NCBI GenBank assembly: GCA_022565155.1
Contig: JADFKB010000002.1
Location: 5,955-69,954, forward strand
Source of the DNA: Chloroflexota bacterium
Lineage (GTDB): Bacteria; Chloroflexota; Dehalococcoidia; DSTF01; RBG-16-68-14
Direction of reading: 5' to 3'
DNA: 64,000 bases
Made by a program: the position numbers and the translations under genes. Position 1 is the first letter of the stretch. Each line of letters begins with the position of its first letter. Positions 1-64,000 of this stretch are shown here, piece after piece. The notes beneath the pieces are model-generated. The model was not told the DNA's origin and made no database searches. It worked only from the letters and a program-made list of their open reading frames with translations.

Positions 1-390
1 CTCTTTTGCTAACGCCACCATGGGCAGCACGCCCTGGGCGTGGCGGACGTTGCCGTCCAGCGCCAGCTCGCCGAGGAGGACAGTGCTGTCCAGGTTGGCG
101 ATCGCCTGCTGGGATGCGATCAGGATGCCGATCGCGATCGGCAGGTCGTAGGCCGGGCCTTCCTTGCGCAGGTCGGCCGGGGCGAGGTTGACGGTGATGC
201 GTTGCCTGGGGAACGGGAAGCCGGAGTTCTGGATCGCGGAGCGGACGCGGTCCTTCGCTTCTTGCAGGGCGGCGTCCGGCAGGCCGACGATGGTGAAGTG
301 CGGCATGCCTCTCGCGATGTCCACCTCGACGTCGACAAGTTCGCCATCGAGGCCGGCCACGGCGCAGGATTGTACCTTAGCGAGTGCCAT
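1..390 (-). CDS. Mg-chelatase-like ATPase (YifB/ComM family), N-terminal part; gene runs off the left edge
   Basis: Reverse-strand translation from the ATG at 390-388 reads MALAKVQSCAVAGLDGELVDVEVDIARGMPHFTIVGLPDAALQEAKDRVRSAIQNSGFPFP, the conserved ComM/YifB N-terminal domain. No stop before the window edge. Confidence 0.7.
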   Translation of the reverse strand, partial: MALAKVQSCAVAGLDGELVDVEVDIARGMPHFTIVGLPDAALQEAKDRVRSAIQNSGFPFPRQRITVNLAPADLRKEGPAYDLPIAIGILIASQQAIANLDSTVLLGELALDGNVRHAQGVLPMVALAKE

Positions 391-653
391 CGGTAACTCC
401 GCGTCAGCTACCTAATCGACAGGTGATGTAAGGTTTGTTTTGCAAGATCGCCCTTTTTCTGTCTACGCCCTTGCGTACTTGCCGGTGCCAAGAGTGCGCC
501 GCGCTCCGGTTGCGCCAAGCAGAGTATGGCACAGAGAACGCCTGTTCTGCAAGTGCTGGCTCGGCGAGCGTACGGACACGGAAGCTTGGTTACTGGCACA
601 GCCTGCCTCCTAATCTTCACCTTAGCGACGCACCAGCTACGCCGACAGGTCTA

Positions 654-697
654 CCCGCAGCCGCACTGGTGGCGATTGCGTCCTGCGACCTAAGAGC
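654..697. repeat. about 44 bp repeat, copy 1 (matches 1998-2042 at roughly 86% identity)
   Basis: cccgcagccgcactggtggcgattgcgtcctgcgacctaagag compared with cccgcacccgcactggtgacgattgcgtaccgtgacctaacgaag. Confidence 0.5.
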
Positions 698-883
698 ATG
701 CGGGCCGACCCATGAGCGCATGTCAAGCCTAGCTAGGCTGCCACTGGCAAGCGCAGCCGGGCTTCTGGATGATATCTAATTTGAACTTGTCCTAACCTGC
801 CTCCCTTTTCCGGGTCCAGTACCCCTGAACACTCGCATCGGCACTGAACTCGCTTACGGGGACAGGTCGCCTGATCCAGAGAC

Positions 884-912
884 TTGACAAGAAGCGAATA
901 AGGAAGTATGAT
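884..912 (+). promoter_or_regulatory. sigma70-like promoter, TTGACA-17 bp-TATGAT
   Basis: Near-consensus -35 and -10 hexamers with 17 bp spacing, about 100 bp upstream of the zinc-ribbon ORF and ECF sigma gene. Confidence 0.5.
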
Positions 913-1009
913 ACTGGCATTAAGAAGCAGGGGTTCGGAATCCGGTAACTAAGTTCGATGGTGTGGTGAGCGATAGACGGATCTAGTGGGGAGGCAGAGG
1001 AGGCTAGCG

Positions 1010-1213
1010 ATGTTTCTGTTCAGGGCATGCCCACGTTGCCGAGGCGACTTGATTGTCGGGGGCGAGGAAGACGAATCTGCTGTTACGTGTCTTCAGTGTG
1101 GTTACGTGGGTGAGTTACCAATCTTGCAATTGGTGGAACCTGAAAGGCCAGGCCCCGTGCCTCAAAGCGGGCCGCAGCACGTAGCTAGTGTATCCCTCCA
1201 CAGCAGAGCGTGA
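1010..1213 (+). CDS. small zinc-ribbon protein (CPRC...CLQC)
   Basis: ATG at 1010 follows a GAGGAGG RBS. Two CxxC pairs. Lies directly upstream of the ECF sigma gene. Confidence 0.45.
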   Translation: MFLFRACPRCRGDLIVGGEEDESAVTCLQCGYVGELPILQLVEPERPGPVPQSGPQHVASVSLHSRA

Positions 1214-1313
1214 GGACGGGTTGCTCGTGGCGGCGGCCTGGCTGGCGCACCTCGTTGAGGGGAACGGAAAGCGCAGTTACTAACTTGGAATGATTTCAGG
1301 GAGGGGATCGGTT

Positions 1314-1862
1314 ATGACTGTAGATGGAATCAAGGAAGACGAGCGCAGGCTAGTTGGGCGCGCCATCGCTGGGGACGATGACGCCTTTGCGGCCCTGTAT
1401 GAGAGACATGTCGTTCGCGTCTACCGCCACCTGTACTACATGGTGGGTCAGGAAGCGGAAGACCTCACTGCGGAGACGTTTCTGCAGGCTTGGAAAGCGA
1501 TCGATAGGTACCAAATGCGAGGCGTCCCCATCATCTCGTGGCTGCTGCGCATAGCTCGCAACCAAGGGGTGAGCTATCTCCGTTCGCGCAGGGAGACGAA
1601 ACCTCTGCCCGAGGCATTGGCCGACAGCACGAGCAGGAGCGACCCTGAAGCGGCCACAGAGCGCCGGCTCGCGCTGGCGAATGTTAAGGATGCAATCTCG
1701 AATCTGGGTGAAGTGCAACGCCAGGTTCTCTCGCTCCGCTTGATGCAAGACCAGGATTACGGAACTGTGGCAGCACAGGTGGGCAGGAACGTGCCGGCCG
1801 TACGCGTCATCAAGCACCGGGGTCTGTGCAAAATTCGCGACCTTTTGCAGGAGGCCGTTTGA
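1314..1862 (+). CDS. ECF-type RNA polymerase sigma-70 factor
   Basis: Region 2 (FLQAWKAIDRY, SWLLRIARN) and region 4 HTH (QVLSLRLMQDQDYGTVAA) motifs. ATG at 1314 follows a GGGAGGGG RBS. Confidence 0.85.
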   Translation: MTVDGIKEDERRLVGRAIAGDDDAFAALYERHVVRVYRHLYYMVGQEAEDLTAETFLQAWKAIDRYQMRGVPIISWLLRIARNQGVSYLRSRRETKPLPEALADSTSRSDPEAATERRLALANVKDAISNLGEVQRQVLSLRLMQDQDYGTVAAQVGRNVPAVRVIKHRGLCKIRDLLQEAV

Positions 1863-1997
1863 ATCACCGCGGTATCAGGCTGGCCCGCCGATCGGGACGC
1901 CCGGTCGATTCCTAAGCAGAGGGTCGAGGGTTCTCGCGCGGATCCCTTCGAGGAAGGTGTGCTCAACCGTCGGCAACGTCTGGGCCGCCACCTCAAC

Positions 1998-2042
1998 CCG
2001 CACCCGCACTGGTGACGATTGCGTACCGTGACCTAACGAAGG
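1998..2042. repeat. about 44 bp repeat, copy 2 (see 654-697)
   Basis: Direct repeat. Together with copy 1 it brackets the promoter, zinc-ribbon and ECF sigma module. Confidence 0.5.
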
Positions 2043-2128
2043 CCTGCCCGCCGCAGGCGCGTTCGACGTGGGAGGAGAGACTCGAACTCGCGGTCCCTTC
2101 GGCCGCGTTCCCTCCTGCGGCGGGCAGG
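2041..2128. repeat. long inverted repeat / hairpin (16 bp arms gcctgcccgccgcagg and cctgcggcgggcaggc, about 56 nt loop)
   Basis: Perfect 16-nt complementary arms. Located between the convergent ECF sigma and GNAT genes. The loop contains a T-arm-like segment. Confidence 0.45.
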
Positions 2129-2223
2129 CAGGGCAGGCCTCTGCTTGGGAAGCTGAGGTGTGGTTCTGAGTCTGATGGAAGGTCCAGATGCCCAAATTGG
2201 CTCGTGGGGAACGCTACGTGGCG

Positions 2224-2874
2224 TTAGAGTTCGCAGCGGAGCTGGCGGACGCCCGGGCACTTGTAGACCGCTTCGAAGTCGGGATGCAGCTTCTCCTCGA
2301 CGACCTCGTACCCAGCTTTCTCGTAGGCGCGCTGAGCGTTGTCGTTACCAATGAACACGCCGATGTCGGCGACGGTCGCGCCCTTGGACCGGCCGCGCTC
2401 CATCATCTCAGCAAGCAGCTTGTCCACCAGACCGCGACGCCGAAACTCGGGCTTCGTCGCCACGTTCTCTGTGATCCAGGCCCCCGGAGCGTGTTCCGTC
2501 CCGACCAACCCGATCGTCCCCGCGCGCTTCCAGCCTTCCTTGATATCGTCCTGGGTCATGCCGATTGTCCGGCAGGCTTCTGCGATGCCCTCCTCGAGCG
2601 ACGACTCAGCGTCGAAGTAGCCCGTCATCGCGGCCGCGGGCGTGCCGTCGACTTCGGCGATAATGAAGCCCTGATAACTACCCCAGTGTTTCGTCTCCGT
2701 CGTCGCGAGCGCCTCAAGAAAGCGCAGAGCGTCCTTCTCCGAGCCGCCGACGAAGAAGTCCCACATGCCCTTGGGAAGGTGCGAACGAAACGCCGTGAGC
2801 TGCACCCAGGCGATGAACGGCAGGTGCTCCTCACGTGCGTCGATGATGCTGACGTCTAGCGCTTCTCTGACCAT
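2224..2874 (-). CDS. GNAT family N-acetyltransferase
   Basis: 216 aa ORF with an acetyl-CoA binding motif (RRRGLVDKLLAEMMERGRSKGA). Confidence 0.75.
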   Translation of the reverse strand: MVREALDVSIIDAREEHLPFIAWVQLTAFRSHLPKGMWDFFVGGSEKDALRFLEALATTETKHWGSYQGFIIAEVDGTPAAAMTGYFDAESSLEEGIAEACRTIGMTQDDIKEGWKRAGTIGLVGTEHAPGAWITENVATKPEFRRRGLVDKLLAEMMERGRSKGATVADIGVFIGNDNAQRAYEKAGYEVVEEKLHPDFEAVYKCPGVRQLRCEL

Positions 2875-3205
2875 GCCTGGATGCCTCCTTCTGGCAGCCG
2901 TAACGATTCCAAAAACTGGCGGCGGAACTACGAGCCATCTGCTCGCCAGCCTGTAGTACTGCCTCTGGGAGGCACAGGGTCCCGGCTATTGGAGGCAGAG
3001 GGCTGGCGTCTCCTACCAGTCCGCTGGGCGGCGTCAGGTGAGCACACGCAGCCTGGCCACGCTCGTCGTCGCCGAACCATACCGCCTACGAAGGCCGTGT
3101 GGGTCAACCGATTCATGCCGTCAATTCTACCTGTTTCCTTACCGTCGTCGATTGCGTCGGGCCACAATGGCAATGTGCTACAATCTCGGCCTTGAGGTCA
3201 CAACG

Positions 3206-3853
3206 TTGATATGGGGAATTCCGTTGAATAATCCCGAAAGCCCCGATGACGTACGCAGCTTCTACAACCGGGCGATGGAGGGGCCGCTACGCATGCTGTT
3301 TGGCCCGCTCGGCCTGCAGGGGGGCGGGTGGCCACTTCTGAACCTGGAGCGTTTGTTCGGCGATGCGGCCAGCCTGCTCGAAGTCGGCTGCGGTCAGGGC
3401 CTCCTGCTGGAGAAGGCGCTTCGACGGCTGAAGCCGCGGCGGGCCGTAGGCGTTGACCTTTCCGACGTGATGTTGGAGATCGCCTGGGAACGTCTGAAGC
3501 GACGAGGCAAGACCGAAACAATCCAGGTCGCACAAGCAGAGGCGACGACGCTGCCCTTCCAGGATGCTTGCTTCGACGGGCTGCTAAGCATGAGTATGAT
3601 CGAGCACCTGGACGAGAGGGCGCTGATGAAGTTCATGGGCGAGGCGAGGCGCGTGCTGAGGCCGGGTGGCAGGCTCTTCGTTTGGTCTTTTTCGCCGCGG
3701 AGCCCCATCGTGCTCGCGCGTCAAACAATGACCGGCCGTTCCTCGGACGAACTGCGCCTCCTGGCCATCCAGGCGGGATTTCGGGAGGCCCGGAGCCCCC
3801 GCGTGGGCCTGCCCTTCCCCTTCAGCTCGACCGTCCTCGCCTATCGAGAGTAG
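3206..3853 (+). CDS. class I SAM-dependent methyltransferase (start uncertain; 3167, 3206 and 3275 are in-frame candidates)
   Basis: Motif I LLEVGCGQG, then VGVDLSDVML and LRPGGRLFV. An extended -10 element TGTGCTACAAT at 3174-3184 argues for a start downstream of 3190. Confidence 0.7.
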   Translation: MIWGIPLNNPESPDDVRSFYNRAMEGPLRMLFGPLGLQGGGWPLLNLERLFGDAASLLEVGCGQGLLLEKALRRLKPRRAVGVDLSDVMLEIAWERLKRRGKTETIQVAQAEATTLPFQDACFDGLLSMSMIEHLDERALMKFMGEARRVLRPGGRLFVWSFSPRSPIVLARQTMTGRSSDELRLLAIQAGFREARSPRVGLPFPFSSTVLAYRE

Positions 3854-3895
3854 GAGCAACTGCCCGCCGAGGCAGCTTCGCCGTTGGAAGATGGG

Positions 3896-5797
3896 CTACG
3901 GAGGCAGACTATCCAACAGCCCTACGACATGCTGCAGGATCAGCGTGGAGTCGACCGCGTTTACTTGTCCATCACCGTTGACATCAGCGTTCTCGCCGCA
4001 CGGAAGGGTAGGAAGGAAGCCTGCTTCGTGCTGGAGAATGAGAGACGCGTCTATGGCACTGACATCGCCGTCACAGCTAACGTCACCGATGATGGCCTCT
4101 GGGGCACCCGCACCCAGCCAAGCCTCGTTCCAGAGGTATAGGCCTGTGCTTCCCAACCCTTGCGGAACGTTCTTCACGAAGCTGTGGTAGAGCGTGAAGG
4201 CTGTCCAGCTCATGATAGGCAGGAACGCCGGGCCCCTCTCATAGATCATTCGCTGCGCGTCCAACACTGCCGCTACTTGCGCCTCAGGGTTGGTAGTCGA
4301 CTTGGATGCCTGAATCGCTTCTTCGACTTCGGGATAGATGCCGCCGATGCCAACCGCGAAGTTGCGGTCGCCCTGCGGACCGGCGGCGGCATGGAAGTCG
4401 AGCGGTATCTCGGGCGTCTCGTAGATCTGGTTGAGCGAGAGCGACGAGTCGTAGTCCAAGTTCTGGTAGGCAGCCAGCCAGGTAGTGAAATCCTGTGCGA
4501 CCTCCTGGATGTTGAAGCCCGCTGCTTGCATCTGGAAGAGGAAGATCGGTAGATGCCTGTTGTGAAACTCGATGTCCGTCACAGGATAGATAACTCTGAT
4601 GTCGATCGAGTCAGATCCCGTGGCATCCATGATTAGTTGCCTCGAGAGCGCTGGGTCATAGGACTGGAGGACATCCAACTCTTCCGGCGGCAGCGCAAAA
4701 TTTCCAAGCGGCCAGTGGACAAGCCCGTTCGGCCTGCCGCCGCCGGGGCCGACGATGAGGTCAACGAACTGCTGCCGGTTCAGCGCATGCAGCGCCGCCT
4801 TCCGGATCCGCTCATCGTTCCACGGCGGTCGTTCCGGGTTCATGGTGAAGGAGATAAACGTGTTCACCGGGTCTTCCGTCACCAGGGCGTCAGGAATCTG
4901 TGCAAGCAGGCCGTCGACTTCCGCGCGGTCTTCCGCGCCGTAGGAATGGATCTGCTCATCGATGAAGGCGCTCCGACGTGGCTGGCGGTCGGAGAGGCGT
5001 ACAGCCTGGATCTGATCGAAGTACGGGAGCTGGTCGCCGTTCCCGGCCCGTCGGTAGTAGTTCGGGTTCCTGTTGACGATGATGCCGCCCCTTTCAGAAA
5101 AGGAGCCGGCTCGAATCGAGCCGAACGGACCGGCGCCGACGCCCTGAGCATTGATGTCGATCCCCTGCTCGAAGAACTCACGCGGGGGAATACAACCTCC
5201 AATCGGAGCGCCGATCCGGAACAGCGTATAGGCGTACGGCGCGACAGTCTTCAGCTGCACAGTTTGGGCGTCCGTCAGGCTGACCGAATCCAGCCATTGG
5301 TTGGTAAACGCGGCCATTACCGCACGGTCGTCTTGTGCGATTCGATTGAACCAACTCCGAACATCTGCGGCGTCCATGTCGCGCTCTTCGATACCAATCG
5401 TGTTCGGCGCGATCTTGACGTCCGGGCGAATCTTGAACAGGTACGTCTCTTCATCTGGCAGCTCAAAATATTCTGCCAGATCGAAGTAGAAGAAGTCAGG
5501 CTGGGTGCGCGAGCGGTCGACTAGACAGTTGTAGATCCGCGGAAAGATACTGGGGCCGAAAGCGACGCTGGTTACTGGATCAAGCGTTCCCCAGTCGCCG
5601 GTGATCGGGTAGATGTAGCGTCCGCCACGCAGGGCCTCACCCGCCAAGGCCGTCGTTCTGACACCTGGGAGCGCCAGGCCCGCACCGCTTGCCGCGCTGA
5701 TCGCAACGAGCCCGGCCGCGCCGAGGCCCGCTCCCTTCAGCAGCCGTCTGCGGGAGATTCTCGATCGTGTTAGCCGCTGCCAGTAGTCGCGCGCCAT
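3896..5797 (-). CDS. family 5 ABC-type solute-binding protein (peptide/nickel class) with Tat signal and C-terminal type I dockerin repeats
   Basis: N-terminal SRRRLLKGAGLGAAGL twin-arginine signal with no lipobox Cys. SBP_bac_5-like body. C-terminal GDVSCDGDVSAIDASLILQ and DVNGDGQVNAVDSTLILQHVVG calcium-loop dockerin repeats. Confidence 0.8.
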   Translation of the reverse strand: MARDYWQRLTRSRISRRRLLKGAGLGAAGLVAISAASGAGLALPGVRTTALAGEALRGGRYIYPITGDWGTLDPVTSVAFGPSIFPRIYNCLVDRSRTQPDFFYFDLAEYFELPDEETYLFKIRPDVKIAPNTIGIEERDMDAADVRSWFNRIAQDDRAVMAAFTNQWLDSVSLTDAQTVQLKTVAPYAYTLFRIGAPIGGCIPPREFFEQGIDINAQGVGAGPFGSIRAGSFSERGGIIVNRNPNYYRRAGNGDQLPYFDQIQAVRLSDRQPRRSAFIDEQIHSYGAEDRAEVDGLLAQIPDALVTEDPVNTFISFTMNPERPPWNDERIRKAALHALNRQQFVDLIVGPGGGRPNGLVHWPLGNFALPPEELDVLQSYDPALSRQLIMDATGSDSIDIRVIYPVTDIEFHNRHLPIFLFQMQAAGFNIQEVAQDFTTWLAAYQNLDYDSSLSLNQIYETPEIPLDFHAAAGPQGDRNFAVGIGGIYPEVEEAIQASKSTTNPEAQVAAVLDAQRMIYERGPAFLPIMSWTAFTLYHSFVKNVPQGLGSTGLYLWNEAWLGAGAPEAIIGDVSCDGDVSAIDASLILQHEAGFLPTLPCGENADVNGDGQVNAVDSTLILQHVVGLLDSLPP

Positions 5798-6000
5798 CGT
5801 GGCACCTTCCGCCTGAGTTCTCTGAGTCCTGTAGGCTGCGATAGTACCTCTCCTGTCGAAACTTGTAAAGCGCCTGTAACCCCCAGCGCTCTTCCGCGTT
5901 AGGGTAGGCAGGAGAGGGATGAGGAGAGGCGGGGCTCCCCTAGTCTCGCTCCCCCAGAGACGCCCGACGAGAGTCAGGGCGTCTTTGTTTTACAGCGATC

Positions 6001-6030
6001 TTGACAGGCCTCTAGCCTCCCTGGTATCCT
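6001..6030 (+). promoter_or_regulatory. sigma70-like promoter (TTGACA-18 bp-TATCCT) for the T-box leader
   Basis: -35 and -10 hexamers about 35 nt upstream of the leader structures. Confidence 0.4.
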
Positions 6031-6036
6031 CACGGA

Positions 6037-6367
6037 ACAATCGAATAGTAATCGGCTGCGATCGGGAAGAGTACGTCGCAAAGCGAGGCTTGCCCGCCAC
6101 CGGCGGGCTTAGAGAGCCGGGTAAGCTGAAAGCCGGCGCCAGCGCTGCGGCCGAATGGCCCCGTGAGCCGCGGACCGAACGTACTTCCACGGAAGGACAA
6201 GTAGGCTCCGCCGGGTTGGGCGCCGTTACCTGAGCCCAAGGTATCGTCCTTCTTCAGAAGGGCTGTACTGAAACGAGATGCCCTTTCATCGAGTAGAAAC
6301 GGGAAGGGCAAGTAGGGTGGCACCGCGAGCCTCTCGCCCCTATAGGGTGAGAGGTTTTTTTGTTTGT
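6037..6367 (+). promoter_or_regulatory. T-box riboswitch leader (Trp-type) with intrinsic terminator, upstream of trpS
   Basis: Conserved T-box sequence AGUAGGGUGGCACCGCG at 6311-6328. The UGGC bulge matches a tRNA with discriminator G (tRNA-Trp). Terminator hairpin cctctcgcccc/gggtgagagg followed by a U-tract at 6355-6367. A candidate UGG specifier lies in GAAUGGCC near 6155. Confidence 0.7.
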
Positions 6368-6407
6368 ATGGAACCAGGAACGAAGAACAAGGAAGCAGGG
6401 ACGAGGA

Positions 6408-7409
6408 ATGAGCGAGGACAAGAAGCGAATACTAACCGGCATCCGGCCCACGGGTGCGTTGCATCTCGGACACTACGCCGGAGCGTTGGAGAACTGGCTG
6501 CGGCTGCAGGACGAGTACGACTGCTTCTTCCTCATCGCCGACTACCAGGTCTCCGACAAGGCCGATGACATCGATTCCGTCCGCGAGGCCGTGCGCGAGA
6601 TCGCGCTCGACTGGCTCGCCGTCGGCCTCGATCCGGAGCGCAGCCACTTCGTAATCGAGAGCCTGATCCCGGAGCACGCGGAGCTGACGTTGTGGCTGAG
6701 CTGGTGGCTGCCACTGGGCATGCTGCAGCGCAACCCGACGCTGAAGGCAGAGATGGCAGAGCTAGGGTCAAATTCGGTACCCGTCGCCTTCTTTACCTAC
6801 CCGGTGATGCAGATGGCGAACATCCTGATGCCGAAGGCGCACCTGGTACCCGTCGGCGAAGACCAGCTGCCGCACATCGAGATGACGCGGGAGGTCGCGC
6901 GGCGGTTCAACCGCCTCTTCGGCGAGGTGTTTCCGGAGCCGGAAGGGCTGGTCGGCCGCGTGCCGCGGCTCGTCGGGCTCGACGGCAACGCGAAGATGGG
7001 CAAGTCGCTGGACAACGCGATCCAGTTGAAGGACGACGCCGAGACCGTGACGAAGAAGGTGAAAGGCATGTTCACCGATCCGACGCGCCTGCGCGCCACC
7101 GACCCGGGCCACCTCGAGGGCAATCCGGTCTTCATGTACCACGATGCCTTCAACCCGGACACAGATGAGGTGCAGGACCTGAAAGATCGCTACGTCGTTG
7201 GCAAAGTCGGCGACGTGGAAGTGAAACAGAAGCTAGCCAATGCCCTGAACGCATTTCTCGATCCGATCCGGGAGCGTCGCGCGCACTACGAAGCGCGGCC
7301 GGAGCTGGTGCGCGAGGCGCTCGCCGCCGGCACCAGCCACGCCAAGCGTATCGCCGAGCAGACGATGGCCGAGGTGCGGAGCGCGTTGCGGCTGAACTAT
7401 CTGGAGTAG
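6408..7409 (+). CDS. trpS: tryptophan--tRNA ligase
   Basis: Class I aaRS HIGH-type motif (TGALHLGHY) and KMGKS. The ATG at 6408 follows an RBS. The longer 6360 ORF starts inside the terminator. Confidence 0.9.
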   Translation: MSEDKKRILTGIRPTGALHLGHYAGALENWLRLQDEYDCFFLIADYQVSDKADDIDSVREAVREIALDWLAVGLDPERSHFVIESLIPEHAELTLWLSWWLPLGMLQRNPTLKAEMAELGSNSVPVAFFTYPVMQMANILMPKAHLVPVGEDQLPHIEMTREVARRFNRLFGEVFPEPEGLVGRVPRLVGLDGNAKMGKSLDNAIQLKDDAETVTKKVKGMFTDPTRLRATDPGHLEGNPVFMYHDAFNPDTDEVQDLKDRYVVGKVGDVEVKQKLANALNAFLDPIRERRAHYEARPELVREALAAGTSHAKRIAEQTMAEVRSALRLNYLE

Positions 7410-8903
7410 ATGATGGCTACCTACACACCAACGCTGGACGAAGCGCGCGCGCTGGCCGATCAGGGCAACCTGGTGCCGGTCTACCGCGAGGTGCCGGCGG
7501 ATCTGGAGACGCCGGTCTCGGCGTTCCTCAAGGTCGCGCGCGGCAAGCATTCATTTTTACTGGAGAGCGTGGAGGGCGGCGAGCGGCTGGCCCGCTATAG
7601 CTTCATCGGCACGGAGCCGTATCGAGTGCTGCGCAACGGGCCGCACGCCGCCCGCAACGAAGAGCCGGGCGATCCGCTCGCTCTTGTCGAGCAGGAGCTC
7701 TCGCGGTTCCAGCTCGCGCCCGTAGCCGGACTGCCCCGCTTTCACGGCGGCGCTGTCGGCTATCTCAGTTACGAAACGATTCGCCACTTCGAGCCGAAAA
7801 TACCCGAGGCCGAATTCGACCCGCTCGGCCTCCCGGACGCGATCTTCCTCTTCATCGACACGCTGCTCGTCTTCGACCACCTGCAGCATGTGATCAAGGT
7901 CGTTTCGCACGTCCGGCTCGACGGCGATATCGATGCCGCCTACCGGCAGGCTGTCTGGCGGATCGAGGAGCTGGTCGGCCGGCTGGCGAAGCCGCTGGCG
8001 GCGTTGCCCTATCGTACAGGCGACGGCGCTACGCCGCCGGGAGAGATCACGTCGAACATGAGCCGCGAGGAGTACGCGCAGAAGGTCGAGCGGATCAAGG
8101 AGTACATCGTCGCGGGCGACTGCATCCAGGTTGTGCTATCGCAGCGGTTCTCCCGGCCGACGACCGCGCACCCGTTCGAGATCTATCGCGCGCTGCGCAC
8201 GATCAACCCGTCGCCGTACATGTTCTATCTGGAGCTTGGCGACGCCCAGGTTGTCGGCGCGTCGCCGGAGATGCTGGTGCGCGTGGAGGACGGCCATATC
8301 GACTACCATCCCATCGCCGGCACGAGGCCGCGCGGCCGCGACGAGGCGGAAGACGCCGCGCTGGAAGCGGAGCTGCGCCGGGACGAGAAGGAGCGGGCGG
8401 AGCATATCATGCTCGTCGATCTGGGGCGGAACGACGTCGGCCGGGTGAGCCAGCCGGGTACTGTCGAAGTGACGCAGCTCATGGACGTGGAGCGCTACTC
8501 GCACGTGATGCACCTCGTCTCGCACGTCACGGGCCGGCTCCGCGACGATATGTCGTCGTACGATGCGCTGCGTGCCAGCTTCCCGGCCGGCACCGTCTCC
8601 GGCGCGCCGAAAGTGCGGGCGATGGAGATCATCGCCGAACTGGAGCGCGACCGGCGCGGCGTCTACGCCGGCGCCGCCGGCTACTTCGACCTTTCGGGCA
8701 ACCTCGATACGGCGATCACGCTGCGCACGATGGTGGTGAAGGACGGCGTCGCGCATGTGCAGGCAGGCGGCGGCATCGTCTACGACAGCGAGCCGGAGAG
8801 CGAGTACCGGGAGACGGAGAACAAGGCGCGAGCGTTGCTGCGCGCGATCGAACAGGCTGAGGAGACAGCGGCGGCGACGCCGCGCGGGAGCCTGGGGTAC
8901 TAG
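7410..8903 (+). CDS. trpE: anthranilate synthase component I
   Basis: 497 aa with chorismate-binding enzyme motifs. Its start abuts the trpS stop (TAGATG). Confidence 0.9.
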
Positions 8904-8905
8904 CG

Positions 8906-10096
8906 ATGCCGGAGCTGCTGTCGCTCGCCCTCTTTGAACGCACCAGCCGCACGCTGGTCGTGAAACGCAAGGACGGCCACCAACCGTTCGCTGGGGCGTG
9001 GCTGCTGCCCGCCGCCGTCGTCGGCAGCGAGGAGTCGGCGGAAGAGGCGTTGGAGCGGCATACCCGTCGCGAGCTGGGCGTCGAGCTGGGCGAGTTGGAG
9101 TTCGCGGAGACGCTCTATCTGGAAGACACGACGCAAGCCGAGCGCTATGTCGTCAACATCTTCAAAGTGCTCGATCACGAGGGTGATCTGCGTTTTCGCG
9201 CAGCCGGCGACTACGACGACGCTCGCTGGCTCAGCGGCGATGAGCTGGCCGGGGTCGGTATCGCGCCTGCGCTGCTCGATTGGCTCCAGGCAGGCCGGCA
9301 TGAGGTGGCGCTGCCCACCGGCCCCGTCCCGGCGCCGGCGGGCGGCGCGACGCCGGACAACCGCCAGGGCTGGAACGCGATCTCGCGGGCGTATCAGGAG
9401 CAGTACCAGATTTCGACCGATAGCCTGGTCTATGGCCCGCGCTGCCCTGACGAATCGGAGCTGCAACTGTTGGGCGACGTCGATGGCCTGCGAGTTGTCG
9501 TCGTCGGCTGTGGCGGCGGGCAGGACTGCATCGTTCTGGCGAAGCAGGGGGCGCAGGTGATCGGCATCGACCTCTCGGACAAGCAGATCGAGTACGGCCG
9601 CCGCCTCGCCGAGCGCGAGCGCGTGGAGGTGACGCTACTGCAGGGCAACGCCGAGGAGCTTATCGGCATTGAGGACGAGAGCCAGGACCTGGCGATCTCC
9701 CTGCACGCGCTGGGCTACGTGGAGCGCATCGACCGCGCGTTCGCCGAGGCGTACCGCGTATTGCGGAGCGACTCAGCGTTTGTGTTCAGTGTGCATCACC
9801 CGTTCTTCGCCTCGCTGGAGGGCGGGCCACCGTACGGCGCGGTGAAGAGCTACTGGCAGCGGGAGCAGGACTGGCAGTGGGACTTCCCGGAGAAGAGCGT
9901 CTCGGCGCGGCTGCGTTCGTGGTACCGGCCGGTGAGCGAATGGTGCTCGCTGCTCACGGATGCCGGCTTCCGCATCGAGCGGCTGCTGGAGCCGCCGCCT
10001 GTGGAAGGCGGCGCGATACCGTGGGACAAGGGCTACAACCTGGAGAAGATGCGCCTGATCCCCGCGACGCTGATCGTAAAGGCGGTGAAGCCGTGA
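8906..10096 (+). CDS. fusion protein: N-terminal NUDIX-like hydrolase domain and C-terminal class I SAM-dependent methyltransferase
   Basis: Degenerate Nudix box GSEESAEEALERHTRRELGVELGE. Methyltransferase motifs VVVGCGGGQD, IGIDLS, DLAIS and LRSDSAFVFSV. Confidence 0.7.
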   Translation: MPELLSLALFERTSRTLVVKRKDGHQPFAGAWLLPAAVVGSEESAEEALERHTRRELGVELGELEFAETLYLEDTTQAERYVVNIFKVLDHEGDLRFRAAGDYDDARWLSGDELAGVGIAPALLDWLQAGRHEVALPTGPVPAPAGGATPDNRQGWNAISRAYQEQYQISTDSLVYGPRCPDESELQLLGDVDGLRVVVVGCGGGQDCIVLAKQGAQVIGIDLSDKQIEYGRRLAERERVEVTLLQGNAEELIGIEDESQDLAISLHALGYVERIDRAFAEAYRVLRSDSAFVFSVHHPFFASLEGGPPYGAVKSYWQREQDWQWDFPEKSVSARLRSWYRPVSEWCSLLTDAGFRIERLLEPPPVEGGAIPWDKGYNLEKMRLIPATLIVKAVKP

Positions 10097-10357
10097 GGGT
10101 GCATGTTCAGGCAATAACCCACGCTGTAGGTCGGGGTCTTCAGACCCTGACAAGGGCCGAGCTTTCCCGCCGCAGGCGGGTCCGCCTCTGGCGGAAGCTC
10201 AACCTCTACAGAGACAGAGGAACGGCAGGGTGTTTTCGGACAATAACCCAAACGGAGGAACGGGGGAATAACCCATGCTGTAGGCCGGGGTCTTCAGACC
10301 CCGACAAGAAGCCAGCGAGGGGTGGAAACCCTTTGCCTAAAGGAGTGGTAGAGAACC
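10097..10357. repeat. REP-like intergenic repeat cluster: two copies of an about 42 bp hairpin unit plus a CCCGCC-N-GGCGGG hairpin
   Basis: aataacccacgctgtaggtcggggtcttcagaccctgacaag at 10112 and aataacccatgctgtaggccggggtcttcagaccccgacaag at 10262. The hairpin gagctttcccgccgcaggcgggtccgcctctggcggaagctc is at 10150-10200. Confidence 0.55.
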
Positions 10358-10921
10358 GTGATCCTGCTGATCGATAACTACGATAGCTTTACCTACAACC
10401 TCTACCAGTACCTGAGCGAGCTGGGGGCGGAGGTGCATACCATCCGCAACGATCAGGCGTCGGCTGCGGAGGTCGAAGCGCTCTCGCCGGAACGGGTCGT
10501 GATCTCGCCGGGGCCCCGCACGCCCAACGAGGCCGGCATCAGCGTCGAGGTCGTCGAGCGGATGGCCGGCCGCGTGCCGATTCTCGGCGTCTGCCTGGGG
10601 CACGAATGCATCGCCGTCGCGTTCGGCGGCGAGATAGCGGGCGCGGGCGAGATCATGCACGGTAAGAGCAGCGCGATTTCGCACGACGGCAAGGGCGTCC
10701 TGCGCGGCCTGCCCGATCCGTTCGACGCGATCCGGTACCACTCGCTGGCCGTGGTGCCGGAGAGCGTGCCGGAGAGCCTGGAGGTGACGGCGCATAGCGA
10801 CAGCGGCGTGATCATGGGCATCCGTCACCGCGAGTACGCCATCGAGGGGATCCAGTTCCATCCGGAGAGCATCATGACCTCCGTGGGGAAGCAGATACTC
10901 CAGAACTTCCTGGAGATGTGA
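10358..10921 (+). CDS. trpG: anthranilate synthase component II (glutamine amidotransferase)
   Basis: Class I glutamine amidotransferase with GVCLGHE catalytic Cys and a C-terminal HPES motif. Confidence 0.9.
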   Translation: MILLIDNYDSFTYNLYQYLSELGAEVHTIRNDQASAAEVEALSPERVVISPGPRTPNEAGISVEVVERMAGRVPILGVCLGHECIAVAFGGEIAGAGEIMHGKSSAISHDGKGVLRGLPDPFDAIRYHSLAVVPESVPESLEVTAHSDSGVIMGIRHREYAIEGIQFHPESIMTSVGKQILQNFLEM

Positions 10922-10987
10922 CGGTTTGCGTGGAGTGTGCAGTACACTCATGTTGATGTACCAGCATTCGTACAAGGACTTTAATCG

Positions 10988-12001
10988 ATGATCCGTGACG
11001 CTATCGCCAAGCTCGTCGACGGCCACGACCTCACCGAAGAGGAAGCTGCCGGCTGTATGGAGCAGATCATGGCGGCAGAGGCGACGCCGGCCCAGTTCGG
11101 CGCGTTCGTCGTCGCGCTGCGGCTGAAGGGCGAGACGGTGGACGAGATCACGGGCATGGCGCGCGTGATGCGTGAGAAGTCGCTCCACGTCGAGGTCGAT
11201 GGCCCGCTGCTGGACACCTGCGGCACCGGCGGCAGCGGCAAGAGCGTCTTCAACGTCAGCACCGCCGCGGCCTTCGTCGCCGCCGGCGCGGGCGTCCGCG
11301 TCGCCAAACATGGCAACCGGGCGATGACCAGCGCCTGCGGCAGCGCCGACGTGCTGGAGGCGCTGGGTGGCAAGATCGATCTGCCGCCGGCAGGCGTGCA
11401 GGCGAGCATCGAGCAGGCCGGCTTCGGCTTCATGTTCGCGCAGGCGTTCCACCCGGCGATGAAGTTCGCCGGCGGGCTGCGGCGCGAGATTGGCGTGCGC
11501 ACCGTCTTCAACATCCTCGGGCCGTTGACCAACCCGGCGGGCGCGGAGGCGCAGGTGCTTGGTGTCAGCGACGTGGCGCTGGCCGAGAAGATGGCGCAGG
11601 TGCTGCTACGCCTGCACACGAAGCACGCGCTGGTCGTCTCCAGCGAAGACGGACTCGACGAGGTGGGCGTGAGCGCGAACACGCGGGTCTACGAGGTGAA
11701 ACAAGGCGCATTCGAGCGCTATATGCTGAATCCTGCCGGCCTCGGCCTCGCGACGCACCCGCTGGAAGAGCTGCGCGGCGGCTCGGCAGAGGAGAACGCC
11801 GCGACGATGCGCCGCGTGCTGGGCGGCGAGGCCGGTGCGCTGCGCGATTTCACGCTGATCAACGCCGCCGCCGCGTTCGTCGCCGCCGACTTAGCAGATG
11901 ACATCACCGCCGGGCTGAAACTGGCGGCGGGGTCTATCGATAGCGGCGCGGCGCTGGAGAAGCTGGAGTCGTGGGTGAAGGTGTCGAATGAGGTGGGGTA
12001 G
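10988..12001 (+). CDS. trpD: anthranilate phosphoribosyltransferase
   Basis: GTGGSGKSVFNVST and KHGNRA motifs. 337 aa. Confidence 0.9.
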   Translation: MIRDAIAKLVDGHDLTEEEAAGCMEQIMAAEATPAQFGAFVVALRLKGETVDEITGMARVMREKSLHVEVDGPLLDTCGTGGSGKSVFNVSTAAAFVAAGAGVRVAKHGNRAMTSACGSADVLEALGGKIDLPPAGVQASIEQAGFGFMFAQAFHPAMKFAGGLRREIGVRTVFNILGPLTNPAGAEAQVLGVSDVALAEKMAQVLLRLHTKHALVVSSEDGLDEVGVSANTRVYEVKQGAFERYMLNPAGLGLATHPLEELRGGSAEENAATMRRVLGGEAGALRDFTLINAAAAFVAADLADDITAGLKLAAGSIDSGAALEKLESWVKVSNEVG

Positions 12002-12028
12002 CAGTATGCAGATGGGAGAGGCGGTGTC

Positions 12029-13015
12029 ATGCAGGAATTAGGGACATTAGAACGGATCGACGCCCGGAAAGTTTGGACGAACGAGGCTCACGATTTCACA
12101 CCGTGGTTAGAAAAAAATATTTCGTTGCTGGGTGCGGCGCTGCAACTCGACCTAGATCTGGTTGAGTCAGAAGTCAGGGTTGGACCGTTCGCCGCAGATC
12201 TTGTGGCGAAAGACGTATCCAATGACAGGTGGGTCGTCATCGAAAACCAGCTAGAAGCGACTGACCACAGTCACCTAGGGCAGCTTCTGACCTATGGAGC
12301 CGGGCTTGACAATGAGGCGGCGGTCTTTGTCTGGATCAGCCCAGAGTTTCGCGACGAACATCGCGCAGCGTTGGATTGGCTCAATGAACACTCGGATGAA
12401 GAGTCGCTCTTTTTTGGCGTCGTGATCGAGTTGCTAAAGATTGACGACTCGCCGCCTGCTCCCAACTTCAGGCTCGTTTCATACCCGAATGACTGGAAGA
12501 AGAGCGGTGGAAGCGCGAGGCCTGCGATGTCGCAGAAGGGCGCGGCGTATAAGCAGTTCTTTGGCGGCCTCCTGAGCCGCTTTAAGGAACGCTATCCAGG
12601 CGAAACGAACGTCGCGACAGCTTCCCCTCAGAACTGGCTCAACCTTAGCATCGGCAAGAGTGGTTTCTTAACGAATTGGAGCTTCACCGGCGACAATCGC
12701 TTCCGTGTGGAGATCTCCATTGATACAGGTGAGGCCGAAATCAATTTAGCGTACTTCCAGCAGTTGCGCCGCAGCAGCGCGGCGATCGAGGAGAAAATCG
12801 GTCACGCTCTGGATTGGGACGAAGTAGAAGGAAAGCGGGTGTGTAGAGTGCACTCCTATTACGACAAGCCGGGTTCGATTTCCAGCAGCGATGAAGAACT
12901 ACGCGCGCTGGAGGAGTGGGCGATAGATGAGATGAAGACGTTTCGAGATGCTCTCCGTCCGGCGATTCAGCAATTGCCGTCCAACGTCTCGCTAAACGAG
13001 ACGGAATCGCCATGA
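12029..13015 (+). CDS. uncharacterised PD-(D/E)XK nuclease-like protein (NucS/DUF91-like N-terminal motif); lower-GC insert
   Basis: GPFAADLVAKDVSNDRWVVIENQLEATDHSHLGQLLTYGAG fits the D...(D/E)x(K/Q)...QxxxY nuclease core. GC by eye is about 52-55% against about 68% in the flanks. The gene overlaps trpC by 4 bp. Confidence 0.55.
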   Translation: MQELGTLERIDARKVWTNEAHDFTPWLEKNISLLGAALQLDLDLVESEVRVGPFAADLVAKDVSNDRWVVIENQLEATDHSHLGQLLTYGAGLDNEAAVFVWISPEFRDEHRAALDWLNEHSDEESLFFGVVIELLKIDDSPPAPNFRLVSYPNDWKKSGGSARPAMSQKGAAYKQFFGGLLSRFKERYPGETNVATASPQNWLNLSIGKSGFLTNWSFTGDNRFRVEISIDTGEAEINLAYFQQLRRSSAAIEEKIGHALDWDEVEGKRVCRVHSYYDKPGSISSSDEELRALEEWAIDEMKTFRDALRPAIQQLPSNVSLNETESP

Positions 13016-13854
13016 CTGACACTACTGAAACCGGCACGATCCTCGACCGCATCGTTGCCGACAAGCGCGAGGAGTTGGAGAAGCGACAGCGCGAGGAGCC
13101 GATCGACGCGCTCCAGCGGCGCATCCGCGAGCTGGACGAGCAGTGGAGCCTGGCCGAGGCGATCCTCGAGGGCCCGCGCGGCCCGCACGCCGGCGGCAAG
13201 CGTGTCCAGCTCATCGCCGAGATCAAGAAGGCCTCGCCTTCGAAGGGGAGGCTCGTCGCGGAGCTGGAGCACCGGTCGCTCGCCCGTACGTATACCATAG
13301 GAGGCGCTGCTGGCATCTCCGTCGTTACGGAGCGCAAGCACTTCCTGGGCGAGGTGCAGTTCATGCTGGACGTAAGAATGGTGCTTAAGGGCTACTACCC
13401 CGGCGGCCGGCCATCGATCCTGCGCAAGGACTTTCTTTTCGACCCCTACCACCTTTGGGAAGCGCGGGCCTACGGGGCCGACGCGGTCCTGCTCATCGCC
13501 GCGATTCTTGAGGGCAGCCAACTGCGCGACCTGATCGACCAGGCGCGGGAGCTGGATATGGAATCACTGATCGAAGTGCACGATGAAGCGCAGGTGGAGC
13601 GCGCTGTCGAGGCCGGCGCGGACCTGATCGGCATCAACAACCGCGATCTGCGCACGTTCAACGTCGACCTGGCGACGACAGAGCGGCTGCGTCCGCAGAT
13701 TCCCGACGACAAGGTCGTCATCAGCGAGAGCGGCATCTCCACCACCGCTGACGTCGAGCGGCTGGCCGACTGTGGGGTGCATGCGGTGTTGGTCGGAGAG
13801 GCGCTGATCACGGCCAGTCATGTTCGCGAGAAAATGAGCGAGGTGCTGTTGTGA
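13012..13854 (+). CDS. trpC: indole-3-glycerol phosphate synthase
   Basis: IAEIKKASPSKG, ISVVTE and GINNRDL motifs. Confidence 0.9.
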   Translation: MTDTTETGTILDRIVADKREELEKRQREEPIDALQRRIRELDEQWSLAEAILEGPRGPHAGGKRVQLIAEIKKASPSKGRLVAELEHRSLARTYTIGGAAGISVVTERKHFLGEVQFMLDVRMVLKGYYPGGRPSILRKDFLFDPYHLWEARAYGADAVLLIAAILEGSQLRDLIDQARELDMESLIEVHDEAQVERAVEAGADLIGINNRDLRTFNVDLATTERLRPQIPDDKVVISESGISTTADVERLADCGVHAVLVGEALITASHVREKMSEVLL

Positions 13855-14567
13855 CGAAGGTGAAGATCTGCGGCTGCATGCGCGTGCAGGACGCGATGGC
13901 GGCGAAAAAGGCCGGCGCGGAGTTCGTCGGCCTCGTCTTCGCGCCCAGCAGCCGGCGCAAGCTCTCGGTCGAACGGGCACAGGCGATCGTCGTGGCGCTG
14001 GCCGACGGCGAACGTAGGCAGCCGCGGCCGCCGCTCGTGTCGGTCAGCGGGGACGATAACATCGAAACCTGGTTTCAGCACGGCGCGGAGGCGTTGGAAC
14101 GCATCCTGGCGCGCAGGCGGCCGCTGACAGTTGGAGTGTTCGAGGATCAGCCGCTGGAGGAGATAAACTCGATCGCAGAGGCCTGTGGCCTGGACATGGT
14201 GCAACTGAGCGGCCATGAATCGTGGGCCGATTGCGTACTGGCCAATCGACAGGTCGTCAAGACGGTGGAGACACCGGCAGGCATCGCCGCCGAGGATGTT
14301 ATGGATGGCATGGAGACTGGTACGGCTATCGCCTGTCTGTTAGACGGCAGCCGTGGCCAGGGACAGCCAGTCAACCTTGAAGTCGCCGCGGCTATCGCCG
14401 CAGAACTGCCGGTTTGGCTGGCCGGAGGCCTGACGCCGGAGAACGTATCGGCCACCATACGGCGGGTGCAGCCCTGGGCAGTCGACGTCTCGAGCGGCGT
14501 GGAGACGGACGGCGTCAAGGACGCGAAGAAGATCCACGCCTTCGTCTCGGCGGCGAAGGGGCAGTAG
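13851..14567 (+). CDS. trpF: phosphoribosylanthranilate isomerase
   Basis: MTKVKICG N-terminus and GLVF motif. GTG start overlaps the trpC stop. Confidence 0.85.
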
Positions 14568-14568
14568 C

Positions 14569-15795
14569 GTGATGGCTACCGCCCGCCCTGACGAACGCGG
14601 CCGTTACGGCGCATTTGGCGGCCAATTCGTGCCGGAGACGCTGATGACGGCGCTCGGCGAGCTGGAGCGCGCCTTCGCCGAGGCGCAGGACGACGCCTCG
14701 TTCCAAGAGGAGCTGGCCGCTTTGCTGCGCGACTTCGTCGGCAGGCCGACGCCGCTCTATCTGGCGGCGAACCTCTCGAAGCGGCTGAGCGGCACGCAGG
14801 CGAACGGTAGCCCGCGCGTGCGCATCTATCTCAAGCGCGAAGACCTGGCTCACACCGGCGCCCACAAGATCAACAACGCAGTCGCCCAGGGCCTGCTGGC
14901 ACGCCGGCTGGGCAAGAACCGCATCATCGCGGAGACGGGCGCTGGCCAGCACGGCGTGGCGGCGGCGACCGTCTGCGCCATGTTCGGCCAGGAGTGCATC
15001 GTCTACATGGGTGCGGAGGACGTCCAGCGGCAGGCGCTGAACGTCTTTCGGATGAAGCTACTGGGAGCGGAGGTGCGCATCGTCGACAGCGGCAGCCGCA
15101 CGCTGAAGGACGCGATCAACGAGGCGATCCGCGATTGGGTGACGAACGTTGAGACGACACACTACCTGCTGGGCAGCGCCGTTGGCCCGCACCCCTATCC
15201 GTTGATGGTGCGCGAGTTCCAGTCTGTCATCGGCAGCGAGGCGCGCGAGCAGATCATGGCCGTGGAAGGCCGGCTGCCCGACTACGCCGTCGCCTGCGTC
15301 GGCGGCGGCTCGAACGCGATCGGACTCTTCCATCCGTTCTACGACGACGAGGCCGTTCGCTTCATCGGCGTTGAGGCCGCGGGCGATGGCATCGAGACGA
15401 ATCGCCACGCAGCGCCGCTAGCGGCCGGACGGCCGGGGGTGCTGCATGGGGCGTACTCGTTCCTGATGCAGGATGAGGGAGGCCAGATCGAGGAGGCGCA
15501 CAGCATCTCGGCCGGCCTCGACTACCCGGGCGTGGGGCCGGAGCACTCCTTCTACAAAGAGAGCGGCCGCGCGGAGTACGCGAGCGCAACCGACGACGAG
15601 GCGCTGGCGGCGTTCCGGCTGCTGAGCGAGACGGAGGGGATCATTCCGGCGCTGGAGCCGGCCCACGCACTGGCACACGTGGCGAAGCTGGTACGGGATA
15701 TACCGGACGATTCTATCGTGCTCGTAGGCCTGTCCGGCCGCGGTGATAAGGACATGGAGATCGTGGCTGGCGCACTCGGCGTCCAGTTAACGTAG
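14569..15795 (+). CDS. trpB: tryptophan synthase beta chain
   Basis: PLP-lysine motif HTGAHKINN and GAGQHG. Confidence 0.92.
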
Positions 15796-15797
15796 TC

Positions 15798-16355
15798 GTG
15801 CAGACCGTGGACTTGCATTCCGATGACCAATCGGCGGTCGAACAGGCTGCGGCGCTGCTTGTCGATCTACTGCCGGAAGGCTGGTCAACCATGGAGTCGG
15901 CGCTGCGGGAGGTGGCGGAATCGTTGCCGGATGAGCGGATCAGCCGCATCGCCAGGGAAGGAGAAGAGGTGGTCGGCTGGGTGAGCGGGCAGGAGGCGTA
16001 TATCGGCCACACTTGGGAGCTGCACCCGCTGGTGGTGAAGCGCGAGCGCCACAGACAGGGCATCGGCCGCGCGCTCGTTGCCGACCTGGAGGAGCGCGTG
16101 CGCGAACGCGGCGGCCACACCGTCTACCTGGGTACCGACGACGAACGCGGCGAGACGAGCCTGGCGAACATCGAGCTTTACCCAGACCCGCTCGAGCACG
16201 CGGCGCGTATCACCAACCCCGGCGGCCACCCATACGAGTTCTACCAACACGTGGGGTACACTATCGTCGGTGTTCTGCCAGACGCCAACGGCTTCGGCCG
16301 GCCCGACATCTTCATGGCGAAGCGTATCGCGCCGCTCGCCGCGCCACAGACCTAG
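15798..16355 (+). CDS. GNAT acetyltransferase, AAC(6')-like
   Basis: RQGIGRALV and LGTDDE motifs, similar to aminoglycoside 6'-N-acetyltransferases. Confidence 0.65.
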   Translation: MQTVDLHSDDQSAVEQAAALLVDLLPEGWSTMESALREVAESLPDERISRIAREGEEVVGWVSGQEAYIGHTWELHPLVVKRERHRQGIGRALVADLEERVRERGGHTVYLGTDDERGETSLANIELYPDPLEHAARITNPGGHPYEFYQHVGYTIVGVLPDANGFGRPDIFMAKRIAPLAAPQT

Positions 16356-16364
16356 GAGGGCGTC

Positions 16365-17219
16365 ATCGAACCTGAATCTCGCTACTACAACTCCCAGCGG
16401 CTGAAGCTGCACTACGCCGTCTGGGGTGACGAATCGAAGCCGCCGCTGCTGCTGATCCACGGCGGCCGCGACCACGTCCGAAACTGGGACTACGTTGCGG
16501 AGGCGATGGTCGATGAGTACTGCGTCTACGCGCCGGACCTGCGCGGTCACGGCGACAGCGACTGGTCGATCGGCGGGCAGTACAGCATGACGGAGTTCGT
16601 GCTCGACGTCTCTGTGCTGGCCGATGTGCTCGACCGCGATCCGCTGACGATCATCGGCCACTCGCTGGGCGGCGGCGTCGCGCTCCAGTACGCCGGCGTT
16701 TGCCCGGAGCGGGTGGTGAAGGTCGTCTCGATTGAAGGGCTTGGCCCGCCGATGCAGCCACCACGCTCGGCGCACGAACGCATGAAGGAGTGGATCGGCC
16801 ACATGCGCCAGTTCGAGCAGCGCAAGCCGCGCCGCTACCCGTCGATCGACGCCGCCGTCACGCGGATGGAAGAAGAGAACCCGCACCTCTCGGAGGAGAT
16901 GGCGCGCCACCTCACCGTTCACGGCCTGCGCCAGAACGACGATGGCACCTACACCTGGAAGTTCGACAACTACGTGCGCATCCATTCGCCGTACCAGTTC
17001 AACATCGAGGACGCGCGCGACATTTGGAACCAGATCCGCTGTCCGGTGCTACTGGTGCGCGGAGATGAAAGCTGGGCGGGCGACCCGGAGAAAGACGGCC
17101 GCGCCAGCGCGTTTCACGACTACTGCTTGGTAACGATTAAGGATGCTGGCCACTGGGTGCACCACGACCGGCTAGAGGAGTTCCTAAAGGTTTCGCGGCG
17201 GTTCCTGCTGGGAGAGTAA
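16365..17219 (+). CDS. alpha/beta hydrolase fold protein (no canonical start codon in frame after the upstream stop)
   Basis: HGGRDH and GHSLGG nucleophile elbow. The homologous sequence begins right after the TAG at 16353, with an AGGAGG at 16354-16359 and then ATC at 16365. Confidence 0.65.
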   Translation: MEPESRYYNSQRLKLHYAVWGDESKPPLLLIHGGRDHVRNWDYVAEAMVDEYCVYAPDLRGHGDSDWSIGGQYSMTEFVLDVSVLADVLDRDPLTIIGHSLGGGVALQYAGVCPERVVKVVSIEGLGPPMQPPRSAHERMKEWIGHMRQFEQRKPRRYPSIDAAVTRMEEENPHLSEEMARHLTVHGLRQNDDGTYTWKFDNYVRIHSPYQFNIEDARDIWNQIRCPVLLVRGDESWAGDPEKDGRASAFHDYCLVTIKDAGHWVHHDRLEEFLKVSRRFLLGE

Positions 17220-17257
17220 GGCGGCTCGCGCTTCTAACGTAGGCGCGGGCCTTCACC

Positions 17258-17311
17258 TGCCCGCCGACAGGCGGGGACCCTCGCGAAGCCAGTCGGGGTC
17301 TAACGACCCCG
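17258..17311. terminator. pair of GC-rich hairpins between convergent genes (cccgccgacaggcggg and cggggtctaacgaccccg)
   Basis: Same hairpin families as at 10130, 10160, 10283 and 29133. Lies downstream of both the hydrolase (+) and DUF2064 (-) genes. Confidence 0.45.
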
Positions 17312-17313
17312 AT

Positions 17314-18018
17314 CTACGGTAGAGCCTTCACTGTTGCTTGGGGTTGTAGCTGGGGATCGAGCATGCGCAGCGTATGCTTCGGCGTCCAGCCTCTCGTAGC
17401 AAACTCGAGCGTCGCCAGGTCGGTGCGAAGACGCTGCAGATCCTCCGGCGTGTCCACGTCGTAGAGCGTGTCGAGCAAGCTGACGCGCAGCCCGGCCGCC
17501 TTCGCATGGCGCAGCGTCGACGATAGCACGGCGCTCGTCCCCCAATCGACGCCTTCGAACAGCCTGGGCTGCGGCGTCCGGCAGGCGAGCAGGTAGTAGC
17601 CGCCGTCGGCGCTGGGGCCGAGGCAGAGGTCGAGCGCGTCCAGCTCGCGCAGGGCTGCGCGCAGGTGGCTTGGTAGGAGAAGAGGCGCATCTGTGCCGAT
17701 CATGACCAGCGGTGCATGGCCCGCGCTCTCCACACGCTGTAGCGCCGCCAGCATCCGCTCGCCCAGGCCGATGCCTTCCTGGGGAATGACAATAGCCCGG
17801 CCTGCGAACTCGGCTGTCGCCCAGGCAACCGCCGAAGCAGGTGTGACAGCGAGATACACGGAGCCCAGGTCCGCCGCCAGCGAGACCTGTACCGCGTCGT
17901 TCAGGAACGCCTGCTGCAACCGAAGACAGGCTTCGGCTGAAAGCGCCGGACGCAGCCTCGTCTTACCCTCGCCCAGGCGAGGCGCGCGCGCCATGACGAT
18001 GACAGCAGGATTAGTCAT
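17314..18018 (-). CDS. DUF2064 / TIGR04282-family nucleotidyltransferase-like (putative glycosyltransferase) protein
   Basis: MTNPAVIVMARAPRLGEGKTRL N-terminus and a GIGLGERM motif. The ORF-track N-terminal extension runs into the upstream gene and is not believed. Confidence 0.7.
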   Translation of the reverse strand: MTNPAVIVMARAPRLGEGKTRLRPALSAEACLRLQQAFLNDAVQVSLAADLGSVYLAVTPASAVAWATAEFAGRAIVIPQEGIGLGERMLAALQRVESAGHAPLVMIGTDAPLLLPSHLRAALRELDALDLCLGPSADGGYYLLACRTPQPRLFEGVDWGTSAVLSSTLRHAKAAGLRVSLLDTLYDVDTPEDLQRLRTDLATLEFATRGWTPKHTLRMLDPQLQPQATVKALP

Positions 18019-19000
18019 CAGCGGCCAGCTCTCCGACGAGTACCAGGGGCTGGCGGCCGCGTTCGTCCTCCGGCCAGGCGGTTGTCGCTTCGTTGGCGTC
18101 GCCGCTCCTCTGCGGGCGGTGCTTCGTGAAGTACTCGTCGCACCAGAGGCAGACGTTGCCCAGCTCACGAATACGCTTACGGGCGTATTCAAGGTCAATG
18201 CCGGTCGTGACGCCCATCGCCGCGGGGTCGCCGCGATTCAGCGCCTCCCACATCGGATCGCCGCGGTGCCGGTCGAGGATGTCGAGCAGCGGCTCTTGGG
18301 CGACGTCCCCCAATGCCTCGACCGTGCCCGGGCAGCACGGGTAGACGGAGGTGAGCTGGATCGCGGTCTCCTGTCGATCGCTGCCGTCATCCAGAAAGCC
18401 GAGCGCGCCCGACCAGAGGGCGCAGACGTTGTGTTCCGGGTCATCCTTCCATATGCCGTTGCGCAGCGCGCGGCCGCGGGCCCAGAGACCGCCCAGCCAG
18501 AGGTCCGGCGTCGCGCCCCAGAACGAGAACGTGCGCAGGGCCGGCTTCTTTGCCGAGGGATCCCCGACGTCGACCTCGAGCAGGCCGCGGCTGACGAGCA
18601 GGGTGTGTAGCCGTTCGCGCAGGCCGTCGCGGCGGGCGTGGTAGGGGTCCTGGCTGGCGATGCTGATGTGTTGAACACCTGCGTCCAGCAGGCGGTCCAA
18701 TGCATCCGCGTCCAGCAGATCACCGTTCGTTTGGAGGGCGAGGTGGGTGCCGCTGCCGTACTTCCGGCGAGCCTTACGAAGGATATGAAGCAGCATCTCG
18801 GGTTCCGTCAACGGCTCGCCGCCGCTGAGGATCAGCCGGTTGGTGTCAGGCAGATGTTCGATCACCGCGTCTGCCTCGCTTAGGGTGACCGTCGGGCCGC
18901 CCGGGCGCGAGTGGTTATAGCAGTGAGCGCAGTACTGGTTGCAGCGGTGGGTGAAGACCCAGTAGATCGATTCCATGATCACAAGCCTATGATAGATCAT
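18011..19000 (-). CDS. radical SAM protein, possibly with extra Cys-rich C-terminal cluster motifs
   Basis: CNQYCAHCY (CxxxCxxC) near the N-terminus, plus C-terminal YPCCPG and CLWCDEY. Confidence 0.8.
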   Translation of the reverse strand: MIYHRLVIMESIYWVFTHRCNQYCAHCYNHSRPGGPTVTLSEADAVIEHLPDTNRLILSGGEPLTEPEMLLHILRKARRKYGSGTHLALQTNGDLLDADALDRLLDAGVQHISIASQDPYHARRDGLRERLHTLLVSRGLLEVDVGDPSAKKPALRTFSFWGATPDLWLGGLWARGRALRNGIWKDDPEHNVCALWSGALGFLDDGSDRQETAIQLTSVYPCCPGTVEALGDVAQEPLLDILDRHRGDPMWEALNRGDPAAMGVTTGIDLEYARKRIRELGNVCLWCDEYFTKHRPQRSGDANEATTAWPEDERGRQPLVLVGELAADD

Positions 19001-19024
19001 CTCGATGTTAGGTGATCGGCAATA

Positions 19025-19699
19025 CTAGCGGACGTGTTGGTAGAAGCGGCCGAGCCAGCGCGGAGAGACCGGCAGGAAGTAGAGCAGCTGCACCGTCCAC
19101 CAGGAGGCCCAGGTGCGCCAGAAGCCGCCGTGACGCCACCGGCGCGACGAGGGTACAACGGTCTGCGCCAGCGCCGCGAGCTTGCCAACGCGTCGCATTC
19201 GAATAACCAGGTTCGCGTCTTCCATGATCTGCCAGTCCGCGAAGCCTCCCAGCCGCTCGAAGAAGTCGCGGCGGACGAAGATCGCAGAGTCGCCGTAGAC
19301 GAGGCCGCGGCCTCCGAACCGAAGCAGGTCGTAGATGACGGCGATGAAGACCTGTTGCAGCGTCCGGCCGAATCGGACGCGGAAAAAGCCGCCGATGACT
19401 TCGGGATCGCGAAGCGCGTCTTCGATTGCGGCCAGGGCGTCGGGCGGCAGCCGGACGTCGGCGTGGAGGAAGAGGAGCGTGTCGCCGGTGGCCCGCGCCG
19501 CGCCGGCGTTGAGCTGCGCCCCGCGCCCCGCGCGCGAGCGCACGATCGTCGTGTGCGGCGCGGCGAGTTCGACCGTGCCGTCGTCGCTGCCGCCGTCCGC
19601 CACGATCACCTCGGAGGGGTGGAGGCGCTGGAGCCGGCGCAGCGCGTCTTCGATGACGGACGCTTCGTTCAGCGTGGGGATGATGATCGAGCAGCGCAT
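19025..19699 (-). CDS. family 2 glycosyltransferase (TIGR04283-like)
   Basis: IIIPTLNE start, ADGGSDDGT and a DxD-like LHADV motif. Confidence 0.75.
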   Translation of the reverse strand: MRCSIIIPTLNEASVIEDALRRLQRLHPSEVIVADGGSDDGTVELAAPHTTIVRSRAGRGAQLNAGAARATGDTLLFLHADVRLPPDALAAIEDALRDPEVIGGFFRVRFGRTLQQVFIAVIYDLLRFGGRGLVYGDSAIFVRRDFFERLGGFADWQIMEDANLVIRMRRVGKLAALAQTVVPSSRRWRHGGFWRTWASWWTVQLLYFLPVSPRWLGRFYQHVR

Positions 19700-19766
19700 A
19701 GACGTTCGCCGGTTGGCCTAGCTGAGGTGATACGCGACAATGCCAGTGTACCAGGAAGGAGCGCGC

Positions 19767-20486
19767 ATGGAGACCGCTGCCCCCGCCTCGGAGCGCGGGA
19801 TCGACCCGAAGCCTTGGGGCATTCCGGCGATCGCCGCCGTGCTCGCGATTCCCGTGGCGTTGTTCGCCTCCAGCTTCCTCGTTGACGCCCCCGATGATCT
19901 CACCACAGGCGAGATCGTGGTAGGGCTCGTCAGCACCCTAGTATTCAAAGATGCGCTGTTCATCGGTCTCGTGGCCGCGTTCGCCGTGTGGCGATATCGG
20001 CTCGGCTGGCAGGGACTCGGGCTCCGGCCCTTCGATCGAAGTCTCTGGTGGCTGCCGGTCGTCGCTGCCGCTGCTGCGCTGGTCACCGTGATCGTCTATA
20101 GCGCCATTCTCGTCGGTCTCGGATTCGACCAACCCGAGCAGAGAGAGGTGCAGACGTTTTTCGAGAGCAATGCCGCGTTGCCTCTTACCGGCTTCGCGCT
20201 CGTGATCATGGCGCCGCTCTCCGAGGAGATCTTCTTCCGCGGCTTCATCTTCCCCGGCCTCATCCGGCCTCTCGGCCTCGCCGGCGGGATGGTGGCGAGC
20301 GGCATCCTCTTCGGCGCCTTCCATATCACGGGCTCGGACACCGTCGCTCTCTTGCTGCCATTCAGTGCCATCGGCGCTCTCTTCTGCTGGCTCTACTATC
20401 GCACCGGTTCGCTCTGGCCGAGCATTATCACCCACCTCCTCTTCAACTCCGTTGGCTTCGCCGTCGGCGCTATCGGAGCGCAGTAA
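19767..20486 (+). CDS. CPBP family intramembrane metalloprotease (CAAX protease/Abi-like)
   Basis: SEEIFFRGF, FGAFH and HLLFN motifs. The ATG at 19767 follows an AGGAAGGAG RBS. The stop overlaps the trpA ATG (TAATG). Confidence 0.8.
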   Translation: METAAPASERGIDPKPWGIPAIAAVLAIPVALFASSFLVDAPDDLTTGEIVVGLVSTLVFKDALFIGLVAAFAVWRYRLGWQGLGLRPFDRSLWWLPVVAAAAALVTVIVYSAILVGLGFDQPEQREVQTFFESNAALPLTGFALVIMAPLSEEIFFRGFIFPGLIRPLGLAGGMVASGILFGAFHITGSDTVALLLPFSAIGALFCWLYYRTGSLWPSIITHLLFNSVGFAVGAIGAQ

Positions 20487-21277
20487 TGAACCGGATTGAG
20501 CAGGCGTTCGACCGCGCCAAGCGCGAAGAGCGCGTGGCGCTGATCGGCTACCTGACGGCGGGCTACCCGGAGCCGGACGCGACGGTGGGTCTGGCGCAGG
20601 CGCTCGTCGCCGGCGGCGCCGACGCGATCGAGCTGGGGCTGCCGTTTTCGGACCCGCTGGCGGACGGCGTGACGATGCAGCGCGCGAACCTGAAGGCGCT
20701 GGAGCAGGGGATGACGGTCGCCCGCAGCCCGGGGCTGATCAAGGATCTGCGCGCGGCGGGGGTTGTCATTCCCCTCATCGTTATGACATACTACAATCCC
20801 ATCCTCGCCTACGGCCAGGATGGGTTTGTCCAGGATGTCGCCGCGGCGGGAGCGGACGGCTTGATCGCCGTCGATCTGCCGCCGGAAGAGGCGGAGGAGC
20901 TCTCTGGCCACTGTCACGCCGAGGGGGTGGCGTTCGTTCCCCTCTTGGCGCCGACATCGACCGATGAGCGGATCGCCCTCGTGACGCGGCGGGCCTCCGG
21001 CTTCATCTACTGCGTCAGCGTAGCTGGCGTGACCGGCGCCAGGAAGGCGCTGCCCCCGGAGCTGGGGGAGTACCTGCAGCGTGTGCGACGGCAGACATCG
21101 CTGCCGCTGGCCGTGGGCTTCGGTATCTCCCGCCGGGAGCACATCGAAGCGCTGCGCGGCCATGCGGACGCCGTCATCGTCGCCAGCGCGATCGTCGATC
21201 TCATCGAGGCGACGCCTCGTGAGGAGAGGGAACAAGCGGTTAGAGAGTATGTGGAGGTGCTCACCGGTCGTGGGTAG
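20486..21277 (+). CDS. trpA: tryptophan synthase alpha chain
   Basis: AGADAIELGLPFSDPLADG and GFGIS motifs. Confidence 0.9.
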   Translation: MNRIEQAFDRAKREERVALIGYLTAGYPEPDATVGLAQALVAGGADAIELGLPFSDPLADGVTMQRANLKALEQGMTVARSPGLIKDLRAAGVVIPLIVMTYYNPILAYGQDGFVQDVAAAGADGLIAVDLPPEEAEELSGHCHAEGVAFVPLLAPTSTDERIALVTRRASGFIYCVSVAGVTGARKALPPELGEYLQRVRRQTSLPLAVGFGISRREHIEALRGHADAVIVASAIVDLIEATPREEREQAVREYVEVLTGRG

Positions 21278-21420
21278 GTCTGAGTCTAACGGTGATGCGC
21301 AGCGACGCTGCGCGATCGTGCCGCGCGCGCTCAGCGTGCTTGCGGCCGGCGCCTATGACGCAGCCCTCCCGGCCGGCACCTTTGGCCGCTAGGCCGGAGC
21401 TGCTAGGGAGCAAGGCCGGA

Positions 21421-21822
21421 ATGGGCATGCGCTGTCGAGGTATCCGCGGGGCGACCACCGTTGACGTGAACACCCCCGAGGCGATCCTTGAGGCCACCGC
21501 CGAGCTGCTGGCGGAGATGATGCGGGCCAACGATCTGTTGATCGACGATGTGGCCAGCGCCTACTTCACCACCACTCGCGACCTGAACGCCGAATTCCCT
21601 GCCGTGGCTGCGAACAAGCTGGGCTGGACGGATGTCGCCTTGCTCTGCGGCCACGAGATGGAGGTTCCCGGCAGCCTGCCACTGTGCCTGCGCATCCTTC
21701 TCCACGTCAATACGGAGAAGGCGGCGCGGGACCTAGCGCACGTATATCTGCGGGGGGCGACAGTTCTCCGCCCAGATCGAACGTATGCGAATGACGAAGT
21801 AACGGAGGCGAAATCGCCATGA
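21421..21822 (+). CDS. aroH: chorismate mutase, AroH class
   Basis: RGIRGATTV N-terminus and TRDLNAEFPA motif typical of AroH-type chorismate mutases. Confidence 0.75.
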   Translation: MGMRCRGIRGATTVDVNTPEAILEATAELLAEMMRANDLLIDDVASAYFTTTRDLNAEFPAVAANKLGWTDVALLCGHEMEVPGSLPLCLRILLHVNTEKAARDLAHVYLRGATVLRPDRTYANDEVTEAKSP

Positions 21823-22862
21823 TGGTCATTATGACTAACGAGCACAGCGAGGAGGAGATGAACGCCATCCTCCGGAGGCTGGACGAGATCGGACTGAAAG
21901 GGCACCCCATTGTCGGTGTCGAGCGCACAGTCATCGCCGTTGTCGGCAGCATCTACCCTGAGCTGAGCGACGAGCTGGAGACGATGGATGGTGTGGAGAG
22001 CACCGTCCGGATCAGCACGCCGTACAAGTTGGCCAGCCGGCAGACCAAGCCAGAGTCGACGGTGGTGAAGGTAGGCGGCGTCGAGATCGGCTCCGGCAAG
22101 ACCGTGATGATCGCTGGGCCGTGCGCTGTCGAGAGCGAGGAGCAGATACTGGCGACAGCAAGAGCGGTGAAAGAAGCCGGCGGCCACCTTATGCGCGGAG
22201 GCGCGTTCAAGCCGCGCACGTCGCCCTACAGCTTCCGCGGGCTGGGGGAGGAGGGCCTGAAGCTGCTCGCCCTCGCTCGAGAGGAGACGGGCCTCGCGTT
22301 CGCCACGGAGGTGATGTCCGTCCGAGAGGTGGAGGTGGTGGCAAAGTACGCGGACATCCTGCAGATCGGCGCGCGCAACGCCCAGAACTTCATGCTGCTG
22401 GAGGAGGTTGGGCGCACAGGCAAGCCGGTGCTGCTCAAGCGCGGCTTGGCGTCGACGATCGACGACTGGCTGTTGGCGTCTGAGTACATCCTGAACACCG
22501 GCAACCCGAACGTGATACTCTGCGAACGCGGTATCCGCACCTTTGAGACCGCGACGCGGAATACGCTGGACATCAACGCCATCCCGCTGGTCAAGCAGTT
22601 GAGCCACCTGCCGCTGATCGCGGATCCGAGCCACGGAACGGGCAAGTGGTCGCTGGTGAAGCCGGTCGGCCTGGCGTCGATAGTGGCCGGCGCGGACGGC
22701 CTGATCGTCGAAGTGCATCCGAGCCCGGATCATGCGCTCTCTGACGGCGCGCAGTCGCTCAACTTCCAGCGCTTCCGCGAGCTGATGGAGCAGATGCGGG
22801 TGATTGGCGAGACGGTCGGCAGGCCGCTCTTGCCCGCCGCGACGGAGCCGGTCCGGACGTAA
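21819..22862 (+). CDS. 3-deoxy-7-phosphoheptulonate (DAHP) synthase, type I-beta with N-terminal regulatory domain
   Basis: KPRTSPYSF, ADILQIGARN and IADPSHG motifs. ATGA overlap with aroH. Confidence 0.9.
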   Translation: MMVIMTNEHSEEEMNAILRRLDEIGLKGHPIVGVERTVIAVVGSIYPELSDELETMDGVESTVRISTPYKLASRQTKPESTVVKVGGVEIGSGKTVMIAGPCAVESEEQILATARAVKEAGGHLMRGGAFKPRTSPYSFRGLGEEGLKLLALAREETGLAFATEVMSVREVEVVAKYADILQIGARNAQNFMLLEEVGRTGKPVLLKRGLASTIDDWLLASEYILNTGNPNVILCERGIRTFETATRNTLDINAIPLVKQLSHLPLIADPSHGTGKWSLVKPVGLASIVAGADGLIVEVHPSPDHALSDGAQSLNFQRFRELMEQMRVIGETVGRPLLPAATEPVRT

Positions 22863-22978
22863 CACTCGCTACGACGCTTATCAACGCGGGGCAGCCATCC
22901 GGCTGCCCCGCGGGCGATCATGGCTGGCGGTGCGTGCGGGTGGTGCGTCTGCTATCCTGCCCTGGAGGTGAGCGCCAG

Positions 22979-23716
22979 ATGACGTTTGAGGTCGAGCCCG
23001 CCACGGCCTTTCAGCTCCAATTGCCGGTCTTTGAAGGGCCGCTCGATCTGCTGCTCTATCTGATCGAGCGGGAGGAGTTGGATGTCACTGCTGTCTCGCT
23101 CGCCGAAGTTACGAACCAATACCTCTCCTATCTTCGCTCCGGCGACCAGGTCGATGCGACGGCGCTGGCGGAGTTCATCGCCACCGGCGCCCGGCTGCTC
23201 CTGTTGAAGTCGCGCGCACTCTTGCCGCAGCCCGACACCGATGACGAAGACGTTGAAGAGCTAGGTGAAGACCTGGTGCAGCGCCTGCGCGAGTACCGGC
23301 GATTCAAGGAAGCCGCCGGCATGCTACAGGACATCGAAGCCGAAGGCCTTCGCACCTACCCGCGCGAGGCGCCGCCGCCGGAGCTGCCGCTGCCCACAGG
23401 GCTGGATGGCGTCACGCTCGATCTGCTGGCGGAGATCGTGCGCGAGGTGTTAGAGCGCCAGCCAGTTGAGGAGCCGGAAGTCATCGTCGAGCGCGAGGAG
23501 TTGACGGTAGAAGAGATGGTGGCGGAGTTGACGCAGGCGCTGCAACGGCAATCGCAAGTCAGCTTCCGGTCGTTCATCTCCTCCTGCCGCTCCCGGCTGG
23601 AAGTGATCGTCGCCTTTATCGCCGTGCTGGAGCTGATCAAGGCGCTGCGGCTGGAGGCGGCGCAGGACGCGCCGTTCGGCGACATCAGTCTGGTCGCGTT
23701 AGCGCCGGCTGGCTAA
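22979..23716 (+). CDS. scpA: segregation and condensation protein A
   Basis: FEGPLDLLLYLI signature. The ATG at 22979 follows a GGAGGTGAG RBS. Confidence 0.8.
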   Translation: MTFEVEPATAFQLQLPVFEGPLDLLLYLIEREELDVTAVSLAEVTNQYLSYLRSGDQVDATALAEFIATGARLLLLKSRALLPQPDTDDEDVEELGEDLVQRLREYRRFKEAAGMLQDIEAEGLRTYPREAPPPELPLPTGLDGVTLDLLAEIVREVLERQPVEEPEVIVEREELTVEEMVAELTQALQRQSQVSFRSFISSCRSRLEVIVAFIAVLELIKALRLEAAQDAPFGDISLVALAPAG

Positions 23717-25308
23717 GCGGCGCGGGCGGCGCCGCCGGGACCGGCGATCATCGTGCGGTTGCGGCCGGCGGCTTTCGCCTCGTACATGGCGTGGTCGGCC
23801 TGGCCGATCAGATCGCCGGGGCCGTTCATGGAATCGTCCCACTGCGCGACGCCAATGCTGACCGTCTGGTGTAGCTGGATAGCCTCAGCAGTCTCTAACG
23901 GATGTTCGGACAGCCGTTCGCGGAACCGCTCTGCGAAGGCGGCCGCTTCTTCCCGTGTCGTCGCCGGCAGGACGAAGATCAATTCGTCACCGCCATAGCG
24001 GGCGACGGTGTCGACCTCGCGGCAGGTCTCCTTCGCGCACTGCGCGACGTAACGGAGCGCGCTATCGCCGGTCTGATGGTTGTAGCGATCGTTGATCTCT
24101 TTCAGGTTATCGAGGTCTGCCATGACGACGCTGAGCGGGTGACCAAACCTGCGTGTGTGGTTGCAGGCCGCGCTGATCGTCTCGTCAGCGTAGCGGCGGT
24201 TGGGCAGGCCGGTCAGAGCGTCGGTGCGCGCCAGGTGACGCTCCAGGTTCATCGTCTCTCGTAGCTGCTGGTTCACGCGCCGCAGCTCGTTTCTGGATTC
24301 ATCCAGCTCCTGGTACAGGTGGATACCTGTGATCGCGGCCGCTACTTGCGTGGTCAAACCTTCCAGCAGCTCGACTTCTTGACTGGAAAATTCGAGAGGC
24401 CGGTGCGATGCGACGGAGAGCACGCCCAGCACTTCGCTCTTCGCTATCAACGGAAAGATGGCGGTTGAGCGAATCAGTGTTCGCGTAAAGAAGTTGCGCC
24501 CGCGCTCGGGGATGCGCTCGTCGTTCTGAGCGTCCGCGAACAGCATGGGCTTGCCAGTGCGGATCACCTCCTCGCGCACGGGATCTTGCCGGTCGGCCCC
24601 TTCCTTCCAGCGGTCGCTCAGCGCTGTAGTGCCGGGCCGTTCGGAGCCATTGAGCGCGCGTAGTGAGACCCGTCCATCCTCATCGAGCACGTCGATAGAC
24701 ACGTAGTTGACGCCGGCGACGGTGGCAATCGTGTGGGCGATGGTGGTGAGCACGGTGTTCAGGTTGTCGCTCTCTGACAGCACGCGATGGATGTTTGCCA
24801 GTGCGCTCAACTGATTGCGCTGGCGCTCCGCTCTCGATCCGTCTAGCCAACTTTCTAGTATTAAGCCCAGCGCTGGCAGGGCGATGTTCACGAAACTGTT
24901 TTGTTGATCCGTGAGCCCGTTAGCCCACGGCCCCTGCGCGATCACCATGTCGGACGTGGTGGCCAAGGGGAGCAGGGCGGCAACGTACCGGCAAGGACGG
25001 CCAAGCGCGACGTCTTGAAGATCGGTAACCCGGCTATCGCGCAACTCGAAAGAGCAAGGTATGTGGCGAGCGGTAAGGTCGCGGTTGATCAGCCAGAAGC
25101 CGATATCGCTCACTTCGAGGCTTGGCCCGGTATTGATCGACCGAAAGCCCTCATGCCAGCCATAGACGAGATGCGCCTCTTGCGCTCCCAGGCCGTCTCG
25201 CAACAGCGACAGGCTCTGTTGGATCGCTTCTTCGGGCGGAGCTGGGCCGCTCGCGAGAGCAGACAACTCTGCCAGCTTGGCTATGCAGCTATCTGTAGAC
25301 GTGGGCAT
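23713..25308 (-). CDS. GAF-domain diguanylate cyclase (GGDEF)
   Basis: C-terminal RYGGDEF-type motif (ARYGGDELIF) and DALTGLPNRR. N-terminal GAF-like region. Confidence 0.85.
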   Translation of the reverse strand: MPTSTDSCIAKLAELSALASGPAPPEEAIQQSLSLLRDGLGAQEAHLVYGWHEGFRSINTGPSLEVSDIGFWLINRDLTARHIPCSFELRDSRVTDLQDVALGRPCRYVAALLPLATTSDMVIAQGPWANGLTDQQNSFVNIALPALGLILESWLDGSRAERQRNQLSALANIHRVLSESDNLNTVLTTIAHTIATVAGVNYVSIDVLDEDGRVSLRALNGSERPGTTALSDRWKEGADRQDPVREEVIRTGKPMLFADAQNDERIPERGRNFFTRTLIRSTAIFPLIAKSEVLGVLSVASHRPLEFSSQEVELLEGLTTQVAAAITGIHLYQELDESRNELRRVNQQLRETMNLERHLARTDALTGLPNRRYADETISAACNHTRRFGHPLSVVMADLDNLKEINDRYNHQTGDSALRYVAQCAKETCREVDTVARYGGDELIFVLPATTREEAAAFAERFRERLSEHPLETAEAIQLHQTVSIGVAQWDDSMNGPGDLIGQADHAMYEAKAAGRNRTMIAGPGGAARAA

Positions 25309-25328
25309 GACTATCTACATAGATAGTC
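25309..25328. promoter_or_regulatory. perfect 20 bp palindrome gactatctacatagatagtc abutting the GGDEF start codon
   Basis: Exact inverted repeat. A related half-site tatctgtaga lies just inside the gene. Confidence 0.4.
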
Positions 25329-25364
25329 GGCTATTTCGGGATAACCCTTAGGGGAAAGAACCTG

Positions 25365-25799
25365 TTACTGTAAGCGTCGCAGTAATAATCGCAGCAGCGC
25401 GGCGGCTGTCACTCCGGCTAGCGCGCCGCCAGCATCGAAAAGCAAGTCAGTCTCCGAGGCGACGCGGCCGTCTACGAACGCCTGGTGGAGTTCATCAGTG
25501 ACGCCGTAGAGTACGGCGAGCGCGAAGCTGATGGCCATCGCGGCCCAGGCGGCCTGCGCGGAGCGGCCCGCCAGCGGCCAGTAGAGGAAGGCAGCGAGAC
25601 CGCAGAACAATACGACGTGGGCCAGCGCGGCGCGCGACGCTCCAGCATCTACGCCGAGCGGCGACGATTGTTGCGAGAGGTAGAAGATGCCTCCCATCCA
25701 AAGAACGGCCGGAAGCCAGCGGAGCGCGCCCATGCGCTGCGGCGTTGAGTTCATCTTGACGAGTGATCTACCCCGTGTTAGCATTTCCGGCGGAACCAT
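25365..25799 (-). CDS. VanZ-like membrane protein (start uncertain)
   Basis: GGIFYLSQ and DELHQAFVDGR motifs typical of the VanZ family. Confidence 0.55.
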   Translation of the reverse strand: MVPPEMLTRGRSLVKMNSTPQRMGALRWLPAVLWMGGIFYLSQQSSPLGVDAGASRAALAHVVLFCGLAAFLYWPLAGRSAQAAWAAMAISFALAVLYGVTDELHQAFVDGRVASETDLLFDAGGALAGVTAAALLRLLLRRLQ

Positions 25800-25868
25800 A
25801 TCTCACATGCGTAATTGGGGAGGGGGATGGCCCCCTCTCTCGTCTTCTAACGGTCTGGGACGGGTAAT

Positions 25869-26882
25869 ATGTCTGGTATGAACAAACGCGAACGCGTCAT
25901 GGCCGCCCTCCGTGGCCAGGAGGTAGATGCTCCCCCCGTCGGCTTCTGGGGCCACGATTTCATGCGCGAGTGGACGGCTGAGGGGCTGGCGGCGGCGATG
26001 CTGGAGCAGGTACGCACGTACGATTACGACTACCTGAAGGTGAACCCGCGCGCCACGTACTATGCGGAGGCGTGGGGCTGTCGCTACCGCAGCGCCAACG
26101 ACCCGGCGAAGCGGCCGGAGGTCGCGCATTGGGTGCTGCGCGAGCCGGCCGATCTGGAATCGGTGCGGCCGGTCGATAGTTCGGCCGGGCCGTTCGGCGA
26201 GCAGCTGGAGGCGCTTCGTCTCATCGCCGAAGGGCTGAACGGCGAGGTGCCGTTCGTCCAGACCGTATTCTCGCCGCTCTCCGTCCTCGGCCGCATGGCG
26301 AACGATCGCGAGCTCATTCAACGTTGGATGACGGAGGCGCCAGATGCGCTGAACGCCGCGCTCGCGGCCGTCGCCGAAACGCTGGCTGCCTACGCGCGTG
26401 CCTGCCTGGAGATCGGCGCGGACGGCATCTTCTTTCCGACGACGGAGTGGGGCGCCGCCGATGCCTGTTCGGCGGAGCAGTACGAGGCGTTCGGCCGCCA
26501 GTACGATTTGCAGGTGTTGGCAGCGGCGGAAGGTGCGTCCTTTAACATCCTCCACGTCTGCCGGCCGCACAACATCATGGACGCGATCTTGGATTATCCA
26601 GCAGCCGTGGTCAACTGGGCGGTGCACGATGATGGTAACGCCACGCTCGCTGATGCGATGAAGCGTACCGGCATGGCTATGATGGGCGGCGTCAACGAGA
26701 AAGAGACGCTGATGAACGGCTCGGTTGCGGACGTGCGCGCTGAAGTTCAGGAGGCGCTGCGCCAGACCGGAGGCCGGCGATTCCTGGTCGCGCCGGGCTG
26801 CTCGATCTCGCCCCAGACGCCTCCGGAACACATCCATGCGGCCGTGGCTGCGGCCCGCGAACAGGGACCCCGCGAACAATGA
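25869..26882 (+). CDS. uroporphyrinogen decarboxylase (URO-D/MtaA) family protein
   Basis: 337 aa with URO-D family architecture (DYLKVNPRA, FFPTTEWG). Confidence 0.7.
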   Translation: MSGMNKRERVMAALRGQEVDAPPVGFWGHDFMREWTAEGLAAAMLEQVRTYDYDYLKVNPRATYYAEAWGCRYRSANDPAKRPEVAHWVLREPADLESVRPVDSSAGPFGEQLEALRLIAEGLNGEVPFVQTVFSPLSVLGRMANDRELIQRWMTEAPDALNAALAAVAETLAAYARACLEIGADGIFFPTTEWGAADACSAEQYEAFGRQYDLQVLAAAEGASFNILHVCRPHNIMDAILDYPAAVVNWAVHDDGNATLADAMKRTGMAMMGGVNEKETLMNGSVADVRAEVQEALRQTGGRRFLVAPGCSISPQTPPEHIHAAVAAAREQGPREQ

Positions 26883-27835
26883 CGATGAGCACCCAGCTCG
26901 CCCGAGATGAGCTAAGCCGAGCGGCGGCCGGCCGGCCGAGCGCCGTTACGATCGGCAAGTTCGACGGCGTGCATCGCGGCCACCAGTATCTCGTCGGGCT
27001 GCTGCTGGAGCAGGCGAGCGCTAGCGGCCTGGCGAGCGTTGTCATTACGCTGCATCCGCACCCGATAAGCGTGCTGCGCCCGGGTACGGCGATTACCTAC
27101 CTCTGTTCGTTAGAGGAGCGGGTGGCGCTGCTGCGTTCGCTTGGCGTCGATGGCGTCGGCGTGCTGTCGTTCACGTCGGAGTTGGCGCAGCTCTCCTACC
27201 GCGACTTCGTCGGCCTCCTGATCGAACAGTTGGATCTGCAACTGCTGCTCGTCGGCCCGGATCTGGCGCTGGGGCGCGACCGCGAAGGCGACGTCGAGGC
27301 GCTGCGCAGGCTGGGCGAAGAGCGGGGCTTTCGAGTCGAGCTGGCACCGATGCTGAGCGAAGACGATGCGAAGGTCGGCTCGGGAGCGGTGCGAACTGCG
27401 CTGGCGGCAGGTGAGATGCAGATAGTGAACGGGCTACTGGGCAGGCCGTTTGCGCTTCGCGGCCCGGTCGTGCGCGGCGAGGAGCGAGGCCGGACGATCG
27501 GTTTCCCAACGGCGAACATCGCCGTCGCGCGCGATCTGGCGCTGCCCAGGTTCGGCGTCTACGTCACGCGCGCCTATCTGGGCGAGATGGCGTATCCGTC
27601 CGTCACGAACGTCGGCGAGCGACCGACGTTTGGGCAGAGCCGGCCGACGATCGAGACGTATCTGCTCGACTTCGAGGGCGATTGCTACGAGCGCGAGTTG
27701 CGCATCGAACTGCTGCACAAGGTACGTGACGAGCAGCGCTTCGACGGCGTGGACGCGCTCGTCGCGCAGATCGGCCGCGATGTGGAGGCGACACGAGCGT
27801 ACTTCGACGAAGCTGGCGAGGCGCCCAAGCCGTGA
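26879..27835 (+). CDS. ribF: bifunctional riboflavin kinase / FMN adenylyltransferase
   Basis: GKFDGVHRGHQ nucleotidyltransferase motif. C-terminal riboflavin kinase motifs PTANI and GERPTFG. Confidence 0.9.
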   Translation: MTMSTQLARDELSRAAAGRPSAVTIGKFDGVHRGHQYLVGLLLEQASASGLASVVITLHPHPISVLRPGTAITYLCSLEERVALLRSLGVDGVGVLSFTSELAQLSYRDFVGLLIEQLDLQLLLVGPDLALGRDREGDVEALRRLGEERGFRVELAPMLSEDDAKVGSGAVRTALAAGEMQIVNGLLGRPFALRGPVVRGEERGRTIGFPTANIAVARDLALPRFGVYVTRAYLGEMAYPSVTNVGERPTFGQSRPTIETYLLDFEGDCYERELRIELLHKVRDEQRFDGVDALVAQIGRDVEATRAYFDEAGEAPKP

Positions 27836-29121
27836 GCAAAGCGAGCGAATCCGGCGGCGCCGTCGAGGAAATTCTCCAGCGCGGCGTCATCGAGATAATC
27901 CCGAAGGCCGAGTTCAAGGAGGCGCTCGCCTCCGGCCGCACACTGCGGCTGAAGTTCGGCCTCGACCCCAGCAAGCCGGACCTGCACATCGGCCACGGCG
28001 TGCTGCTGCGCAAGCTGCGCCTGTTCCAGGAGATGGGCCACCAGGTGGTGCTGATCATCGGCGACTGGACGGCGCAGATCGGCGATCCCAGCGGCCATTC
28101 GGTGACGCGGCCGATGCTCGCGGCCGAGGAGGTAAAAGAGAACGCGGAGACCTACATGCGCCAGTTCTTCCACGTCGTCGACCGCGACAAGACGGAGGTG
28201 CGCTGGCAGAGCGAGTGGTTCAACGAGTTCACGCTGGCCGACGTCATTCGTCTCGCCGCGCGCTTTACGGTGGCGCAGATACTGCAGCGCGATGACTTCC
28301 GCACCCGCTTCGAAGCGCAGAAGCCGCTGGGCGTGCACGAGCTGCTGTACCCGCTGTTGCAGGCGTACGACTCGGTCGCCATCGATGCCGACGTGGAGTT
28401 CGGCGGCTCCGACCAGCTCTTCAATCTCCTCGTCGGCCGCGAGCTGCAGCAAGAGATGGGCCAACAACCGCAGAGCGTCTTCGTGATGGACCTGCTCGCT
28501 GGCACGGACGGCAAGCAGAAGATGGCGAAGAGTCTGGGCAACACGATCAACTTTGAGGACGCGCCGAACGAGCAGTACGGCAAGGTGATGTCGCTGCCGG
28601 ACTCTGCGCTGGTGGACTACCTGGTGCTCGCAACGGACCTGCCGGATGAAGAGGTGGCGGCGATCCGGATGCAGTTGGAAGGGCACACCGTCAACCCCAT
28701 GGACGTGAAGAAGCGGCTCGCGCACGAGATCGTCTCGCAGTTCCACGGCGATGCTACGGCGGAGGAGGCGGCAGCGGAGTTTGGCCGCGTGTTCCAGAAG
28801 CACCAGACGCCGCAGGAGATGAGCGAGTTCTTGCTGGCGGAGATCAGTTCATATGCAGTCGATGACAAAGGTAGACAGACGCAACGGGATTCGACCCGTC
28901 GGATGTACGATCTACCGCATCTGTTGCACGACAAAGGCTTCGCCGGCAGCGTCGGCGAAGCACGCCGCCTGATCAAGCAGGGCGCGGTGCAGGTGGTGGA
29001 AGGGCCGGGCAAAGGGTCGGTGAAGGGCGCTTCTGCAGAGCTGGGCGTCGGCTCCGTCGTCCGCGTCGGCAAGCACCGCTTTCTGCGGATAGTGGATGCT
29101 GATCAAGAGGAATCCTCGTAG
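27832..29121 (+). CDS. tyrS: tyrosine--tRNA ligase
   Basis: HIGH motif, KMAKS and a C-terminal S4-like domain. Confidence 0.9.
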   Translation: MSKASESGGAVEEILQRGVIEIIPKAEFKEALASGRTLRLKFGLDPSKPDLHIGHGVLLRKLRLFQEMGHQVVLIIGDWTAQIGDPSGHSVTRPMLAAEEVKENAETYMRQFFHVVDRDKTEVRWQSEWFNEFTLADVIRLAARFTVAQILQRDDFRTRFEAQKPLGVHELLYPLLQAYDSVAIDADVEFGGSDQLFNLLVGRELQQEMGQQPQSVFVMDLLAGTDGKQKMAKSLGNTINFEDAPNEQYGKVMSLPDSALVDYLVLATDLPDEEVAAIRMQLEGHTVNPMDVKKRLAHEIVSQFHGDATAEEAAAEFGRVFQKHQTPQEMSEFLLAEISSYAVDDKGRQTQRDSTRRMYDLPHLLHDKGFAGSVGEARRLIKQGAVQVVEGPGKGSVKGASAELGVGSVVRVGKHRFLRIVDADQEESS

Positions 29122-29172
29122 GGACAGACCTTTCCCGCCAAAGGCGGGCCCGCCCGGGGCGGAAGGTCTGTC
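29122..29172 (+). terminator. long GC hairpin after tyrS (gggacagacc...ggtctgtcc with inner cccgcc/ggcggg)
   Basis: 11-bp outer stem plus a nested CCCGCC-N-GGCGGG family hairpin. No clear U-tract. Confidence 0.5.
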
Positions 29173-29301
29173 CGCAACCACTGTCGCCCGGCAGTGAGAG
29201 TAGCCCAGCCCTAAATCCGGCTCTAAAGCCACCCCATCTCCTCGCTATCAGACCTGCGACCTGGTAGGCTGACTGCAGTGGCGCAGGGGAGGGCATTGAC
29301 T

Positions 29302-29784
29302 ATGGATTCTGACTTCCGGATCGACATCGGCGAAGTGCAGCGCGCGATCGACGTGGGCGAAATCACCGCCCTCTACTTTCCGCTGCTGCGGAAGACGCTG
29401 CTAATGGACACGCGCACCACCGGCGTCGACGGCCCGATGATCAAGGTAGTGCCGATGGCCTCATCGCCAGAGGAGCGCTTCCGCGACCTGGTGCGCATGC
29501 GCCCCCGCCTGCCCAAGCCGGAGAGCATCAACATTGTCCCGTGGCCGAAGTACGTCGCCAGCCTGGTGCGGCTGCAGGTCTGGGATCACATCGTTCGGCG
29601 CTTCCTTGAGATCGGGCCGCCGGAGATCGTCAAGCGCTGTGAGGAGTGCCTGGAAGAGTTGAAGCGGATGGAGCGCGAGGAGATCCGCCGCGCGATCACG
29701 GGCGAGAACTATGAGACGCTCTGGGACGTCGCCGGTACGCAGGAAGGCGCCGAGGTCGACGACGATGACGAGGAGCTCGTCTAG
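29302..29784 (+). CDS. hypothetical protein with acidic C-terminal tail
   Basis: The ATG at 29302 follows a GGGGAGGG RBS. No recognisable motifs. Confidence 0.45.
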   Translation: MDSDFRIDIGEVQRAIDVGEITALYFPLLRKTLLMDTRTTGVDGPMIKVVPMASSPEERFRDLVRMRPRLPKPESINIVPWPKYVASLVRLQVWDHIVRRFLEIGPPEIVKRCEECLEELKRMEREEIRRAITGENYETLWDVAGTQEGAEVDDDDEELV

Positions 29785-29883
29785 CTAGACTGCTGGTTAC
29801 TTGAATTGAACGCAACGAGCGGGCGACAACGTCGCCCGTTCGCTCTTTCTTCCCCGTTCCTCATTCTCTTATGCCGCCGTAGC

Positions 29884-31947
29884 CTAGGTCGCCTGGGTGT
29901 CTCCGCTCTCGATCACCTTCTGGGCGATGTGCGCCGGCACCTCTTCGTAGTGGCTCATCTCCATCGTGTAGTGGGCGCGCCCCTGCGTGATCGAGCGGAG
30001 ATCGGTAGCGTAGCGCTGCACCTCGGCGAGCGGCACCTGGGCTTCGATCACCGTAAGCGCGCCCTGCGGCGTCATCCCCTGCACCTTGCCGCGCTTGCCG
30101 TTCAGGTCGCTCAGCACGTCGCCGGTGTGCGACTCCGGTACCGTGACGCTTATGCGCATGATCGGTTCCAACAGCACAGGGTTGGCGTCTTTGACGCCCT
30201 GCTTCAGCGCCACCGAACCGGCGATCTTAAACGCCATCTCTGACGAGTCGACCGGGTGCTCCTTGCCGTCGAACAGATTCACCTTGACGTCGGTCAAGGG
30301 ATAGCCACCAAGCACGCCTTCCTTCATCGCTTCTGCCACGCCCTTCTCGACGGCTGGGATGTACTGCCTCGGGACGGAGCCGCCGACGATGCTGCTGGAA
30401 AACTCGAAGCCGCTGCCGCGCTCGCGTGGCGCCAGATCAAGGGCGACGCGGGCGTACTGGCCGTGGCCGCCGGACTGCTTCTTGTGGATGACGTCCACTT
30501 TAGCCGTATTGGTCACCGTCACCAGGTAAGGCACCTTAGGCGTGACGAGGTCGACCTCGACGCCGAACTTGCGCTTCATCCGTTCCGCGGCGACTTCGAT
30601 GTGGGTCTCGCCGAGGCCGGAGAGGATCGTCTCGTTGGTATCTGCATCGCGATGCACGCGGATGCTGGGATCTTCATCCCTGATGCGGCTGAGCGCCGCG
30701 CCCATCTTGTCCAGGTCGGCTTTCGTCTTTGGGTAAACGGCTAAACTGTACGACGGTACGGGGCTGGCGATCTCCGGCAGGACAATCGGACGCTCCTTCG
30801 CGCAGAGCGTGTCGCCGGTCGTCGTCTCGGCCAGCTTGGCGACGGCGCCGATGTCGCCCGCCGCGATCGACGGCGTCTGCTCCTGGTCCTTCCCCCTCAG
30901 GTGGAAGAGCTGGCCCAGGCGTTCGTCCGTCCTGCGCTTGGCGTTCCAGACGTGGGAGTCGCCCTTCAGTGAGCCGGATACGACGCGTAGATATGTGAGC
31001 TTACCGACGTAAGGGTCGGCGGTGGTCTTGAATGCGAGCACGGCCAGCGGCCCGCCGGAGTCGGCCGTCAGCGACAGTTCGCCATCGGCGCCGTCCGTCG
31101 CCTGAACTTCGCTTGCATCGCGCGGCGACGGGCTGTAGCGCACTAACGCGTCGAGGGCGCGCGCGATGCCGATGCTCTTCGTCGCGGAGGCGGCCAGGAT
31201 CGGCACGACGCTGCCCGAGATGACCGCCGCGCGCAATGCGGTGGACAGCTCCTCTGCCGTGAGTTCTTCGCCCTCCAGGTACTTGTTGATCAGGTCGTCG
31301 TCAGTCTCAGCGATCGCTTCCACCAATTGCTCGCGATAGCTGGCCACCTCGGCGCCGAGCGATTCAGGGATCTCGCTCGCGTCCTTGCCTTCGCCGAGGA
31401 ACGCCTGCATCTCGAGCAGGTCGATGACGCCCTCGAAATTGTCCTCGGCGCCGATCGGGAGTTGCAACGCAACGCACTGCTTGCCGAAGCTCTCGCGCAG
31501 CTGCTCCACGGCGGCTGTGAAGTCGGCGTTCTCGCGGTCCATGCGATTGATCAGCACCATGCGCGGCAGCGACTCTTCGTCCGCGTAACCCCAGGCGAGG
31601 TCCGTTCCTACTTCGATGCCCGCTACGGCATCGACGATGATTAATGCCCCGTCCGCCGCGCGCATGCCCTCCTTCACCTGTCCTTGAAAATCGGCGTAAC
31701 CGGGCGTGTCGATCAGGTTGATCTTGACTTCGTTCCACTCGCAGGGTATCAGTGAGAGGCTGATGCTGATCTGGCGCTTCACCTCGTCGGGGTCGTAGTC
31801 AGACGTGGTGTTGCCGTCGTCGACCTTGCCAAGCCGGGTGATGGCGCCCGTCGCGAACAGCGCGGCTTCCGAGAGCGACGTCTTGCCGGCGCCGCTATGG
31901 CCCAGCACCACAACGTTGCGAAGCTGATCCGTCTGATACTCTTTCAT
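29884..31947 (-). CDS. elongation factor G paralog (EF-G2-like translational GTPase)
   Basis: GHSGAGKTS P-loop, DTPGYADF, NRMDR and all five EF-G domains. Confidence 0.85.
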   Translation of the reverse strand: MKEYQTDQLRNVVVLGHSGAGKTSLSEAALFATGAITRLGKVDDGNTTSDYDPDEVKRQISISLSLIPCEWNEVKINLIDTPGYADFQGQVKEGMRAADGALIIVDAVAGIEVGTDLAWGYADEESLPRMVLINRMDRENADFTAAVEQLRESFGKQCVALQLPIGAEDNFEGVIDLLEMQAFLGEGKDASEIPESLGAEVASYREQLVEAIAETDDDLINKYLEGEELTAEELSTALRAAVISGSVVPILAASATKSIGIARALDALVRYSPSPRDASEVQATDGADGELSLTADSGGPLAVLAFKTTADPYVGKLTYLRVVSGSLKGDSHVWNAKRRTDERLGQLFHLRGKDQEQTPSIAAGDIGAVAKLAETTTGDTLCAKERPIVLPEIASPVPSYSLAVYPKTKADLDKMGAALSRIRDEDPSIRVHRDADTNETILSGLGETHIEVAAERMKRKFGVEVDLVTPKVPYLVTVTNTAKVDVIHKKQSGGHGQYARVALDLAPRERGSGFEFSSSIVGGSVPRQYIPAVEKGVAEAMKEGVLGGYPLTDVKVNLFDGKEHPVDSSEMAFKIAGSVALKQGVKDANPVLLEPIMRISVTVPESHTGDVLSDLNGKRGKVQGMTPQGALTVIEAQVPLAEVQRYATDLRSITQGRAHYTMEMSHYEEVPAHIAQKVIESGDTQAT

Positions 31948-32178
31948 ACCGCTCCTCATGCTGGAATCGGCGATGTGTGGATATGTGCGACGTGCGCCTG
32001 AGTCTGGCGGCGACCGCATGGGATTGTACCAGTACCACCTGAAGGCAGGCAAGACGGTTTGCCTTGGGATCTGGCGAGGTGCGTAGAGCGTTGTGTAACT
32101 TTCGTAATAGACAGGCGTTTTGCGCTCCTGCTATAGTCGAGCATCTCTCTCACACCACGAGCAGAAAGGCGGGGCAAC

Positions 32179-33921
32179 GTGATGACGATACATACGCGGC
32201 CGGCAACGACGGTCAAGGTTTGCTCTCTGGAGGAGCTGGAACGGGAGGGCAGCAAGGTCGTCGCTGTCGAAGGGCGCGTCGTCCTCGTCCTGCTGGACGA
32301 AGGCGAGCTATACGCCCTGGACAACCGCTGTCCGCACATGGGGTTTCCGCTGCAACGCGGCACGGTCAAGGGCGGCATTCTCACCTGTCACTGGCACCAC
32401 GCCAAGTTCGATCTCGCCGGTGGCTGCACCTTCGACCCGTTCGCCGACGATGTCGTCGCCTTCCACGTGGAGGCGCGCGATGGCGAGGTCTGGCTGGATC
32501 CCCGGCCGATCGAAGAGGAGCGTCGCGCCCACTGGACGCGCAAGCTGCAGGAAGGGCTGGAGCAGAACATACGCCTGGTGCTGGCAAAGAGCGTGATCGG
32601 CCTAAGCGAGCTGGATGCGACGACCGACGCTCTGCGTGACGCCTCGCTCTTTGCGATCCGAAACAGGGCCGCCGGCTGGAGCACCGGCCTCTCGATCCTC
32701 ACCTGCATGGCGAACGTGCTGCCCGGCCTCGACCGCGATGATCAGCCGCGGGCGATCTACCACGGGCTGGTACACGCGGCGCGTTCAACTGCCGGCCAGC
32801 CGCCGAGCTTCGATCTGGAAGCGCTCGAGACGGCTGAAACGAGGCCGGAGCGGTATCTGGAGTGGTTCCGCAGGTTCATCGAAGTGCGCTCCGGCGATGC
32901 GGCTGAGCGGACACTGCGAACGGCGATCCGCATCGGACTGGCGCCGGAAGCGATCGCGGATATGATCTTCGCCGCCTGCACCGACCACCTGTTTCTCGAC
33001 GTTGGCCACTCGCTCGACTTCGCCAACAAGGCGTTCGAGCTGCTCGACCACATCGGCTGGGAGCACGCCGAGGAGGTGCTGCCGTCGCTGATTCCGAACA
33101 TGGTGTCCGCCCAGCGGATGGAGGAGACCTCCGCGTGGCAGCACCCGGTCGATCTCCCTGCGCTGCTGCGAGATGTCTACGATGACCTCGATGGGGCGGT
33201 CGATAGCGCGGGCGATAGCGCCGCTGGTTGGGAGGGGCATGAGGAGCTGGCGGAGACGATCCTGGACGCCGAGCCAGCGGAGACGCTGGAGTCGCTGCTG
33301 GCGCTCGTGCGCCAGGGCGTGCCTCTCACCGAGCTCTCGGCGGCTGTCGCGTACGCTGCCGCGCGCCGGCCGGTGCACTTCCACGTCTCCAACGAGTTCA
33401 ACGACTGGAACACGGTGCATCACACGTTCACGTACACGAACGCCGTCGACCAGGCGATGCGGCGGGCGCCCTCCCGCCTGCTGGCGCGCGGCATCTTCGA
33501 CGGGGCGATGTCGGTCTACCTGGAACGGTTCCTCAACGTGCCGAAGCAGCCGATTCCGACGGCGACAGACGCCGCGCCCAGCCGCGACGAGCTGCTGGCC
33601 GAATTCGACGCGCAGGGCCACGTGGACCAGACCGCCCAGCTCGCCGCCAACGCGCTCGCGGCCGGCCGGCACGAGGAGCTGATCCAAACGCTGGGCCATG
33701 CGCTGCTGCGCGAAGACTCCGGCTTCCACCAGTTCCAAATCTACGAGGCCGGTGTTCGCCAGTACCGCCAGTTCGCCGGCCGGCCGGCGGGGGATCATAT
33801 CCTGATTGGTGTCGCCCGCTTCCTCACTGCCCACGCACCGACGGTGCGCGCCGTCGGCCAGACGTACGATATCGCCGCGCGTCTGCATCGAGGTGAGGCG
33901 CTCCACGGCGAGGACGAGTAG
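32179..33921 (+). CDS. Rieske [2Fe-2S] domain fused to a large (about 470 aa) helical domain of unknown function
   Basis: CPHMGFPL...CHWHHAKF Rieske CxH/CxxH boxes in the first 110 aa. The remainder has no recognisable motif. Confidence 0.7.
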   Translation: MMTIHTRPATTVKVCSLEELEREGSKVVAVEGRVVLVLLDEGELYALDNRCPHMGFPLQRGTVKGGILTCHWHHAKFDLAGGCTFDPFADDVVAFHVEARDGEVWLDPRPIEEERRAHWTRKLQEGLEQNIRLVLAKSVIGLSELDATTDALRDASLFAIRNRAAGWSTGLSILTCMANVLPGLDRDDQPRAIYHGLVHAARSTAGQPPSFDLEALETAETRPERYLEWFRRFIEVRSGDAAERTLRTAIRIGLAPEAIADMIFAACTDHLFLDVGHSLDFANKAFELLDHIGWEHAEEVLPSLIPNMVSAQRMEETSAWQHPVDLPALLRDVYDDLDGAVDSAGDSAAGWEGHEELAETILDAEPAETLESLLALVRQGVPLTELSAAVAYAAARRPVHFHVSNEFNDWNTVHHTFTYTNAVDQAMRRAPSRLLARGIFDGAMSVYLERFLNVPKQPIPTATDAAPSRDELLAEFDAQGHVDQTAQLAANALAAGRHEELIQTLGHALLREDSGFHQFQIYEAGVRQYRQFAGRPAGDHILIGVARFLTAHAPTVRAVGQTYDIAARLHRGEALHGEDE

Positions 33922-34118
33922 CCTCGCTCTGGCTATATGGAAACGGGGACGCGCCGTTGGCGCGGGGTCCGCCTGCGACGGGTAGACTGGGCTCACGGGA
34001 CATTCTCATTATCGATTGGCGTGTCCTGTTCGTTCTCCACTGGCCCGCCGGTTGATCGCTGCCCTTCTTGATGCGTGGAAGAGTTCCCGGCGCTGCTGCA
34101 ACGCGTCGGCATCGGCGG

Positions 34119-35153
34119 CTAGGTCGGCACGCCCTGCCATTCGAGTTTGCCGAGCATCTCGCCGACGAACGGGATCTCGGCGTGGCCGAGCATCTGGCGG
34201 ATGGCGTTGATCTCGCCGGTGTGGAACCAGGTGTGGAGGACGGCGTTGATGAGAACCGTCCCGATGTTGTCTTGCCCCTGCTTGCTGAGAAGGTGTTCCT
34301 CTCGCGTAGTTGAGAGCAGCGTTTCGTCCGCGTCCGTAAGCCAATCGATGCTGGCCTTGGCGTCACGGAGCAGCTTGAGCGCTTCCTGGAGCGCTGGAGG
34401 CGTCGGATCAGCCGCCTCTCCGACGAACCGCACCAGATGCCACGGAAGTTCGCCGTCTTTGGCGTAAGCCGCGACGCTTAGCCAGTGACCGACGATGTGA
34501 CTCACGATCCAAGTGATCGCGTTCATCTCGCCGCCGCCGGTCTTAGCGATGCGACTCTGGGCCTCCTCCGCTGTCAGACCCTCCAGGCCGCGTGCGAACT
34601 CTGAGATGGCGAAGCGGGCCAGGTCATCAGGCCGGTAGCCCGTATCGACTCCGCCACCGCCGCGCCACTCCAGATGCCCTGTGATCTCCCCGACGAAGCC
34701 GATCTCGTCGTGGCCTAAAATCTGGCGGACGGCGTTGATCTCGCCGATGTGGAACCACGTGTGGAGGACAACGCGCATAACGCGTGTACCGACGCTCTCC
34801 CTGCGTAAGTCGTCCGGCGTGCTGGAGAGAAGCGATTCGTCTGCGCTAAGGAGCCAATCAATGCTGGCTTCAGCTTCTTCAAGCGACCTGAGCGCTTCGG
34901 TGAGTAGTAATGGTGTCGAATCAGCCTTTTGTCCGAAGTAGCGGAGCAGAGCGCGATCTGGCTCTTCATCGCCGCCGGCGCTTGCCACGAGAAGCCAGTG
35001 GCCGGCGATGTGGCCGACCGTCCAGGAGATCGCGTTCATCTCGCTGCCGTCCGCTTTCCGCATCCGAGTACGGGCCTCTTCGTCCGTCAGGCCTTCCAGG
35101 CCGCGCCGAAACTCCGCCTGGGTGAACCGAGCAAGTTCGATTGGCTGATACAT
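34119..35153 (-). CDS. tandem DinB_2 (DinB/YfiT-like) domain protein
   Basis: Two internally repeated halves (ISWTVGHIAGHW...HTWFHIGEINAVRQ and ITWIVSHIVGHW...HTWFHTGEINAIRQ). The ATG at 35153 follows an AAGGAGAG RBS. Confidence 0.7.
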   Translation of the reverse strand: MYQPIELARFTQAEFRRGLEGLTDEEARTRMRKADGSEMNAISWTVGHIAGHWLLVASAGGDEEPDRALLRYFGQKADSTPLLLTEALRSLEEAEASIDWLLSADESLLSSTPDDLRRESVGTRVMRVVLHTWFHIGEINAVRQILGHDEIGFVGEITGHLEWRGGGGVDTGYRPDDLARFAISEFARGLEGLTAEEAQSRIAKTGGGEMNAITWIVSHIVGHWLSVAAYAKDGELPWHLVRFVGEAADPTPPALQEALKLLRDAKASIDWLTDADETLLSTTREEHLLSKQGQDNIGTVLINAVLHTWFHTGEINAIRQMLGHAEIPFVGEMLGKLEWQGVPT

Positions 35154-35188
35154 GGCGCTCTCCTTGTTGGCTGGCGCTGACGCGGCGT

Positions 35189-35986
35189 TCAGCGGGTGGA
35201 TTTCACCTTGAGAATAGCCTCGCGCTCCGCGCCTTTCAGGTCTCGGATGGCGTACAGCGTGATTGTAGACGAGATGCCGGCTCTCCGCATCTCTTTCGCG
35301 AGCGCCACCACCCGGCGCTTCGCTCCCGGCCCCGCACGCATGGTGTCTTTCAGCGCCCAGCCGGCTGCTTTGCGAACGAGGTCGTCTGGATCGTGCTGCA
35401 ACGCCTTGCAGAAGCGCAAAGTGACGTCTGCGAACTCGCCGCTCGCCGCGACAGCGCGGGTGAAGGTGATGACGCTGGCGCGACGCTTCCAGCGGTTCGG
35501 CGAGCGGTTCCACCGCGCCAGGAGCGTCAGCGTCTCCTTAGGGTAGCGCTGCAGCAGGTACCATGTGATGCTGGGCTTGCCGGATGCGAAGTCGTCCGTC
35601 ATCGACCACGATGAGAAGTCATCGAGCAACCTGTCCAGCTCATCGAACGTGCTCGGCGTCAGATCCGCGATGCCGGCACGCAGCGCCGCCAGCGCGACGT
35701 GGCCCTCCTCCTCGATGTGACTGCGCAGCAGGAGCCGCGCCAGGGCCAGCCTATCTTCGATGCCTAGCTCCGAGAATGGCTGTCGCCACTGTTCTTGCAG
35801 CTCGCGCCAGGCGGCTTTCGGAACTCCGTAGAACGTGATCGGCTCGCTCTGGGCATGGGCTGGGCCTGTCGCCGCCGGGCTGCCGGCGGCATCTTGCAGC
35901 GCAGCGGCGATCCGCCGGCGCAGCTTGGCGACCGCGGCCGAAGGCCGGCCTGCTCCTGACGCTGAAGGATGTTTTGGTGGTGACAT
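35189..35986 (-). CDS. DNA alkylation repair protein (AlkC/AlkD-like HEAT repeat)
   Basis: Family pattern WALKD and RRAG in the C-terminal half. Start uncertain. Confidence 0.65.
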   Translation of the reverse strand: MSPPKHPSASGAGRPSAAVAKLRRRIAAALQDAAGSPAATGPAHAQSEPITFYGVPKAAWRELQEQWRQPFSELGIEDRLALARLLLRSHIEEEGHVALAALRAGIADLTPSTFDELDRLLDDFSSWSMTDDFASGKPSITWYLLQRYPKETLTLLARWNRSPNRWKRRASVITFTRAVAASGEFADVTLRFCKALQHDPDDLVRKAAGWALKDTMRAGPGAKRRVVALAKEMRRAGISSTITLYAIRDLKGAEREAILKVKSTR

Positions 35987-36022
35987 CGCCGTGGGCTTTC
36001 GGGTGGCGATGATGAGAGGCAG

Positions 36023-37474
36023 CTAGATGTAGACGGGGTGCACCTTGCGGTGACGCTCGGCGGCGCCGGACTTATACGCAGCCTCGGCTGTGGCTTTGGC
36101 GACCTTCTGGAAGACACCTCGGTTGAAGACGGAGGGGATGATGTACTCATCGCTTAGCTCACTCTTGCCTACGGAGTCGGCGATGGCGTGGGCGGCGGCG
36201 ATTTTCATCGGCTCGTTGATGTCCCAGGCGCGGGCGTCCAGCACGCCGCGGAAGAGGCCCGGGAAGCAGAGGACGTTGTTGATCTGGTTCGGGAAGTCGG
36301 AGCGGCCGGTCGCCATCACGCGCGCGTGCGGCAGCGCGTCTGCCGGCAGAATCTCGGGGTCCGGATTGGCCAGCGCGAAGACGATCGGGTCCTTGTTCAT
36401 CGATTTGATGTCGTCGCCGGTGAGAAGGTTAGGGGCGGAGACGCCCAGGAAGAGGTCGGCGCCCTTTAGAGCTTCTTGAAGCGTACCAGTGTGGTTCCCC
36501 TTGTTGGTGTTCTTGGCAAACCACTCCTTCTGCGGGTTCATCCCTTCCTTCCGCCCTTGATAGATCGCGCCCCGGCTATCGCAGCCGATGATGTTCTCGA
36601 CGCCGACGGACATGAAGATCTTGGCGCAGGTGATGCCCGCCGCGCCGACGCCGCTGATGACGACTTTCAGTTCGGGAATCTGCTTCTTGACGATCTTGAC
36701 GGCGTTCAGCAGCGCCGCCAGCACGACGACAGCGGTGCCGTGCTGGTCGTCGTGGAAGACGGGGATGTCCAGCTCCTTCTTCAGCCGCTCCTCGATCTCG
36801 AAGCAGCGAGGGGAGGAGATGTCCTCTAAGTTTATGCCCCCGAAGCCGGGGGCGAGGTACTTGACGGTGGAGATGATCGCTTCAGTATCTTTCGTATCCA
36901 GGCAGATGGGCCAAGCATCGACTCCGCCGAACTCTTTGAAGAGCATCGCCTTGCCTTCCATCACCGGCAGCGCGGCGAGCGGGCCGATGTCGCCGAGGCC
37001 GAGGACGGCCGTGCCGTCCGTGACGATGGCGACTGTGTTCTTCTTCACCGTCAGCGTCCAGGCCGCTTCCGGCTCGCGCGCGATCGCGAGGCAGACCCGG
37101 GCGACGCCGGGCGTGTACACTCGCGACAGGTCCGCCCGGCCGGAGACGCTGGTTTTGTTGCGAATCTCAATCTTGCCGCCCTCATGGGCAAGGAAGACCG
37201 GGTCCGAGACGCTGCGAATCGTGACGCCCTTGAGGGCGCGCATCTCGTCTAGAATCTCGCGGCCGTGCGCGTCGTCGCGGGCGCCGATCGTCACGTCGCG
37301 TACGATCGTCGCTGCATTGGTGCGCACGAGGTCGACGGCGCCGATGTTGCCACCCAGGTCTCCGATAGTACTGGCGATGAGGCCGAGCATGCCGGGGCGA
37401 TTTGGATATTGGGCCCGAATGGTGATCGTATACGCGGCGGACGCCGCCTCGGCCCTGCGGGAGTTACCGGACAT
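36023..37474 (-). CDS. NAD(P)-dependent malic enzyme with N-terminal ACT-like domain
   Basis: Malic enzyme NAD-binding GVGAAG region and a family-like N-terminus. Confidence 0.85.
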
Positions 37475-37606
37475 AAGCGTGGCTCCTCATAGAAGTGGCT
37501 GTATTATAGCGAATACGCGCTTCTAGCCAAGTCTGTGCAGACTCGTTTTCAGGCGGCCGTGTGGTAAGGTAAAGCGTAGCCTGCGGAGTGCGGGCCGGGC
37601 AGCGTT

Positions 37607-37954
37607 ATGCCAACTGTGAAGATCCTGCCGAAAGGCATCGAATACGAAGCGGCTGACGGGTTGACGATCATGGGCGCCGCCCAGTCGCACGACTACTACT
37701 GGCCGACAACCTGCGGCGGCGAGGGCCGCTGTACCACGTGCGCCTGCCTGGTGGTGAGCGGCATGGAGAACCTGTCGCCGCGAAGCAGGGCGGAAGAGCG
37801 GGTGCTGGTGGAGGAGCGCGGGCAGCAGGCGCTGGAGACGCCGATCCGGCTGGCCTGCCAGGCGCAGGTGCACGGGGACGTCGTGGTGGAGAAGGTTGGT
37901 GTCCGGCTGCCGTTCGCGCTGGGCGGCTCTAGCCTGGGCGACAAAGAGGAGTAA
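37607..37954 (+). CDS. [2Fe-2S] ferredoxin
   Basis: CGGEGRCTTCAC cluster-binding motif and a distal C. Confidence 0.8.
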   Translation: MPTVKILPKGIEYEAADGLTIMGAAQSHDYYWPTTCGGEGRCTTCACLVVSGMENLSPRSRAEERVLVEERGQQALETPIRLACQAQVHGDVVVEKVGVRLPFALGGSSLGDKEE

Positions 37955-37959
37955 CGAGG

Positions 37960-38256
37960 ATGACCTACGTTATCACTGAGCCGTGCATCGACGTGAAGGA
38001 CGCGACCTGTGTCGATGTCTGCCCAGTGGACTGTATCCATACGACCGACGACGACAAGCTGTACTTCATCGACCCGGAGATCTGCATCGACTGCGAAGCG
38101 TGCGTCTTCGTCTGCCCCGTGGATGCGATCTTTTACGAGGAGGATGTGCCGGAGAAGTGGAGCTCTTTCACCGAGATCAATCGCGACTACTTTTCGGCCA
38201 AGACCGATGAAGAGCGCCACACCTTCCGCACACGCACCGAGAGAGACCGAGGATAG
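37960..38256 (+). CDS. [4Fe-4S]/[3Fe-4S] ferredoxin (7Fe type)
   Basis: CIDVKDATCVDVCP and CIDCEACVFVCP motifs. Confidence 0.85.
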   Translation: MTYVITEPCIDVKDATCVDVCPVDCIHTTDDDKLYFIDPEICIDCEACVFVCPVDAIFYEEDVPEKWSSFTEINRDYFSAKTDEERHTFRTRTERDRG

Positions 38257-38359
38257 CGTCGCCGCTTGTGCGAGGTGCGCCTCTCTTGCCGCGTGCCCAG
38301 ATCGCCGATAGACGCTCACGATCCCCACGCTGTTTGCACGACGAGGAGGAGACTAGCCG

Positions 38360-39532
38360 ATGATGGCCTTAGATGACATTCGCGTTCTGGACCTCTCCCG
38401 CCTGGCACCCGGCCCCTTCTGCACGATGATGCTGGGCGATCTGGGCGCCGATATACTCCTCATCGAACCGCCGCCGGACAGCCGCGCCGGCAATGCGCCG
38501 GGAAGCGGACGCGGCGGCGACGCCTACAACGCGCTCGGCCGCAACAAGCGTAGCATCATCCTCAACCTGCGTGACGACGAAGCGCGCGCGGTCTTCTACA
38601 AGCTGGTGGAGACGGCGGACGTGGTGCTGGAAGGCTTTCGGCCCGGCGTCGTCCAGCGGCTGGGCGTCGATTACGAGACGCTGCGGCAGAAGAACCCGCG
38701 CCTGGTCTACTGCTCGCTCTCCGGCTACGGGCAGACAGGGCCGTACGCCGGCCTCGTCGGCCACGATATCAACTACATCTCGATTGGCGGCGCGTTGGGC
38801 ATGATCGGTTGGCCCGGCCAGCCGCCGGCGATCCCGATGAACATCATTGCCGACTTCGCGGCCGGCGGGCTGCACGCCGCCTACGCGATTCTCGCCGCGC
38901 TCCACGCCCGCGACCGTCTCGGTCGCGGGCAGTTCATTGATGCCGCTATGTCGGATGGCGTACTGTACCTGCTGGCGAGCTCTATCAGCGGCTACTACGC
39001 TAGTGGCGGGCGGGTGCCGGAGGCGGGCGCGACGATGCTGAACGGCTCCATCCCTGCCTACAACGTCTACCAGTGCTCCGATGGCGGCTGGATCAGCATC
39101 GGCAGCCTGGAGCCGCACTTCTGGGCCAACCTCTGCCGCGTCATGGGGCGCGAGGATTTCATCCCACATCAGTTTGACGGCGAGAAGCGGGAGGAGATCA
39201 GTGCCCACTTCCGCGCACAGTTCAAATCGAAGACGCGCGACGAGTGGTTCGACGTGCTGCGGGAGACGGACATCTGCGCCGCGCCGGTCTACGGCTTGGA
39301 CGAAGCGTTGAGGGACCCGCACAACCTGGCGCGAGAGATGGTGGTGGAGGTAGAGCATCCGGAGGAGGGCCGCGTGAAGCAAGTCGGCGTCGGTACCAAG
39401 CTCTCGGAGACGCCGGGCAGCGTTCGCGTGCCCGCGCCCGCGCCCGGTCAGCACACGGACGATGTGCTGACCGGGCTGGGGTACGATGCGGAGGCTGTGG
39501 CTTCCCTACGTGAAGCCGGGGCGGTCGCCTAG
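38360..39532 (+). CDS. family III CoA-transferase (CaiB/BaiF; alpha-methylacyl-CoA racemase-like)
   Basis: RVLDLSRLAPGP N-terminal signature and a conserved Asp region. Confidence 0.85.
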   Translation: MMALDDIRVLDLSRLAPGPFCTMMLGDLGADILLIEPPPDSRAGNAPGSGRGGDAYNALGRNKRSIILNLRDDEARAVFYKLVETADVVLEGFRPGVVQRLGVDYETLRQKNPRLVYCSLSGYGQTGPYAGLVGHDINYISIGGALGMIGWPGQPPAIPMNIIADFAAGGLHAAYAILAALHARDRLGRGQFIDAAMSDGVLYLLASSISGYYASGGRVPEAGATMLNGSIPAYNVYQCSDGGWISIGSLEPHFWANLCRVMGREDFIPHQFDGEKREEISAHFRAQFKSKTRDEWFDVLRETDICAAPVYGLDEALRDPHNLAREMVVEVEHPEEGRVKQVGVGTKLSETPGSVRVPAPAPGQHTDDVLTGLGYDAEAVASLREAGAVA

Positions 39533-40161
39533 AGCAGCGAGACGATGTCGGCGAGGCGTTCGCTGGCCGAATCGATGAGAAAGATGCCGGGGGCCAGGTA
39601 GCTCTCTGAGGTAACGAGCAGCCCGAGCACGATCGCCCAGATGGCGAATCCGGCCAGGTTCGCGATGAGGACGTGGGCCGGCCCGGCGGCCGTCGTCGAC
39701 TGAATCGCAATCGTCGTCAGGCCGAAGAAGAGCGCCACGGATGCAAGACCGACGCCGAAGCTGATGCCGGGGATGAACATCGCTAGGGAGAGGCTGAGCG
39801 GCGCGGCGGCCATCCCCATGGTGCGCAGCATCTGTTGCCAGTCCGCATCCTCGCGGAAGATCTGGGTGAGGATGACGTAGGCGACGAACAGCCAGACGAT
39901 CCAGAGTGCGACGGAGAAGACGCTCCCTAGTACGACCGATTCGAATAGGACCTGGCCGCTATCCGGGAAGTCTTGCGTCAGCCACCAGAGCCAGCCGCCG
40001 AGGCCGGCGAGCGCTGTCGATACGGTGACGACGAAGACAGCCGGCAGCGTCGCCGCCGGGTCGTGGCGCACCTCATCGAAGACGCTGGTGTCCAGCAGCA
40101 ATAGCCGTCGCAGGCGGTCGACCAGGATCGCGAAATCGAGGCGGGGCTCCATTGGCATCAT
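39529..40161 (-). CDS. Yip1-domain membrane protein
   Basis: Five predicted TM helices and Yip1-like topology. Confidence 0.55.
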   Translation of the reverse strand: MMPMEPRLDFAILVDRLRRLLLLDTSVFDEVRHDPAATLPAVFVVTVSTALAGLGGWLWWLTQDFPDSGQVLFESVVLGSVFSVALWIVWLFVAYVILTQIFREDADWQQMLRTMGMAAAPLSLSLAMFIPGISFGVGLASVALFFGLTTIAIQSTTAAGPAHVLIANLAGFAIWAIVLGLLVTSESYLAPGIFLIDSASERLADIVSLL

Positions 40162-40298
40162 CTTACGCTGCTCCTTCGGTTTTTCTGCAAGAGGGGCGGA
40201 ATCGTTCCTTGCGCCGTGTTGTCGCTAGTATAGGCGGGCGGCATGATGCGGTAAAGCAGGATGGTCATATGAGGAGCGCGGCCGGCGCAGGCCGCTAG

Positions 40299-41015
40299 CT
40301 AGAGGGGGCGCTTCGCCGGCATGCCTGGCCTTCGGGGGAAGCGGGGCGGCGTCGGCAGGTCTTTGTCGACTATGACTACCTTTTGGTGTTTGTCGGCCAA
40401 CGGGATCGGGGCGACCACGCGAACAATGCCCTTCAGCGTCTCCATTGCGACATCGGCCTCCGCCACCTCCTTCTCCGCCTCTTTGCCCTTGGGCGCGAGT
40501 AGCTGTCCGCCCATGACGAGGAACGGCAGCGTCAGCTCGGCGAGAGTGCGGAGAGGGGCGAGCGCCTTTGCGACGGCGAAGTTGTACTGCTCGCGGTGCT
40601 GCGGATCGTGCCCCAGCATTTCAGCGCGACGGGTGATTACCGTCACGTCTTCCAGCCCGATTTCGGGCAGGAGCGCGGAGAGAAACTCCGACTTTCGCTG
40701 CTTCGCCTCGACGAGCGTGAGCTGGAGGCTGGGCACCAGAATCTTCAGCGGGATACCGGGAATGCCTGCGCCGCTGCCGACATCGATCAGCGAGCGATCT
40801 TCGAGGGAGAGGCCTTCGTCCTCAAGGACGGGGAGCAGCCCCGCGGACTCCAAGAAGTGGCGTCGCTGGACCCCTTCTGCGTCCTTTACAGCGGTAAGGC
40901 TGACGCGCTCCGCCCAGTCCGTCAGTATTTCGTAGTAGCGGTGAAACTGCTCTAGCTGCTGTTGGCTCAGTTCGACGCCCATTTCACGGGCGCCCTCTTC
41001 AAGAATCGGTAACAT
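40299..41015 (-). CDS. rsmG: 16S rRNA (guanine527-N7)-methyltransferase
   Basis: LIDVGSGAGIPGIPL SAM motif and GidB family layout. Confidence 0.85.
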   Translation of the reverse strand: MLPILEEGAREMGVELSQQQLEQFHRYYEILTDWAERVSLTAVKDAEGVQRRHFLESAGLLPVLEDEGLSLEDRSLIDVGSGAGIPGIPLKILVPSLQLTLVEAKQRKSEFLSALLPEIGLEDVTVITRRAEMLGHDPQHREQYNFAVAKALAPLRTLAELTLPFLVMGGQLLAPKGKEAEKEVAEADVAMETLKGIVRVVAPIPLADKHQKVVIVDKDLPTPPRFPRRPGMPAKRPL

Positions 41016-41318
41016 CGTCTCCGCCTTGCACCTCCGCGGTAGTCACGCCAAGCAGCGGCGAGCCGCGCCCCCGTCCGGCGGTTTTACCGTCTCAATCCCT
41101 GCCTGGCAGGGAAAATTTTATCTGGCCTTAGTGCGCGACGCAACGGCAGCTATCTTAGCGCATCGACTCCGCCCTGCGTCAGTCGACAATCTTTTCAGTT
41201 CATCGTCCAGCCGAATCGGCTGGCACCTACGGCCGTCAGTATATGGTACATAACACCTCTGTTGAGCGCTAGGAAATTACTTGAACATGGTGAGAGATAT
41301 CTAAAGAATTTGCGGCTG

Positions 41319-42571
<1,253 letters not shown>

Positions 42572-42572
<1 letters not shown>

Positions 42573-43783
42573 TACTTCGCCGGCCCTCCCGATAGCTCCA
42601 GTAGGACGCCTTCAAGGACATCGAGGCCTTCGCTCAGCTCCTCGCGCGGGATGTTGAGGGCGGGGCAGAGGCGGATCGCGTCCGGCCGGACGTTGTTGAC
42701 GATCAGCCCCCGTTCGAGACACGTCGCGACGATATCTGCGGCGAGAGGCTGCGAGAGCGTCACCGCCCAGAGCAGCCCCTTGCCGCGCGCACCCGAAACG
42801 GCCGGTATCCGATCTTCCATGCTGGACAGCCGCTGCTCAACGTAGCGCTCGTCGTCGGCGACCTTGGCCGGTATCTCGTTCTCGATGATGTGGCGCACGA
42901 CTTCGTAGCCCGCGCGGGTGGCCAGCGGGTTGCCGCCGTAGGTCGAGCCGTGGTCGCCGGGCGCGAAGACGGCGCAGTGGTCTTTCGACAGGACCGCCGC
43001 CAGCGGCACGCCGGAGGCGATCCCTTTGGCGAGCGTCATCACGTCGGGCTCGATGCCGGCCAGCTCGTAGGCGAAGAGCGCGCCGCAGCGGCCGATACCG
43101 GTCTGCACTTCGTCCAGGATCAGGAGGACGTTCTGCTCGTCGCACCAGCGACGCACGGCGGGCAGGTAGTCGTCGTCCGGGACGATCACGCCGCCTTCGC
43201 CCTGTATCGGCTCCAGCAGCACGGCGCAGGTCTTGTCGCTCGTCGCCTGGCGCAACGCCTCAACGTCGTTGTACGGCACGTGGACGAAGCCGGGCGGCAG
43301 CGGCGCGAACGGCTCCTTGTAGCGATCGGTCCCGCTGGCGGTGATCGTCGTCAGGGTGCGGCCGTGGAAGCTATCCAGAGTGCAGATTATCTCGAACGCG
43401 CCGTTCTTCTTCTCGCGGCCCCACTTGCGGGCGAGCTTGATCGCCGCTTCGTTCGCCTCCGCGCCGCTGTTGCTGAAGTAGACCTGGTCGAGGCACGAGT
43501 GGTCGATGAGAAGCTGGGCGAGCTGGAGCTGCGGGACCGTGTAGAAGAGGTTGGAGACGTGGATCAGCGTCTGTGCCTGGTCGGCCAGCGCGTCGACGAC
43601 GGTCGGGTGGCAGTGGCCAAGGCTGGTCGTCGCCGTGCCGCCGAAGAAGTCGAGGTACGACTTGCCTTCATCGTCCCAGACGCGGCTGCCCTGCCCGCGC
43701 ACGAGCACGACCGGCTGGCGATTGCCGGTTCGCATGAAGACGCGCGACTCGATTTCGCGCCAGTCGGTCGTGGGCTCAGTCAT
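42572..43783 (-). CDS. argD: acetylornithine aminotransferase
   Basis: Class III PLP aminotransferase motifs (DEVQTG, TLAK). Confidence 0.9.
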
Positions 43784-43852
43784 GCAGTCGAGGATAGCAC
43801 GGTGCGGAAAGGCGTGGAAGGCGGGAGGCGCCAGGGCGACCAGACGGGCGCC

Positions 43853-45628
43853 CTAGGGATTGGCCGGCGCTCGGTGCCAGGCGACGTAATCGTCCCAATC
43901 GAACAGGCCGTAGTAGCTGCTGATGCGCAGGAGATCGCTCGTCAACCGCTTTGCCTCGCTCCCGTCGGGACGCACCAGCCAGATCTCAGCGTGGGCACCG
44001 GGCAGCGATGCGCGGTTTTCCCTGAACCCCTCGCCATCCGTGCGCACGAACATGACCAGCTCGCCATCGGCCGACCAGCGGGGGTAGAAGTCCAGGTAGT
44101 CGGGGTCGAAGGTGAGCTGACGAAGGTTGGCGCCGTCGGCGTCTACCACCCAGATCCCTTCTCGCGACCCCTCGATCTTCCCCACATCCAGCCTCGGCAT
44201 CGCATCGCGTCTCGCCTCGGATGCCTGGAAAGCGACGCGCTGGCCGTCGGGGGAGAGGACCGGCCAGGCGTCGGAGCGGGCCGGCCAGTCTAGCGCCTCG
44301 GTCGCGAGCCCGGTCGGGCGGAGCGCCGACTCCGGGTCTTCGGTGATGACCTGCGCTCCCGGCACGCCCACCTCGCCGATGGCGAGGCGCTTGCCCCAGT
44401 AGACATCCCGGCCGCCGCCCAGGGTGAAGACGAACCGCGAGCCATCGGGGAACCAGTCCAGCAGCGCGGGAGAGCGGAGCATGGTGCCATGGTAGAGGGG
44501 CGGGCCGCCTTTCGCGGCGACGGTGAAGAGGGGCAGGCCATCAGCCGACATCGAGGCAGAGAGCGAGGAGGCCTGGAAGGCGACGGCCTGTCCGTCCGGC
44601 GACCACTGGAGCCCGCTCACTCCTACCACACCCAGAACGCTGAGAGGCGTGGAACCCGGGCTCTCCCGCGCTTCGCCCTGCGCCCAGACCTGCTGAATCT
44701 CTTCCACCATCGCAAGCGCCTGTGGGTCGCCGCCATCAGCGTCGATGAGATAGACGCCGTTGTCACGGGGGATCTGGACCGTCTGCAGTTCGCGCTCTGC
44801 CAGAGGAACGGACTCTGGGTAGAAGAACGGGCGTACTCGGGCCAGCGCCAGGCGACGCCCGTCCGGCGACCAGGCCACCTCCGTCGCCCCGAAGCCGTCA
44901 CGCAGGATCTGCTCTGCCTCGCCGTGCGGTTCGGTAACCCACAAGCCGCCGTTCGTAATATACGCGAGTCTGTCGCCGCTGGGCGACCATACGGCGTCCG
45001 GCGCGTCCAGCTCGTGCGCGTCGCTGCCGTCGGGGCGCACGAGCCAAGCCTTCCCTTGCAACTCATCGTCTGTGGCTGAGCGTTTGACGAAGAGGAGCCA
45101 GCGCCCGTCCGGCGACCAGCGCGGCGCCGTTGCGGCGCCGTCATCGGTCAGCCTTCGAGCGGGGCCGGTATCGCCTAGCACCCACAGGTTGCCATCGGTA
45201 CCGACATACGCCAGCCGGTCGCCCGCCGGCAGGGCGAGGGACGCGGGAGCGGCCAGCTCGCCATCGCCCCGCGTGACCAACAGCCCCCAGACGAGCAGGC
45301 CGATGCCTGCGGTCACGACGATTGCCGCGCTGGCCGTAACGACGGGCGAGAGCCAGCCGAAGCTGGCCTTGTGCCACAGGAAGCCGAGCGGGGCGAAGGC
45401 CGTCGTCCACCACGGGCGCTGCTCAGGCTGCCAGCGCGCGGCCTCCTCTCGGCTGCTGACACCGAGCTTGCTGAGGATCTCCGAGACGTGGTACTTGGCG
45501 CCTGAAAGGCTGATGCCGAGGCGCTGGGCGATCTCTTCGTTGGAGAGACCCTGGCGCAGGAGGGCGAGCGCCTCCCACTCGCGCGGCGTGAGGATATCGG
45601 GGTGTGGCGGCCGGCCGCGTCTACTCAT
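43853..45628 (-). CDS. membrane-spanning LuxR-family regulator with extracytoplasmic TolB-like (PD40) beta-propeller
   Basis: N-terminal LuxR HTH (LTPREWEALALLRQGLSNEEIAQRLGISLSGAKYHVSEILSKLGV), one TM helix, then repeated SPDG(R/Q)xxAF propeller blades. Confidence 0.75.
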   Translation of the reverse strand: MSRRGRPPHPDILTPREWEALALLRQGLSNEEIAQRLGISLSGAKYHVSEILSKLGVSSREEAARWQPEQRPWWTTAFAPLGFLWHKASFGWLSPVVTASAAIVVTAGIGLLVWGLLVTRGDGELAAPASLALPAGDRLAYVGTDGNLWVLGDTGPARRLTDDGAATAPRWSPDGRWLLFVKRSATDDELQGKAWLVRPDGSDAHELDAPDAVWSPSGDRLAYITNGGLWVTEPHGEAEQILRDGFGATEVAWSPDGRRLALARVRPFFYPESVPLAERELQTVQIPRDNGVYLIDADGGDPQALAMVEEIQQVWAQGEARESPGSTPLSVLGVVGVSGLQWSPDGQAVAFQASSLSASMSADGLPLFTVAAKGGPPLYHGTMLRSPALLDWFPDGSRFVFTLGGGRDVYWGKRLAIGEVGVPGAQVITEDPESALRPTGLATEALDWPARSDAWPVLSPDGQRVAFQASEARRDAMPRLDVGKIEGSREGIWVVDADGANLRQLTFDPDYLDFYPRWSADGELVMFVRTDGEGFRENRASLPGAHAEIWLVRPDGSEAKRLTSDLLRISSYYGLFDWDDYVAWHRAPANP

Positions 45629-45735
45629 GACACTTGCGAGAATACCAGGCCGAGTGCGGAATTACACTAGTCTCGCCATCGCCCTTGTTCTGTCGTTCTC
45701 GACGCAGCGAAGAATCTCACCGCTCTGGCCTGCCG

Positions 45736-46266
45736 CTAGAACAAGCTGCTGGGCAGGCCCTGTAGCACGCGCATGGCGCAGATCTCCCCGAAGTGGGCGT
45801 GGCCGTGCGTCAGGCAGACCTGGCCCAGCGCCTGCGAGGCCTTGATCTCGCCGAAGGGCTGTACCTTAACCGTTCGGTCGAGTGAGTCGTCGTGGAGCGA
45901 CGAGATGTAGTCGTCCGTCGCCTGCCAGACCGCCTGCTGGTAGGCCATCCAGTCACTGATACTGGGCAGCCGCAACGCCTGCGCGTCTTCTGTCGACATG
46001 CCGGTGCCCTGGGCGATCTTGTGGAGGCCGAACTTCTCGAAGTAGCCGTCCTGAATCCAGACGGTCGGCTTGCGGTCCTGGAGGATGAACTGGACGATGT
46101 TGTCCTCCGTGCGGACATAGTGCCAGAGCGTGCAGCCGATGTGGTTGAGCTTCGTCTCGCCCGGCAGCCAATGGAGCTGCGCCGGCGTCAGATCGCGCAC
46201 GGACTCATCGATCATCCGGTGCTGGTTGCGAAAAGCCTGTTTCAGGAACTCGGCGACGGTGGTCAT
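45736..46266 (-). CDS. DinB family protein
   Basis: DinB_2 His triad context (HYVRTED, HGHAHFGEI). Confidence 0.7.
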   Translation of the reverse strand: MTTVAEFLKQAFRNQHRMIDESVRDLTPAQLHWLPGETKLNHIGCTLWHYVRTEDNIVQFILQDRKPTVWIQDGYFEKFGLHKIAQGTGMSTEDAQALRLPSISDWMAYQQAVWQATDDYISSLHDDSLDRTVKVQPFGEIKASQALGQVCLTHGHAHFGEICAMRVLQGLPSSLF

Positions 46267-46399
46267 GGCAGAGGCGTCCTTTCATGGTGCATTGGTCTTT
46301 CCGCCCTGTGAAGGACGGAAGGGCGGGCCTAGAGACGGGCACAGGTTAGCACAGATGGGGGAACGGCCACGACTCCTGACCGGTCCGGAATGCGTACGG

Positions 46400-48256
46400 T
46401 TAGCTCTGGCTCTGCAGCTCTTCGACGAGCTCCGCGGCGACGTCGTAGCGGTTGAAGGCGGGGATCAGGTAGACGCCCTGGACGCCGCCGCGCGCCGCCG
46501 CGACGATCTCGCGTGCAATAGCTGCGCCCTCCGCCAGTCCGTTCTCGCCGGCCTCGCGCATGCGCTGGCGCACCGCGTCCGGCACGACGACGCCGGGCAG
46601 CTCATTGTGGATGAAGTCGGCGTGCCGCTCGCTGTGGAGGGGGAGCACGCCCATGATGATCGGCACGTTAATGCGAAGGCGCGACGCCTTCTCCAGGAAA
46701 CGTTCGAGCGTTTCGATGTCGTACATCGTCTGAGTCATGATGAAGTCCGCGCCGGCCTGTACCTTGCGGCGCAGCAGCTTCATCTCGGCCTCCAGCGATG
46801 TCGCGGTTGGGTTGGCGGCGGCGCCGACGAAGAACGATGTCGGCTGCGCCATCGCGTTGCCCGCCCAGTCGATCCCTTCGTTCAGGCCCTTGAGAATGCG
46901 CATCAGCCCGACAGGCGTCACGTCCCAGACGCCGATAGCCCGCGCGTAGCCGGAGCCGGTCGGCGCGTCGCCCTTCAGGCAGAGGACGTTGCGCTGGCCC
47001 AGCACGTGCGCGCCGATCAGGTCGGACTGCAACGCCATGACGTTGCGGTCGCGCGTCGTCACGTGGACGATCGTCTCCAGGCCGAGCTGCTGGCGGAGCA
47101 GCACGGCGAGGGCGAAGGCGCTCATGCGCACCCGCGCCATCGGGCTATCGCCGACATTGACGGCGTCGATGCCGGCCAGGCGCAGCCGTGCGGCGCCCTG
47201 GAGCGCCCGGCGCGGGTTGAGGCCGCGCGGCGGGTCGATCTCCGCGGTGATAACGAAGCGTCCGGCTGCTAGCTTCTCCCGCAGCGTCACGTCTTCGGTA
47301 TCCAACTCTTCCGCCGGCAGAGCGATGTCGACGACAGCCGCTTTTTCTGGCGCTGGCGGCGTTTCGGCTGGTGCCTCGCTGCGGAGCGCGTCTCGCATCG
47401 CCGCAATGTGTTCCGGCTTCGTGCCGCAGCAGCCGCCGATGACGATGCAGCCCGCGGCGACGAGCCGCGGTGTGTACTCGGCGAAGACGTGCGGCGTAAC
47501 CGGGTAGGAGACCTCGCGCTCGACGACACGCGGGTGGCCGGCGTTCGCCTGTACGGAGAGCTTTACTTTCGTCGCCTGCGCCATCTCTTCGATCACCTCG
47601 AGGGCGGCCTGCGGCCCGGGCAGGCAGTTGACGCCGACGATGTCCGCCCCGCAGCTGTGTAGCTCCCGCGCGACAGGCGCCGGCTCCTCGCCGGTCCAGG
47701 TGCGGCCGTCGCGCTGGAAGGTGAGCTGGGCGATGAGCGGAATGTCCTTGCCCGCTTCGCGCACGGCCAGCACGGCCTCGCGCGCCTCCGCCAGCGAGGG
47801 GAACGTCTCCAGCATGATCAGATCGACGCCGCTCTCGATCAACGCTTGAGCTTGCTCGGCGAACGCGCGATGCGCCTGCTTCAGCGTCACGTCGCCGCCC
47901 GAGGCGAGGCCGACGCCGACAGGCCCCATCGCGCCGGCGACGAACGCCTGGTGGCCGCAGTCGCGGGTGGCCTCCCGGGCGAGGGCGACGCCGCGGGCGT
48001 TGATCTCGGCGGCCTGCTTGGCGAGGTCGAACGAACGCAGGCGGACTCTATTGGCGCCGAACGTGTTCGTTTCGATGATCTCCGCGCCCGCCGTCAGGTA
48101 CTCCTTGTGAACGGCGAGAATTAGCTCTCCGTTCGAGATGTTCTGCTCGTCCAGGCAGACGGAGGCCGGCACGCCTCGATCGCGGAGGACGGTGCCCATC
48201 GCGCCGTCTGATAGCAGCACGCGGCGCTCGATTGCAGCGAGGAAGGGGTGCGTCAT
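46400..48256 (-). CDS. bifunctional homocysteine S-methyltransferase / 5,10-methylenetetrahydrofolate reductase (YitJ-like)
   Basis: N-terminal homocysteine-binding domain (SDGAMGT, GGCCGT) fused to an MTHFR TIM barrel. Confidence 0.85.
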   Translation of the reverse strand: MTHPFLAAIERRVLLSDGAMGTVLRDRGVPASVCLDEQNISNGELILAVHKEYLTAGAEIIETNTFGANRVRLRSFDLAKQAAEINARGVALAREATRDCGHQAFVAGAMGPVGVGLASGGDVTLKQAHRAFAEQAQALIESGVDLIMLETFPSLAEAREAVLAVREAGKDIPLIAQLTFQRDGRTWTGEEPAPVARELHSCGADIVGVNCLPGPQAALEVIEEMAQATKVKLSVQANAGHPRVVEREVSYPVTPHVFAEYTPRLVAAGCIVIGGCCGTKPEHIAAMRDALRSEAPAETPPAPEKAAVVDIALPAEELDTEDVTLREKLAAGRFVITAEIDPPRGLNPRRALQGAARLRLAGIDAVNVGDSPMARVRMSAFALAVLLRQQLGLETIVHVTTRDRNVMALQSDLIGAHVLGQRNVLCLKGDAPTGSGYARAIGVWDVTPVGLMRILKGLNEGIDWAGNAMAQPTSFFVGAAANPTATSLEAEMKLLRRKVQAGADFIMTQTMYDIETLERFLEKASRLRINVPIIMGVLPLHSERHADFIHNELPGVVVPDAVRQRMREAGENGLAEGAAIAREIVAAARGGVQGVYLIPAFNRYDVAAELVEELQSQS

Positions 48257-48444
48257 ACTATGCGCTCCTTAGACGCGCATTATACCAGCAGGTTCAGCGA
48301 AACCCCGTAGGGGAATACCCTATGTTGGGTTGGATGCCGCAGTGACCACGAGCACACGTGTGTGGTGTGGGGGAGCTACTCCCTTCATCGATGAACGTAG
48401 CGGCGGTTCGCGGGTCTGTCCTGTCTAGTGCCGCAGACGCAGCG

Positions 48445-48906
48445 TTACGCTGTCGCCTTGGCCTTCTTCTTGGCCAGGGCGCGCATCTCCTTCTCGATCA
48501 GCTTGTAGTCGGCTTCGGGGATCTGGCGCAGGTTGCCCTGGAACGCCAGACGCCAGTGCTCTGGTGGCCACTTCTTCGTGTACTCCAGGCGCGGCGCCCA
48601 CTCCTGCACGTCTAACCAGTCTTCTTCGTCCAGGACGATCTCGGCCTTCGTCTGGACGCGGAAGGGATAGTCTTCGCTCGGCTTCTTGCTCTTGAAGATC
48701 GGCGCGTGGTCCTCGAACGATTCCGACGTGACGCTGGCGATGCCGCCGAACTTCATGATGCCGGTGAGGTAGAAGATCAGCCTATCGCCCGGCTGCATCT
48801 TGCCGGCCATGCCTCGGCGGGTGCTCTTGAATCCGAAGAGATCGAACCCGCGGTCGATGGCGATCTGGAAGTTCTCGGCGGAGCCGACGACGATCCAATA
48901 GCTCAT
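48445..48906 (-). CDS. EVE (PUA-like) domain protein
   Basis: MSYWIVVGS N-terminus and EVE fold pattern. Confidence 0.7.
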   Translation of the reverse strand: MSYWIVVGSAENFQIAIDRGFDLFGFKSTRRGMAGKMQPGDRLIFYLTGIMKFGGIASVTSESFEDHAPIFKSKKPSEDYPFRVQTKAEIVLDEEDWLDVQEWAPRLEYTKKWPPEHWRLAFQGNLRQIPEADYKLIEKEMRALAKKKAKATA

Positions 48907-48994
48907 GGTGCGCTCCTTTCGATTGTGTGGCGCTGATTCCAGTGTAGCCGGAACGATAGCGATGCAACATCGCGAGGTATAGCAGGAATCGGCC

Positions 48995-49132
48995 GTTGAC
49001 GATCCTCTCCCTGGGCGTTATGCTGCTAGTCTATTCTGCGCGGCGAGCGTTCCGCCGCTGTCTCATCTGCGCGGCGAGCGTCCCGCCGCCGCTGCGTTGA
49101 CGATCCTCTCCCTGGGCGTTATGCTGCTAGTC
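48995..49132 (+). promoter_or_regulatory. tandemly duplicated promoter: two copies of gttgacgatcctctccctgggcgttatgctgctagtc (TTGACG-17 bp-TATGCT) about 101 bp apart, with internal ctgcgcggcgagcgtYccgccgc sub-repeats
   Basis: Exact 37-bp duplicate at 48995-49031 and 49096-49132. The second copy places a transcription start about 40 nt upstream of the GYD-PlsC ATG. Confidence 0.55.
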
Positions 49133-49173
49133 CGTTAGCGTATTGATGCTCGTGCGGTAGGAGGCGTAGCGAT

Positions 49174-50178
49174 ATGGCGACGTTTGTTGTCCTGGCCAGG
49201 TTGACTCCGGAGGGATACAAGCGGCTGGCGCGCGACCCGCAGCGGCTGGCCGCAGTCAACGCAGACGTGGAGCGCCTGGGCGGGCGCGTGCTGCGACAGT
49301 ACGCCGTCTTGGGCGAGTACGACCTCGTTACCTTCATCGATGTGGCGGATAACATCTCGGCGGCGAGCATCGCGGCGGAGATCAGCGGCCTGGGTACGGT
49401 GAAGCTGGAGCTGTTTCCGGCCATCGGCTTCGATCGCTTTGTAGAGCTGCTCAAGATTCGCTCGTATCGGACGGAGCCGCACACCTGGCAGACGCAGCCG
49501 TGGGCGCGCCTGCTGCGACGCGCCGGCCGCTACTGGGTGATGACGCGCCACGTCAATCGACTCTGCAAGCCGCTGACTGTCGAGGGCCGGGAGTTGCTGC
49601 GCGACGTGAAAGGGCCGGCGATCATCATCGCCAACCACACCTCTCACATTGATACGCTGGCGCTACTCACGGCGCTGCCGGGGCACCTGCGAGAGAAGTT
49701 GGCGGTGGCGGCGGCGGCGGATCGCTTCTACCGAACGTCGATGCGGAGCTGGTGGTTCTCGCTCTTCTGGAACACCTATCCGGTCGCCCGCGGCGGCGGC
49801 AAGGCCGCGCTCGATTACACGATGTCGCTGCTGGAGCGGAACTGGTCGATCGTCATCTTCCCGGAGGGCGGGCGATTCAAGCCCGGCCGGTTGCAGAAGT
49901 TTCGCCACGGGCCAACGATCATGGCGATGGAGGCGAAGGTGCCGGTGATTCCCGCCTACCTGGAGGGGCTGCACAAGCTGATGCCGCGAGGTCAGCGCAC
50001 ACCGTCACCGGGTCCCGCCAGCGTCCGATTCGGCGAGCCGGTGTCGCTGGCTGGCGTCGGGTCGATACCGGAGGGGACGAGCCTTCTGGAGCGCTCCGTC
50101 CGCGAGCTTGGCGGCCTGCCGATACGGGATGCTAAGGCAGAACCGGCCGCGGCCGGCGCAGAAGCTGGCCGGCGGTGA
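49174..50178 (+). CDS. GYD domain fused to 1-acyl-sn-glycerol-3-phosphate acyltransferase (PlsC-like)
   Basis: N-terminal MATFVVLARLTPEGYKRL...GEYDLVTFID GYD-like fold. Acyltransferase HxxxxD (NHTSHID) and FPEGGR motifs. Confidence 0.7.
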   Translation: MATFVVLARLTPEGYKRLARDPQRLAAVNADVERLGGRVLRQYAVLGEYDLVTFIDVADNISAASIAAEISGLGTVKLELFPAIGFDRFVELLKIRSYRTEPHTWQTQPWARLLRRAGRYWVMTRHVNRLCKPLTVEGRELLRDVKGPAIIIANHTSHIDTLALLTALPGHLREKLAVAAAADRFYRTSMRSWWFSLFWNTYPVARGGGKAALDYTMSLLERNWSIVIFPEGGRFKPGRLQKFRHGPTIMAMEAKVPVIPAYLEGLHKLMPRGQRTPSPGPASVRFGEPVSLAGVGSIPEGTSLLERSVRELGGLPIRDAKAEPAAAGAEAGRR

Positions 50179-50243
50179 GACTGGACAGAGTAAAGCCCGG
50201 AGCGTTGCGCCCCGGGCTCATTCTCGATTAACGATCCGCGCTC

Positions 50244-50630
50244 TTAGCAGCAGGCCTTGGGCTCGCCGTGGCTCTCCGCGGTGTCGAAGCTGGAGCCGCA
50301 GGCGCAGCTCTTGACAGCGTTCGGGTTGAAGATGGTGAAGCCGCTCTTCATCACGTCCTCTACGTAGTCGATCTCGGCGCCCTTGAGCAGGGGGGCGCTC
50401 TCAGGGTCGACGAAGAGGCGGATACCGCCGTGCTCGATAATCAGGTCGTCCTCTTCGGCCTCCTGTGCCAACGCCATGCCGTACTGATAGCCGGAGCAGC
50501 CGCCGCCCGCGACGAACACGCGCAGAGCGCCCTGCTCGGTCTTCTTCTCCTTCAGCAGGTTCCTCACACGCTCGGTCGCAGCGTCGGTAATAGTCAGCAT
50601 CTCAGTTGCGGTATCTGTGTCGGTCGTCAT
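50244..50630 (-). CDS. Fe-S cluster insertion protein (IscA/ErpA/HesB family)
   Basis: GGGCSGYQY motif and a C-terminal CxC motif (SCACGSSF). Confidence 0.8.
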   Translation of the reverse strand: MTTDTDTATEMLTITDAATERVRNLLKEKKTEQGALRVFVAGGGCSGYQYGMALAQEAEEDDLIIEHGGIRLFVDPESAPLLKGAEIDYVEDVMKSGFTIFNPNAVKSCACGSSFDTAESHGEPKACC

Positions 50631-50679
50631 GCTGCGTCCCCTTCTAGATAGAGCGATCAGATGTTTCTACAGTCGTTAG

Positions 50680-51384
50680 TTAGTATACCACGGGCTGCTG
50701 CGATGGCAAGTCCTGCGCGCTCCGCTCGATATCGGCGTCGCTGGCAGTACGCTCCCGCACACGATAGGCGCAGTAGCCGTCTTCGCCAATCGATTCAGGC
50801 TCCACATAGGTAACATCGGCTGCCAGCAGCGTCGAGAGCAGCCGCTGATCGTGGGCGCAGACCTGCCGATGCTTATCGGCGGCTCTGGGACAGGGGCAGC
50901 CGCGGCCGAGCAGCAGGTACTCGCCGTCCCGCTCTTCGATGTCGAAGTCGATGCCTTCCTCGTTCAGCGCCGCCGTCGTCGCGCGGACGCGCTCGGCGAG
51001 AGTGGAGCCGTGGACGTGCGGGGCGATGCGCTGGGCGAGCCGGTGGGCCATCTTTTCGAAGACCAGGTTCGCCAGCTCCACGCCGCTGCGCTCCGCGGTC
51101 TCTTCCGGCTCCAGCGCGACGATCTCTTCGATCATTCGGTTGGTGATGCGGACGTAGTGCTTGGGAAACAGGTCCTCGCCAGCCTCGCTCAGCGAGAAGA
51201 CGTAGTGCGGCCGGCCTGTTTTTCGCCGTACCTGCGCGACGTCGACGTGGCCGTCGCGGGCGAGGATGTCGAGGTGGCGGCGGACGGTCGCGGGGGCGAG
51301 GCCGAGCTCTTTGGTCAACTGATCGACCGTCGCCCGACGGCGCCGGCGCAGGATGCTGAGGATCGTTTGGCGGGTAGTTTCCAT
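50680..51384 (-). CDS. winged-helix (ArsR/DeoR-like) transcriptional regulator with Cys-rich C-terminal domain, SufR-like (start 51384 or 51414)
   Basis: N-terminal HTH TILSILRRRRRATVDQLTKELGLAPATVRRHLDILARDGHV. C-terminal Cys residues in CPCP and C..C context. Adjacent to Fe-S genes. Confidence 0.6.
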   Translation of the reverse strand: METTRQTILSILRRRRRATVDQLTKELGLAPATVRRHLDILARDGHVDVAQVRRKTGRPHYVFSLSEAGEDLFPKHYVRITNRMIEEIVALEPEETAERSGVELANLVFEKMAHRLAQRIAPHVHGSTLAERVRATTAALNEEGIDFDIEERDGEYLLLGRGCPCPRAADKHRQVCAHDQRLLSTLLAADVTYVEPESIGEDGYCAYRVRERTASDADIERSAQDLPSQQPVVY

Positions 51385-51481
51385 TGGGTAGGACGCCCCC
51401 TCATAGACGCCCATCCAGTATAGCGAGCCGCTTAGGCCCTGTTCAAGTAAATCATGCTATTTATGCTTTTTACCCCCGGCG

Positions 51482-51612
51482 ATGATGCGCCGCCGGACGC
51501 CTTCGAGGCCAGATTCAACGAACTTCGGTTGCCGTGTCTGCTGGCCGTAGAGCACCTCGTGGAACGGGCCGATCTGGAGGTAGCGGCTCTTACGGGCGAG
51601 CCTGAATCAGAC
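51482..51612. repeat. about 132 bp direct repeat, copy A (about 90% identical to 52612-52743)
   Basis: atgatgcgccgccggacgccttcgaggccagattcaacgaactt...gagcctgaatcagacg. Confidence 0.7.
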
Positions 51613-51743
51613 GCTAGGTATGGCCGAGCAAGCACTCGTTGTCTTAGGCCCTCATTGCTGTAGAATGAGGCCCTAAATCGAGGCACGAGAGATCGGCGGC
51701 GGGAGGGTTGGCAGGCCATATTCAATGAACAAGGAGGCACCGG

Positions 51744-52180
51744 ATGCTGCTCAGACGTCAGTCGGAGAAAATGGATGTGCTACAGAAGGTGCCGATCTTC
51801 CAGGGCCTCAGTGCACGCCACCTCAGGCTCATTGCGCGGGAAGCGGAAGAATTTCAAGGGCCGGCAGGCAAGATGCTCGCACGACAGGGGGACATGGGAA
51901 GGGAGTTCATCCTCATCCTGGATGGCAGCGCTCGTGTGGAGATTGACGGCAAGCAGATCGCTCGGTTGGGACCGGGCGACTTTTTCGGGGAGATGTCGGT
52001 CATTGACGGAAAGCTGAGGTCGGCCTCAGTGATCGCCGACACTCGGCTGGTCTACCTTGTCATTCACTGGGGGCTTTCTTGCGTCTACTTGAACGAGTGC
52101 CTGGTCTTTCGCGGAAGCTGCTGGTCGTGCTCTGTGGGCGGCTGCGCGACGCCGATGCTAGGCTCGCCGCCATGAACTGA
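51744..52180 (+). pseudogene. stand-alone cyclic-nucleotide-binding (cNMP) domain gene, apparently frameshifted near 52065-52075
   Basis: The domain reads cleanly (FQGLSARHLRLIAREAEEFQGPAGKMLARQGDMGREFILILDGSARVEIDGKQIARLGPGDFFGEMSVIDGKLRSASVIADTRLVYLVI). The expected C-terminal helix (FLRLLERVPGLSRKLLVVLCGRLRDADARL) continues in the -1 frame and ends at TGA 52178-52180. Confidence 0.5.
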
Positions 52181-52611
52181 CCGAGCCGGATAGAGGTGGG
52201 CATGTCACCTGTTCAACCGCCTGCTACCCGCCAGGGTGGTATCATGCCGGCCTGATGCGCGCACTCATCGCAGCCCTGATATTCATGCTCGCCGTCGCTG
52301 TGACCGCCAGCATCTTTGCGATGTGGCCTGTAGTTGGCGACGCCCCGTGGGAGGACGACGTGCCGATAGTCCAAGACGGGACTAACGAGCTTCGCTTACT
52401 GCTGAGGGTATGTCACCTCACAATCGCCAACGTAGTTCTCTTGCGGTGTTTGCGAACGCTGAAAAACGCGCGCGTGCTCCACTCCGACCACCGCAGCAGG
52501 AGGCGGCTGTGAGGCGGTTAGGGAGAAGCACGCCAGACGCTGCCTCGTTTCACGTTCAACGCTAGCGGCTGTCGTAATCCGCCGCGCATCTAATGCTCTT
52601 GATGTCTCCTC

Positions 52612-52743
52612 ATGATGCGCCGCCGGACGCCTTCGAGGCCAGATTCAACGAACTTCCGCTGTTGTGTCTGCTGGCCGTAGAGCACCTCGTGGAACGGGCC
52701 GATCTGGAGGTAGGCGCGGGCGTGGGTGAGCCTGATTCAGACG
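52612..52743. repeat. about 132 bp direct repeat, copy B
   Basis: See copy A. The copies are about 1.13 kb apart and flank the cNMP-binding pseudogene. Confidence 0.7.
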
Positions 52744-52933
52744 TTTAGTTCTGGCATGGGCGCGCTCTAGTCCGGCGCGTCCCCCTTTCTTATGCTGAGG
52801 GCTGGGTAGGAAAACTGCCCGGCTCTCAGCGCCTCGATAGATCGAGCGGCGTCACGACTCGGTGCGAAGCCCGCCGCTCGCCCGTTTGGTAGAATCCTGC
52901 GGATCGCACCGATGTTACACTCTCTAGAGAGGG

Positions 52934-53884
52934 TTGCTCATGCCGCTAACGAGTCAAGAAGAACGCTGTATCAATCTCGCGTGTAGCCACTTGGCAGGCG
53001 TCTATGGTGGTGCCTGGAAGGTGTCCGATGATTTGGATGAGCTGCATCAGAGCGAGGCGAGTCCGGAAGTGCGGGTTTCTAGCGGCGAGATGACGGCAGC
53101 AATCGAGGTCAAGCGGCTCGTAGGAGACGCACCGTTCATCGAATACCTCGAGAGCATGTTCTCGCTGGAGAAGTATCTCACTCCGTCTTGCGGAGGGTAC
53201 TACAGCCTGAACCCTGCCATCGACTTCCGCGTGCCGATGGAGCGCCCCTTTCGCCGTTACGTGAAGCGGGAGATTGAGCGAGTGGCGCCAACGCTTGCGC
53301 CTGAACAATCGGGCGCGATCCTAATCCGGCGTGAGGCTCATGTTTCTCTGGTCTCGGAGACCGGCCCTGGCTACATCTTCTGCTGCCACAACTCCAGTGG
53401 CCACTTCGTCATGGAGGTTTCCCCCCGATTGACCGGAAAGTTCATGCTCGTTGATGAGAGGATGTGGGAGCATTCATTCGTGACGGAAGAGGGAAAGCTT
53501 GCCTTCCAAGATGCTCTCGTGAAGGCGTGTGAGGCCAGACTGAACGGACACTTCGGGCCCTTCACTTGGAACGAGGAGTGGGAGCTGACGCGGGGAAACG
53601 AGGAAGGCGACGAGTCCGGCGTGTTTCTTATCACGGTCACGGACGCACGGAGCGTACCTGCGGCTGTCGCCGAGAATGTCGACATCATGCTCGACAAGGC
53701 GTTGGAGAAGTTCGAGGATCGGCGTTGGGCTGACCTACACGTAATTGTGCTCGACCGCGCCAGCGCACTGATGACAATCGATAGAGTCCACGACGTTCTC
53801 GCCGACGTCAGCGTGGAGAACTTCTCGTCAGTCGATCTCGTGCTCGCCACTGATGAAGATGACGTGACCCAGGTGTGGCCCTAA
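52934..53884 (+). CDS. hypothetical protein in a lower-GC islet; possible PD-(D/E)XK-type core motif (GEMTAAIEVKRL)
   Basis: Clean 316 aa ORF. Third-codon GC is visibly lower than in neighbours. There is an AIEVKR (D/E)xK-like segment after acidic residues. Confidence 0.45.
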   Translation: MLMPLTSQEERCINLACSHLAGVYGGAWKVSDDLDELHQSEASPEVRVSSGEMTAAIEVKRLVGDAPFIEYLESMFSLEKYLTPSCGGYYSLNPAIDFRVPMERPFRRYVKREIERVAPTLAPEQSGAILIRREAHVSLVSETGPGYIFCCHNSSGHFVMEVSPRLTGKFMLVDERMWEHSFVTEEGKLAFQDALVKACEARLNGHFGPFTWNEEWELTRGNEEGDESGVFLITVTDARSVPAAVAENVDIMLDKALEKFEDRRWADLHVIVLDRASALMTIDRVHDVLADVSVENFSSVDLVLATDEDDVTQVWP

Positions 53885-54050
53885 CGCAACACGAAACTAC
53901 GAGAGCACGTCTCGCCCTCGTTCTTTCTGCTACACTCCGTCGACTACAGAAGGAGGGCGCGCGGTGGACATCGTACGCGACGTTCGGTTATAGCGGCCTG
54001 CGTTGACGGCGTCGCTGGGCGGTTGCTACGTTGATTGAGAGAGTCGATCT

Positions 54051-55235
54051 ATGGATCAGCAGCGCATCTACGTCGATCACGCCGCGACGACGCCGCCCGA
54101 CCCGCGGGTCGTCGAAGCGATGCTGCCCTACCTGACGGAGCAGTGGGGCAATCCCTCCAGCATCTACTCGGAGGCGCGAGAGGCGCGCAAAGGCCTCGAA
54201 GCTGCCCGCCGCTCGGTGGCGGAGGCGCTGGGCGCGCGCCCGAACGAGGTGATCTTCACCAGCGGCGGCACGGAGAGCGATAACCTGGCGTTGCGCGGCG
54301 TCGCCTATGGCGCGCGCCGGCGCGGCAACCACATCATCACGACTAAAATAGAACATCACGCCATCCTGCACACGGCGGAGCGGCTGGAGCAAGAGGGCTT
54401 CCGCGTCACCTACCTGCCGGTAGACGGCGAGGGCTTCGTCGATCTCGACGCGCTGGAACGAGCGCTGGACGACGAGACGACGCTGGTCTCCGTCATGTAC
54501 GCGAGCAACGAAGTCGGCACGGTGCAGCCAATCGATGAGGTGGTGCGCATCGTCAAGGCCCGCGACTCCCATATCGCCGTGCACACGGATGCCGTGCAGG
54601 CGGCGGGCTACCTCGATCTCGCAGGCCTGGGTGTCGATCTGCTCTCCCTGGCCGGCCACAAGATCTACGGCCTGAAAGGTACGGGCGTCCTCTACGTGCG
54701 CAGCCGCACGCCGTTCCTGCCGCAGGCGCTGGGCGGCTCGCAGGAGAGAGACCGGCGCGCTGGGACGGAGAGTGTCGCGGGCGCGGTCGGCATGGCCGCT
54801 GCGCTGCGGCTGGCGGAAGACGAGCGCGCCCAGCGCAGCGAGCACGTGCGGGTGCTCCGCGACAGGCTGCTAGCGGAGCTGCCGCAGCGCGTGCCTGGCA
54901 CACACATCACGGGGCCGGCGGATGCTGATCGACGCCTACCGAACAGCTTCTCCTGCTGCTTCGAGCGTGTCGAAGGCGAGGCTGTGCTGCTCCAGCTCGA
55001 CTTGAAAGGCATCAGCGCCAGCAGCGGCTCCGCCTGCACGACGGGCTCGCTGGAGCCGTCGCACGTCCTGCTGGCGATGGGCGTGCCGCACGCGCTGGCG
55101 CGGGGCAGCCTGCGGATCACGCTGGGCCAGGGAAATACTGAGGGCGATATCGACCGGCTGCTGGACGTCATTCCGGACGCTATCGAGCGGCTGCGCGCGC
55201 TTGCGCCTCCCTCCGGCCGGAGCGTGCGGGCCTGA
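54051..55235 (+). CDS. cysteine desulfurase (IscS/NifS class I)
   Basis: PLP Lys context GHKIYGLKG and active-site SSGSACTTGS. Confidence 0.9.
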   Translation: MDQQRIYVDHAATTPPDPRVVEAMLPYLTEQWGNPSSIYSEAREARKGLEAARRSVAEALGARPNEVIFTSGGTESDNLALRGVAYGARRRGNHIITTKIEHHAILHTAERLEQEGFRVTYLPVDGEGFVDLDALERALDDETTLVSVMYASNEVGTVQPIDEVVRIVKARDSHIAVHTDAVQAAGYLDLAGLGVDLLSLAGHKIYGLKGTGVLYVRSRTPFLPQALGGSQERDRRAGTESVAGAVGMAAALRLAEDERAQRSEHVRVLRDRLLAELPQRVPGTHITGPADADRRLPNSFSCCFERVEGEAVLLQLDLKGISASSGSACTTGSLEPSHVLLAMGVPHALARGSLRITLGQGNTEGDIDRLLDVIPDAIERLRALAPPSGRSVRA

Positions 55236-55373
55236 GGCGCCGAGTCTACTCTTCCCGCTGGGCAAGCACGAAGTATCCTTCTCCATATCGCTATGGAGGA
55301 ACGGCCGCTGCGGTTTCTAGGCCAACGAGCAATAGAACGGGATTATTGGCTGAAATAATCTTCTCGATTACGG

Positions 55374-56606
55374 TCAGTCAGGAGCGATCGCGAACGATTC
55401 CGGCGCAACTCTCTCGTAGGCGCCGGCTAGCTTGGCCGCGACAGCATCCCAGTTCAACTGATCCTCGATGCGTGAGCGGAGGCGCCGGCCTCGGGCGTCC
55501 CACTCGTGGCGAGCATGCAATGCTTCTAGGATTCCTTCAGCAAATGCCAACGGGCTTTCATTCTGGACGTAGTAGCCATCAGCGCCCAGCACCTCCCGAT
55601 TCCCTTCATTGTCTATGCTCACTACTGGCAGCGCCATGCTCATGTAGTTATAGAGCTTGGCATTGCCTTCAGTCTCGCTCAGCTTCGGAGCTACAGCCAG
55701 GTCGACCAACGCTAGATGATCCGGAGCCAACGCATAGTCGAGCCGGCCGGTGAATGTGATCCGCGACATGATTCGTAGTTCGTTCGCCAGCACACGTGGC
55801 TCTTCGTCCGGGTAGCCCATGATCAGGAAGTGACACTGAGGATGCGTCTGCAGCACGATCGCTGCCGCCCTGAGAAGCCGGTCGATGCCCTGTTGTTCGG
55901 TGAGCAACCCGATATAGCCGATGACGGTGGCATCGTCGTCGAGGTTGAGGCGATGCCGAAGTTCTGGGTCAGGCTGGCGGGGAGAGAACATGGCCGGATC
56001 GGCGCCGTCCATGACGCGGGAGATCCGGTTCGCATCGATCCCGAAGCGATCGGTGAGGTCGCGCTCCATCATCCGCGACTTGACGAGGATGAGCGGGGCG
56101 AGCCGGTTGATCCGCCGCTCTAGAAAGCTGATCGCCTTGAATGGGAGGGAACTTGTCTGAAAGGAGCCTTTCTCAGCCATCTCCAGCGACAGGCTTCCTT
56201 GAAGATCGAAGACCCAAGGAATGGCCAACAGGCGCGAGACTATGCCTGCGATGAGGCCACCTTCGTGGAGGTGTCCGTGCAGGAGAGCCGGACGAGTACG
56301 GCGAGCTACCAGAATCGTTTTGATAAGCAATAACACCCACAACGGAAGCCTTGCCAGCGAGGGGCCTATCTTGGAAGCCCCGTAGCCGGGGAATCGAGCG
56401 GCACGATGAATCCGCACGTCAGGTAGGTCGCGTCCGCTGGAATAGCAGACCACCTCCATCTGTATGCCTCGCCTAATGAGCGCCCGCGACTGCTCGTACA
56501 CGGCGACGCCGAAGCCCCGGTCGACGAAGAAGGGCCCCGGCGCGATCATCAGCACGGAGGGGTGTCTTGCTACAGGCTCGTCGACTACTCGATCAGTCGT
56601 TGGCAT
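55374..56606 (-). CDS. GT4 family glycosyltransferase
   Basis: GT-B fold with a C-terminal E...E motif region (SETEGNAKLYNYMSMALPVVS). Confidence 0.8.
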   Translation of the reverse strand: MPTTDRVVDEPVARHPSVLMIAPGPFFVDRGFGVAVYEQSRALIRRGIQMEVVCYSSGRDLPDVRIHRAARFPGYGASKIGPSLARLPLWVLLLIKTILVARRTRPALLHGHLHEGGLIAGIVSRLLAIPWVFDLQGSLSLEMAEKGSFQTSSLPFKAISFLERRINRLAPLILVKSRMMERDLTDRFGIDANRISRVMDGADPAMFSPRQPDPELRHRLNLDDDATVIGYIGLLTEQQGIDRLLRAAAIVLQTHPQCHFLIMGYPDEEPRVLANELRIMSRITFTGRLDYALAPDHLALVDLAVAPKLSETEGNAKLYNYMSMALPVVSIDNEGNREVLGADGYYVQNESPLAFAEGILEALHARHEWDARGRRLRSRIEDQLNWDAVAAKLAGAYERVAPESFAIAPD

Positions 56607-56678
56607 GGGCCGTTCGATGTGCTGCGGGGCAAGCGGGCGTCTCGTCGAATAGCGTCGAAGCGCGAATCCACGGGCTGC

Positions 56679-57602
56679 CTAGCGCGTGCGGCGGACGATC
56701 AGGTCGGCGATGAGCGCGATGGCGCCGATCTGGATCGCCGTCATCGTTAGCAACACCGATGATGTGGTGATGTGCAGGTCGAAGCGGATGATGTCCGTGA
56801 TTCCCTTGCCGACGCCGCCGATGAAAAAGACGAACGCTATCGGCAGCAGGACGCGCAGCGGGTCGACGTACATCACCATGCGGATCACCGTCAACGCCAT
56901 GTTGTACGTGTCTTCGATGGGGCGAAACTTGGAGCTACCGATCACGCGCGCCCGGTAGTCGATCGGGATGAAGGCGATGCGGCCGCGGTGGGAGAGCGAT
57001 GCCAGCGTCAGCGTAGTCGAGTTGGAGAAGCCGTCCGGGATCAGCGGCAGATAGCGGAACGCAGCCTCTCTGGTCAGTACGCGCATGCCGGAATTGAGAT
57101 CGCCGACGGTTTGTCCGCTCAAGAACGTCGCGAATATGCGCAGCATGCGTTTGACCGCGACGCGCAGCAGGCGCAGGCTGCCCTGTTCGCTCTGGCGGTC
57201 ACCGATCACCTGCTCGTAACCGCTCTCCGCGCTGACGGAAACGAGTTTTGGTAGATCCTCCGTCGGATAGGTGCCATCGCCGTCGATGATGACGATGTAC
57301 GCGCCCCGCGATCTTGCGATGCCGGTCTTGATCGCGGCGCCCTGGCCGAGGTTGACCGGGTGAGAGATGACCGTGGCGCCGGCGGCGCGCGCCAACTCCG
57401 CGGAGCCGTCGGTCGATCCGTCGTCGATGACGAGGATCTCCAGCGGAGCGAAGGCTGGCCCGGCCAGCGCCGCGCCGATCTTTTTCACTTCGGCGGCGAC
57501 TGTGGCTGCTTCGTTGTAGACAGGGACGATGACGGATACGGCGTGAGAGGCGTCATCCGCGGTTGCCGTAGCATCGTTCACGGCAGGTCCAGCTTCGACC
57601 AC
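56679..57602 (-). CDS. GT2 polyprenyl-phosphate sugar transferase (ArnC/DPM1-like) with C-terminal TM helices
   Basis: VSVIVPVYNE, IDDGSTDGS and DGDGTYP (DxD) motifs. Two C-terminal TM helices. Confidence 0.85.
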   Translation of the reverse strand: MVEAGPAVNDATATADDASHAVSVIVPVYNEAATVAAEVKKIGAALAGPAFAPLEILVIDDGSTDGSAELARAAGATVISHPVNLGQGAAIKTGIARSRGAYIVIIDGDGTYPTEDLPKLVSVSAESGYEQVIGDRQSEQGSLRLLRVAVKRMLRIFATFLSGQTVGDLNSGMRVLTREAAFRYLPLIPDGFSNSTTLTLASLSHRGRIAFIPIDYRARVIGSSKFRPIEDTYNMALTVIRMVMYVDPLRVLLPIAFVFFIGGVGKGITDIIRFDLHITTSSVLLTMTAIQIGAIALIADLIVRRTR

Positions 57603-57748
57603 GTGTCCGTCCTCCCGGCGGCGCTATCTAGCTGCCGCCTTCCTGTATGGGCGGTATCCGGCTGCCGCTTCCGTGCATGGTAGGGTTATCGTCGTTGCGA
57701 TGTCAACGTTGGCCGTCCGGTGCCGGCGCTAGCCGATACGTCTGAGCC

Positions 57749-58819
57749 GTGCCCTATGGTATGCTCGGCTGTGAACAGGCGCTTCGCCTGACTATTGACA
57801 TGGGGCTAAGAGCGCGCACATCCACTATCATCGCCGTTGCCAGACCCGTGATCGTCTTCGGCGCTATCGTCGCTACCTTCTCTTTCCTGGGCTGGACGCT
57901 GGTCTCAAACTGGAACGATCTCTCGTCGGAGGAGATCGATGTCCAGCCTGCGCTACTGGTCTTATCGATCTTGCCGGGCATCGCTGCTGTCGTTGTCATG
58001 GGTCTCACCTGGGCGGGCCTTATCCGCTACCTCGAGGGCCGCGATACGGCATCGGCGCAATCGTTGTTGAAGATATTCCTCTACTCCTGGGTAGGCCGTT
58101 ACGTACCGGGAAAGGTTGCGTACGTGGCGGGCAGGTTCCTTCTGGGCCGGTCGATCCGCATCTCCTCGGCCTCTTTGGCTGGCAGCATGGCGTACGAGGG
58201 TGTGCTGCAGTTAATGGCGGGGGCTGCCTTAGCGTCGGTGACGCTGGTACCAACGCTCGCTATCGAGTCGGAGAGCTTCTTGCCGTACCTAGCGCTGCCG
58301 GCGCTGGCCGTAGGCGGCGCTATCGTACTGCACCCGCGGGTGCTGGGCTGGGTGCTGCGCTTCGGCTTGCGGGTCGCCGGCCGGGAGTCGGTCGAGTTCA
58401 AGCGGCTGCTGCCGCCCAGGCAGATAGCGAAAGTCACCGGCATGTACGTTGGCGCGTTCTTGTTGAACGGCGTGGGGTTCTACTTGCTTATCATATCGCT
58501 CACGGACTACTCCCCGCGCTACCTGCCGCTGGCGGTGGGGCTCTTCGGGTTGGCTGCTGTCGTGGGGCTGGTCAGCGTCTTTGCACCGGCCGGCATCGGC
58601 GTCCGTGAGGGGATCCTCGTAGTCGTTCTGCAGACGACGATGCCGGTTGAGCTGGCGATCCTCGTCTCGCTTGTCGCGCGAGTGTGGGCAACCGTGATCG
58701 ATCTGCTCTTGATCGCAGGCTGCTTTTTCTACGACCAACTATCCGGTGAGCGGCTGCTGATCAACGCGCTGCGCGGGAGAGGAAGCGAGAACGATGCGCC
58801 CAGCGCGCTCGATCCCTAG
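57749..58819 (+). CDS. membrane protein of the lysylphosphatidylglycerol-synthase TM-region / flippase-like (UPF0104) family
   Basis: Eight or more predicted TM helices. Conserved GYVPGK and APAGIGVREG segments. Confidence 0.65.
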   Translation: MPYGMLGCEQALRLTIDMGLRARTSTIIAVARPVIVFGAIVATFSFLGWTLVSNWNDLSSEEIDVQPALLVLSILPGIAAVVVMGLTWAGLIRYLEGRDTASAQSLLKIFLYSWVGRYVPGKVAYVAGRFLLGRSIRISSASLAGSMAYEGVLQLMAGAALASVTLVPTLAIESESFLPYLALPALAVGGAIVLHPRVLGWVLRFGLRVAGRESVEFKRLLPPRQIAKVTGMYVGAFLLNGVGFYLLIISLTDYSPRYLPLAVGLFGLAAVVGLVSVFAPAGIGVREGILVVVLQTTMPVELAILVSLVARVWATVIDLLLIAGCFFYDQLSGERLLINALRGRGSENDAPSALDP

Positions 58820-59766
58820 TGCCTGGATTCACTAGTTACGAGCCAGCGCCACTGTGCCGCCACTCCGTCCGCCAGGCTGGTCTTGGGCGAAAAGCCGAGA
58901 TGTTGTTGCGCGAGGGAGTTGTCGCCCAGCGTATGAAGGGTGTCGCCTTTCGCTGCCGGCTCGTACTGAACCGCCAGCGGCTTGCCGGTGGTCTCGCCCA
59001 CCAGCTCGATCAGATCGTTGACGCTGATGCGCGAGCCGCCGCAGACGTTGAAGATACGCTCGTCCGCCGGCGCTTCGAGCGCGCGCACGTTCGCTTCAAC
59101 GACGTCGTCGACGAACGTAAAGTCGCGCGTCTGGGTCCCATCACCGAAGACGGTCACCTGTTCGCCATTCATGGAGGCGAAGAGGAAGCGCTGGATCGCC
59201 ATCTCGGGCCGTTGCCGTGGGCCGTACGCCGTGAAGTAGCGCAGCGAGACGGTCGGTACGCGGTAGACTCGGTGATAGAGCGAGCAGAGGTGCTCGGCTG
59301 CCAGCTTGGTGACGCCGTAGGGGGAGACGGGCTGCGGCAGCGTCTCCTCAGTTACAGGCAGGCGTTTGGCGTTGCCATAGATCGACGACGATGAGGCAAA
59401 CACGAACGTCCGGAGTTCCGCCCGCTTCGCCGCCTCCAGTAGCCGTTGCGTGGCTGCGATGTTGTTGCGCAAGTAGACCGCGAACTGGGAGCCCCAGCTT
59501 GGCCGTACGCCGGCCTGGCCTGCGAGGTGGAAGACGTGGTCGGCGCTGACGAGCAAGGCATCGAGATCGATATCGAGCAGGTCGCCATCGATGAGCTGGA
59601 AGCGTTCGTGTCCCTTCGCGTCCGAAAGGTTCCGCTCTTTCAGATGGCGCGCGTAGGAGTCAGTGAAGCTATCGATACCGACGACCTCGTGCCCCATAGC
59701 GAGCAGCCGGTCGGCGAGGTGCGAGCCGACGAAGCCTGCGGCGCCGGTGACGATGCTCTTCGTCAC
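58816..59766 (-). CDS. NAD-dependent nucleotide-sugar epimerase/dehydratase (UDP-glucuronate decarboxylase/4-epimerase-like SDR)
   Basis: TGAAGFVGSH Rossmann motif and YGVTK catalytic YxxxK. Confidence 0.85.
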   Translation of the reverse strand: MTKSIVTGAAGFVGSHLADRLLAMGHEVVGIDSFTDSYARHLKERNLSDAKGHERFQLIDGDLLDIDLDALLVSADHVFHLAGQAGVRPSWGSQFAVYLRNNIAATQRLLEAAKRAELRTFVFASSSSIYGNAKRLPVTEETLPQPVSPYGVTKLAAEHLCSLYHRVYRVPTVSLRYFTAYGPRQRPEMAIQRFLFASMNGEQVTVFGDGTQTRDFTFVDDVVEANVRALEAPADERIFNVCGGSRISVNDLIELVGETTGKPLAVQYEPAAKGDTLHTLGDNSLAQQHLGFSPKTSLADGVAAQWRWLVTSESRH

Positions 59767-59803
59767 GAGCCACCCTCCCGGGCGCTGCCTGTCACCAGCC
59801 TGC

Positions 59804-60595
59804 TCACGGCAGCGTGCCCAGGATGCAGTAGCGGTTCACGCCGTCCTGCAGGTCGTCGGGACATCCGCCCGGCTCTTCCGTCACCACCTCCCGCAGCGCG
59901 ATCACGACGTAGCTTGTACCGTCTGACCGGTACCAGTAGCCGTTGCGGATCGGCGTTCCGAACGGATCGACCGGCGTCGCTGCGAGGTCGCAGCCGACAT
60001 CGAGCGTTGTGTAGGCGCACAACGTCTGCACCTGGCCGCGGGTGTTCGGGTACTCGCCGTTCTGGTGAGCGTAGACGTCCAGTGCTGTCCGCACTGTCTC
60101 GAGGTCCTCGCGGCGAATCTGGTCTCGTTCGGCGGGCGTTCGCGAGTCGGTAGGCGGCACGGGATCCGCCGCCGCCACTATCCGCTCTTCGACGTCGCGG
60201 ACGATCTCCTCTTTCGACGCGCGCCGAATGGTATTAGAACCGTAATTGGCGACGTAAAGCTTCCGATCTTCGTAGATGTCCAAGATCTCGAAGTCGTCTT
60301 CATTGCCTTGGAGCTCGGCCCAGACGACATTGCCGTCGAGGCTGGGACTGTTCAGCCAGAACACGCTGCCGTAGCACCACCAGTGCGGACAGTTCTCGAC
60401 AAGGATCAGCGCGTTATCGAGATCTATCTCGTCCGCACGATCTGGCAGCCGCCGGTCGGTGAAGTTGAAGCCTTCGAGCTGAGATGCGTTCGACGGGGTA
60501 AAAGTGGTGACGCCGCTGCCGGACCACGTCTCGCGCTGGCCGAAGAGCCAGCCGTAGACGCTGAACGCGATCAGGATGGCGGCCAGCCCGTACAC
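59804..60595 (-). CDS. membrane-anchored protein with C-terminal pseudopilin (GspG/type IV pilin)-like domain
   Basis: GTG start directly into a TM helix (YGLAAILIAFSVYGWLFG). The C-terminal LETVRTALDVYAHQNGEYPNT...PVDPFGTPIRNGYWYRSDGTSYVVIA matches the pseudopilin core pattern. Confidence 0.5.
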   Translation of the reverse strand: MYGLAAILIAFSVYGWLFGQRETWSGSGVTTFTPSNASQLEGFNFTDRRLPDRADEIDLDNALILVENCPHWWCYGSVFWLNSPSLDGNVVWAELQGNEDDFEILDIYEDRKLYVANYGSNTIRRASKEEIVRDVEERIVAAADPVPPTDSRTPAERDQIRREDLETVRTALDVYAHQNGEYPNTRGQVQTLCAYTTLDVGCDLAATPVDPFGTPIRNGYWYRSDGTSYVVIALREVVTEEPGGCPDDLQDGVNRYCILGTLP

Positions 60596-62597
60596 CGCGA
60601 AGCTGACGGTGGCGGACGGCGTCGGCGTCGAATCGTTGCGGAAGCGGCGGGCCAGCCAGTCGCCCAGTGGTGGCGGCGTCTCGGATCGACTCGAACCCGC
60701 GGGCGGTGAGGAGGATCAGGAACGGCAGCGACTCGTACCAGAAGCGCGGCCCGTGCATGATCGCCGACGAACGGTAGAAGATAGGCGCGCTGACGATGGC
60801 GAGGAATGAGGCGCCCAGGAAGTAGTCCCACTTGTTCTTCGTTCCTAACAAAAATGGGAGCGCAGCCACGATCAAGCCGATCGCCACGGGCCAGCCGTTA
60901 GCCACGAGAAGCAGCAGCGAGAGCAACTCCTGCTGGTTCTGAATGCCGGCTGTGACGGAGTGGGTGCCGCTGAACCCAACGAAGTCCTCATTAAACGTGC
61001 CTTGTATCTCGTAGGCCGTGGTGTTGAAGTCGCCGGTTGTCATCTGGTTATAGAGGAAGTATGAGCCCAGCAGCAGCAGCGCGCCGGCGGAGAAGGCGAG
61101 GTCTTCGCGTAGGAGGGCCAGACGGTTGGGTCCTGCGCGAAGCAGTTCGTATGCCATGAAGACGCCGAGCACGGGCATGAACGCCACCGCCGTAAACGGC
61201 CGGATGTTGAACAGCAGCCCGATGAAGACGCCGGCGACGAACATTGCGATGATTCGTCGCTTCGTCTGCAAGGTCAACAGAAAGAGGGCTGCGAGGATAG
61301 TGAAGACTGCCGTATTATGTGACATAAAGTTACTGGCGGTCATCAGGAAGAACGGCGAGGAGAGAAGCAGCACGGCTGCAAGCAGGCCCGTAGAGGCGTT
61401 GTAGAGGCGCTTGCCGATGGCGTAAATGAGGGCGACACAGGCCGCCCCCAGGACGGGCGGCACGAGCCAGATTGCGCCAAAGAGCTGTCCGACAGCGAGG
61501 AACAGCGGATGGCCAAAGGGGTAGTGGCTGAACCAACGGCCGTCCACAACTTGGAACATATGCGGATTGAAGATGGAGAAGCTCTCGCGCAAGGGGGGCG
61601 CATCTGCAGTGAGCCGGAACGAGGCGAAGATCTTCGCCTGGAACGTATAGCCGACCGAGTCCGGCACATGCGGAACCGCCTCGCCGACGACGTAGAGCAG
61701 ATACCAGAGCAGTACGAGCGATCCGGCCGCGAGGCCGAAAGCGATGGCCGGCGCGGCCTCCGTGACCAGTCCGGCGGCAGCCCGCAGCCGTCGCTCGAGC
61801 CAGGCGAGCCGGAGCACGAAGGCCAGGCTGATCGCGCCGGCGATCGCGAACAGCGCGTAGGGATACGGCCGCAGCATCATGGCGGTGATCGATTGGATCG
61901 TCTGGCCACGGTCGAGGTTGAGGCGGGCCTGCTCGACGCGTTCTCCGGGCACCGACGATCCGTCTTCAATGCGCGCAAGGACGGCGCCGCCGAGCCCTCG
62001 AAACGGCCGGATGGTGAGGAGGACAGCGTTGTTCAGGTCTTGTAATCGGACGTAGATCGTCGCCTCGGTCGCGTTCCGTATCTTGGCTTCCAGGACGATG
62101 TTCCCCCAGTCCTGCGGGCCTGTCGAGATCGAACCCGTGCCCTCCGTACCAAAGGTGCCGTCATCTACCGACCACGCGCCCCCAGCATCTTGCCAGAGTG
62201 CTGACGGCGAGCCGTTGAAGTCGTCCTCGAAGAGTACGGTGTCCGTGCCGAACTCGGTCACCCGGACGGAGTCGAACCCGAACGGCTTCGGCAACCCAGG
62301 CAGCCGATAGTCGTTTGAGAGCCGCAAGCCGATGCCGCCTTGCGTGGGGCCCTGGAACGTTCCTTCGGCGACCAGCTCGCCGTCAACGAACGCGCGGTAC
62401 TGGGAGCCGTTCGCTTCGATTCGGATGTCTGTCGTCGCGCCGCCACGGCTCCAGAAGTAGAGCGCGATCAGCGCGAGATTGACGACGATGATCAGCCAGA
62501 CAGTAGTGGAGCGCCACGAGCGCGCGGGCAGCAGGCTGGCGATGTTCGAGAATAACGATAGGCGGCTGGCAGCGGTCGCAGGCTCCGGAATTTGCAT
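60414..62597 (-). CDS. GT-C fold glycosyltransferase (PMT/ArnT-like, GT39/GT83-type) with N-terminal extracytoplasmic beta-rich domain; 3' end uncertain
   Basis: One N-terminal TM, about 200 aa extracellular domain, then about 13 TM helices with a PMT_2-like layout. The last about 90 codons are Arg-rich, overlap the next gene by 180 bp and are probably a non-coding read-through. Confidence 0.65.
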   Translation of the reverse strand: MQIPEPATAASRLSLFSNIASLLPARSWRSTTVWLIIVVNLALIALYFWSRGGATTDIRIEANGSQYRAFVDGELVAEGTFQGPTQGGIGLRLSNDYRLPGLPKPFGFDSVRVTEFGTDTVLFEDDFNGSPSALWQDAGGAWSVDDGTFGTEGTGSISTGPQDWGNIVLEAKIRNATEATIYVRLQDLNNAVLLTIRPFRGLGGAVLARIEDGSSVPGERVEQARLNLDRGQTIQSITAMMLRPYPYALFAIAGAISLAFVLRLAWLERRLRAAAGLVTEAAPAIAFGLAAGSLVLLWYLLYVVGEAVPHVPDSVGYTFQAKIFASFRLTADAPPLRESFSIFNPHMFQVVDGRWFSHYPFGHPLFLAVGQLFGAIWLVPPVLGAACVALIYAIGKRLYNASTGLLAAVLLLSSPFFLMTASNFMSHNTAVFTILAALFLLTLQTKRRIIAMFVAGVFIGLLFNIRPFTAVAFMPVLGVFMAYELLRAGPNRLALLREDLAFSAGALLLLGSYFLYNQMTTGDFNTTAYEIQGTFNEDFVGFSGTHSVTAGIQNQQELLSLLLLVANGWPVAIGLIVAALPFLLGTKNKWDYFLGASFLAIVSAPIFYRSSAIMHGPRFWYESLPFLILLTARGFESIRDAATTGRLAGPPLPQRFDADAVRHRQLRGVRAGRHPDRVQRLRLALRPARDVVRQRRHHFYPVERISARRLQLHRPAAARSCGRDRSR

Positions 62598-62608
62598 ACG
62601 GGAGGTAC

Positions 62609-63922
62609 TCAGTCGCCCCTGCGGGCGCGGCCAACGCCGATGTACGAAAAGCCCGCCTTCACTACCTGCGCGGGGTCGAAGAGGTTGCGCCCGTCGATGA
62701 AGAGCCGTGACTCCATGCCGCGGCCGAGCCGATTCAGGTCCAGCTCCAGGAACTGGCTGTGGTCCGTGGCGATGACGATGGCGTGGCAGCCTTCGGCCGC
62801 GCTGTAGGCGTCCGTGTGGAGTTCTGCCTTGCCATCGATAGAGGCCGCTGCAGTGCTATCGGCTAACGGATCGAACGCATGGACGCGCGCACCCGCGTTC
62901 GCAAGTAGACGGATGATCGCCAGCGCGGGAGAGCTGCGCGGGTCGAACGTGCCGCCCTTAAAGCTGATGCCGAGAACGGCCACGGATCGGCCGGCGAGAT
63001 CCGGCAGCACCTCCTGTAATCGTTCGATGACCCAGCGCGGTTGCAGTTCATTCACTTCGGCGATGGCGCGCAGGAGGTGCGGTGTGTAGCCGCCGTTTTG
63101 CGCCGTATTGATGAGAGCAGTCAGGTCCTTAGGGAGGCAACTGCCGCCGAAACCAACGCCCGGCTGGAGATAGGCCTCTCTACCGATGCGCCTATCGAAC
63201 GCGAGCGTTTCCGTGATCTGCGACATATCGGCGCCTGTCCGTTCGCAGATGTTCGCGATCTCGTTGATGAAGCTCACGCTCGCGGCCAAGTACGCGTTGG
63301 CGGCGTACTTCGCTAACTCCGCTGTCGCTAGGTCGGTCAGGACGATCGGGCAGTCGATCTTCGCGTACAACGCCGCGACAGCCTGCGCCGCCTGTTCCGT
63401 GCCGGCGCCGATGACGATGCGGTCCGGTCGCATGAAATCGTCAACGGCGTGGCCTTCGCGCAGGAACTCCGGATTGGACACGATCTCGAACGCGGCGTCG
63501 AGGCGTTTCGCTTGGAGACGCCGAAGAACTTCCGCGTTGGTACCGACTGGCACGGTGCTGCGGATGATGACGATAGCATTGGCGTCCAACTGGGGCGTCA
63601 ACGCATCGGCTGCGGCATAGAGCGCTGAGAGGTCGGACGTGCCGTCGGCGGCAGCTGGAGTAGGCAAGCAGAGCAAAACAGCTTCTGCGTCCGGGACGGC
63701 CAGCGAAACGTCTGTCGTAAACGAAAGGCGGCCAGCCTCCAGGTTGCGCGAAATGACGGCGTCAAGCTGCGGTTCAACGAACGGAGCCGCTCCGCTTTGA
63801 AGCTGGGCTACGCGCTCTTCATCGACGTCGACCGCGCAGACCGTGTGACCGAGGTCTGCCAGGCAGGCCGCCGTGACCGCGCCCGAGCGCCCCGCGCCGA
63901 TTACGGCGAGCGTTGCGCTCAC
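62609..63922 (-). CDS. ugd: UDP-glucose 6-dehydrogenase
   Basis: VIGAGRSG Rossmann motif and catalytic GFGGSCLPKD. Confidence 0.9.
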   Translation of the reverse strand: MSATLAVIGAGRSGAVTAACLADLGHTVCAVDVDEERVAQLQSGAAPFVEPQLDAVISRNLEAGRLSFTTDVSLAVPDAEAVLLCLPTPAAADGTSDLSALYAAADALTPQLDANAIVIIRSTVPVGTNAEVLRRLQAKRLDAAFEIVSNPEFLREGHAVDDFMRPDRIVIGAGTEQAAQAVAALYAKIDCPIVLTDLATAELAKYAANAYLAASVSFINEIANICERTGADMSQITETLAFDRRIGREAYLQPGVGFGGSCLPKDLTALINTAQNGGYTPHLLRAIAEVNELQPRWVIERLQEVLPDLAGRSVAVLGISFKGGTFDPRSSPALAIIRLLANAGARVHAFDPLADSTAAASIDGKAELHTDAYSAAEGCHAIVIATDHSQFLELDLNRLGRGMESRLFIDGRNLFDPAQVVKAGFSYIGVGRARRGD

Positions 63923-64000
63923 GCTGTCACTCCATAGCCGCTCGATAGTGCTGTCTGATTCATAACACGCTGGAAGCTGAGTATGATTGCTCGATCCATG

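What the first reader, a model, noticed from the sequence alone, without database searches (positions are those of the whole stretch)
51415..53990. Lower-GC islet inside the Fe-S locus, bounded by 132 bp direct repeats, with a frameshifted cNMP-binding gene and an orphan nuclease-like ORF
The IscA-like gene and a SufR-like regulator on one side are separated from the cysteine desulfurase on the other by about 2.6 kb. That segment holds two about 90% identical 132-bp direct repeats flanking a stand-alone cNMP-binding domain gene whose C-terminal helix is in the -1 frame. It also holds a small hydrophobic ORF (52255-52512) and a 316 aa protein with no recognisable family beyond an AIEVKR nuclease-like segment. 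All of it has visibly lower GC. This is the best candidate in the window for a recently acquired, undescribed accessory module, possibly a defense or signalling cassette inserted by repeat-mediated recombination.
Basis: partly seen in the sequence, partly recalled or inferred. Interest (0 to 1): 0.65.

Follow-up and report, generated by a model that had tools for sequence, protein, structure and literature searches.

The report
Gene-swap hot spot with orphan nuclease
The spacer between two iron-sulfur genes of an uncultured Chloroflexota bacterium is a gene-turnover hot spot: its 132-base "repeats" are two leftover tails of a destroyed kinase-like gene, one passenger unit (a cyclic-nucleotide-binding gene and a small ORF) is decaying, and the only intact passenger is an uncharacterised nuclease-like gene.

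Summary
Every item of the observation checks out: the 2.6-kb gap, the 132-nt direct repeats (89% identical), the cNMP-binding gene shifted to the -1 frame, the small hydrophobic ORF, the family-less 316-aa ORF, and the lowest GC in the window.

The repeats are not insertion scars. On the minus strand, both are the last ~40 codons of an APH-family phosphotransferase gene. That gene is intact between nifS and sufR in four related Dehalococcoidia MAGs; a fifth has nifS and sufR adjacent.

The islet is not one module. Close relatives carry the cNMP unit without the 316-aa gene (L101), or the 316-aa gene without the cNMP unit and with a single repeat (L001, L002).

In the window both genes of the cNMP unit are broken: one G is lost from a G6 run, and 122 bp are deleted from a 90-aa ORF.

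The 314/316-aa gene is intact. It has a confidently modelled N-terminal PD-(D/E)xK nuclease core and a C-terminal ~200 aa without a known fold. Its family is small (189 representatives among 1.84 billion), always solitary, and sits in unrelated contexts. Its synonymous divergence from the L001 lineage is about tenfold lower than that of flanking genes, so the cassette was exchanged recently.

Most of this is ordinary genome plasticity. The nuclease family is a modest, real lead.

The parts
50680..51414 (-). sufR-like regulator. The likely true start is METTRQ at 51384. It forms the left border of the variable spacer.
   Evidence: HTH_5/ArsR-type Pfam matches. TIGR02702 SufR_cyano E 1.9e-18, below that model's cutoff. 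Orthologs at 72-80% identity in six Chloroflexota/Dehalococcoidia MAGs.
51482..51613 (-). Repeat copy A: the 3' relic (last ~40 codons plus stop) of an APH-family phosphotransferase gene, directly upstream of sufR.
   Evidence: tblastn with the intact L011 gene hits 51600-51472 at E 1e-15, 70% identity, residues 271-313 of 313. The L011 and L012 genes match Pfam APH at E 1.6e-28 and 5.2e-30.
51744..52177 (+). Stand-alone cNMP-binding gene (145 codons when intact). It is inactivated by loss of one G in a G6 run (G5 at 52068-52072).
   Evidence: Intact 145-aa versions at 98%, 96% and 84% identity exist in other assemblies.
52255..52512 (+). Damaged copy of a 90-aa ORF with an N-terminal hydrophobic helix. 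A 122-bp deletion at 52396|52397 shifts the frame, so the C-terminal half is not native.
   Evidence: L101 has 122 extra bases (L101 1335-1456) and a 90-aa ORF at 1193-1465. That ORF has five other homolog clusters at 34-100% identity.
52475..52507 (.). 33-nt box, copy 1. It is a paralog of the box upstream of nifS.
   Evidence: 30 of 33 positions match L001 3196-3228; local alignment score 51 against 16.1 +/- 2.4 in 2000 shuffles.
52612..52743 (-). Repeat copy B: a second copy of the same APH-gene relic.
   Evidence: tblastn hits 52721-52608 at E 2e-14, 76% identity. Its ends match those of copy A to the base, and it shares the in-frame TGA with copy A and the L001 copy.
52940..53884 (+). Intact 314-aa gene (316 aa if read from the TTG at 52934). 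It has an N-terminal PD-(D/E)xK nuclease core and a C-terminal ~200 aa of unknown fold.
52860..53910 (+). Low-divergence block around the 314-aa gene: the segment recently exchanged with the L001/L002 lineage.
   Evidence: About 14 differences in ~1050 nt against L001, with 10-14 differences per 50 nt just outside the block. dS is 0.018 for the gene, against 0.21 for nifS and 0.10 for iscA. Fisher p 1e-12.
53928..53960 (.). 33-nt box, copy 2, upstream of nifS.
54051..55235 (+). nifS-type cysteine desulfurase. It forms the right border of the variable spacer.
   Evidence: Pfam Aminotran_5 E 4e-78. TIGR03402 FeS_nifS E 5e-147 at 489.7 bits, just below that model's curated cutoff of 530.75.

Best explanation
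The sufR-nifS spacer of this Chloroflexota (Dehalococcoidia-like) lineage is a gene-turnover hot spot, and the islet is a patchwork of independent events. It is not a machine.

Shown:
1. The usual occupant of the site in relatives is an APH-family phosphotransferase gene on the sufR strand. In this lineage only its last ~40 codons survive.
2. That relic is present twice (the '132-bp direct repeats'). A 33-nt box from the nifS-proximal spacer is also present twice, in the same order. The spacer therefore holds two tandem frames of the form relic-cargo-box.
3. Frame 1 carries a 145-codon stand-alone cNMP-binding gene and a 90-codon ORF. Both are inactivated in the window.
4. Frame 2 carries an intact 314-aa gene.
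5. Sister lineages carry only frame 1's cargo (L101) or only frame 2's cargo with a single relic (L001, L002).

Inferred:
1. A window-like two-frame state is ancestral to these alleles.
2. L001/L002 lost frame 1 by recombination between the two relic copies.
3. L101 lost the 314-aa gene by an illegitimate deletion that also removed the last 15 nt of relic B.
4. The core of the 314-aa cassette (~1.05 kb) was recently re-exchanged between lineages.

Function of the only live gene (inferred): it is a metal-dependent PD-(D/E)xK endonuclease. Its catalytic residues would be E45, E58 and K60, with E9 on helix 1. The C-terminal ~200 residues most likely provide substrate recognition or regulation. 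It works alone, as a genome-conflict gene: either a single-gene defence nuclease or a selfish nuclease cassette. It has no functional tie to Fe-S cluster assembly or to the cNMP-binding gene.
For: Relic identity:
- tblastn of intact APH-like genes from L011, L010 and L012 hits both repeats on the minus strand (E 1e-15 to 1.7e-7) and nothing else in the window.
- Those genes are Pfam APH.

Synteny:
- L011, L012 and L013 read nifS | APH | sufR-iscA-EVE-metH.
- L014 has nifS and sufR about 100 bp apart.
- L010 has 5.4 kb at the site, including APH and an IS200-like Y1 transposase.

Single origin of the two copies:
- The ends of the A-B similarity coincide to the base, and the copies share an in-frame TGA.
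- A, B and the L001 copy are equidistant, at 14-15 differences each.

Alleles:
- L001 and L002 have one relic plus the 316-aa gene and no cNMP unit.
- L101 is 97.7% identical to the window. It has relic A, an intact cNMP gene, the 90-aa ORF, relic B up to window position 52728, 35 nt of filler, then the nifS-upstream sequence. It has no 316-aa gene.

Decay of frame 1: G5 against G6 and the 122-bp deletion.

The 33-nt box is significantly duplicated.

Nuclease:
- pLDDT 94.2.
- The helix and strand order H7-24, E29-32, E46-49, E54-62, H66-81, E89-93 is the canonical core.
- P44, E58, V59 and K60 are invariant and E45 nearly invariant in 53 sequences.

The gene is solitary and sits in varied contexts. 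Some are beside integrases, IS elements, OLD-family, HNH or STAND genes. Others lie between housekeeping operons.

Recent exchange: dS 0.018 against 0.21 and 0.10 in the flanking genes, with sharp block edges.
Against: - The origin of the two-frame state is not resolved. Similarity of the sufR-proximal spacer next to copy B is not significant (p 0.40), nor is that of the distal nifS spacer. A whole-unit tandem duplication is therefore only partly documented.
- The three relic copies form a star tree, so the order of duplication and lineage split cannot be fixed.
- The allele comparisons rest on short metagenomic contigs (1.8-6.7 kb). The G5/G6 difference could be an assembly error in a homopolymer.
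- No nuclease activity, target or phenotype is known for the family.
- Some members sit between housekeeping genes with no mobile or defence neighbours (L008, L098), so a cellular role is not excluded.
- No terminal repeats or target duplications were found to explain how the cassette moves.
Confidence: 0.72

Rival explanations
1. One reading: one recently acquired defence or signalling cassette, in which the cNMP sensor, small membrane protein and nuclease work together (Pycsar/CBASS-like logic). The cassette was inserted by recombination that created the flanking 132-bp repeats.
For: - The whole segment has low GC.
- The cNMP domain resembles the sensor domain of Pycsar effectors in PADLOC (E 1e-15).
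- A nuclease-fold protein lies next to it.
Against: - The two halves occur separately in close relatives.
- No cNMP gene lies next to any other member of the nuclease family.
- There is no cyclase in the islet or in its adjoining genes, and tblastn with a Dehalococcoidia cyclase gave only one weak hit 35 kb away.
- The cNMP protein is the sensor domain alone, 145 aa.
- Its family normally sits beside a class III cyclase elsewhere in Dehalococcoidia genomes.
- Both frame-1 genes are broken in the window.
- The repeats are a gene relic.
Confidence: 0.04
2. The window's two-frame state is derived, not ancestral. A circular or linear DNA carrying relic-cNMP-ORF90-box from a sister strain integrated by homologous recombination within the relic (Campbell-type). 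It entered an L001-like chromosome that already carried the 314-aa gene, and so created the direct repeats.
For: - Direct repeats flanking the extra 1130 bp are what single-crossover integration produces.
- Copies A and B differ mainly in two clusters, not evenly.
- L101-type and L001-type alleles occur in assemblies with neighbouring accession numbers.
Against: - L101, the window's closest relative, already has both relic copies without the 314-aa gene. It lacks the last 15 nt of copy B that the window and L001 share, which reads as a deletion from a two-copy state.
- A-B divergence (10.6%) is as large as the window-L001 neutral divergence (~11%), so the duplication is not recent.
- No donor allele with a single frame carrying the cNMP unit was found.
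Confidence: 0.15
3. The 314-aa protein is a cellular DNA-repair or recombination nuclease (resolvase or NucS-like) of Chloroflexota. It is not a conflict gene.
For: - Some members sit between housekeeping genes, for example rpsF-ssb-rpsR in L008 and L009, and metabolic genes in L098.
- dN/dS is below 1.
Against: - The distribution is patchy and small: 189 representatives among 1.84 billion proteins.
- The gene is absent from the 97.7%-identical L101 allele, and none of the six GTDB relative loci holds a copy near sufR.
- Every context is different, and several lie in IS-rich or defence-rich islands.
- One copy is split in an IS-rich region (L100).
- Synonymous divergence is tenfold lower than in the flanks, which indicates horizontal exchange.
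Confidence: 0.15

Closest known systems
PD-(D/E)xK phosphodiesterase (restriction-endonuclease-like) superfamily. The structural neighbours here are the CdiA-CT toxin 4g6v, XisH 2okf, the type IIS enzyme PaqCI 8em1 and Hachiman HamA 8vxy.
   Same: - The N-terminal ~120 residues are modelled with the alpha-beta-beta-beta-alpha-beta core.
- They carry conserved acidic, acidic-x-Lys residues on strands 2 and 3 (E45; E58-V-K60), plus a conserved Glu on helix 1.
   Different: - No sequence-level match to any Pfam, NCBIfam, PHROG, PADLOC or PDB family.
- PE replaces the usual PD.
- There is no methyltransferase, helicase, immunity or toxin-delivery partner.
Single-gene PD-(D/E)xK defence nucleases such as Shedu SduA (DUF4263) and type IV restriction enzymes
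   Same: - A solitary nuclease-fold gene with patchy distribution, sometimes in defence or mobile islands.
   Different: - No DUF4263 or PADLOC match for any of 53 members.
- The domain order is reversed relative to Shedu, as far as I recall Shedu's architecture.
- No phage-defence phenotype is known.
- No member was found in phage, plasmid or IMG/VR collections.
Free-standing homing endonuclease genes
   Same: - A ~1-kb single-gene nuclease cassette in intergenic spacers between conserved genes.
- Presence/absence polymorphism between near-identical strains.
- A cassette much younger than its flanks.
   Different: - No LAGLIDADG, GIY-YIG, HNH or His-Cys box motif.
- No co-conversion gradient in the flanks; the block edges are sharp.
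- No conserved target site was identified, and the insertion contexts are unrelated.
Pycsar and CBASS cyclic-nucleotide defence systems
   Same: The cNMP-binding domain scores against the sensor part of Pycsar TIR effectors (E 1e-15).
   Different: - No cyclase gene and no effector domain; the protein is the sensor domain only.
- The gene is a pseudogene in the window.
- It belongs to a widespread 145-aa Dehalococcoidia family that sits next to a class III cyclase in a different genomic context.
Direct repeats generated by mobile-element insertion (target-site duplications, att sites, integron attC)
   Same: Two ~130-nt direct repeats flank a 1-kb segment that is absent from relatives.
   Different: - The repeats are homologous to the 3' end of a resident protein-coding gene.
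- They show no hairpin potential (z -0.6 to +1.4).
- No recombinase lies in the islet.
- There are no terminal inverted repeats.

Membership tests
PD-(D/E)xK nuclease superfamily (314-aa protein) | Core fold: alpha-beta-beta-beta-alpha-beta | tested here: met
PD-(D/E)xK nuclease superfamily (314-aa protein) | Catalytic signature: an acidic residue at strand 2 and (D/E)xK on strand 3 | tested here: met
   P44, E58, V59 and K60 are invariant and E45 nearly invariant in 53 sequences at 38-84% identity. These positions fall on predicted strands E46-49 and E54-62. The assignment of roles is by position, not by superposition.
PD-(D/E)xK nuclease superfamily (314-aa protein) | Metal-dependent phosphodiester cleavage | not testable with these tools
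   Needs biochemistry.
Shedu (SduA) single-gene defence | DUF4263-type nuclease domain recognised by Pfam or PADLOC models | tested here: not met
   No Pfam or PADLOC family matched more than one of the 53 members, each match at E >= 0.013.
Pycsar / CBASS | A nucleotide cyclase gene adjacent to the sensor-effector gene | tested here: not met
   No cyclase among the ORFs of 48-58 kb. tblastn with a Dehalococcoidia cyclase gives only a weak hit to its hydrolase part at 16.5 kb.
Pycsar / CBASS | An effector domain (TIR, transmembrane, nuclease) fused to the cNMP-binding domain | tested here: not met
   The repaired protein is 136-145 aa, and its only Pfam match above the curated threshold is PF00027, covering residues 31-109. 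All close homologs are 144-146 aa.
cNMP-binding domain proteins (PF00027) | Match to the cNMP_binding profile above the curated threshold | tested here: met
In the window the gene is interrupted.
APH phosphotransferase family (PF01636), for the repeats | Homology of the repeats to a gene that matches the APH profile | tested here: met
   The L011 and L012 genes match PF01636 at E 1.6e-28 and 5.2e-30. Their C-terminal 38-43 residues align to both repeats at 50-76% identity, with E from 1e-15 (L011) to 1.7e-7 (L012). The kinase domain itself is absent from the window.
Insertion sequence / transposon (314-aa cassette) | Terminal inverted repeats and target-site duplication around the gene | tested here: not met
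   No inverted or direct flank repeats were shared across 11 loci. The only case, a 76-nt inverted copy of the gene's own 3' end in L008/L009, is not found elsewhere.
Integron cassette array | attC-type imperfect hairpins at cassette borders and an IntI integrase | tested here: not met
   The repeats do not fold better than shuffles on either strand. They are coding-gene relics. No recombinase lies in the islet or its immediate flanks. The whole 64-kb window was not scanned for integrases.
Structured RNA (riboswitch or leader) for the repeats | Match to an Rfam family or significant folding | tested here: not met
   No Rfam hit at gathering score in the whole window. The only hit in the E-value mode is an unrelated lncRNA model at E 2.2. 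Folding z-scores are not significant.

The most novel reading that the evidence does not exclude
The 314-aa protein would represent a new, Chloroflexota-restricted family of solitary PD-(D/E)xK nucleases with a C-terminal domain of novel fold. The family would travel as a ~1.05-kb single-gene cassette and sweep between diverged lineages. It would be either a new kind of free-standing homing-type nuclease or a new single-gene anti-phage system. Variants fused to a further ~280-aa unknown domain would point to modular target recognition.
Probability: 0.25. Interest if true: 0.55.

Novelty: new member of a known kind. Interest (0 to 1): 0.33.

Why it matters
The islet itself is ordinary. It shows that a pair of "direct repeats bounding a low-GC islet" can be duplicated relics of the gene that used to live there, and that such repeats can become substrates for deletion, not footprints of insertion. 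It also documents three co-existing alleles of one intergenic hot spot in an uncultured lineage.

What may matter is the 314-aa family. It has a confidently folded, catalytically intact PD-(D/E)xK core and two thirds of its length has no known fold. It carries no annotation anywhere. It shows presence/absence polymorphism between near-identical strains, and a clear signal of recent horizontal exchange. Uncultured Chloroflexota are poorly sampled for defence and selfish elements, so this family is a small, testable candidate.

Tried and rejected
- Rfam, whole window at gathering score and the islet at E <= 5: nothing relevant.
- Plus-strand small ORFs in the repeats (69 and 51 aa). Their apparent protein-level conservation in L010 and L011 is the antisense of the APH C-terminus.
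- attC-like or RNA structure in the repeats: folding is no better than in shuffles.
- Hairpin at 51644-51676 upstream of the cNMP gene: it is unique in the window, and the region's folding z-score is -1.2.
- Terminal repeats around family genes: none shared.
- The repeat is not part of the nuclease cassette elsewhere: blastn of the islet against the family loci held at that point (L003-L009) found nothing.
- Donor allele for the cNMP unit in JGI metagenomes: the best hit is 54% identical and shares no neighbours.
- Phage, plasmid and IMG/VR searches for the nuclease family: no match.
- PDB sequence-profile search: nothing below E 0.5. Foldseek against PDB gave only weak Hjc hits (E 0.16).
- AFDB Foldseek was not available.
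- Pfam on the 520-680-aa fused variants: no domain in the extension.
- Extension of the duplicated unit into the sufR-proximal spacer and the distal nifS spacer: not significant (p 0.40 and 0.44). I dropped the claim of a complete unit duplication.
Full report
**1. Observation**

The window holds iscA (50244-50630, minus strand) and a sufR-like regulator (50680-51414, minus strand). They are followed 2.6 kb later by a nifS-type cysteine desulfurase (54051-55235, plus strand).

- Repeats. A 132-nt direct repeat lies at 51482-51613 and 52612-52743, 89% identical. It has no further copy in the 64 kb and none is expected by chance.
- cNMP gene. Between the copies is a cNMP-binding gene starting at 51744. 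Its reading frame moves to -1 near 52068. An intact homolog aligns in two frames, 51783-52064 and 52073-52177. The lesion is one missing G in a G6 run.
- 316-aa ORF. ORF 52934-53884 has no match in Pfam, NCBIfam, PHROGs or PADLOC.
- GC. The segment has GC 0.593, against 0.643 +/- 0.019 for stretches of equal size. It is the lowest in the window. GC3 is 0.71-0.72, against 0.83-0.89 in the flanking genes.

**2. What the repeats are**

I searched one genome per species with the SufR-like protein. This returned six Chloroflexota/Dehalococcoidia MAG loci at 72-80% identity. The synteny metH-EVE-iscA-sufR and nifS is kept, but the sufR-nifS spacer varies:

- L014: about 100 bp.
- L011, L012 and L013: about 1 kb.
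- L010: 5.4 kb.

In L011, L012, L013 and L010 the spacer holds a ~310-aa gene on the sufR strand. The L011 and L012 copies were scanned and match Pfam APH, the phosphotransferase enzyme family, at E 1.6e-28 and 5.2e-30. L010 adds two more genes and an IS200-like Y1 transposase.

The C-terminal 38-43 residues of these APH-like proteins align to both window repeats on the minus strand (copy A E 1e-15, copy B E 2e-14). They align to nothing else in the window. The "repeats" are therefore two copies of the 3' relic of the gene that normally occupies this site.

The copies have identical ends and a shared in-frame TGA, which is also present in the single copy of L001. That points to one truncation event followed by duplication. 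The plus-strand mini-ORFs in the repeats are the antisense of this relic. The repeats have no Rfam match and no folding signal.

**3. Three alleles**

- L001 and L002. These ENA contigs carry a 98%-identical copy of the 316-aa protein and are about 94% identical in DNA. They read iscA, sufR, one relic, the 316-aa gene, nifS. They lack window 51614-52611. L001 has a scaffold gap inside sufR.
- L101. This contig is 97.7% identical to the window. It reads sufR, relic A, an intact 145-aa cNMP gene, a 90-aa ORF, relic B up to window position 52728, 35 nt of unrelated sequence, then the nifS-upstream sequence. It lacks the 316-aa gene. It has 122 bp that the window has lost at 52396|52397.

The window's "small hydrophobic ORF" is thus a frameshifted remnant of the 90-aa ORF. 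That ORF has a handful of homologs. Both genes of the cNMP unit are broken in the window.

A 33-nt box after the 90-aa ORF (52475-52507) is a significant paralog of a box upstream of nifS (53928-53960). Each cargo therefore sits between a relic on the left and a box on the right. Further extension of this duplication into the neighbouring spacers is not significant.

The three relic copies (A, B and L001) are equidistant at 14-15 differences each. This is about the neutral divergence between the window and L001 (11%).

The most economical history is inferred, not shown. A two-frame ancestor like the window gave rise to both other alleles. The L001 lineage lost frame 1 by recombination between the relic copies. 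L101 lost the 316-aa gene by an illegitimate deletion, which also removed the last 15 nt of relic B. The alternative, Campbell-type integration of the cNMP unit, is kept as a rival.

**4. The cNMP unit**

The repaired protein is a stand-alone cNMP-binding domain. It belongs to a large family of 144-146-aa proteins in Dehalococcoidia at 57-66% identity. In a complete genome this family lies between an AhpC-type gene and a hydrolase-class III cyclase gene.

The window copy has no cyclase nearby and no effector domain. The PADLOC similarity to Pycsar effectors covers the sensor domain only. The exact frameshifted 143-aa ORF and the 85-aa ORF are on record from one 80,020-bp NCBI contig of a "Chloroflexi bacterium" MAG. 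A 264-aa form from the 316-aa gene's 90% cluster is on record from a contig of the same length, under the adjacent locus tag IIC90_00755. This identifies the source of the window.

**5. The 314/316-aa gene**

Homologs start at MPL..QE, so the likely start is the ATG at 52940.

- Family size. The family has 108 clusters at 90% identity, all "hypothetical", and the named ones are Dehalococcoidia or Chloroflexota. An exhaustive profile search finds only 189 representatives among 1.84 billion proteins, many of them fragments.
- Conserved residues. P44, E58, V59 and K60 are invariant. E9, D35 and E45 are nearly invariant. Further invariant residues are C150, H180, F182, T184, W212, E214, E215, K259, F260, W265 and A266.
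- Context. No member has a Pfam or PADLOC match. Some members carry an extra ~280-aa C-terminal extension with no known domain. The gene is always solitary, and its neighbours never repeat. Examples:
  - L003: an integrase, STAND and HNH island.
  - L096: IS elements and an OLD-family gene.
  - L007: next to a helicase-PLD gene.
  - L100: an IS-rich region, where the gene is split.
  - L006: between the rib genes and prfB.
  - L008 and L009: after rpsF-ssb-rpsR.
  - L098: among metabolic genes.
- Mobility. It is not found in phage, plasmid or IMG/VR collections. No terminal repeats are shared among loci.

**6. Recent exchange**

Between the window and L001 the gene differs at 12 of 951 positions (dS 0.018). 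nifS differs at 88 of 1185 (dS 0.21) and iscA has dS 0.10 (Fisher p 1e-12). The low-divergence block runs from about 52860 to 53910. On both sides it is bordered by spacer that differs at 10-14 positions per 50 nt.

The cassette core has therefore been exchanged between lineages long after they diverged. The diverged but homologous upstream spacer (52744-52860) argues that the gene was already at this site in their common ancestor.

**7. Verdict**

The islet is a real, variable, low-GC accessory region. It is not a coherent defence or signalling module, and the repeats are not insertion footprints. It is a hot spot where a resident APH-family gene was destroyed and its 3' relic duplicated. Two unrelated cargos were then gained and lost independently.

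In the window the cNMP unit is dying. The PD-(D/E)xK gene is intact, mildly constrained (dN/dS about 0.5 on very few changes) and recently exchanged. I commit to this gene being a solitary metal-dependent endonuclease acting in genome conflict, either as defence or as a selfish cassette. Its activity, target and the role of its C-terminal domain remain untested.

I rate novelty as a new member (an unannotated family) of a known superfamily, and interest as modest.

Noticed in passing
window 49174-50178: A GYD-domain/acyltransferase fusion gene lies between the EVE-domain gene and iscA. In all five GTDB relatives that cover this stretch, EVE and iscA are adjacent, so this is a second lineage-specific insertion in the same neighbourhood. 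L001 shares it.
   Followed up: partly
L010 4563-10001: At the same sufR-nifS spacer this MAG carries 5.4 kb: a 302-aa protein, a 792-aa multi-pass membrane protein, the intact APH-like gene, and an IS200-like Y1 transposase directly upstream of sufR. This is independent evidence that the spacer is an insertion hot spot.
   Followed up: partly
L008 7811-7886 and 8947-9022 (also L009): A 76-nt, 95% complementary inverted copy of the nuclease-family gene's own 3' end plus 50 nt downstream lies about 115 nt upstream of the gene. It looks like the relic of a second, inverted copy. Other loci of the family do not have it.
   Followed up: partly
P0121, P0126, P0131, P0114 (596-683 aa): Some family members are fused to a ~280-330-aa C-terminal extension. 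The extension has conserved motifs (for example KGPFVD..NW and W.ILG) and no Pfam domain. It may be a modular partner domain.
   Followed up: partly
L103 5001-6853 (CP070630.1, Dehalococcoidia): The 145-aa stand-alone cNMP-binding family sits directly upstream of an alpha/beta-hydrolase-guanylate/adenylate cyclase fusion gene and downstream of an AhpC-type peroxiredoxin. This is a probable native signalling pair. A second contig, L104, keeps the AhpC neighbour.
   Followed up: no
window 51446-51460; L001 ~1850-1870; L011 ~1670-1690: A motif AAGCATAAA(A/T)AGC lies between the APH stop codon and sufR. It is conserved between the window, L001 and the distant L011, but has decayed next to repeat copy B. 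It is adjacent to a sigma-70-like promoter match for sufR (51446-51417, minus strand) and could be a promoter element or operator.
   Followed up: no
window 55374-56606: The glycosyltransferase (GT4-type) gene downstream of nifS also has low GC3 (0.70). In L014, nifS is followed by a GT2 homolog and no GT4 homolog was detected there. The right flank of nifS may also be variable.
   Followed up: no
window 53928-53960 versus 52475-52507: The internal copy of the 33-nt box is closer to the nifS-upstream box of L001 and L101 than the window's own nifS-proximal copy is. The window's functional-position copy has therefore changed at about 8 positions.
   Followed up: partly

Follow-up and report, generated by a model that had tools for sequence, protein, structure and literature searches.

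The window analysed here is a stretch of 64,000 nt from a Chloroflexota MAG, and all coordinates are positions in it. The cluster under study occupies positions 55374-63922. The seven ORFs reported in a preliminary description of this DNA were all recovered in place (Table 1). We read them as probably six genes rather than seven, and the region is likely to be a conserved core-genome envelope-glycosylation locus of this MAG.

Table 1. Genes, domains and sequence features of the cluster, in window coordinates. Functions are predicted.
Feature	Position	Strand	Basis or remark
GT4 (GT-B, retaining), cytoplasmic glycosyltransferase	55374-56606	-	Four GT4/GT1 Pfam domains
GT2 polyprenyl-phosphate glycosyltransferase (ArnC/DPM1/GtrB/AglJ type), C-terminal TM helices	56679-57602	-	Glycos_transf_2 (PF00535) 97 bits
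MprF-flippase-domain-like membrane protein (PF03706/UPF0104/"PplT")	57749-58819	+	Via L002 ortholog
UDP-glucuronate 4-epimerase (UDP-GlcA to UDP-GalA), 316-aa SDR	58816-59766	-	Epimerase 211 bits
GT-C, single gene (about 930 aa when repaired), frameshift-interrupted	59804-62597	-	Homology to intact relatives
C2: pilin/pseudopilin-fold domain, four conserved Cys	59807-60145	-	GenBank: separate "GspG", MCH8064349.1
C1: conserved alpha/beta extracytoplasmic domain after last TM helix, CxxWWCYG motif	60161-60529	-	
GT-C-A transmembrane catalytic core, PMT_2 signature	60530-61892	-	PMT_2 46.5 bits; Foldseek
N-terminal extracytoplasmic beta-sandwich (concanavalin/DUF1080-like)	61893-62450	-	AF2, Pfam, Foldseek
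Annotated downstream ORF, 263 aa	59804-60595	-	T2SSG E 6.7e-4, 20.1 bits (cutoff 21)
Annotated upstream ORF, 727 aa	60414-62597	-	PMT_2 46.5 bits; weak N-terminal 3keto-disac_hyd match
Out-of-frame Arg-rich tail of 727-aa ORF	60414-60662	-	83 aa, 23 Arg
Frameshift: extra G in minus-strand GGG 60663-60665 and in-frame 3-nt deletion between 60670 and 60669	60663-60670	-	blastn
UDP-glucose 6-dehydrogenase (Ugd), UDP-GlcA producer	62609-63922	-	UDPG_MGDP_dh N, central and C domains

Two genes are predicted to supply the nucleotide sugar. Ugd scores 440.6 bits with TIGR03026 (cutoff 189.8) and 425 bits with the TuaD model, and shares 67% identity with its syntenic counterpart in a related locus, L002. 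The SDR had been described as an epimerase/decarboxylase, of which the first half stands and the second does not. Its best PDB match is B. cereus UGAepi (6ZL6/6ZLA, 274 bits), followed by MoeE5 (221 bits), whereas UDP-GlcA decarboxylases (UXS) reach about 120 bits. Residues S/T126, S127, S128, Y149, K153, T178 and R185, which cover the S/T-Y-K triad of SDRs and the Ser/Thr and Arg that bind the carboxylate, are all kept relative to 6ZL6 (about 50% identity), and Arg185 is the residue that holds the carboxylate in UDP-GlcA 4-epimerase (PMC12338863). By these comparisons the SDR is a UDP-GlcA 4-epimerase and no decarboxylase, an assignment that would indicate GalA rather than Ara4N. The ArnA-type model NF008872 gives 41.5 bits with the SDR, which has no formyltransferase domain.

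Three further genes encode glycosyltransferases and a membrane protein. In translation, the GT2 shows the N-terminal GT-A domain and C-terminal hydrophobic segment of the polyprenyl-phosphate family. Its profile scores (AglJ 139 bits, PpgS 91, ArnC 75) are all under the equivalog cutoffs, and its PDB matches are ArnC (79 bits, residues 21-270), then DPMS and GtrB. The flippase-like protein likely starts at the ATG at 57761 and gave no direct Pfam/PF03706 match even at E <=1. Because its L002 ortholog (65% identical, 351 aa) matches LPG_synthase_TM at 43.8 bits (cutoff 33.4), we infer that the window protein belongs to the MprF/PplT family. The GT4 is nearest in the PDB to MshA, GlgM and PimB' at 37-47 bits and matches the GlcNAc-PG synthase model NF053787 weakly (63 bits).

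The GT-C combines a multi-TM core, a conserved acidic residue in loop 1 and likeness to ArnT, STT3 and PMT enzymes, as is typical of GT-C-A fold enzymes of the PMT_2/GT39-GT83-like kind. The core of its predicted model (pLDDT 87.8, pTM 0.82) matches ArnT (5F15) in Foldseek with an E of 8.6e-8 and probability 1.0, then AglB, STT3, PglB, ALG9/12 and Pmt4. An HVPD motif lies in the first extracytoplasmic loop, with P309 and D313 invariant in 70 sequences. Among curated NCBIfam GT-C families of known function none scores above cutoff; the best is LA_3751/LA_3752 (50.6 bits, cutoff 200), and archaeo_STT3 gives 25 bits (cutoff 450). Judged from its sequence relatives, the family is found only in Chloroflexota.

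AF2 and Foldseek bear out the extra N-terminal extracytoplasmic domain that had been proposed for this enzyme. An additional TM helix precedes the domain, and a TM hairpin separates it from the core; AF2 predicts a helix at 28-50 and then strands at 55-223, with a pLDDT of about 90. In P0001, a 931-aa relative, the domain scores 26.5 bits with Pfam 3keto-disac_hyd (cutoff 26.8), and Foldseek matches it to the jelly-roll glucanase 1AJO (E 6e-4). It is present in every non-truncated relative (117 of the 120 listed). This jelly-roll and the two C-terminal domains are probable binding modules for the acceptor, which is most likely a glycan or a glycolipid.

Comparison with relatives indicates that the two annotated ORFs of the GT-C form one gene. 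Core and C-terminal domain lie in one chain in 116 of the 120 relatives listed, the remaining four being truncated, and the listed sequences are mostly single proteins 780-1000 aa long. The syntenic ortholog in L002, where the gene order is identical, is an intact ORF of 929 aa. When the frame is repaired, the 930-aa product is 95% identical to P0001 at 100% coverage. Proteins that match the 263-aa ORF in full do so with their C-terminal ends and are 800-950 aa long. Three short proteins that were checked also align with the whole ORF; they begin with Leu, which suggests that they are contig-edge fragments, and the other short matches cover the C2 domain only. The preliminary description had treated the 263-aa ORF as a separate anchored pseudopilin-like protein, a possible substrate or adaptor. 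By homology it is no separate gene but the end of the GT-C, comprising its last TM helix and its C-terminal domains. That description had also reported that the GT-C frame runs into the next ORF as an Arg-rich tail. The overlap is indeed 182 nt, and the last 83 residues contain 27.7% Arg against 5.6% in the remainder. The DNA of the tail reads GDWLARRFRNDSTPTPSATVSFAVYGLAAIL... in the +1 frame, matching relatives. Of the two explanations offered for the overlap, a real one and a frameshift near 60690, the second proved correct, with the actual site at 60663-60670.

At this site the window reads CAC---CACTGGGCG, as against CACGAGCACT-GGCG in the blastn alignments of both L001 (94.8% identity) and L011 (about 98.7% identity outside its gaps), a net indel of -2 (+1 G, -3 nt). 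A second conserved gene 8.6 kb away (cNMP-binding, 51744-52175) is also broken, at a G5 run (52069-73); its repaired product is 96% identical to 145-aa relatives at 100% coverage. Because this second break lies in a G run and points to an error-prone consensus, an assembly or sequencing error seems a likelier source of the GT-C indel than a real inactivating mutation. If the frameshift were genuine, the GT-C would be a recent pseudogene or a truncated enzyme without its last TM helix and C-terminal domains. This is the less probable case, yet it carries appreciable weight, since a G2-to-G3 change with a 3-nt deletion is no classic homopolymer error. The change is complex and lies outside any long homopolymer, the adjoining 3-nt indel could be a natural polymorphism, and real strain variants can be captured by MAGs. 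Besides the second broken gene, it has against it that L001 and L011 are intact at 60663-70, where the window alone deviates, that no other stop or indel interrupts the match of the region to intact relatives, and that the remaining cluster genes are intact.

Several other candidates for frameshifting were rejected. L011 was at first taken for an independent second split because of the same 186-aa gene call; it contains a scaffold gap of 10 N, and the position of the window's indel is undisturbed there. The ORF pairs 17314/18011 and 34119/35189 are merely upstream ORF extensions. Programmed frameshifting is also rejected, as a slippery site is lacking and the protein is encoded in one continuous frame in close relatives.

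The surroundings of the GT-C were compared across related loci. The gene order is the same in L002, and a scan of genome contigs yielded one locus, which belongs to the MAG that contains L002. Each of the five contexts examined has, next to the GT-C, a PF03706 (PplT) or orthologous protein together with a GT2 and/or GT4. The donor-sugar genes are interchangeable: L004, with a GT-C 52% identical, carries other SDRs and a non-orthologous GT2 in place of Ugd and the epimerase. For this reason, GalA appears to be clade-specific and tied to the GT-C by adjacency only. A YdjC gene lies upstream of Ugd in L002 and L005, past the point at which the window ends. The sole neighbour with an aminotransferase fold is a class-V cysteine desulfurase, part of a conserved Fe-S gene group.

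These family assignments uphold the proposed logic of nucleotide-sugar supply, GT2 polyprenyl-phosphate glycosyltransferase, flippase-like protein and GT-C. The expected ORFs matched UDPG_MGDP_dh, Glycos_transf_2 and PMT_2, and T2SSG stayed below cutoff. In the pathway we propose, Ugd and then the UDP-glucuronate 4-epimerase would convert UDP-Glc to UDP-GlcA and UDP-GalA. The ArnC/DPM1-type GT2 would place the sugar, most likely GalA, on polyprenyl phosphate at the cytoplasmic face. The MprF/PplT-type protein may carry a lipid-linked species over the membrane, either the polyprenyl-P-sugar or a glycolipid product of the GT4. The single GT-C, with its fold and invariant loop-1 Asp, would then pass the sugar to an extracytoplasmic acceptor. 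A six-gene locus for GalA-type polyprenyl-P glycosylation, containing one frameshift-split GT-C, best explains the data, with a probability of about three in four.

The similarity of C2 to pseudopilins raises a different possibility for the acceptor. Structure prediction supports the reported GspG-like similarity: C2 has the pilin-type globular fold, with a long helix packed on an antiparallel sheet. In sequence, it scores 16.2 bits with the GspG model TIGR01710 (cutoff 88.85) and 20.1 bits with PF08334 (cutoff 21). Both the prepilin leader and the hydrophobic N-terminal helix of pseudopilins are absent, so that neither motif nor score places it in GspG, and no T2SS genes lie near the cluster. 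In related metagenomes, C2 also occurs on TM-anchored proteins of about 200 aa with long Pro/Thr-rich linkers, and it is found as six tandem copies. The GT-C could thus be a PMT-like protein O-glycosyltransferase acting on Ser/Thr-rich linkers of envelope proteins, possibly those of stand-alone C2 proteins, with its pilin-fold domain docking. PMT_2 was found in 50/50 members of the family, and Pmt4 and Pmt1/2 are among the fold matches, which speaks in its favour. We nevertheless consider it unlikely. ArnT and the OSTs outscore the PMTs, C2 is wholly missing from 41 of the 120 family members listed, neither the window nor any locus fetched has a C2-domain gene other than the GT-C, and the lectin-like jelly-roll suggests a glycan acceptor. 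A more specific version is highly speculative: C2 would be a previously unrecognised, disulfide-stabilised, non-filament use of the pseudopilin fold in Chloroflexota, docking homotypically on stand-alone C2 proteins while the GT-C adds GalA to their linkers. If true, such docking would be a new mode of enzyme-substrate recognition in bacterial protein glycosylation.

Two further explanations are very poorly placed. It is most improbable that two real genes overlap here, the first for a GT-C of 727 aa ending in an Arg-rich cytoplasmic tail, the second for a membrane-anchored pseudopilin-like substrate or adaptor that starts at the GTG at 60595. Both ORFs are open, GenBank lists a GT39 protein and a "GspG" separately, and stand-alone proteins with a TM anchor, Pro/Thr linker and the same C2 domain exist elsewhere. 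However, a split at this point occurs in none of the 120 relatives listed, conserved protein sequence can be read in the +1 frame from the 24 codons that precede the GTG, and the GTG falls inside a TM helix with no Shine-Dalgarno sequence ahead of it. Nothing like the Arg-rich tail appears in any relative, and by these comparisons it is not genuine coding sequence. An Arn-type system for modifying lipid A with Ara4N or a similar cationic sugar is hardly credible either: Ugd and an SDR are there, as are an ArnC-like GT2 and an ArnT-like GT-C, each closest to its Arn namesake among solved structures, but the SDR appears to be an epimerase with the carboxylate-holding Arg185, the GT2 matches the ArnC equivalog NF007986 at family level only (75 bits, cutoff 529), and the cluster has no formyltransferase, DegT-type aminotransferase or deformylase, nor did a profile search find ArnB, ArnD or ArnE/F domains among its genes. 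The resemblance to lipid A modification noted in the preliminary description therefore extends to shared logic and is otherwise superficial.

The reading of a single frameshift-split GT-C in a GalA-type locus is of practical value for the correction of public MAG annotation. GenBank carries a 727-aa GT39 protein (MCH8064350.1) and a 186-aa "type II secretion system protein GspG" (MCH8064349.1), which on alignment with intact relatives are two halves of one gene. Likewise, the SDR read here as a UDP-GlcA 4-epimerase is labelled GDP-mannose 4,6-dehydratase. No concept is overturned, given that three-component polyprenyl-P-sugar glycosylation is already well known. The constant pairing of the GT-C with an MprF/PplT-type flippase-like protein should nonetheless provide a tractable entry to Chloroflexota envelope glycoconjugates and PplT cargo.

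Parts of the cluster resemble several known systems. In contrast to GspG/EpsG, C2 has four conserved Cys and is placed after a linker, covalently within a 930-aa enzyme. The ArnC/ArnT pathway likewise runs from Ugd to a GT2 that forms a polyprenyl-P-sugar, which a GT-C then transfers on the outer side of the membrane. However, the cluster GT-C is 13-15% identical to ArnT and has three extra extracytoplasmic domains, and the Arn flippase is of the SMR type, whereas the candidate here is of the PplT type. The glycolipid operons HexSDF of C. difficile (PMC10128005) and GpgSDF of P. aeruginosa (PMC12713373) share a cytoplasmic glycosyltransferase and an MprF/PplT-like putative flippase, which bring a glycosylated lipid to the outer leaflet. 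They differ in having no GT-C or polyprenyl-P GT2, and in having a deacetylase, which is missing from the window. An uncharacterised conserved archaeal neighbourhood with predicted glycosylation function contains an AglD-like GT2, a UPF0104 (MprF-flippase-like) protein and a PMT/STT3-like GT-C (Makarova et al. 2015, PMC5898192). It shares this three-gene logic of GT2, PF03706 protein and GT-C with the cluster, but its GT-C belongs to arCOG00563, in its AglD the GT2 and UPF0104 domains are often fused, and it is without GT4, Ugd/epimerase or accessory domains. Mycobacterial EmbA/B/C, AftA and AftD, which are among the GT-C fold matches, depend on polyprenyl-P-sugars and have carbohydrate-binding domains in the periplasm. 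They differ in domain types and positions, show 11-15% identity and come from another phylum; like the cluster GT-C, they combine a GT-C core with extracytoplasmic domains, beta-sandwich or accessory, whose presumed role is to hold a glycan acceptor. In the Rgt system of Rhizobium and Mesorhizobium, RgtE is a bactoprenyl-P-GalA synthase and RgtA-D/F are GT-C GalA transferases (PMC7663294). Its acceptors are the LPS core and lipid A, and PplT, jelly-roll and pilin-fold domains are not known in it. The likeness is one of pathway logic only: as predicted for the cluster, UDP-Glc is converted through UDP-GlcA and UDP-GalA to polyprenyl-P-GalA, upon which a GT-C then acts.

The large membrane glycosyltransferase (GT-C) of this cluster is best read as a single gene (59804..62597, minus strand) that is split by a frameshift in the window. 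The preliminary description had noted that the GT-C ORF extends into the following one and ends in an Arg-rich tail. Both features are present: the overlap is 182 nt, and the final 83 residues are 27.7% Arg compared with 5.6% in the remainder. Two explanations had been offered, namely overlapping genes, the second encoding an anchored pseudopilin-like protein from a GTG start, or a frameshift near 60690. In a three-frame translation of the minus strand, the sense shifts to the +1 frame just upstream of the Arg-rich tail, reading ...ESIRDAATT then GDWLARRFRNDSTPTPSATVSFAVYGLAAIL..., and passes uninterrupted through the proposed GTG; no Shine-Dalgarno sequence was found upstream of this start. 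The repaired 930-aa reading was used as a query against 5.8 billion proteins. It is 95% identical at 100% coverage to a single-chain relative of 931 aa (P0001), and many of the 120 best matches listed are at 96-100% coverage. Most of these 120 relatives are 780-1000 aa in length and originate from Chloroflexota and Dehalococcoidia MAGs, the best existing name among them being “glycosyltransferase family 39 protein”. In a census of modules, none of the 120 was split at the window’s junction.

The 263-aa downstream ORF was submitted to a full HMMER scan over 1.84 billion representatives, and its full-length matches are located at the C-termini of 800-950-aa proteins. Three checked short proteins matching the whole ORF each have Leu as first residue, which suggests that they are contig-edge fragments; further short matches share with it just the C-terminal domain C2. 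The supposed anchored protein is thus the C-terminus of the GT-C. At the break, the window reads GCCGCCAC---CACTGGGCGAC, while two near-identical comparison contigs (L001 and L011) both read GCCGCCACGAGCACT-GGCGAC; relative to these, the window carries one G too many at 60663-60665 and lacks 3 nt at a point four bases upstream of it. As the relatives are unsplit, the indel is specific to the window, and a Shine-Dalgarno sequence is lacking, the frameshift explanation is correct and the overlap is rejected.

The split is probably an assembly or sequencing artefact (probability about 0.65). The comparison contigs, which derive from other assemblies and are 94.8% (L001) and, outside its gaps, ~98.7% (L011) identical to the window, are unbroken at the indel site. 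In addition, a second conserved gene is broken 8.6 kb away: a cNMP-binding-domain gene (51744-52175, plus strand) is frameshifted at a G5 run (52069-52073), where one more base is needed for the intact reading …LVYLVIHWGAFLRLLERVP…. After repair, 145-aa relatives are matched with 96% identity at 100% coverage; for the 143-aa product as annotated, coverage is just 72%. Both observations count against a genuine frameshift that recently inactivated the GT-C, which we consider the less probable explanation. Short N-gaps in the ENA scaffolds L001 (~1290) and L011 (1309-1318) cause spurious gene breaks of their own, in the UDP-glucose 6-dehydrogenase gene (Ugd) and the GT-C gene respectively. The resulting 186-aa gene call of L011 resembles the window’s split and was rejected as an instance of it.

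The contig that includes the window is 80 kb long and belongs to a Chloroflexota MAG in GenBank, which carries MCH8064345-51; in its annotation the GT-C halves are MCH8064350.1 (GT39 family, 727 aa) and MCH8064349.1 (186 aa; 59804-60364, minus strand). The latter’s label, “type II secretion system protein GspG”, looks wrong, since the product is a GT-C fragment. The GDP-mannose 4,6-dehydratase label of MCH8064348.1, the SDR of the cluster, also looks wrong, the best match being UDP-glucuronate 4-epimerase.

All seven ORFs listed previously were found, and HMM searches upheld the Ugd, GT2 and PMT_2 assignments. The plus-strand membrane protein (PplT, probably of the MprF flippase-domain type) had no Pfam match of its own; an ortholog that shares 65% identity with it scores above threshold for LPG_synthase_TM (PF03706). 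The GT2 is similar to ArnC, DPMS and GtrB, and the GT4 is generic, with MshA, PimB' and GlgM as closest relatives. It had been considered that the GT-C might belong to a family of known function, and it matched none of the curated GT-C families of this kind in NCBIfam.

Features of the cluster and of the modelled GT-C relative P0001
Feature	Position	Strand	Basis
GT4	55374-56606	-	Pfam + NCBIfam
GT2; closest named families AglJ, PpgS, ArnC	56679-57602	-	Pfam + NCBIfam
Membrane protein (PF03706-type through ortholog)	57749-58819	+	Pfam direct: none
Extended SDR	58816-59766	-	Pfam + NCBIfam
ORF with sub-threshold T2SSG match	59804-60595	-	E 6.7e-4, 20.1 bits vs cutoff 21
PMT_2-type GT-C ORF	60414-62597	-	Pfam + NCBIfam
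UDP-glucose 6-dehydrogenase	62609-63922	-	Pfam + NCBIfam
N-terminal TM helix	P0001 residues 28-50		AlphaFold2
Beta-sandwich, ~170 residues	P0001 residues 55-223		AlphaFold2
TM hairpin, brings back in-to-out topology	after beta-sandwich		AlphaFold2
GT-C core; invariant P-H-V-P-D motif in first outside loop	after hairpin		AlphaFold2
Last TM helix	P0001 residues 662-685		AlphaFold2
C1 (alpha/beta), short linker, C2 (helix-plus-sheet)	C-terminal		AlphaFold2

With 70 homologs as input, AlphaFold2 gave a confident model of P0001 (pLDDT 87.8, pTM 0.82). Foldseek matched the GT-C core to ArnT (E 8.6e-8), AglB, STT3, PglB, ALG9/12, Pmt4 and Emb/Aft enzymes, at 11-15% identity throughout. The N-terminal domain was grouped with jelly-roll glucanases and falls slightly below threshold for Pfam 3keto-disac_hyd (DUF1080). 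The pseudopilin-like similarity withstands the refuting condition set for it in the preliminary description, with the C2 family profile matching GspG crystal sequences at E 0.002, though C2 was negative in the Foldseek search. C2 nevertheless differs from type II GspG in leader, N-terminal helix and score cutoffs: it has neither a prepilin leader nor a hydrophobic N-terminal helix, and is part of an enzyme. Among the 120 relatives listed, 117 have the jelly-roll domain, including all that are not truncated; 119 have C1 and 76 have C2, which is the sole absent module in 41 and is thus accessory. Outside GT-C (P0187, P0188, P0192, P0193, P0205, P0207, P0214, P0142), C2 occurs in stand-alone ~200-aa proteins with an N-terminal TM anchor, a long Pro/Thr-rich linker, four conserved Cys and no prepilin motif, and as six tandem copies in one 755-aa protein. 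This pilin-fold domain with four conserved Cys may represent an undescribed family.

The cluster is a core-genome locus, as its flanks in the window are housekeeping genes. Synteny, proposed earlier as a check, holds in Chloroflexota MAG OFTM331 (JAJCYW010000012): its GT-C is intact and 71% identical, the gene order is the same (Ugd, GT-C, epimerase, PF03706 protein on the opposite strand, GT2, GT4), and the cysteine desulfurase, HTH and IscA neighbours that come next are also the same. In the more distant relatives examined, GT-C always adjoins a PF03706 protein or an ortholog, accompanied by GT2, GT4 or both and in most cases by a methyltransferase. PplT identity follows GT-C identity (65%, 55%, 53%). 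Because one such locus (L004) has other SDRs in place of Ugd and epimerase and a non-orthologous GT2, GT-C and PplT form the constant core and the donor-sugar genes an exchangeable cassette.

Several further features of these loci were observed. More distant relatives (L004 2704-7792, L005 4924-6507, L009 10819-12477) have non-orthologous sugar-supply genes and GT2 beside the GT-C/PplT pair, with two other SDRs and no Ugd, and a second, shorter PMT_2 GT-C paralog (527-552 aa) adjoining the large one. In the window, the segment ~51450-54000 contains, besides the cNMP gene, two ORFs of 85 aa and 316 aa (the latter at 52934-53884; TTG start, no match in a Pfam search), and its GC is lower (0.596 over 52-54 kb). 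This segment, possibly a strain-specific insertion, sits between cysteine desulfurase and ArsR-type HTH genes that are adjacent in L002 (the OFTM331 locus), L004 and L005.

The SDR had been described as an epimerase/decarboxylase, of which the first part stands. Among solved structures it comes closest to the UDP-glucuronic acid 4-epimerase of B. cereus (6ZL6/6ZLA; 274 bits, ~50% identity), followed by MoeE5, compared with ~120 bits for UDP-GlcA decarboxylases. Catalytic and carboxylate-binding residues are kept, among them Arg185, by which the carboxylate of GalA is held in place (PMC12338863). Since the SDR is of the 4-epimerase type and Ugd lies two genes upstream, the locus would most simply supply UDP-GalA, not Ara4N or xylose. 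We propose that UDP-Glc is converted via UDP-GlcA to UDP-GalA, from which GT2 would make polyprenyl-P-GalA. PplT would move this carrier, or a GT4-made glycolipid, across the membrane, and GT-C would transfer the sugar outside, engaging the acceptor through its lectin-like and pilin-fold domains. We tentatively favour a glycolipid, lipoglycan or wall glycan as acceptor over protein O-glycosylation, which seems doubtful; lipid A modification is unlikely.

The odd look of this locus comes from a gene that is broken in a draft assembly. The GT-C itself represents a family of Chloroflexota that is uncharacterised and whose accessory domains are unusual. The suggested resemblance to Ara4N modification holds for pathway logic, which is shared with ArnC/ArnT; Arn membership fails on ArnA, ArnB, ArnD, ArnE/F and the ArnC equivalog cutoff. 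The rhizobial GalA system RgtE/RgtA-F is nearer in the predicted chemistry (PMC7663294). The logic is also shared with a predicted archaeal triad of AglD-like GT2, UPF0104 protein and PMT/STT3-like GT-C (PMC5898192), and a preprint mentions fusions of PplT with GT-B domains in Chloroflexi. The glycolipid operons HexSDF and GpgSDF, which pair a GT with a putative flippase, follow this logic too. In the syntenic loci L002 (7178-8542) and L005 (909-2712), two conserved genes lie upstream of Ugd, one of the YdjC family (deacetylase-like) and one for a GNAT acetyltransferase, the equivalent region lying past the window’s end (above 64000); a deacetylase there, if present, would strengthen the parallel with these operons.
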